From positions 1 to 26,534 of IMG/VR virus record IMGVR_UViG_3300030376_004534: DNA of 26,534 nt. The stretch is one strand, 5' to 3'. This stretch comes from a virus (lineage: Duplodnaviria > Caudoviricetes). A program made the translations under genes and the position numbers. This document shows, piece by piece, positions 1 through 26,534 of the stretch (position 1 is its first letter; every line of letters begins with the position of its first letter). Below the pieces are notes generated by a model, which saw only the letters and a list, made by a program, of their open reading frames with translations, did no database searches and was not told the origin of the DNA.

Positions 1-185
1 AACTTAAAATTAACACTATCTTCTAAATTGTGTAATTTACGTTCAAGAATAATGTCGCATATATCTCTATCTAATTCTAAATCTTTTATTGCAAAACCGT
101 AGCCTATAGTATCTATACCTAAACTATCTTTATAAACTATACCTACATAACCTTCGTGTTTTTTAATGCTGTCTATTAAGCTCAT
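1..185 (-). CDS. Lysozyme/endolysin, GH24 (T4-like); runs off the window edge
   Basis: Not in the ORF track. Manual translation MSLIDSIKKHEGYVGIVYKDSLGIDTIGYGFAIK shows the GH24 catalytic E-x8-D-x5-T motif (HEG...YKD..G..TIGYG); upstream AGAAAG. Confidence 0.9.
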   Translation of the reverse strand, partial: MSLIDSIKKHEGYVGIVYKDSLGIDTIGYGFAIKDLELDRDICDIILERKLHNLEDSVNFK

Positions 186-210
186 TTTTTCTTTCTAAAT
201 ATTTTATTAT

Positions 211-240
211 AAAAGGAGGGAGTAAAAACTCCCCCCTTTA
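211..240 (-). terminator. Rho-independent terminator downstream of the major capsid gene
   Basis: Minus strand AAAGGGGGGAGT-TTTT-ACTCCCTCCTTTT: 12-bp stem with one G-U pair ending in a short U tract, 20 nt after the capsid stop. Confidence 0.8.
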
Positions 241-260
241 TATATTGCATTTAGTTTATA

Positions 261-1298
261 CTATACGTTTTTAGATAAACCAATGATTCTTCTGTCACCA
301 GCAGTAGCAGAGTTTCTAACTGCACAACCATAGATAGCATCTACAGTAATTAAGTCAGAAAGTTCTGTGTGTTGGTAAGATTGTTGTACTCTTGGTGATT
401 GAGCAGCAGCATAATATAATGCTGAGTTATGAATACAGAATCCTCTAAGAATGTCATCATTAGTAGAATCATTAGTATCAAAACCAGTCCAAGCAGTTAC
501 GCCTTTGTCTGCATCAGCAGAAACAGCACCTACATCTAAGTATGGAGATTGTGTAACCACAACATTCATTCCTAAAATGTTACCTGCAACACCTGTAGAA
601 GCGAAATCAGCACCTAATGGTCCTGCTGTACCTCTAACAAATCCTGCTGCTGAATCTAAAGCTGCTAAAGAAGCATATAAAGTAGGACTTAAAACCATTG
701 TCCAACCTTCTGTACTTCCTGTTTCAAGAATTACTGCTTTAAATATGTCATCAATATTACCTGCTGCAAGAGCATCGCCTACTTCTAACATATCTACAGT
801 ATCTTGTGTAGCACCTGATGTACCACCGTGAGCTGTAGTTAGATTATCAACTATTTTATACATTAAGTAATTATCAACACCTCTACCTATTGCATAAGCT
901 AATTGGTCAGAATACATATTAAATAAATTGTATGATGACTGAGCTTTTAATGCGTCAGGAATCCATAAAGATGTAACTTTATGTTGGTCTATACTTAATG
1001 AAGTTTCAGTTGCTACCATTGAACCACCTGAAGCTACGTCAGAAGCAATAGGTGTACCTTGTGCAACATCACCTAATGGTGTAACACCAATGTGTGGTAG
1101 GTGTATTTTATCTGCACCAACAGCTTCAGATGATAAATCATTAGCTAAAGGTAACATTACTGTGTTTGTTCTGAATTTATCAAGAATTGCTTGACCCCAT
1201 ACTTCAGGTACAAATTCTTGTCCTACTGAGTCAGCTGCAGCAGCAGATGCACCACCTTGCAGCATATTAATATCTAATGGATCACTTATGTTTGCCAT
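261..1298 (-). CDS. Major capsid protein (HK97 fold, P22-coat/N4-gp56-like)
   Basis: 345 aa; FVPEVWGQAIL N-terminal motif, 'KIHLPHIG', 'LSIDQHK', C-terminal 'DAIYGCAV'; directly downstream of scaffold and followed by a terminator. Confidence 0.88.
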   Translation of the reverse strand: MANISDPLDINMLQGGASAAAADSVGQEFVPEVWGQAILDKFRTNTVMLPLANDLSSEAVGADKIHLPHIGVTPLGDVAQGTPIASDVASGGSMVATETSLSIDQHKVTSLWIPDALKAQSSYNLFNMYSDQLAYAIGRGVDNYLMYKIVDNLTTAHGGTSGATQDTVDMLEVGDALAAGNIDDIFKAVILETGSTEGWTMVLSPTLYASLAALDSAAGFVRGTAGPLGADFASTGVAGNILGMNVVVTQSPYLDVGAVSADADKGVTAWTGFDTNDSTNDDILRGFCIHNSALYYAAAQSPRVQQSYQHTELSDLITVDAIYGCAVRNSATAGDRRIIGLSKNV

Positions 1299-1316
1299 TT
1301 ATAAAACCTTCTCTTT

Positions 1317-1835
1317 CTATTTTTTAGCAAAAGATTTTACGATGTCTTTCCAATTTCTTTCTTTGTCTTGTTTTGACATATTATGCCATTCATCAGACAT
1401 AGGTTTACCTTTAACAGTTGCCCTAACACTAGGTTCTGACGGTGTTTTAGGTTTTAATTGTGACACCATAAACTCTAATACGTCTAAATCTTTATTTTTG
1501 AATTGTTCACGCTGTTCTTCAGGTATAGAAGATAATAACACTTCTTTTCTTTGATTGACTATACTTTCATACTTTTCTTTGTATGGAGATAAAGATTCAA
1601 CTTCGGCTTCAAATTTTTCTGCCAATGTTTTAAATTCTTCTTTTTCTTTAAGTTTAGTGTTTTCTTGTTCTTGAAGTTGTTTTTTAATTTCTGATAACTG
1701 ATTTTCAGCTTCCTGTGCTCTTTTTCTATACTTCTTGCTTTCTGCTATGTACTCATTCTGAGCTGATTCCTGAGTAACATTCTCTGTACCATTATCCACT
1801 ACTGTTTCATTTGATACTACATTTTCTTCGGACAT
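1317..1835 (-). CDS. Capsid scaffolding protein
   Basis: Acidic N-terminus, 'ESKKYRKRAQ' coiled coil, 'EEFKTLAE', short C-terminal helix; strong SD AGGAGG; immediately upstream of the capsid gene. Confidence 0.8.
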   Translation of the reverse strand: MSEENVVSNETVVDNGTENVTQESAQNEYIAESKKYRKRAQEAENQLSEIKKQLQEQENTKLKEKEEFKTLAEKFEAEVESLSPYKEKYESIVNQRKEVLLSSIPEEQREQFKNKDLDVLEFMVSQLKPKTPSEPSVRATVKGKPMSDEWHNMSKQDKERNWKDIVKSFAKK

Positions 1836-1926
1836 ACTGCCCTCCTATATGTTGTGTATTTGTTAATGCAAAATACTATATCTTGCATTTCTCCTACTTC
1901 GTAAGTTAAATTAGAATGGTAGACTT
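1836..1926. promoter_or_regulatory. Divergent control region between scaffold/capsid and terminase operons
   Basis: 91-bp gap between divergent starts; inverted repeat AATGCAA(1865-1871)/TTGCATT(1883-1889); TTGCAT-18-TAAATT facing terL. Confidence 0.5.
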
Positions 1927-3237
1927 ATGCAAGTTTTAAATGATTACAAACAGAAATGGTTTGACTTTTTAGGGTACGAACCTCACGAGGGTCAGAGAAA
2001 GTTGCACTTTCCTACTAAAGAATCTGCAAGGTTTTTTGTTATGGTTTGTGGGAGGCGATTTGGAAAGACGACTGCGAGTGCTATGGAGGCAACCTTTTAT
2101 GCTTCTCAGCCTAATCAGCGTATATGGCTTGTAGGTCTTTCGTATGATAAAGCCGATTTGATGTTCAGAGAAGTATGGGATAAGATGGTAAAAGGACATC
2201 AGAATGACATTATTAAGGCTTCCGAAAAAGAAAGATATATCAAGTTCAAGTGGGGTACTACTGTAGAAGCTAAATCGGCAGATAATCCTGATTCACTTGT
2301 AGGTGAGGGATTAGATCTACTGATAATAGATGAAGCAGCTAAAGTTAGACCTAGAATTTGGGATATGTATTTATCTCCCACATTATCTGATAGAAAAGGT
2401 AAAGCTGTATTTATTTCAACACCAGAAGGGTTTAATTGGTTATATGATTTATTCTTATTGGGAAAAAGTGATGAACTTTGGGAATCTCACCAAGCTCCAT
2501 CTTGGGATAATGGTTTTGCTTTCCCTGAAGGTCAAGACGACAGGTTTCTTATTGAAAGAAAGCGTAATATGGCTAAAGAGCTATATGACCAAGAGTATGG
2601 AGCACAATTTACATCGTTTGAAGGTAGGGTTTATCCTTTTGATAGGAATATTGATGTCGGCTACTATCCTTATAACCCACATCTTCCTACTTTTTGTAGT
2701 ATTGATTTTGGGTACAGGATGCCTTCTGTGGGATGGTATCAAACCTACAGAGTAAATGGTGAATGGCATATAAATATGATAGACGAGATAATACACGAAA
2801 CAAACATTAAGACAGACGAATTAGCACAAAGAATTAGAAGTAAAAAATATAATGTTATGAGATATTATGGTGACCCAGCAGGGTTACAAGCACAAGGACA
2901 GTCAGGCGTAGGAGATATAGAAATTTTTAGAAAAATGGGTATAGCAGTAAACACAATAACAGATAAAGCATCAAGAAGCATAACAGCAGGTGTTAATCAC
3001 GTTAGAAGTTTTGTAGAAAACGCCAATGGCGAAAGATACCTACACCTAAACAACAACTGTATAGGTATGGCAGAAGATTTAGAAAGTTACAGGTACCCAG
3101 AGGCTCAAGATAGTAAGCCGTTAAAACAAGAACCATTAAAAGATGGTTACCACGACCACGGATGTGACCAATTAAGATATTTTTTTATTAACCATTTTCC
3201 AATTAAAAACAGACAAATAAAGGTAAGGAACAGATGA
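1927..3237 (+). CDS. terL: Terminase large subunit
   Basis: PHEGQ Q-motif, Walker A CGRRFGKT, Walker B LLIIDEAA, 'FISTPEG' motif III, nuclease 'IDFG' and 'DHGCDQLRY'. Confidence 0.96.
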   Translation: MQVLNDYKQKWFDFLGYEPHEGQRKLHFPTKESARFFVMVCGRRFGKTTASAMEATFYASQPNQRIWLVGLSYDKADLMFREVWDKMVKGHQNDIIKASEKERYIKFKWGTTVEAKSADNPDSLVGEGLDLLIIDEAAKVRPRIWDMYLSPTLSDRKGKAVFISTPEGFNWLYDLFLLGKSDELWESHQAPSWDNGFAFPEGQDDRFLIERKRNMAKELYDQEYGAQFTSFEGRVYPFDRNIDVGYYPYNPHLPTFCSIDFGYRMPSVGWYQTYRVNGEWHINMIDEIIHETNIKTDELAQRIRSKKYNVMRYYGDPAGLQAQGQSGVGDIEIFRKMGIAVNTITDKASRSITAGVNHVRSFVENANGERYLHLNNNCIGMAEDLESYRYPEAQDSKPLKQEPLKDGYHDHGCDQLRYFFINHFPIKNRQIKVRNR

Positions 3238-4514
3238 TATACGAAGAAACAGATATAATACAAGAAAGTTTAAAAGAATTAAAAGTCTATAATTACAAAC
3301 AAAGAGAAAATTATGTTAATAAATTATTAGATTATTACAATGGTAATGATACTGCAAATTATATAGCTTCCAAGTTTGATTTAGAAGCATTTAGAGAAGT
3401 TCCTCCGTATGAAGCAAATATTACCAAAAAATTTATAAATAAAATGTCAAGAGTATATACTATTGGTGCTAGTAGAAATGTTAATGAAAAATATGATAGT
3501 TTTTCTGTTTTAAAAGATTCAAAAATGAAACATATAGAAAGAATGACACGTTTAATTGGAACAATAGCTACTAGAATTATGTATGTTGATGGAGAAATGC
3601 CTTACTTTGATTATCAACCAATATATTATTTTCATCCTTTCTTTGCTGATGACCCATTTAAACCTGTTGCAATATCTTATCCTTTAATGAATTATGTAGA
3701 TGATTCTAGTAATTCAGATAAATTACAATATATACATTGGAATGATATAGAATATGTTATATTTGATGAAGAAGGTAATATTTTAGAACAAAAAGAACAC
3801 GGATATGGCGTTTTACCATTTGCATTTACACACAGAGAACATCAATGTGATTCTTTTTATGTAGAAGGTGCAAATGACATAATGAACGCTAACGAACACA
3901 TAAATATCACAATGACAGAAATGCAGCTAGGTTTAAGATTTCAAATGTTTGGACAACCTGTAGTTTCAGGAGCAGATTTAGGAAATAGACAAAGATTTGG
4001 CTCAGATGTTATATTAGAACTGCCAGATGGTGCAAATTATGATATAAAATCGCCATCAGGTGATATTAACAAGGTTATAGAAAATGTTAAGTTCCAAATG
4101 GAGCTTGTAGCACAAAATAACCACTTATCTGTACAGTTTGCACAAGATGGTGGCGAAACTCCTAGTGGTATAGCCTTAAAAATTAAGGATTTAGAGAGTT
4201 TTGAAGATTATCAAGATGATTTAGAGCTTTGGAAACGATATGAGCACGAAATGTACCAAATTGAACGTAAAATAGCTAGTGTATTAAACATTAGTATGCC
4301 AGACACATTAAAATTAGACTTTAATGAGCCTGATTACCCAATGACAGTACAAGACCAGATAGCACTAGACAATCATAGGCTATCACTAGGATTAATGAGT
4401 AAAGCCGAACTAATGGTTGAATACAATAAAGACTTAACTATAGAAGAAGCAAATGCTAAACTAACTGCAAACCAAGCACTAATAGAGCCTGAAGATGATA
4501 GAAGTCAAGTATAA
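3234..4514 (+). CDS. Portal protein (SPP1 gp6-like)
   Basis: 426 aa overlapping the terL stop (ATGA); 'LDYYNG', 'HGYGVLPF', 'SGIALKIK', 'LDFNEP' motifs typical of SPP1-type portals. Confidence 0.88.
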   Translation: MIYEETDIIQESLKELKVYNYKQRENYVNKLLDYYNGNDTANYIASKFDLEAFREVPPYEANITKKFINKMSRVYTIGASRNVNEKYDSFSVLKDSKMKHIERMTRLIGTIATRIMYVDGEMPYFDYQPIYYFHPFFADDPFKPVAISYPLMNYVDDSSNSDKLQYIHWNDIEYVIFDEEGNILEQKEHGYGVLPFAFTHREHQCDSFYVEGANDIMNANEHINITMTEMQLGLRFQMFGQPVVSGADLGNRQRFGSDVILELPDGANYDIKSPSGDINKVIENVKFQMELVAQNNHLSVQFAQDGGETPSGIALKIKDLESFEDYQDDLELWKRYEHEMYQIERKIASVLNISMPDTLKLDFNEPDYPMTVQDQIALDNHRLSLGLMSKAELMVEYNKDLTIEEANAKLTANQALIEPEDDRSQV

Positions 4515-4959
4515 TATTGATTTTAAAAAAGCTCTTAAAGAGTTAGAAAAAGATAAGCTATCAGAAACTTTAAATGAAGGCGTTGCAGATAAATTTGCTA
4601 AAAATTCAACAAAATTCATAAAAGCAGGTAAAGTAGAGCCTGAATTATCAGATAAAAACCCAAGAGGTGTAGATGCACCACCATTATTTGATACTGGTAA
4701 ACTTGCAAAAAGTTTAAAAGGTAGCTCAAAAGGTATTAGTGGTGTTACTTATGGTAAAAAACATTACCAAAAAGATGGATATACTTGGAAGAAAAAAGTT
4801 TTTTTAAGAGGCAAAGAAAAGACACTTAATCTAAAAGTTCCACAAAGAAAGTTTATAAGTGCAGATTATCCAAGTGAAAAGTCGGCAAATAACAAAATTT
4901 ACAAGGAATTTCAGAAAAAATTCGTTAACTTACTAAGTAAACGTATAAGGAAACGATAA
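4495..4959 (+). CDS. Virion morphogenesis / neck-type protein (Mu gpG / HK97 gp10-like)
   Basis: Basic protein with 'PLFDTGKLAKSL', 'YGKKH' and 'VPQRKFI' motifs. Confidence 0.6.
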   Translation: MIEVKYNIDFKKALKELEKDKLSETLNEGVADKFAKNSTKFIKAGKVEPELSDKNPRGVDAPPLFDTGKLAKSLKGSSKGISGVTYGKKHYQKDGYTWKKKVFLRGKEKTLNLKVPQRKFISADYPSEKSANNKIYKEFQKKFVNLLSKRIRKR

Positions 4960-5192
4960 TGAAAAATTCTGAAGCCGAAGCAATAGAAATCCTACTAAGA
5001 AACGTAATCAATATGCACGAAAAATTAAACATACTAATAGATTACTTAGCTAAAGATATAGAACAAGACGATAAATACGAAAGAGAATTTTACAAAGACG
5101 AAGATATGTTAGTGCAAATAGAAAAAGACACATACAAACAAATGTGCGATTTAATGGAAGATAACACAATACCCTTTATGGGAATAGCTTAG
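4959..5192 (+). CDS. Hypothetical acidic protein
   Basis: 77 aa, TAATG coupling, SD AAGGA. Confidence 0.6.
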   Translation: MKNSEAEAIEILLRNVINMHEKLNILIDYLAKDIEQDDKYEREFYKDEDMLVQIEKDTYKQMCDLMEDNTIPFMGIA

Positions 5193-5201
5193 TGGAGAAA
5201 A

Positions 5202-5510
5202 ATGGATATTTTAGCGATTATGGAACAGTTTGGAATACCAGTTACGATGACGATAGCGTTCGGATTTTTTATATGGAGGCAGAACAAGTTTATACAGGAA
5301 ACTCTAATGACAGAGTTAGATCAAGACTTCAAGAGGTTGGAAGGTATTATTATCAAACTAATCGACCAACAGAAGAAAGTACAAATGGAGCAAAAGAAAC
5401 TAAACGGAATCTTTAAAGCTCAAGTAGAAATAATCGCAAGACTATCAGGTAACGGATTAAAAGACAAATTTTTAAGAATTATGGAACAAGGTGGTATGAA
5501 AGATGACTAA
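5202..5510 (+). CDS. Single-TM membrane protein with coiled coil; holin-like (BhlA-type topology)
   Basis: GGAG SD; N-terminal 'FGIPVTMTIAFGFFIW' hydrophobic helix followed by a heptad-rich tail. Confidence 0.55.
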   Translation: MDILAIMEQFGIPVTMTIAFGFFIWRQNKFIQETLMTELDQDFKRLEGIIIKLIDQQKKVQMEQKKLNGIFKAQVEIIARLSGNGLKDKFLRIMEQGGMKDD

Positions 5511-5655
5511 ACAAACAAAAAAACTAACAATAGTAACTCCTATGGGTAGTCTTGAAAGTGATTCAGGTAGTCATTTTGTAGATGTTATAACAGTTCTTGG
5601 TTCTGTCTTGGCGATAATGATACTTAAAAAGCTAGTAAGTAAATACGTTAAGTAG
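5503..5655 (+). CDS. Small membrane protein (50 aa)
   Basis: Manual translation MTKQTKKLTIVTPMGSLESDSGSHFVDVITVLGSVLAIMILKKLVSKYVK; C-terminal TM helix; overlaps the previous stop. Confidence 0.55.
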   Translation: MTKQTKKLTIVTPMGSLESDSGSHFVDVITVLGSVLAIMILKKLVSKYVK

Positions 5656-6286
5656 ATTCCTCAGCAGCAACAATAGATTCTTCCCACTCTTTTCTTTGAC
5701 CTTTAGTAGGGCGTTTAGCACTTAATGGTTTAATACCTACAGCTTTAGCTCTTTTCTTCCAACGATACCATTCCTTACGCATATCATTACGAGTTTTCTT
5801 CTTGTTGTCGTATCTATCCTTTTCTATCTCACTCTTTAACGCTACCTTTTCTTGTTTAACAGTCTTAGAAGGCTTTCTTTCAGGTAAGTCCTCTGGTATC
5901 GCCACATCATCAAATACCTCAACAATCTCTGCATCTTGTATATCATCAGACTTAAGAAACTTCTCAAAAGGACTATCAATGGTAATATTTACGTTTTTAA
6001 CGAGTTTTCCACTATGCTCTAGTACTAACCTAGCAGCTTGTACATTACCGTGTTTAGCTTCCCTTACCATAGCATTAATAACAGCAGGTAACTGTGAGCC
6101 AAACTCAGTCATATACCTTTCATAAATCTTATCTATAAACATAGGATCTTGTCGCCATTTAGCTACACATATATCAGATACACCTACTTTAGAGGCAACT
6201 TCTTTAACTGTAATAGCAGGATTTAGTGCGAAAAGCTCTATCGCTAGTACTTTGTGGGGTTTTCTTTGTGCTGGTGTCGTCTGCAT
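5648..6286 (-). CDS. terS: Terminase small subunit-like HTH protein
   Basis: N-terminal HTH (TVKEVASKVGVSDICVAKWRQDPMF), 'REAKHGNVQAARLVLE' oligomerisation motif, basic C-terminal tail; GGAG SD. Confidence 0.7.
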   Translation of the reverse strand: MQTTPAQRKPHKVLAIELFALNPAITVKEVASKVGVSDICVAKWRQDPMFIDKIYERYMTEFGSQLPAVINAMVREAKHGNVQAARLVLEHSGKLVKNVNITIDSPFEKFLKSDDIQDAEIVEVFDDVAIPEDLPERKPSKTVKQEKVALKSEIEKDRYDNKKKTRNDMRKEWYRWKKRAKAVGIKPLSAKRPTKGQRKEWEESIVAAEEST

Positions 6287-6757
6287 ACTCCATAATTTAG
6301 TACTTGTTGGTACATTTTTCCTATTTTTTTTATTTTTGAGATATGGTACTTAGTATCTACCTTTTTTGTGGAAGGGGTTCCGACAAAAGAAAATTTCCGG
6401 CTATCCCCCATACACCCCATTTAAGGCAAATATACGTCTTAGGGTATGTTATGGTATGCCTAGACTATTTTAATGGCTAATTTGGCTAATTTGGTAGATA
6501 ATATGGGGATAATAAGCGATACAATAACCGATATTCTTAATGTTTTTAATTCTATACTAAATATATAATCTTAAATTCTTTTAAATAATCTTGCAGCAAA
6601 CACCAAACCAAAACCAAAACCAATACCATTAATTGTTTTATCTTACTATGTATTAAATGTACTTAGAACGGCACGAAATCACACCACTAATTGATATTAC
6701 AAACATTAAATAAAAGTTTTTTCTCTTTAATAAATTAAATAAATATAATCTTTTTGT

Positions 6758-6785
6758 TTGCATTAATGAAAATAATGTTTAAATT
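6758..6785 (+). promoter_or_regulatory. Candidate sigma70-type early promoter
   Basis: TTGCAT-16 nt-TAAATT with very AT-rich upstream tract, about 40 nt before the first early ORF. Confidence 0.4.
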
Positions 6786-6826
6786 ACTGCGTAAGCAATT
6801 AAATAATTAACTAAATAAGGAATAAA

Positions 6827-7102
6827 ATGAAATTAATAATAGATCATAATAATGAAATAGTTTTTAAAACTACAAAAAGTATAGAAGAAATTAAAGCATA
6901 TATTGAAGATTTAGGTAAAAAAGATATAATGAAATTAATTGATATGTTTGAAGGGCTTGATGAAATAGACCCTTATAACGCATTCAGTGTAAATATTTAT
7001 AAAAACGCTGGATATAATAACAGAAGCGAAATATCAATTTATGGTGATGATGGTATTATAACACTTGAAATATTAGAACTTAATAAAATAAATAATATAT
7101 AA
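6827..7102 (+). CDS. Hypothetical early protein
   Basis: 91 aa, SD AAGGA. Confidence 0.65.
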   Translation: MKLIIDHNNEIVFKTTKSIEEIKAYIEDLGKKDIMKLIDMFEGLDEIDPYNAFSVNIYKNAGYNNRSEISIYGDDGIITLEILELNKINNI

Positions 7103-7125
7103 ATAAAAACAGGAGATCAAATAAA

Positions 7126-7491
7126 ATGAAAACAGAAACTAAAAAACTAAACTGGAATGGTTTAACAGATCAAGAACAAGAACTTACTGAAAGTATTATT
7201 AATAAAGATGTATTAACATTATGTAATGAATTAGTAGAATATATTGGTCAAAATGGTGATGGTGGTCAGTTAGAATTTGATAATATATATGATGAAGAAA
7301 ATGATGAATATGTAGAGATTTATCAATATTTTATCATTACTGAATGGTTATATGAAGAGCTTTCTAAAATTGGTGGTTGTGTAGCTGAATTTAAAGGATT
7401 TTATATTTGGGGTAGAACTGACTTTGGTCAATCTATGCAAATGAATCACGAACTTAAAACAATAGCTAAAAACGTAATAGAAAGGGTATAA
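7126..7491 (+). CDS. Conserved-looking phage hypothetical protein
   Basis: 121 aa, SD AGGAG; 'EIYQYFII..WL...L......IWGRT..GQ' pattern recalled from phage early proteins. Confidence 0.75.
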   Translation: MKTETKKLNWNGLTDQEQELTESIINKDVLTLCNELVEYIGQNGDGGQLEFDNIYDEENDEYVEIYQYFIITEWLYEELSKIGGCVAEFKGFYIWGRTDFGQSMQMNHELKTIAKNVIERV

Positions 7492-7492
7492 T

Positions 7493-7597
7493 ATGAAACG
7501 TATCATATATTTACATATCAAAACAAAAACAAAAAATAAAATAAGAATATCGCCTCAATTATTAAAGAAACCAGTTAAGATTAAAAAGTCTATCTGA
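7493..7597 (+). CDS. Small basic peptide (34 aa) whose stop codon lies in the hammerhead core
   Basis: MKRIIYLHIKTKTKNKIRISPQLLKKPVKIKKSI; upstream GAAAGGG; starts 1 nt after the previous stop. Confidence 0.45.
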   Translation: MKRIIYLHIKTKTKNKIRISPQLLKKPVKIKKSI

Positions 7598-7649
7598 TGA
7601 GCTTTATTTAAGCGAAATAAGGCATTTTATAAAGTGCCTTATCATAGAC
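7588..7649 (+). ncRNA. Hammerhead ribozyme, type I
   Basis: Stem I GUCUAU/AUAGAC; core CUGAUGA (7594-7600); stem II GCUU-UAUUU-AAGC; GAAA (7614-7617); stem III UAAGGCAUUU-UAUA-AAGUGCCUUA; AUC cleavage triplet, predicted cut after C7643. Confidence 0.93.
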
Positions 7650-7677
7650 ACTAACAAATAAAAAATGGAGTTAAAAA

Positions 7678-7785
7678 ATGAAATATTTTATAAATCATAA
7701 TAAACAAAATACTAAAAAATATATAATATATAATAATGATTATATATATAATATTAACGGCTATAATTATAATAACACTAATTAA
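7678..7785 (+). CDS. Small Asn/Tyr-rich ORF (35 aa)
   Basis: GGAG SD; MKYFINHNKQNTKKYIIYNNDYIYNINGYNYNNTN; low complexity, may be decaying. Confidence 0.35.
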   Translation: MKYFINHNKQNTKKYIIYNNDYIYNINGYNYNNTN

Positions 7786-7916
7786 AACATAGGAGGACGG
7801 CAAAAAATTAACAAAGTTTATGATCTATAAACTACAACGTTGTTGTTATTGTTAATAATAAAAGATAGTAATAATTTATAATATGTTAAAACAAACAAAC
7901 AAAAAAGGGAATAAAA

Positions 7917-8156
7917 ATGATAAATAAATATATAAAAAAATGTTCAATCGTTGAAGGTGTTCACAATGAATCTATTATAATTGATGAATTACAAGTTATA
8001 AATAATATTTGTAATTCTAGTTTAAAATTACAGGCTACAATCAAAAACAAATATAATATAATTAATGATAACGAAGTATTACAAACTGGAACTATAAAAG
8101 AACTTGCTTTTTTTATTTCTGGTTTGAGATCGATAATTCCAGTGTTTAAAAAATGA
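7917..8156 (+). CDS. Hypothetical protein
   Basis: 79 aa, SD AAGGGA. Confidence 0.6.
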   Translation: MINKYIKKCSIVEGVHNESIIIDELQVINNICNSSLKLQATIKNKYNIINDNEVLQTGTIKELAFFISGLRSIIPVFKK

Positions 8157-8341
8157 TTTGGAAAAAAACAAAATATTTAAAAGGTTATAAATTTACTTAT
8201 CAAGAATTTCCAGTAAAGGAAAGTAATAATAAAACATATATATTATCTGTTGCTTGTTATGATTGGAATTATGATTTTGTTGGATACAAATTATATAAGA
8301 AAAAAAACGGATATATATATTATACTAATGTTAATAACTAA
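8153..8341 (+). CDS. Hypothetical protein
   Basis: 62 aa, ATGA coupling. Confidence 0.55.
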   Translation: MIWKKTKYLKGYKFTYQEFPVKESNNKTYILSVACYDWNYDFVGYKLYKKKNGYIYYTNVNN

Positions 8342-8581
8342 TAGAAAGGGCGGCAAAAAATGAAAATAGAAAAAGTTAAAATATCTTATTTAATAGATCA
8401 TTTAATATTAGAAGAAGAAATAAAATATTATACTAATGAAATTTTAAGAACGGGTTGGTGTCTATATAATATAGAAGATTATCAAGAAAGAATGTATAAT
8501 ATGGGTCGGAAAAAAATAAAAGAATTAGAACTTAATAATAAACAGGTTAATAACTAATAGAGAGGAACGGCAAAAAATGAA
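8330..8581 (+). repeat. About 35-bp direct repeats flanking the 65-aa ORF
   Basis: GTTAATAACTAATAG-A(A/G)AGG..-CGGCAAAAAATGAA at 8330-8364 and 8546-8581; partial copies at 7789-7809 and 8930-8943. Confidence 0.85.
8360..8557 (+). CDS. Hypothetical protein
   Basis: 65 aa; start and stop both lie inside the junction repeats. Confidence 0.6.
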   Translation: MKIEKVKISYLIDHLILEEEIKYYTNEILRTGWCLYNIEDYQERMYNMGRKKIKELELNNKQVNN

Positions 8582-8747
8582 TACAATAAGTTGTCCAAAG
8601 TGTGATTATGAAACAGAAGCACTAATAAAAGATAATGGCGATATTGATGAGGATTATATCCCTGAACACTATTGCTACCCATTAAGCGATAACCTTACAA
8701 CAACATATTATAAAATCAATAATAAATGGATAGGAGAAAAAGAATGA
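8577..8747 (+). CDS. Small putative Zn-binding protein (56 aa)
   Basis: Manual translation MNTISCPKCDYE...PEHYCYPL...; CxxC plus HxC; SD GAGGA. Confidence 0.6.
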   Translation: MNTISCPKCDYETEALIKDNGDIDEDYIPEHYCYPLSDNLTTTYYKINNKWIGEKE

Positions 8748-8941
8748 GTGATGAAAAATGGTATTGGAAAGGTAACGGAGTATTTAAAAAAGATGAACTC
8801 ATAAAAAAAATGAAAGATTGTTATATTTGTACAGATTATGGCTATAAAATTAATAGAGATGGCTATACTTTATGTAAACAACATTATAATGAAGTAGAAG
8901 ATTTATTTAAACAAATAGATGAAAAGAATGTTAATGACTAA
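8744..8941 (+). CDS. Small putative Zn-binding protein
   Basis: Start moved to ATG 8744 (AGGAG SD, ATGA coupling); CYIC...CKQH. Confidence 0.6.
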   Translation: MSDEKWYWKGNGVFKKDELIKKMKDCYICTDYGYKINRDGYTLCKQHYNEVEDLFKQIDEKNVND

Positions 8942-9259
8942 TATTATAAACCTTATATTTGGGAATAGTAGTCCTTATTCCTGGACTATAAATCCAGGAA
9001 TGACTACCATTATAAACCTCACATCGTGGGATTATTTAGCTTATAACATTTTTTTCATCACAGGTCTGTTATAATTAGTCCTAACCTTGAACTTTGTGAT
9101 CCCTTTTGGTAGTTCGTTATAAATTGTTATCGCCAAAAGTAATAAGCCAAACCAATAACAAGGATTATAAAATATGAAAATTATAATTATAAACCAAATT
9201 ATATTATAAATTAATTAAAATAAAATGAATTGTTGCGTAATTAAAATATTTATTATAAC

Positions 9260-9283
9260 TTATGCAAAGAATTATGCAAAGAA
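9260..9283 (+). promoter_or_regulatory. Tandem 12-bp repeat (TTATGCAAAGAA)x2; candidate operator
   Basis: Perfect duplication between a promoter-like TTGCGT-17-TAACTT (9233-9261) and the SD of the HTH gene. Confidence 0.55.
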
Positions 9284-9296
9284 ACGGAGATTATAA

Positions 9297-9518
9297 ATGC
9301 AGAATAACATTAAACAAGTAATAAAAGAAAAAGGTATAAAACAGACTTATATCTGTGAGAAACTTGGTATAAATGAGAGTGTACTATCTCTTATTATAAA
9401 TGGTAAACGTAAACCAAGCCAGGACAGGCTTCGTGCCTTAGCTAAAATTTTGAATGTAAGTATAAAAACCTTATATCCAAATGTAGTATGTAAAAAAATA
9501 AACTATTATTATATATAG
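9297..9518 (+). CDS. XRE/Cro-family helix-turn-helix regulator
   Basis: 'IKQVIKEKGIKQTYICEKLGINESVLSLIINGKRKPS...LAKILNVSIKTL' is a canonical HTH_XRE. Confidence 0.92.
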   Translation: MQNNIKQVIKEKGIKQTYICEKLGINESVLSLIINGKRKPSQDRLRALAKILNVSIKTLYPNVVCKKINYYYI

Positions 9519-9753
9519 GAGAGTAAAAGAATGAATAATAAAATTAAAAATAAATTGTTAGAAATTATAACTGAAGATGGTATAGAATGGAAAGTTATAG
9601 TTAAAGAAATAAAAAAAATAGCTACAATAAAAAATTGGTGGTTAGTTAGAGGTATAATACAAGAATTAAAAAATGAAAATATTATTGATAGAACTGATAA
9701 TGTTTACCAAGAAATTTACATAAAATTATAATATAGGAGAGTAAAAGAATGAA
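9513..9753 (+). repeat. Perfect 23-bp direct repeats flanking the 66-aa ORF
   Basis: ATATAGGAGAGTAAAAGAATGAA at 9513-9535 and 9731-9753, each containing an SD and start codon. Confidence 0.9.
9531..9731 (+). CDS. Hypothetical protein, possibly winged helix
   Basis: 66 aa, SD AGGAG; helical pattern 'VRGIIQELKNENII'. Confidence 0.6.
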   Translation: MNNKIKNKLLEIITEDGIEWKVIVKEIKKIATIKNWWLVRGIIQELKNENIIDRTDNVYQEIYIKL

Positions 9754-10381
9754 AATGCAAGAAATATGGAATAAACTATCTACAATAGATGTTAATAAAC
9801 ACACAGAAAAAAAGGGTCAATTTACTTATTTAGGTTGGAACTTTGCTATATCTACTATAATGGAGCATTATCCAGACGTAACATACGACTTCTTACATTA
9901 CACTGATAGTAATGGTATGGTAAAGGATTATATTGTATATCCAGATGGATCTTGTTCAGTTGAATGTGTTGTTAATATCGGCGATAATACTAAGAAAATG
10001 TGGTTAGCAGTTACCGACTTTAATAATAAACCTATAAAAAATCCAAGCTGCGTAGATATTGCTAATACTAAAATGAGATGTTTAACTAAATGTATAGCTA
10101 CTGGTTATGGATTGGGTTATTATATTTTTTTAGGAGAGGGGTTACCAAAAGAGGAGTTCTATACTGAAGAACAAACTGCCGAGTTCGCTAAATTAATCGA
10201 ACACGAATGTTTCAAAGGTAAAAAGAATACAGTTAAAGACGAACTTCGTAAATCTACATCTAAGACAAATTATCAACGTGTACTTAATAAAATGAAGAAA
10301 ACTATTGATGATTATAAAAAAGTTGAAGATATAAATCAAGATATTGATGAACAGCTAGAAAGGAAAATCAATGGTAATTAA
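9749..10381 (+). CDS. Single-strand annealing protein, Sak3/DUF1071 family
   Basis: 'DVNKHTEKKGQFTYLGW', 'MWLAVTDFNNKPI', 'MRCLTKCIA..GLGYYIFLGEGLP'. Confidence 0.88.
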   Translation: MKMQEIWNKLSTIDVNKHTEKKGQFTYLGWNFAISTIMEHYPDVTYDFLHYTDSNGMVKDYIVYPDGSCSVECVVNIGDNTKKMWLAVTDFNNKPIKNPSCVDIANTKMRCLTKCIATGYGLGYYIFLGEGLPKEEFYTEEQTAEFAKLIEHECFKGKKNTVKDELRKSTSKTNYQRVLNKMKKTIDDYKKVEDINQDIDEQLERKINGN

Positions 10382-10658
10382 AGAACATTTAGACCAAAAT
10401 GGTAGACCAGACCCTGTTGCACAATTAAAATATTGTTCAGAAAATAATTGTCCAGACTGCACTTATTGTTTATGTTCTTCAGATATGTTGCGTTTCACAA
10501 CACCTATAACAATGCCTATTAAAGAAAAAATATCCCAAGTAAGGGTAACACCTACCAAGTACGATAATCTTTCTAAAATAGCCACTAATAAAGGGTATAA
10601 AAGGAATGATCACCCATTGTGGGATTATATTGTAAACAAACTTATAGATGGAGAATAG
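10371..10658 (+). CDS. Hypothetical protein; Cys-rich N-part, possible ribbon-helix-helix C-part
   Basis: C-x4-CxxCxxCxC cluster, then 'SQVRVTPTKYDNLSKIA'; SD GAAAGGA. Confidence 0.55.
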   Translation: MVIKEHLDQNGRPDPVAQLKYCSENNCPDCTYCLCSSDMLRFTTPITMPIKEKISQVRVTPTKYDNLSKIATNKGYKRNDHPLWDYIVNKLIDGE

Positions 10659-10659
10659 T

Positions 10660-10794
10660 ATGGAAGCGATACAGATTAGATTTGAACTTGAGCAATTTAA
10701 ACAAAAGATGTTAGAGAAAAATCCTAATATTATGATTGACTACAATGTATTCGATGTGAGAGAACACTATAAAGACACAAAAAAAGGAGAATAA
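10660..10794 (+). CDS. Hypothetical protein (44 aa)
   Basis: MEAIQIRFELEQFKQKMLEKNPNIMIDYNVFDVREHYKDTKKGE; GGAG SD. Confidence 0.55.
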   Translation: MEAIQIRFELEQFKQKMLEKNPNIMIDYNVFDVREHYKDTKKGE

Positions 10795-10796
10795 GA

Positions 10797-10943
10797 ATGG
10801 AAGAAGTAATTTTACATAGACAAGAAAAAGCAGTAAGTTTTGATAAGAATGATTTAACAATACATTTTCACAAAGCATACTACACTATAACTGAAATAGA
10901 AGAAACACTAACACAAGTCAAGGAGCTTATAAATGGAAAATAA
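10797..10943 (+). CDS. Hypothetical protein (48 aa)
   Basis: MEEVILHRQEKAVSFDKNDLTIHFHKAYYTITEIEETLTQVKELINGK; AGGAG SD. Confidence 0.55.
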   Translation: MEEVILHRQEKAVSFDKNDLTIHFHKAYYTITEIEETLTQVKELINGK

Positions 10944-11157
10944 GGATATGACTGGAGTATTATTTCCAGTAGAAGATAAAAAATCAGATAAACACCCTAA
11001 CCTTACTGGTAATGTGCTTATAAAAGGCGAGAAATATTATATATCGGCTTGGAGTAATGTTGCTAAAAGTGGTAAGAAATATATTAGCTTAAAAATAAAT
11101 GAAGATCAAAAGAAAGAAGCTAATACATCAACTCAAAACGACGATATACCATTTTAA
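10933..11157 (+). CDS. Small ssDNA-binding protein (DUF736-like)
   Basis: 'GVLF...KKSDKHPNLTG...YISAW...GKKYISL' and SSB-type acidic tail DDIPF. Confidence 0.82.
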   Translation: MENKDMTGVLFPVEDKKSDKHPNLTGNVLIKGEKYYISAWSNVAKSGKKYISLKINEDQKKEANTSTQNDDIPF

Positions 11158-11171
11158 AAAAGGAGCAAAGA

Positions 11172-11438
11172 ATGAAAGATACATCTTTAATGGCTTATAA
11201 TGAACTAAAAACAAGTGGTAAACAACCTAAACAAAAGGACATTATATTAAACGTCTTAAAAGGTTGCGATAAAGCACTTAGTTTGCAAGAAATATGCAAT
11301 AAGACTGGTATGGCTATAAATGCAGTATCTGGTAGAGTAAACGACTTAAAAAAAGCAAACCAAGTTGTTGAAGCTGCTAAACGTAAATGTTCAGTCACTT
11401 GTAAAACTATAACTCCAGTAAAGGCATTGAGATTTTAG
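11172..11438 (+). CDS. Winged-helix DNA-binding protein
   Basis: 'LSLQEICNKTGMAINAVSGRVNDL...KRKCSVT'. Confidence 0.75.
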   Translation: MKDTSLMAYNELKTSGKQPKQKDIILNVLKGCDKALSLQEICNKTGMAINAVSGRVNDLKKANQVVEAAKRKCSVTCKTITPVKALRF

Positions 11439-11929
11439 TGGAGGTTTTAATAAGAGAAAATGGTGGGGAGCCGAAATGGATTGACATTTCAAAGGTTTTC
11501 AAAGTCTCGGGGACTAGAAAGCCTTATTCCCCCTCTCCACCACTTCTTAAAGATACTAAAGGATTTGGACAATGGTATGCTTTGTACGATAAAAAGACGA
11601 CCAAGAAACAAGCTATTGATTATTGGTTTAAGAATATAACTAAAGAAGATATACCTAAAATTATGGAGCATACTAAGCAGTATGTTAAAGATAGGGATAA
11701 AGTATATCGTAAAGACCCAATCAGATATTTGAGAGATAGAGTATTTGAAGATGAAATTATAAAAGCAGAGAAAAAAATTGATTTAGATGAATTATATCCA
11801 TTTGACAAAAGTGGTAGCAGTAGACTTGGAAGATGTAGCAGATGTAATTCAATCGTATTTGGTAATAAATTCACTATACATAAAGACGATAGTGATTGTT
11901 GTAAAGTTAAAATAAAACAATATAGGTAA
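11438..11929 (+). CDS. Replication initiator-like protein (C-terminal-type domain) with Cys-rich end
   Basis: 'FGQWYALYDKKTTKKQAIDYW...KDPIRYLRDRVFEDE' resembles the phage initiator C-domain; CxxC...CC tail. Confidence 0.6.
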   Translation: MEVLIRENGGEPKWIDISKVFKVSGTRKPYSPSPPLLKDTKGFGQWYALYDKKTTKKQAIDYWFKNITKEDIPKIMEHTKQYVKDRDKVYRKDPIRYLRDRVFEDEIIKAEKKIDLDELYPFDKSGSSRLGRCSRCNSIVFGNKFTIHKDDSDCCKVKIKQYR

Positions 11930-11932
11930 ATT

Positions 11933-12049
11933 ATGGAAGATAAGTTAGAAATAGCTATTCAAGGATTAAAGGCGATAATAGAACAATCTGCTGAACAATC
12001 TATTGCAAGAACAATAGCAGAAACGACTTTAGAAGAATTAGATAAATAA
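11933..12049 (+). CDS. Hypothetical protein (38 aa)
   Basis: MEDKLEIAIQGLKAIIEQSAEQSIARTIAETTLEELDK; amphipathic helices; AGGT SD. Confidence 0.55.
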   Translation: MEDKLEIAIQGLKAIIEQSAEQSIARTIAETTLEELDK

Positions 12050-12054
12050 CTCGC

Positions 12055-12109
12055 AGGGCAGGTAGATACATTCGCACAATGTCATATCCCTCCTTAGGAT
12101 ACTTGCCCT
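12055..12109 (+). ncRNA. Candidate structured RNA: hairpin with anti-SD/anti-AUG loop (copy 1)
   Basis: Stem AGGGCAGGTA/TACTTGCCCT closing a 35-nt loop containing CATATCCCTCCTT. Confidence 0.5.
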
Positions 12110-12125
12110 CAAAATTGGAGATAAA

Positions 12126-12344
12126 ATGAAGAAATGTCCTATGTGTAAAGAAGAAAAACCTAATAGTGATTATAATGCAGGTGGAGCATTACACAACACA
12201 TACTGCAAGATTTGTCAGAGGATTTTCAACAACAACAGAAGTGCAAGAACAAGACAGAAAATACTAGAAGCTACTAATGATGGAAAGTGTTGGTGGGTAT
12301 ATCAAGCCTGTTTAGCCGACCTTACAATATGGAGAAAAAAGTGA
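12126..12344 (+). CDS. Zn-finger protein (CxxC...CxxC)
   Basis: 'KKCPMCKEEKP...YCKIC', like the N-terminal Zn finger of phage HNH/endonuclease VII proteins; no nuclease domain follows. Confidence 0.7.
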   Translation: MKKCPMCKEEKPNSDYNAGGALHNTYCKICQRIFNNNRSARTRQKILEATNDGKCWWVYQACLADLTIWRKK

Positions 12345-12943
12345 CATTACAGAATAATAATAAAATAATACTTGATTTGTGTGGGGGTACAGGCTCTTGG
12401 AGTAAACCTTATAAAGATAATGGTTATGATGTAAGACTTATAACATTACCAGATAATGATGTAAGATATTATGAGCCACCTAAAAATGTGTATGGTATTC
12501 TTGCTGCGCCACCTTGTGACCAATTTAGTTTCGCAAAAACAACTGGTAAACCAAGAGATTTAAAATCTGCTTATAAAATAGTTTCTGCTTGTTTAAATAT
12601 AATTGCAAAATGTCAATATAAATTAGATAGTCCTTATGCAAAAAAAACAACTTTACAATTTTGGGCATTAGAAAATCCAAAAGGTTTATTAAAAAGATTT
12701 TTAGGAAAACCTTGTTATGAATTTAACCCTTATGATTTTGGAGATAATTATAAAAAAGCTACTTGTTTATGGGGTTGGTTTAATTTTCCTAAAAAAAATC
12801 CTATAGATTGTAATATGCCTAAATTTGATAGAATGAAAAGTAAAGATATACATCCTGAATATTATGGTAAATATACAAGATTAGAAAGAAGAAGTATGAC
12901 GCCGCAAGGATTTGCACAAGCATTTTATGAGGAGAATAGATAA
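12341..12943 (+). CDS. Compact DNA cytosine-5 methyltransferase-like protein
   Basis: Motif I 'LDLCGGTG', catalytic 'APPC', 'ENP'; start placed at GTG 12341 (GGAG SD, GTGA coupling). Confidence 0.82.
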   Translation: MTLQNNNKIILDLCGGTGSWSKPYKDNGYDVRLITLPDNDVRYYEPPKNVYGILAAPPCDQFSFAKTTGKPRDLKSAYKIVSACLNIIAKCQYKLDSPYAKKTTLQFWALENPKGLLKRFLGKPCYEFNPYDFGDNYKKATCLWGWFNFPKKNPIDCNMPKFDRMKSKDIHPEYYGKYTRLERRSMTPQGFAQAFYEENR

Positions 12944-13248
12944 TGCCGAACAAAAGTAAAGCTAAAGGTAATAGATTTGAACGTGAGATTGTAGAAGCTA
13001 TTGAATTACACGATATAAAAGCAGTTCGTGCTTGGGGTAGTAATGGTAAAGCATTTGGACACCACGAAGAAGTGGATATTCTTATTGATAATGAGATTAA
13101 AGTACAAGCTAAAGTTCGTAAGGCTTTGCCGAAATGGATAGCACCATCAGAACACGTAGACGTTCAAATTATAAAAGAGGACAGAGGAAAGATGTATGTA
13201 GTACAAGAATTGAATGATTGGTTGTTAAGCATAAAGGATAAAAAATGA
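12943..13248 (+). CDS. Holliday junction resolvase (Hjc-like PD-(D/E)XK)
   Basis: 'SKAKGNRFEREIV', 'VDILI', 'VQAK'. Confidence 0.8.
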   Translation: MPNKSKAKGNRFEREIVEAIELHDIKAVRAWGSNGKAFGHHEEVDILIDNEIKVQAKVRKALPKWIAPSEHVDVQIIKEDRGKMYVVQELNDWLLSIKDKK

Positions 13249-13517
13249 GTAAACGAATAGGAGGATTTGAAGTGTTTACAGAAGATGATTTTAGTAATTA
13301 TAAAGACCCATCAGAAAACACAACTTGGAGGCATACTAAAAATCACATAAGTGCTACAATAGATGGTACAGAATGGTATCATATTAGAAAACAAGATTGT
13401 CTTACAAAAGAACAACAATTTGATTGGGTATTACATATTGAACAAAAGATATGGGGTGATGGATATAAATTTAAAAAAGCATTTCTAAAAGCATTAAAAG
13501 AATGGGATTTATATTAG
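13245..13517 (+). CDS. Hypothetical protein
   Basis: 90 aa, ATGA coupling, AAGGA SD. Confidence 0.65.
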   Translation: MSKRIGGFEVFTEDDFSNYKDPSENTTWRHTKNHISATIDGTEWYHIRKQDCLTKEQQFDWVLHIEQKIWGDGYKFKKAFLKALKEWDLY

Positions 13518-13703
13518 ATGAGTTTGTTTTGGATAGATAGTAAAGATGTACAACACCGAATTGAATATATGTCTGACAAATACTTGTTAAATTGTATAAG
13601 GTTTGTTGAAAATAAAATAGAACAAAATCCTAATTACAGACCAGCACCAGCTTATTATAACTTAATAAAAGAATACGATAGGAGAATAAATGAAGTGGTA
13701 TAA
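13518..13703 (+). CDS. Hypothetical protein
   Basis: 61 aa abutting the previous stop. Confidence 0.6.
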   Translation: MSLFWIDSKDVQHRIEYMSDKYLLNCIRFVENKIEQNPNYRPAPAYYNLIKEYDRRINEVV

Positions 13704-13869
13704 AACGGTAACTTTAAAAACTACATCTGGTAGCAAAATTAATTTACCTAAAGATGTTTGGAAGAATTTAGGGTGGAAACCTAATGACAAAATAAAGCTA
13801 TCTTATTTTTATGATGCTCCAACTGATAAGTATGGACCTGTTGGTATAACAATAAGTAAAGAAGAATAA
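13690..13869 (+). CDS. AbrB/MazE/SpoVT-like DNA-binding protein (59 aa)
   Basis: Not in the track; MKWYKTVTLKTTSGSKINLPKDVWKNLGWKPNDKIKLSY matches the I.LPK.....LG...GD.. swapped-hairpin pattern; AGGAG SD. Confidence 0.72.
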   Translation: MKWYKTVTLKTTSGSKINLPKDVWKNLGWKPNDKIKLSYFYDAPTDKYGPVGITISKEE

Positions 13870-13881
13870 ACAAAATTTAAA

Positions 13882-13953
13882 AAAGAGATAGGTAGTGGGT
13901 TTTTATTCATTCTTCCTGCTTTTAGCGTTTACCTTTCTTCGCACTATCTCTTT
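13882..13953 (+). ncRNA. Candidate structured RNA: hairpin with anti-AUG/anti-SD loop (copy 2)
   Basis: Perfect 10-bp stem AAAGAGATAG/CTATCTCTTT closing a pyrimidine-rich loop with TTTTATTCATTCTTCCTG and TTTACCTTTC. Confidence 0.5.
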
Positions 13954-13967
13954 AAATTGGAGAAAAT

Positions 13968-14111
13968 ATGATTAAAAAAGAATTACACTTTGTATGGATT
14001 ACTAAAGACGGTAAGAAATTTCTGGATAGAGATGAAGCCGAGAAACATAATGAACTACTTGAACCAGAAGATGTTACAAATCAATGGTTAAAAAGAATAA
14101 AAGGAGAATAA
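13968..14111 (+). CDS. Hypothetical protein (47 aa)
   Basis: MIKKELHFVWITKDGKKFLDRDEAEKHNE...; GGAG SD. Confidence 0.6.
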   Translation: MIKKELHFVWITKDGKKFLDRDEAEKHNELLEPEDVTNQWLKRIKGE

Positions 14112-14112
14112 A

Positions 14113-14232
14113 ATGGAACTAATATTTGGATTTTTATTAACTGTTATAGGTGTTATAGTTATAATGTCTATAGTTATAGAATCAATAGAAACATATTATG
14201 ATATGAAAGAGAGAGCATCAGATGAAAATTAA
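14113..14232 (+). CDS. Small single-TM protein (39 aa)
   Basis: MELIFGFLLTVIGVIVIMSIVIESIETYYDMKERASDEN; AGGAG SD. Confidence 0.55.
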   Translation: MELIFGFLLTVIGVIVIMSIVIESIETYYDMKERASDEN

Positions 14233-14323
14233 TTGGCATAAATTAATAGCTTATTCAATAATCGTATTTATTGGTTGTTCATTTTGGTATGCAGTTATAA
14301 GCCGATTTATACAAGCATTTTAA
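14222..14323 (+). CDS. Small single-TM protein (33 aa)
   Basis: MKINWHKLIAYSIIVFIGCSFWYAVISRFIQAF; TAATG-coupled to the next gene. Confidence 0.5.
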   Translation: MKINWHKLIAYSIIVFIGCSFWYAVISRFIQAF

Positions 14324-14580
14324 TGAAAGATTATATTAAATATATTAAGTCTAAGCATTGTATAGTGTGTGGGGTGTCGCCAGTAGACCCAGACCATTTA
14401 GAACATTTAGCGATGGGTGGTGCTAATAAAAATGGATTAAAAGACTTTAGTTGTGTTCCTATTTGCAGAAAACATCATACTGAACGTCATAATATGGGTC
14501 TAAGGCGATTTGAAGAAAAGTATAATCTTAACCTATGGAAAGAAGCATTTTATTTATTAAGAGGATATTTCGCAGAATGA
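14323..14580 (+). CDS. DUF968/HNH-like Zn-binding putative nuclease
   Basis: 'CIVCG...DPDHL...MGG...CVPICRKHHTERH'; start moved to ATG 14323. Confidence 0.78.
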   Translation: MKDYIKYIKSKHCIVCGVSPVDPDHLEHLAMGGANKNGLKDFSCVPICRKHHTERHNMGLRRFEEKYNLNLWKEAFYLLRGYFAE

Positions 14581-14653
14581 TTAAGCTCCTAATGATATTG
14601 CACGATAAGAGAAATCAAATATATGAAAAACTAGAATCACTCTTAGGAGCTTT

Positions 14654-15313
14654 TTGATGGAAATAATTAATAAAGATTTTAGATTATGTAATATTCCAAA
14701 AGGTATTACAATTACCGATCCTCCATATAATCAAGGATATGCTTACAACAATTATAAAGATAGACTATCTGAGAAAGATTATATAGAATTATTATCACAA
14801 ATACCTGCACCTTGTGTTATAATACATTATCCTGAAGAAACTATCAATTTATTACCAAAAGCCATTAAAGAAAAATGTGAACAAGTAGTATGTTGGGTTT
14901 ATAATTCAAACACAGGAAAACAAAGTAGAATTATATCTTGGTGGGGTTGTAAACCTGATTTTAAAAAAGTAACACAACCTTATAAAAACCTTAATGATAA
15001 AAGAATACAAAAAAGAATATCAGAGGGCAAAACAGGTGCTAAATTGTACGATTGGTGGAATATAAATCAAGTAAAAAATGTAAGTAAAGAAAAAACTGAA
15101 CACCCCTGTCAGATACCTGAAAAAGTTATAGAAAATATAATATTAACTACTGCAAGTAAAGACGATTTAATAATAGATGTATTTGCAGGTAGTGGTACAA
15201 CAGGTATAGTTGCAGAAAAGCTAGGTTACAAATCAATTATGTATGAGATAGACAAAGATTATTGTAAAATAATAGAAAAAAGAAAGAATATGCAATATGA
15301 AATTCGCTGGTAA
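14654..15313 (+). CDS. DNA amino-methyltransferase (N6A/N4C, beta class)
   Basis: 'ITDPPY' near the N-terminus, 'HPCQIP' and 'DVFAGSGTT' near the C-terminus. Confidence 0.92.
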   Translation: MMEIINKDFRLCNIPKGITITDPPYNQGYAYNNYKDRLSEKDYIELLSQIPAPCVIIHYPEETINLLPKAIKEKCEQVVCWVYNSNTGKQSRIISWWGCKPDFKKVTQPYKNLNDKRIQKRISEGKTGAKLYDWWNINQVKNVSKEKTEHPCQIPEKVIENIILTTASKDDLIIDVFAGSGTTGIVAEKLGYKSIMYEIDKDYCKIIEKRKNMQYEIRW

Positions 15314-15647
15314 AATAAAACAAGGAAAACTTACTTTAGATGATAATCTTGGATTTAGGGATTATTTAAGGCTAATTGAGGGTGATGTTCACTTAGAAAT
15401 AAAACCTGCCGAAAAGGTGCGTTCTCCACAACAAAACGCATACTATAGGGTTATTATAAGGTTGTTAGCTAAAGATTTAGGTTATACTGAAGCCGAAATG
15501 CACAATGTTATAAAAGAAAAGTATGAAATTGAATCCACTAAACAATTATCTGTTCCAGAGTTTACTGAACTTATCGAAGAAATAAAAAGATGGGCAGTAA
15601 TAGAAATGGGTATTGTTCTGCCGAACGCTAAGCAATCTCATCAATAG
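15297..15647 (+). CDS. NinB/Orf-like recombination protein
   Basis: 'RSPQQNAYY', 'STKQLSVPEFTELIEEIKRWA...GIVLP'. Confidence 0.75.
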   Translation: MKFAGKIKQGKLTLDDNLGFRDYLRLIEGDVHLEIKPAEKVRSPQQNAYYRVIIRLLAKDLGYTEAEMHNVIKEKYEIESTKQLSVPEFTELIEEIKRWAVIEMGIVLPNAKQSHQ

Positions 15648-16689
15648 TCATACTCACACTATAAGTATTAAAAGCTACTTGATTTACATTAAAACTATTT
15701 TCCCTAAATGTGCATATAGAAAATTGGTCAGGATTGTTATTGGTATTATCAGGTTGAAATATAAACGGCAGAGTACCACCTAATGTACAATTCCATACAA
15801 AATTAAAACTATCATCTGAAAGCATAGGGTTAGGTATCTCATTATTTGGGGTAACATTATCTGAAGTTAATGTATTAGACACTTCATTTTCCATCCACAT
15901 ATCACTTTCAGAAATATAAGAAAATGTAAGATTCCAGCTTCTTAATCCTTTTCTTCCTAAACCACTTTTAACTTTCTGATTAAAGTCATCGCCTGTAGTA
16001 TCAAGTTCAAATGGTGGGTATTTATAAGTTCCATCATTAGGGTGGTTCATAGTCCACTCTGTTGGTCCATCATAATAAATGTTAGCTAATGTTTTGCCAC
16101 CTATGGTTTTTTGTTTCTTAATACCATCAAATCGTCTTGACATTGTTAAACTAAGGTCTGGCGAATTAGGAGCATCCCAATACTTACCTACCACAAAAGA
16201 ACCAAGTTGATGATTAATTGTGTCAGTATAATCACTTGCATACTCAACCTTAAACATAGTCCAATATTCATTATTTGAACCGACCTCAAAAATAGTTGTT
16301 CCATTAAATAGAGGGTTTAGTGTGTTGGCTGACCTGTCGGCATTTAAAATTTGTGATTTAAAATGATTGTTGTGTGAAAAATTTGTGTAATCTAGATTAA
16401 TTCCATCGTAGCCTACTATTTGTGGAGTTGAATCATCACTTGCTAAGTTGTGATTTAGTAAAGCAATAAAATTAACAGGAAAAGATGTTTTCGCTGGATT
16501 ATCATCACCTGAACCACCAATCACAAAAATTGAATCTTCATCAATACTATCTCTTATAAAAGGATTAGATGGGTTCATATACAGAAGTTCTGCACCACCT
16601 TTAGTTGTATCCCAGCCTAATTGTCCTGTGGCGTGTAAAAATGTAGGCATATCTACATAAAATCTTGGCGTTTTAACTTGTTTTCCCAT
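15628..16689 (-). CDS. Tail-tip protein, distal tail (Dit)-like
   Basis: Last gene of the tail operon; 'RSWNLTFSYI', 'GGTLPFIFQPD', C-terminal 'YSVSMTIDE' strand typical of Dit/tube-fold proteins. Confidence 0.55.
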   Translation of the reverse strand: MGKQVKTPRFYVDMPTFLHATGQLGWDTTKGGAELLYMNPSNPFIRDSIDEDSIFVIGGSGDDNPAKTSFPVNFIALLNHNLASDDSTPQIVGYDGINLDYTNFSHNNHFKSQILNADRSANTLNPLFNGTTIFEVGSNNEYWTMFKVEYASDYTDTINHQLGSFVVGKYWDAPNSPDLSLTMSRRFDGIKKQKTIGGKTLANIYYDGPTEWTMNHPNDGTYKYPPFELDTTGDDFNQKVKSGLGRKGLRSWNLTFSYISESDMWMENEVSNTLTSDNVTPNNEIPNPMLSDDSFNFVWNCTLGGTLPFIFQPDNTNNNPDQFSICTFRENSFNVNQVAFNTYSVSMTIDEIA

Positions 16690-17228
16690 TAATATCCTCC
16701 TGAACTACCACCACTTGTAGATGTTGGTTTTTTTCGTTTTATTTTTTTAATTTTTGTTTTATCTACTTCAGGTAAACCATAATCAGGTAGATTGTATTTA
16801 GTTTTATTGATAATGCCTTTTTTAGATTTATCTTTAAAGTTTTCCCAAGTAACACCTTCTACATTCATTGACCAATCTTGATTTTCCCACTTTGGTTTTA
16901 CTTTTATAATATTTGTTGGAACTTTTTTAGCTTCTATATCTGCAACAATAACACTTTTAATTTCAACTAATCCTTCATAAGTAAATAATTCTGTTTTTTC
17001 TATAGGTATTTGTTGTAATGTAAATATGATTATTTTACTATTACTACCTTGTAAAAACCAACCTTCAGGTAATTGTGGCGTTATTTTTGCTTTACCAGTA
17101 TAATTAATCTCTATACCCATAATACCTATATTAGAATCTATAGAGCAAGAACCATCATTACATATTATGTTAGCACTACCTTCTGATATTTTAACTTTAT
17201 TTTTTTCGTTTATTTCTGATAATTTCAT
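16689..17228 (-). CDS. Cohesin-like beta-sandwich protein
   Basis: 'IMGIEINY...LPEGW......KIIIFTL...I....LFTYEG..EIKSVIVAD' resembles a cohesin strand pattern; TAATG-coupled to the dockerin-bearing gene. CDS is solid; the fold call is by eye. Confidence 0.55.
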   Translation of the reverse strand: MKLSEINEKNKVKISEGSANIICNDGSCSIDSNIGIMGIEINYTGKAKITPQLPEGWFLQGSNSKIIIFTLQQIPIEKTELFTYEGLVEIKSVIVADIEAKKVPTNIIKVKPKWENQDWSMNVEGVTWENFKDKSKKGIINKTKYNLPDYGLPEVDKTKIKKIKRKKPTSTSGGSSGGY

Positions 17229-17407
17229 TATTGATTTCCTAAAATTGACTGTACTGTTGCTACAACATCTTGTACATTTATTATACCATCATCATTAACA
17301 TCTCCAGCTGAAAATTGTGCATCTGATAAATCTGTTAAACCTAATATAAATTGAACCATAGCAACTATATCTAAAACATTAACTACTTGGTCGCCTGTAA
17401 TGTCACC
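17228..17407 (-). other. Dockerin (type I-like) domain
   Basis: GDITGDQVVNVLDIVAMVQFIL ... AGDVNDDGIINVQDVVATVQSIL: duplicated D-x-N/T-x-D-G-x-x-N-x-x-D Ca-binding loop plus helix. Confidence 0.92.
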
Positions 17408-20400
17408 TTGTGCTAAAAAAGGTATAAAACTAAAATCTAAATACTTTGTATCTGCTAAATCGTTATAAATATCTACTTGCATAGTAAAGTGTATTTCAAA
17501 TGTAAAACCATCATATTGTTCTGCTAATTCTAAACTATTTTCTATTGCATTAGTTAATGTTACTGAGCCACCATAATTATCATCATTTTGTATTATAGTT
17601 TCATTAAATATATAATTTTGTATCTGAGGCATTTCACCTATTTCCCAAGTTCCATTTTCATAAGTAGAACTCGTATTTCCGTGTTCTAAATCTACAGTTC
17701 CAGCAGGAACATTAACTTCCCTCAACCAATAGTTTACATCAATATCACCTTGAATGTCAGTATCTATAATAGCAGTTAATGCTTCTGTTGCAAAATTAGT
17801 ACCTGTTGCCCAATTAACATTTAATATAGTTTCTGTATCAACTTCAGGTTCATATATATCTTGGTCATAAGGGTTTGGTATAATATAATTAGAAGCCATT
17901 TCATCATCAAAACCAAGTTCACCTCTATGTATTTGTACTGCTTCTATACTTACTTTATCTAAAGACTTTGTTATTTTATTTACAAAGAATATTGGATATA
18001 CTGGTTGCCCATTCTTAATAATCTCTTGTGTATAATCTTGACCAAACGCAAGTTTACCACCTATAAGTTCATCAAACCTTATTGTATCTCCTATTTCAAG
18101 ATTCATATAACTTGGAGGTAAATCTATTTTAGCTATAAGATGTTGATTACAATGCCACATTAATAGTTTTCTTTGTAGTTTTCTTGCAGTTAATTCATCT
18201 CTAATATATTCACTTTCAAATTCTAATTTAGCATCTTCTGATTTTAAGCCGTAGTAATTAATATCATAATTATTATCAGAACCTTCAAATGCCGAAGTAA
18301 CATCTTCTAATGTAGGTCTAATTGTACCATTATTATCTGTAATACCATATCCTGTTTCTTCTAAATAATCTCCTGACCCATAATCTTTTTTATACTTTAC
18401 ATTTACTTGGTTTTTAACATCATCTAATTTAGTTAAAGAAAATGAATACTTAATTATATCTTCATTATTAATAATAGGATACTGTGTAAAGTCTGTTTCT
18501 TTATCAACCATATACAAGAATTTAAATTCGCCTTTACTATTAAAAGAAGGTATATAAACTGACGATTTAAACAATCCTTCTACAAAAGATTTAGCTTCTT
18601 TTTGTTCATTAAGAGTAAAACTTTGAATCCAATTATCTTCTATGTCTACATCAGGCAATTCTACATTACCCTCATAATTAAGTTCGTTTTTAAGTATATC
18701 TGCTAATATAAATTGTGGTTTAGCTATAGGTTCGCCTGAACCATCTATTCTACCTACAATACTTGCAAAATAATCTTGATTATATATATCAGTAATTAAA
18801 CAATCTTGTAATGTGTAAAAGTTATTAAGGTTAGCCATAACTGAAGAAACTTGTTGCTGACTACCTCCTTGACTTTTAATTAAAGGCATACCCCATTGAA
18901 TGCTGTCATAAGCATTAGTTGTGCCGAAACCTATAATAACATTATCATAATCAGTACCAGCTATACCATTTAAATTAGTATTAGAAGTTTCATATCTTCT
19001 TTCTGATTCATTTATATGAAAAGAATGTTCCTGATTAGGAACTTGACACTCTGTAACCCAATCTTCTGTATCGTAATATTTGTGCCAATTATTATTGTCA
19101 TTATCCATATCATCAAATTCATAGTTGTTTTCTTTATCTGCATTTAATAATTGTTTTTCAACCCAAAAACTTACTGGTTGATACCTTAGTCTTGAAGATA
19201 AATATATATCATCATCTTGGTAATCTATTGTATAATGTTCATTTTGTGGAGTTGTATATTGTATATGATAAAGTATTTTAGTTACACAAGAATAATCGCC
19301 TATGTCTTTGTTTAATTCTAATCTTGCATAAGCTCCACCACTTTCAGGGTGACTTGTTCTTATTTGTGAGTTTATATGCAAACCTGTATCATTACGATTA
19401 TTTTGTATTAAGTCTACATTAAAATTACCATCATAACCTGCATTAACGTGATTTTGGTCAATAGTTTCTCTAAATTCACCTTCTTGTGTTACATTATCAT
19501 TAATGTTTGTAGCTTTCCACCAAGTTTTATCGCCTGTATCCCAATTTTCATCATATTTACTATCTAAATCAGAATTATCATTATCATCACCTAAAACATT
19601 AACCACTTTAGTAATATTGTCTAATCTATCATTTGTATAACCATAAAACTTATTAGATGACCTTACAAAAGTATAATCATCTTCACCTGAAATAGTTGAT
19701 TTTCCGTGATTTTTTGCATAAAAAGATACTTTTTCTACAGGTCTATATATTCTTGTAGGTAAACCTATTTCTCCTGTTCCTACTAATACATCTTCTTCTT
19801 CTGTATATGATTCATATAAAAATGAATTTTCATTAAGGTTAAATTTAGCACTACCATTTGCATTAGCATTTTCAAAAGTATATATATTTGTTTCTAAATT
19901 AGGATACTCTCTTGAACCAAATTTTTTTGCTAATTCTTCCATAATAGGCATATAACCATCATTATATACAGATAGACTTGCATTTTCATTTAACCAATTA
20001 TGAACTATTAAAACGTGTTGGCTGTCTATGTATGGATTTTTAAATGATATTTTATTTGCAGCGTTCCATACATTAAATAATTCTTCATTAGGTTTATCTA
20101 ATTCTATGTCGTTTAATTTGTTTATAACTGTTGGACTTTTGTCTACATATCCATATACCATAGGGTAAGGTTGTCCAATTTGTTCTTCACTATACAAATC
20201 TTCATTTTGTAATGTAGTAGATGGTATTTGTGTTGCTAATTTTTGTTGTGTTAAATCCTCTAAAGTAAGGCTTAAAGTTTCTGCCGACTGTGAATAACGT
20301 CTAATAGTGCCAGTATAGACAAGTAAACAATCATCTAAGGTATCTATACCATTAGAAGCATAATATACCTGTACAACAGCATTTAATAAAGATTGTACAT

Positions 20401-20698
20401 CATCACTAAATATCTTGCCGTTATATTGATTGTTAGATATAGATAAAGATACACTTGATATAGTGTATTTTGAATTTATAATGTCGGCAGACGACTTGAT
20501 AGAAGGACTATTAAGTAGTAAAGGGTTATACGCCTCACCACCTATGTTTGTTTCCTTAATTGATAAATTAATTACTTCTGTTGCCGAATCTAATGGGTCA
20601 TCTATCTGTACACCTTTATATATCCTAACCAAAGGATATAAAGATGTTCTTACACCATTACCTAATGCTTGTTTAAACTTTGGAGGTAACGTCAGCAT
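17228..20698 (-). CDS. Tail hub/tip protein (Tal-like) with C-terminal dockerin
   Basis: 1156 aa after the tape measure; hub motifs 'YTGTIRR', 'PMVYG', 'NQVNVKY', 'NLEIGDTIRF'; residues 1098-1156 form a two-repeat dockerin. Confidence 0.8.
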   Translation of the reverse strand: MLTLPPKFKQALGNGVRTSLYPLVRIYKGVQIDDPLDSATEVINLSIKETNIGGEAYNPLLLNSPSIKSSADIINSKYTISSVSLSISNNQYNGKIFSDDVQSLLNAVVQVYYASNGIDTLDDCLLVYTGTIRRYSQSAETLSLTLEDLTQQKLATQIPSTTLQNEDLYSEEQIGQPYPMVYGYVDKSPTVINKLNDIELDKPNEELFNVWNAANKISFKNPYIDSQHVLIVHNWLNENASLSVYNDGYMPIMEELAKKFGSREYPNLETNIYTFENANANGSAKFNLNENSFLYESYTEEEDVLVGTGEIGLPTRIYRPVEKVSFYAKNHGKSTISGEDDYTFVRSSNKFYGYTNDRLDNITKVVNVLGDDNDNSDLDSKYDENWDTGDKTWWKATNINDNVTQEGEFRETIDQNHVNAGYDGNFNVDLIQNNRNDTGLHINSQIRTSHPESGGAYARLELNKDIGDYSCVTKILYHIQYTTPQNEHYTIDYQDDDIYLSSRLRYQPVSFWVEKQLLNADKENNYEFDDMDNDNNNWHKYYDTEDWVTECQVPNQEHSFHINESERRYETSNTNLNGIAGTDYDNVIIGFGTTNAYDSIQWGMPLIKSQGGSQQQVSSVMANLNNFYTLQDCLITDIYNQDYFASIVGRIDGSGEPIAKPQFILADILKNELNYEGNVELPDVDIEDNWIQSFTLNEQKEAKSFVEGLFKSSVYIPSFNSKGEFKFLYMVDKETDFTQYPIINNEDIIKYSFSLTKLDDVKNQVNVKYKKDYGSGDYLEETGYGITDNNGTIRPTLEDVTSAFEGSDNNYDINYYGLKSEDAKLEFESEYIRDELTARKLQRKLLMWHCNQHLIAKIDLPPSYMNLEIGDTIRFDELIGGKLAFGQDYTQEIIKNGQPVYPIFFVNKITKSLDKVSIEAVQIHRGELGFDDEMASNYIIPNPYDQDIYEPEVDTETILNVNWATGTNFATEALTAIIDTDIQGDIDVNYWLREVNVPAGTVDLEHGNTSSTYENGTWEIGEMPQIQNYIFNETIIQNDDNYGGSVTLTNAIENSLELAEQYDGFTFEIHFTMQVDIYNDLADTKYLDFSFIPFLAQGDITGDQVVNVLDIVAMVQFILGLTDLSDAQFSAGDVNDDGIINVQDVVATVQSILGNQ

Positions 20699-23646
20699 TA
20701 ACCAATCCCAAAATCACTACCCCTACGGACAGCTTCTTTAATTGATTCTGCAAGTTCGCCTTCTACAAAATCTTGCGTCATAACATTACCTGATACGTTT
20801 ACGTTTATATTAGCACCACCACCACCTTGATTCATTTGGTTAAGAGCTTCTAAGCCGATTGATTCTACAGCATTTCTACTCATTACAAACTCGCCACGTT
20901 CTGCCTCTATTAATGTGCCACCTTGAGAATGTCGTCTACCACCTACATAACCACCTTGTTCAAAACTACCATAAACTCCACCACTAGAACCTGAACCTGA
21001 ACCACCTGCTTTTTGTATTTGCTCGTGAATACCTCTTACTTGTGCGTATGCTTTAACATACATAGAAGCAGCAGCAGCTACTCTAAGGGCAGTTGGTTGT
21101 ATTGTTTTATCAGCCATAACATCAGAAGCAGCACTATAAGCGTTAGCAACAGCACTTATTGCTTGGAAATACATTACTTCTTTTTCACTCATACCTATAG
21201 CTTTCCCTAGACCTGCAAAACTATCTGAAATCATACCGATAGTATCTACCTGCTTTAATCTTGCTTTTCTTTCTTTTTCAGCAGAAGCAGCAGCATCTTC
21301 TTGTGAAGTTTCTAATTTATTATATCTTCCTATAAGTAAATCTAAACCTGCAATTTGTTCATCTGTTAGTTCACCTGATTCAAACAATGCTTCGCCTTGT
21401 GCTATTTGTGCATCTAATAAAGCTAATTGTGCTTCTTTTGTTTGTCCGTATGATTCTGCTAGAATTTCTTGAATAGTTTTTTCTTTTTCTGTTGTTTTAG
21501 TACTATCTTTTTTTGTATCGTTCATAGCATCATAAACAACTTGTAATGTTCCTAAAGTCTTTAAAAGGGTTTCTTCTTGTTCTGTTAATTTTCTACCTGC
21601 TTGAATTTCAGCAAGTCTAATTTGTAATGCAGTTCCATCAAGCATAATTTTTGCTTTTAATGTTTCAACTTGTTGATTTAAATTTTTAATATTATCTTCT
21701 AAACTTTGCTTAGCTTTTTCTTCTGCTGCAGCTTGTTGTTTTTGTAATTCAAGCTCATCTTTTTTTAATTGTTGTTGTGTTTCAATTTCTGTTCTTAAAT
21801 TAAATAATGTTTGTAATCTTTCTTTTTCAAGTGGGTCTAATTGTCTACCTAAATCAATTTCCATTAATTTTAAGTCTAACATAAAACCATCTAAATCTCT
21901 TTTAGCTTCTAAAATATCTATTTCTTTTTGTATTGCATCAGTATTTTCTAAAATAGATTTTAGTTTATCACCATCTAGTGCTATATCAAGACCTCTTTCT
22001 TTTGCAAGAAATTCTAGTCTTTGTTGTAATTCTTTTTCTTTTGTTGTTAAACCTGATGTGGCATTTGCCATACCTAAAATAGCAGTAGTTGCACCTATAA
22101 ATAGACTTGTTAATTGTAAAATTACATTTTTCTTATTAGCTTTGTTCAGTTTTAAAGTTGCAGCAGTTAAACCTTGTGTTGCTACTGTATACGCTAAGGT
22201 AACAACTTTTGCAGCACCTAAACCAATATTGTGTAACAACTGTCCTTTTGTAGTTGCTGACAATACTAATCTATAAGCTCCATATCCTGTTGCTAAACCT
22301 AAAGTTGCAGATACAAATGCTTTTAATAAACCTAATGGTATTATATTAGAAAAGAATTTTAGTGCTTTAGCAACTAATAATACAGTTGGTGCTAATGCTT
22401 GTCCTAATCTTTCCTGTAAATCGCCAAAAGCATTTGATGCTTGTGCTAATTGTCCACTTGTTGTCATAGCCATAACTTCTGCTAATTCGCCAAATTTTTC
22501 TTTAACACCCTCAGTTATAGCAGCCATTCTTTCTTGACCTTTAAGACTAGAATCTACTTCAATACCATATCTTGCCAAAGCGTTAGTTGAAGAACCAAAT
22601 GATTTTGAAATTAATAATCCTGCACTATTTAAATCAAGACCTAATCCTGACGCTAAATCTAATGTAGCTTTTGTTAAATCTTTTGCTTGTTGTTCATTAG
22701 CTCCAAAAGCACCCATTGTAGCAATTACTGAATTGATAGCTTCATCACCGAATATGCTAACTTCTTGCATAGCACTAGAAAATTTATCTAATGAATTAGC
22801 AGCATCAACACCAAAAACTCTTGCCATCTTAATGACACTATCTTCTTGTTCAGCAAACATTCTTACTTGCCTTACAATAGCATTAGTAACTAATCCAAAG
22901 GCGAATGATACAAGTAATAACTTAGAACGTATAGTAGCAAAACTATTATCTAACAGTCTACCACTATTAGTAATATTTAACATTCCTTTGTTTAAAGTGT
23001 TTGCTTTTACTCCTGCCAAACTCATAGCTTTTGACATTTGTCCTAAGGCTTTAGTATTACCCTGTAAAGCAAGTTTTACAGTATTTAAATTAATACCTAA
23101 TTTTTTAAATGTAACTCCTGATTGCTTTACAGCAGCAGTCATTTGTTGTATTTGGATTCTAATTAATTTTTGTGATTGTGCTAATTGTTTTTCAGCAAGT
23201 TGTTCTTTTTTGGCTAGTGCAAGAGATTTTTCTCTTTGCTTATTAAGAGCAGCATTTACAGCAGTACGCTGCTTCATATCTTTAATTCTTTGTTTTTCTG
23301 CTGCTTCCTTTTCTGCTAATCTTTTTAAATCTAATTCTGTTTGATGAACATTATTTAATTCCTTAGCATAATCAAGTAATGCTTTTCTTTGTTTATATCT
23401 TGTTCTTACATCTTTTTCAAGAGCAGAATTTGTTTGTTTTCTTTTTGGAAGTTCTGCATCTAATAATCCATTTAACATTTTATTGGATTTATTTAGATGG
23501 TTTTGTGCATCAGATAATTTTTTTGTACTTTTTTGAGTTGATAATATATTCTTATCAAATGTTTTTAAAGCATTAGTAAGATTTTTGATAGTTTGATTTA
23601 ACCCACCATCATCTAATTTAAATTTTATTTCAAAATTATCAGCCAT
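20698..23646 (-). CDS. Tape measure protein
   Basis: 982 aa, helical and Ala/Leu-rich; 'SIFGDEAI', 'DLASGLGLDL', 'NALARYGI', 'GDLQERLG', C-terminal 'GGYVGG...EAERGEFVM...INVNVSG'; follows the chaperone pair. Confidence 0.92.
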   Translation of the reverse strand: MADNFEIKFKLDDGGLNQTIKNLTNALKTFDKNILSTQKSTKKLSDAQNHLNKSNKMLNGLLDAELPKRKQTNSALEKDVRTRYKQRKALLDYAKELNNVHQTELDLKRLAEKEAAEKQRIKDMKQRTAVNAALNKQREKSLALAKKEQLAEKQLAQSQKLIRIQIQQMTAAVKQSGVTFKKLGINLNTVKLALQGNTKALGQMSKAMSLAGVKANTLNKGMLNITNSGRLLDNSFATIRSKLLLVSFAFGLVTNAIVRQVRMFAEQEDSVIKMARVFGVDAANSLDKFSSAMQEVSIFGDEAINSVIATMGAFGANEQQAKDLTKATLDLASGLGLDLNSAGLLISKSFGSSTNALARYGIEVDSSLKGQERMAAITEGVKEKFGELAEVMAMTTSGQLAQASNAFGDLQERLGQALAPTVLLVAKALKFFSNIIPLGLLKAFVSATLGLATGYGAYRLVLSATTKGQLLHNIGLGAAKVVTLAYTVATQGLTAATLKLNKANKKNVILQLTSLFIGATTAILGMANATSGLTTKEKELQQRLEFLAKERGLDIALDGDKLKSILENTDAIQKEIDILEAKRDLDGFMLDLKLMEIDLGRQLDPLEKERLQTLFNLRTEIETQQQLKKDELELQKQQAAAEEKAKQSLEDNIKNLNQQVETLKAKIMLDGTALQIRLAEIQAGRKLTEQEETLLKTLGTLQVVYDAMNDTKKDSTKTTEKEKTIQEILAESYGQTKEAQLALLDAQIAQGEALFESGELTDEQIAGLDLLIGRYNKLETSQEDAAASAEKERKARLKQVDTIGMISDSFAGLGKAIGMSEKEVMYFQAISAVANAYSAASDVMADKTIQPTALRVAAAASMYVKAYAQVRGIHEQIQKAGGSGSGSSGGVYGSFEQGGYVGGRRHSQGGTLIEAERGEFVMSRNAVESIGLEALNQMNQGGGGANINVNVSGNVMTQDFVEGELAESIKEAVRRGSDFGIG

Positions 23647-24070
23647 TTGTTTTCGCCTCTCTCGTCGCTTTATCTCTCATTCGTTTCTCTTTTTTGGCTA
23701 GAGCATTTTTAATTATAAAAAAGTATTCAACCCATCTTGCAGGTTGTTCACCATAGTCACCTTTATGTGCAGGTGTACCTGTTTCTGTACAGTATAAATA
23801 CTTATTAATTAATTTTAAATATTTATCATTACGAATATGATTTAGGCAAGTAAAAAAAGGTATTTGTGCTATAATACTTTCTACAATATCAAAGCTCTTT
23901 CCTTGTTGCTCATTAAAGTTTATTGTTTCTTCTTTGAGCAAATCTATTACTTGCCACACATCATATACATTTTCAAATGTACGAGTTTCGTAACCATTTT
24001 TAGTTGCTATTGGCAACTTTGCATCGTAAGGAAACTCACAGTATGGACAGCCTCCACAGCCATCCGACAT
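23639..24070 (-). CDS. Tail assembly chaperone, frameshift (GT-like) part
   Basis: Lies in the -1 frame of the upstream chaperone, open back through GGGGGAA; no SD before its ATG; 'QPARWVE' motif. Confidence 0.7.
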   Translation of the reverse strand: MSDGCGGCPYCEFPYDAKLPIATKNGYETRTFENVYDVWQVIDLLKEETINFNEQQGKSFDIVESIIAQIPFFTCLNHIRNDKYLKLINKYLYCTETGTPAHKGDYGEQPARWVEYFFIIKNALAKKEKRMRDKATREAKTNG

Positions 24071-24081
24071 TAAAGTCAGTT

Positions 24082-24363
24082 CTACTTGGAGGCTTTCCCT
24101 TCCCCCACAAGATAACGATTCTGCATTTCTGTAAAAATAGCAGTTTTATCTTCTAGGGATAGTGTTTTCAGGAACTCATCAGATGTATCACCATCAACAC
24201 CTATACGAATCCATTTAGTCATTGTCGAGTGCATCATTTTCACACCTAGAACATCACCATTTTCCTTATAGTCGTATTGTACCGAATCCAACATTTCATC
24301 TCTCTCGTCTATTGACACATCTTTTAACTTTATCTTTTTACCTGATTTCAGTTTGATTTCCAT
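24082..24363 (-). CDS. Tail assembly chaperone (G-like)
   Basis: 93 aa between tail tube and tape measure; ends ...LVGEGKASK. Confidence 0.75.
   Translation of the reverse strand: MEIKLKSGKKIKLKDVSIDERDEMLDSVQYDYKENGDVLGVKMMHSTMTKWIRIGVDGDTSDEFLKTLSLEDKTAIFTEMQNRYLVGEGKASK
24093..24106 (-). other. Candidate programmed -1 frameshift site
   Basis: Minus strand GTG GGG GAA GGG AAA G; the -1 frame continues without stop into the 143-aa ORF. Confidence 0.7.
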
Positions 24364-24381
24364 TTATTTTCCTTTTATTTA

Positions 24382-25371
24382 TTAAGAACTTACATCAAAT
24401 GATATTAAAGCGTCTGTTCCATCATCAACTGATTTAATAGAGCAATCTAACATCATAATATCACCTTCAGAATATGCCACATTTGTTAAAACACCATTTT
24501 GAACATCAACGCCAAAAGCGTTATTGTTAGTAATTACAAACATATTACCTGAAAGTGCAGCAGTTTGTGTATCAAAACTATTCACAAACCCTTTAGTATT
24601 TCCATCATATTTTACTTGAGTATCAACAGTTACAGCTATTTCTGAACCTCTACTAACAACTTCATAACCTGTTGATGTTACTCCTGTAAATATAGCAGGA
24701 CTGTCTATTGTTGTTGTAAAATTATTCATTACTACATCAGTATTAAATACTTTAAATCCTGAACCACTAGACAACATAGGCATAGTTGTATTAGCGTATG
24801 CAGTTATAGTTGGTTCGGCAGTAGATGTCAAATCAGGTTTTTTCCCTGTTTGTAATGTAGCAGAAAATTTATATCTTCCACCTTCTGTTCCTGATTCAGC
24901 AGAAATACTCATATTTGTTACTACACAACCAAACAATTCTAATCCTGTTTGATTTGTAACGTCTGATGGTTGTATTACTACAGTTAATGATGAAGCTGCA
25001 TTTGTTACGGCTGCACCATACTTTTGACTTGCTGCAGTAAAACCTGAAGCAACAGCAATATCGCCTGATACATCATTACAAATATTTTGTAATAACAATT
25101 TATGTCCTGCATCATTATGTAGTGTGCCTGATATTGAAAATTCAGTCACTCTCATTATATTGTCTTGAAATACATCTTCATCTTTTAAAGTTCTTCCTGT
25201 ACCACTTCTAACATCTAAAACTTGGTTTAAATTTAAAGTAGGAAAACTTATAGAATCTACATCTAATTGATTCATTGTAGTACCTATGCCTGTTGCACCT
25301 GCATTGGTAGCATCAGAAACAATAGCAACTTTAAATTCTTTTGGTGAAAATGCGTGAGCTACTGTAGCCAT
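24382..25371 (-). CDS. Major tail (tube) protein
   Basis: 329 aa, Thr/Ser/Gly-rich beta protein; 'GCVVTNMSIS' motif; upstream of chaperones and tape measure; no sheath gene. Confidence 0.8.
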   Translation of the reverse strand: MATVAHAFSPKEFKVAIVSDATNAGATGIGTTMNQLDVDSISFPTLNLNQVLDVRSGTGRTLKDEDVFQDNIMRVTEFSISGTLHNDAGHKLLLQNICNDVSGDIAVASGFTAASQKYGAAVTNAASSLTVVIQPSDVTNQTGLELFGCVVTNMSISAESGTEGGRYKFSATLQTGKKPDLTSTAEPTITAYANTTMPMLSSGSGFKVFNTDVVMNNFTTTIDSPAIFTGVTSTGYEVVSRGSEIAVTVDTQVKYDGNTKGFVNSFDTQTAALSGNMFVITNNNAFGVDVQNGVLTNVAYSEGDIMMLDCSIKSVDDGTDALISFDVSS

Positions 25372-25559
25372 TATTTACTCTCCTTTTTGCTTGTTGCTTT
25401 AACTATTGCAGTTTCTACTAAACTTTTAATACCTTCAGCAATTTGTTTAACTTCTATTTCTTTACCTTTTTGTAATTCATCCCAAGCGTCTTTATCTACA
25501 CCACAGGACTTCCAACAATTAGGTAATATTGTACTTTTATCTTTTATTTTTATTTTCAT
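25371..25559 (-). CDS. Small hypothetical structural-region protein
   Basis: 62 aa, AGGAG SD, TAATG-coupled to the tail tube gene. Confidence 0.65.
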   Translation of the reverse strand: MKIKIKDKSTILPNCWKSCGVDKDAWDELQKGKEIEVKQIAEGIKSLVETAIVKATSKKESK

Positions 25560-25567
25560 AAAAACTC

Positions 25568-26005
25568 CTATTCTATGTTACCTAGATGCTGTCCTCGCCA
25601 TTCAAACTGGACAACATATTCGTTTTCGTCATCTAAGGCATTTAGCTGCGTTGATTCAATCCTACAATTAAAACAATTACTACTATCTGTTAATACCATA
25701 GCTGTGTTATCGTGTATTAACGCCTCAATTCTTGATACATACCTCAAAACGTGGTCAAGAGATGTCTTGTTTACATTTGGGTCTGCAAAATAATAAAATA
25801 TATTAACTTGATATTCTCTAGTTTCACTATGAGCCATATACTGCGTTAATGTACTTCCTATAGGGTCTAGCCGTAAATATTGATTTCCTTGCTCTTTTTG
25901 CTCGTGACCAATATATACAGGCAAAGAACCCTTAAATTCTGTTCTAAGTTTATCTCTTAATTTATTAAGAATATTAGTAAAATTGCTAGTAAAAGTTACA
26001 GGCAT
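25568..26005 (-). CDS. Tail terminator/completion protein
   Basis: 145 aa; helix-'PVYIG'-strand-strand-helix('VSRIEALI')-strand layout and position before the tube gene. Confidence 0.62.
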   Translation of the reverse strand: MPVTFTSNFTNILNKLRDKLRTEFKGSLPVYIGHEQKEQGNQYLRLDPIGSTLTQYMAHSETREYQVNIFYYFADPNVNKTSLDHVLRYVSRIEALIHDNTAMVLTDSSNCFNCRIESTQLNALDDENEYVVQFEWRGQHLGNIE

Positions 26006-26534
26006 TAGTAAAGCCTTCCATATTTTCTAATTCTTGTCATTTTAACAGTTTTACCACTTGAATTGTCTACATCTTCATATTTACCAAATACTTCTATTTC
26101 CCATTCATCAGCAGTTCCAGAAACATTTGCAGTAGACCCTGAATCAGGATTCATATCTTCACCAGCAAATCTTATTTGTAAACCACTTGCTAAAGATTGG
26201 TAATCACCATTTATTGTTTCATCAGTAACAACTTGTGTACTTTTAAGTTTATCTCCATCTTTAACGTACACACTATATTTTGCTGTTCCTATTCTCCCAC
26301 CTGTAGTAATAATTACTTTAATTAAATCATAGCTACCAGACCATTCACCTCTTGTGTCTACAGGTCTAATTGAGCCATCAGTATAACTTACATCTCTTAT
26401 AACGCCTTGTGATGAATCTCTTGTAACTTGAAAACTTAAAGCTGCCCTACCCTCATTAATATTATTAATATTAAGCATAGCTTCTTCCATTAAAGCATTA
26501 GCAAGTTCACTATTAGGGTCGTGGCTTTTAATCA
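26005..26534 (-). CDS. Head-tail connector-like protein with C-terminal beta extension; 5' truncated
   Basis: Frame is open to the window edge (..IKSHDPNSELANALMEEAMLNINNINEG..); helical part resembles an adaptor C-terminus. Confidence 0.5.
   Translation of the reverse strand, partial: IKSHDPNSELANALMEEAMLNINNINEGRAALSFQVTRDSSQGVIRDVSYTDGSIRPVDTRGEWSGSYDLIKVIITTGGRIGTAKYSVYVKDGDKLKSTQVVTDETINGDYQSLASGLQIRFAGEDMNPDSGSTANVSGTADEWEIEVFGKYEDVDNSSGKTVKMTRIRKYGRLY

Follow-up and report, generated by a model that had tools for sequence, protein, structure and literature searches.

Why should the protein at the tip of a phage tail end in a dockerin, and what might the cohesin-like product of the next gene be doing beside it? 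A sequence-only reading of the window, by which we mean the whole stretch of 26,534 nucleotides analyzed here, had drawn attention to the pair and offered three options: that it attaches a module to the tail tip, that the dockerin binds a cohesin on the host surface, or that the virion recruits dockerin-tagged proteins of the host. The record is a linear virus DNA of 26.5 kb, rated 82% complete, in which PHROG identified genes for a terminase, the major head protein, and the tape measure protein. The head genes at 261–6286 are on both strands, with the major head protein and the terminase small subunit on the minus strand and the terminase large subunit and two following genes on the plus strand.

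Gene Order in the Tail Module

Four successively overlapping genes on the minus strand encode the tape measure protein (20698–23646; phrog_1533, E 5.6e-6), a 1156-aa protein (17228–20698, with the codon of the last residue at 17231), a 179-aa protein (16689–17228), and a 353-aa protein (15628–16689). The positions of the two middle genes and their TAATG stop/start overlap (17226–17230) had been read correctly, and the overlap likely couples their translation. Among relatives, the stop and start share one base in 27 of 83 loci, and other spacings, in all three phases, occur elsewhere. Programmed readthrough or frameshifting that would join the two genes was rejected as a conserved feature, the spacing phases numbering 38/24/21.

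By synteny, the 353-aa gene is conserved after the 179-aa gene in relatives. Searches against PDB and PHROG gave its product no identity, and the nearest named Atlas clusters have F5/8 type C in 11–19% of their members; we can only infer that it is distal-tail-like. A gene of this family has in two relatives (L161:6651-8465 and L165:4311-5630) an inserted host-like dockerin of its own, a second plug.

The Predicted Tail Hub Ends in a Dockerin

The 1156-aa protein had no match in PHROG. Its AF2 model (pLDDT 80.8), built on 47 homologues, was closest in Foldseek to T5 pb3 (7zhj_b, E 1e-18), the first eight rows ranging from E 1e-18 to 2e-10, and also matched lambda gpJ and the tail tips of T1, Sf11, JBD30, and Chi. 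Because the model matches T5 pb3, lambda gpJ, and other tail tips, the protein is, on its predicted structure, a siphophage baseplate hub; with T5 pb3, lambda gpJ, and the T1 tip as top matches, the designation "tail hub" in the sequence-only reading was justified. From its family, we expect the hub to be trimeric and to sit at the tip of the virion's tail. The model consists of a BHP/Tal-like core with a variable central insert (residues 1–925; 17924–20698), following the tape measure gene, an all-beta domain assigned by DSSP (approximately residues 957–1091; 17426–17830), and a dockerin with two Ca-loop/helix repeats (residues 1098–1156; 17231–17407), all on the minus strand.

The two Ca-binding dockerin repeats recognized earlier from the letters were borne out by three lines of evidence. 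Residues 1098–1145 matched Pfam Dockerin_1 (PF00404) with 28.4 bits at a cut-off of 22.9, a second scan gave 33.1 bits, and the PDB dockerin 6kg9 was found by sequence with E 7.7e-6. The modeled hub end superimposed on the dockerin 2ccl_B with a TM score of 0.86 by target and rmsd of 1.2 over 59 columns, a value that refers to a predicted model. Both Ca loops are present, starting at D1099 and D1133, with D-T-D-N-D and D-N-D-N-D at the ligand positions. Scored at loop positions 1, 3, 5, 9, and 12 of the two repeats, the Ca ligands were 85–100% conserved in 86 phage pairs picked by their loop pattern, and four Asp were invariant among 48 phage dockerin copies; the ligands are invariant or nearly so although the hubs share only 35–55% identity. 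Dockerins need Ca to fold and fold poorly at cytoplasmic Ca concentrations. The canonical code of Clostridium thermocellum-type cellulosomal dockerins has Ser/Thr at positions 10/11, whereas the window's dockerin has VL and VQ there, and its hydrophobic positions 10/11/14/17 read VL-V-V and VQ-V-V.

The Next Gene Encodes a Predicted Minimal Cohesin

In the AF2 model of the 179-aa protein, residues 11–110 have pLDDT 85–96. All 12 Foldseek matches at E up to 0.001 were cohesins, and so were the first 35 rows of a VIA search, led by a match with Z 10.0 and rmsd 3.6 over 103 aligned residues. A structure search independent of Foldseek placed cohesins in the top 16 of 48,161 chains (Z 8.0–9.9, for the predicted model); the first non-cohesin chain followed at Z 8.0, and the margin is thus approximately 2 Z units. 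By structure only, then, the protein would be a minimal cohesin, a jelly-roll beta-sandwich of approximately residues 13–116 (16881–17192, minus strand), about 40 residues shorter than the solved cohesins. Profiles of Pfam and PDB gave no cohesin match by sequence and PHROG no name, none of 105 phage and host members matched Pfam Cohesin (PF00963) at E up to 0.1, and the sole sequence lead to cohesin was one from the Atlas (0.87). The five strand motifs quoted in the sequence-only reading are all present, and its term "cohesin-like" holds for the predicted fold and finds no counterpart in the sequence searches.

Gly38 (17115–17117) and Glu40 presumably lie on the 8-3-6-5 docking face, at the place of strand 3 in canonical cohesins. 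The domain is followed by a phage-specific extension (16770–16880) that takes the place of the secretion tail in the host cassette described below; it is conserved at W128, G138, T143, Y145, and LP152-153, with W114 just ahead (alignments A1 and A3), and its sequence varies between phage lineages. The protein closes with a Lys/Arg-rich, low-confidence tail ending in GGY (16692–16769), residues 161–179 having pLDDT under 50 and residues 113–179 a net charge of +7. Hydropathy revealed no signal peptide or membrane stretch among 67 homologues. In alignment A7 (the P0161 group), the extension has a conserved Y-x-G-x-F-H-I-H...MTG-x-x-H domain, which may resemble the metal-binding His-x-His tips of spikes. 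GenBank phages yielded no relative of either the hub or the 179-aa protein, and the nine closest viral-structure matches were all proteins without names. A long unnamed viral protein in BFVD (A0A516LNX3, 1389 aa) matched the cohesin model with E 2.5e-8 and is possibly a further hub fusion.

Dockerin and Cohesin Genes Recur Together

The sequence-only reading had staked the pairing on a cohesin fold and on the co-occurrence of the two genes in relatives; the fold is predicted, and the genes do co-occur. The cohesin found 83 non-self loci, with 67 distinct sequences that fall into 26 groups at 80% identity; in every one of these loci, the ORF upstream was a hub ending in dockerin loops. To the cohesin-found loci we added one distant subfamily and two hub-first scans, and retained those distinct loci, 96 in number, in which the hub end was complete and no fewer than 330 bases lay beyond it. 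An intact dockerin was found just upstream of the cohesin gene in 93 of the 96, within the hub in 87 and as a separate gene in 6; the rest were one hub–cohesin fusion and two cohesin genes without a detected dockerin, in L288 and L292, one of these records being rated 100% complete. No dockerin-bearing hub among the 96 lacked a cohesin gene. The 17 loci found only via the hub comprised 11 hub dockerins, 4 separate dockerin genes, no fusion, and 2 loci without a dockerin. Given this recurrence in 93/96 distinct hub loci, the adjacency is not due to chance.

The arrangement of the pair varies. A separate dockerin gene of 186–217 aa stands between hub and cohesin at L162:3493-4056, L169:5441-6001, L284:6646-7299, L286:7336-7989, and L290:7228-7881, and in these split forms it holds the beta-domain region together with the dockerin; the 217-aa type is polar and has an altered code. 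Of eight hub-found loci looked at for a less evident dockerin, five have hubs with an internal, divergent dockerin, a sixth has both loops, and L288 and L292 are the exceptions. In L304, L306, L308, L311, and L312, the dockerin is inside the hub right after the core, with acidic or polar recognition positions, and the partner gene is basic with a much diverged strand pattern. A targeted scan for one divergent subfamily found no members. A further recurrent domain, marked by a Trp/Gly pattern, closes the tail-tip proteins of L292 (5443-7350) and P0281 and the hub ends of L162 and L169; the hubs of several relatives have Cys-rich repeats resembling those of secreted host proteins.

Fusion and Covariation of the Two Halves

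Fusions of hub and cohesin form three clusters at 90% identity with 18, 7, and 9 member sequences and probably represent one event. Both the cohesin domain and the extension are part of the hub polypeptide in this lineage, and the dockerin between hub and cohesin has decayed: its Ca loops are damaged, its recognition residues are lost, its score with the profile of phage dockerins does not exceed 4.5 bits, and a Pfam dockerin match is absent. Such decay is expected if the two proteins are joined by docking, as a covalent link would make the joint redundant. Among 7,997 longer candidates, no fusion belonging to the subfamily of the window was found, which is weak evidence.

The state of the dockerin is mirrored at Gly38 of the cohesin. 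The glycine is kept in all 84 phage pairs with a canonical hydrophobic dockerin (77 from scripted scores and 7 by eye) and lost in all 14 pairs in which the dockerin is altered (9), fused and decayed (3), or absent (2); these 14 pairs correspond to only about three lineages. In host cassettes, it is present in 78 of 82 and is the best-kept cohesin position among those listed. The 14 rows without Gly38 retain L81 (14/14), F82 (9/14), Y84 (12/14), and G86 (13/14), but they are also the most divergent rows, and other positions erode in them as well, I49 being kept in 3/14 and C28 in 6/14. On the tree, the pattern amounts to three changes with one independent pair on well-supported branches and is not significant. 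The loss of Gly38 in the two phages without a dockerin and the three fused ones means that the position tracks the phage's own dockerin, not that of the host.

A Related Cassette in Marinimicrobia

A search with the cohesin profile matched 585 clusters at 50% identity. Among the best 150 of these, 132 were without both a dockerin and a secretion tail and 14 had both; those of the 14 that were scanned had the order passenger, dockerin, cohesin, and T9SS tail, and one was named as a Marinimicrobia T9SS protein. Four of the five strong genome loci were titled Neomarinimicrobiota. In this phylum, the likely host, the cohesin profile matched 60 of 301 genomes, with 7–26 matches in the richest, and the dockerin profile 76 of 151. 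Five genomes (G003, G010, G034, G055, and G022) have 107–194 dockerin candidates each, and all 41 that were scored matched. Judging from sequence, some Marinimicrobia may have a very large dockerin-tagged secretome. Among 113 host cohesins, from loci mostly selected by cohesin, a dockerin comes before 98, a T9SS tail motif comes after 95, and 94 have both neighbors. In loci selected by dockerin, 18 of 30 dockerins are the last element of their protein, followed by neither a cohesin nor a tail, as is the dockerin on the hub.

Taken together, these findings make a split form of the host dockerin–cohesin–T9SS-tail cassette the best reading of the phage pair. This cassette, and not the cellulosome that had served as a model in the sequence-only reading, is the apparent source. 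The whole record has one dockerin and one cohesin, in place of a multi-cohesin scaffoldin with dockerin-bearing glycoside hydrolases, and no hydrolase was found among the 22 ORFs of the window scanned. The family, one of uncultured marine tailed viruses, probably infects Marinimicrobia, and both modules apparently derive from host surface proteins. Among 401 genomes of this phylum, no close prophage was detected; the distant hubs in two of them are the only additional support for such a host. Two prophage-like regions, L317 (G199:C13:1-20000) and L316 (G183:C18), have a short hub relative of 707–709 aa, and no dockerin or cohesin was found in their 20 kb; the head protein of L317 belongs to phrog_267, as in the window.

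The two halves appear to differ in their history. Phage cohesins form one group relative to those of hosts (192 rows, 1 change, SH-aLRT 93), whereas on the dockerin tree (214 rows) phage and host sequences are intermixed, with 18 changes, of which strong branches force only 2. When 80 of these rows were bootstrapped, phage dockerins formed one group in none of 200 trees, the bootstrap being unsettled, and 10 of them nested in a host class with support 97/96. The identity between phage and host dockerins reaches 81%. Although the alignments are short, with 63 columns for the dockerin trees, this suggests that the cohesin was captured once and that the dockerin has been replaced from hosts repeatedly.

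A Proposed Calcium-Dependent Joint at the Tail Tip

We favor, with a probability of roughly 55%, a Ca-dependent joint by which a small accessory protein is tethered at the tip of the tail. The C-terminal dockerin of the hub would bind, with calcium, the predicted cohesin in the product of the next gene and so hold the accessory protein in place. The pair would have been taken from a secreted-protein cassette of Marinimicrobia and split over two genes, with the phage extension replacing the secretion tail. By analogy with T5 pb3 and lambda gpJ, a trimeric hub would display three plugs, and the extension may be a swappable, host-facing payload, Trp-rich and with a basic tail here and represented in relatives by a His-x-His domain or extra domains. 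As dockerins fold only with Ca, locking of the joint may have to await lysis, when the virions reach seawater. Of the three options raised by the sequence-only reading, the attachment of a module to the tail tip is the best supported, through the decay of the dockerin in the fusion lineage and the parallel changes in the dockerin code and at Gly38; the recurrence of the pair in 93/96 loci, the location of the cohesin gene inside the tail module, the lack of a signal peptide or membrane stretch in its homologues, and the variation of the extension between lineages count in the same direction. Against the tether stand the retained host recognition pattern and the apparent re-acquisition of dockerins from hosts, neither of which tethering alone requires, the two cohesin genes without a dockerin, and the second dockerin in the downstream gene of two relatives.

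The leading alternative, which we regard as doubtful, is that the dockerin binds cohesins on T9SS-exported surface proteins of the host. The phage cohesin would then be a cap, shielding the dockerin while virions assemble or the cell lyses and coming off, by displacement or shedding, when the phage meets a cell. The dockerin is at the C-terminus of the hub, where lambda gpJ has its receptor-binding domain, and phage and host dockerins share the pattern at positions 10/11/14/17, with V/I, L, V, and V the commonest residues in both. The mixing of phage and host dockerins on the tree beside a single group of phage cohesins, the abundance of cohesins in the richest host genomes, and the extra dockerin of two relatives all fit, and the covariation of Gly38 is predicted by a cap as well. 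The decay of the dockerin in fusions, however, would abolish host binding, and we favor the tether over a receptor role because fusion comes with decay of both halves. Moreover, nine phage pairs have a code that is not host-like, 98 of the 113 host cohesins already follow a dockerin of their own and may be occupied, and the dockerin trees rest on 63 columns, in which frequent swaps could simply come from recombination, the hosts having dozens of copies. Tethering and capping can be combined as a partner exchange at the cell surface. A self-paired latch written in the host docking code, with host cohesins and dockerins swapping partners and thereby anchoring the virion and uncapping the tip, we put forward only tentatively.

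It is unlikely that the phage cohesin instead catches dockerin-tagged proteins of the host, whether the cohesin is on the virion and serves adsorption, or is free and acts as a decoy or recruits host enzymes. Potential targets are plentiful, with many dockerin-only host proteins (the 18/30 in dockerin-selected loci) and every scored dockerin candidate matching in several genomes, and the cohesin gene persists in two phages without a dockerin. Yet Gly38 is lost in exactly those two phages and in the three fusions, and the docking face is taken when the hub dockerin holds the cohesin. The recruitment of host proteins proposed in the sequence-only reading is therefore disfavored, since the conserved position of the cohesin decays where the phage dockerin is lost or fused.

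We see equally little reason to expect that the 179-aa protein is a non-virion assembly chaperone acting on the hydrophobic dockerin and staying behind in the cell. It has no signal peptide and a disordered basic tail, and translational coupling would suit a one-to-one chaperone; on the other side, the fusion lineage carries the cohesin domain and extension within the hub polypeptide, and a dockerin would fold poorly at cytoplasmic Ca. That both domains are remnants inherited together from a single captured host cassette, with no mutual binding, is very improbable: they are adjacent in the host cassette anyway, and the phage tips here gather other host-like domains too, but the Ca ligands persist across strongly diverged hubs, the pairing outlasts splits, dockerin replacement, and the move of the dockerin inside the hub, and both halves decay together.

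If the tether is true, a cellulosome-type connector serves as a structural joint of virus particles throughout a large family of marine phages. The analysis exposes a predicted cohesin of approximately 100 residues that is missed by Pfam and present in 60/301 sampled genomes of the likely host phylum. It also connects these phages, through their sequences, with Marinimicrobia, which are abundant in the ocean and almost uncultured. As the two small domains can be expressed alone, phage–phage and phage–host binding are testable without culturing either partner, and the lineages with an altered code are natural candidates for orthogonal docking pairs.

Comparison with Known Systems

The tail hubs T5 pb3 and lambda gpJ share with the phage hub the fold predicted for it, the position of the gene after the tape measure gene, a beta domain at the C-terminal end, and a partner gene next in order. 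Their C-termini are FNIII/fibre or LamB-binding regions. The phage hub instead ends in a dockerin and is followed by a cohesin gene in place of a fibre gene.

With the type I pairs of clostridial cellulosomes (PDB 6kgc/6kgf, CaCohA2-Doc0917; 1ohz; 2ccl), the phage pair shares the duplicated Ca-loop/helix dockerin and, in the predicted model, the same beta-sandwich (Z 9.0–10.0 over 97–103 residues). The phage cohesin has approximately 100 residues compared with approximately 140, is 9–15% identical, and goes unseen by Pfam, and the dockerin is hydrophobic at positions 10/11 where the canonical code has Ser/Thr. There is no scaffoldin, cellulase, or CBM, and the genes are part of a phage tail module.

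Full-text literature searches, whose coverage left out most subscription papers, found, among the papers listed, no dockerin–cohesin pair in a virion and no paper on dockerins in Marinimicrobia or on the host cassette. The passages retrieved from one paper infer a cellulosome-like system with non-cellulolytic dockerin-tagged proteins in Ca. Stygibacter (Cloacimonadota), an uncultured aquatic bacterium whose cohesin protein has a C-terminal surface-attachment domain (PMC8542988). Unlike the phage pair, that system is, in those passages, cellular, with a multi-cohesin scaffold and no virus (PMC8542988). In the retrieved parts of three other papers, dockerin/cohesin proteins are described for ANME (PMC9012536), cellular dockerins are the subject (PMC9377139), and a CBM, not a dockerin, is used as template (PMC5967307).

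A further counterpart is the cassette of Marinimicrobia (Marinisomatota), exemplified by NQU67069.1, with a homologous dockerin and mini-cohesin in the same order as in the phage. Profile matches to it have E about 1e-10 to 1e-16, the median best identity is 54–61% for the dockerin, and the median for the mini-cohesin is 33%; Gly38 and the dockerin recognition pattern are shared. The phage differs in using two genes, in having no T9SS CTD or signal peptide, and in its passenger, the tail hub; its fusion lineage, a single polypeptide like the host cassette, is still without the CTD. A known connector would have an apparently undescribed role on a phage tail.
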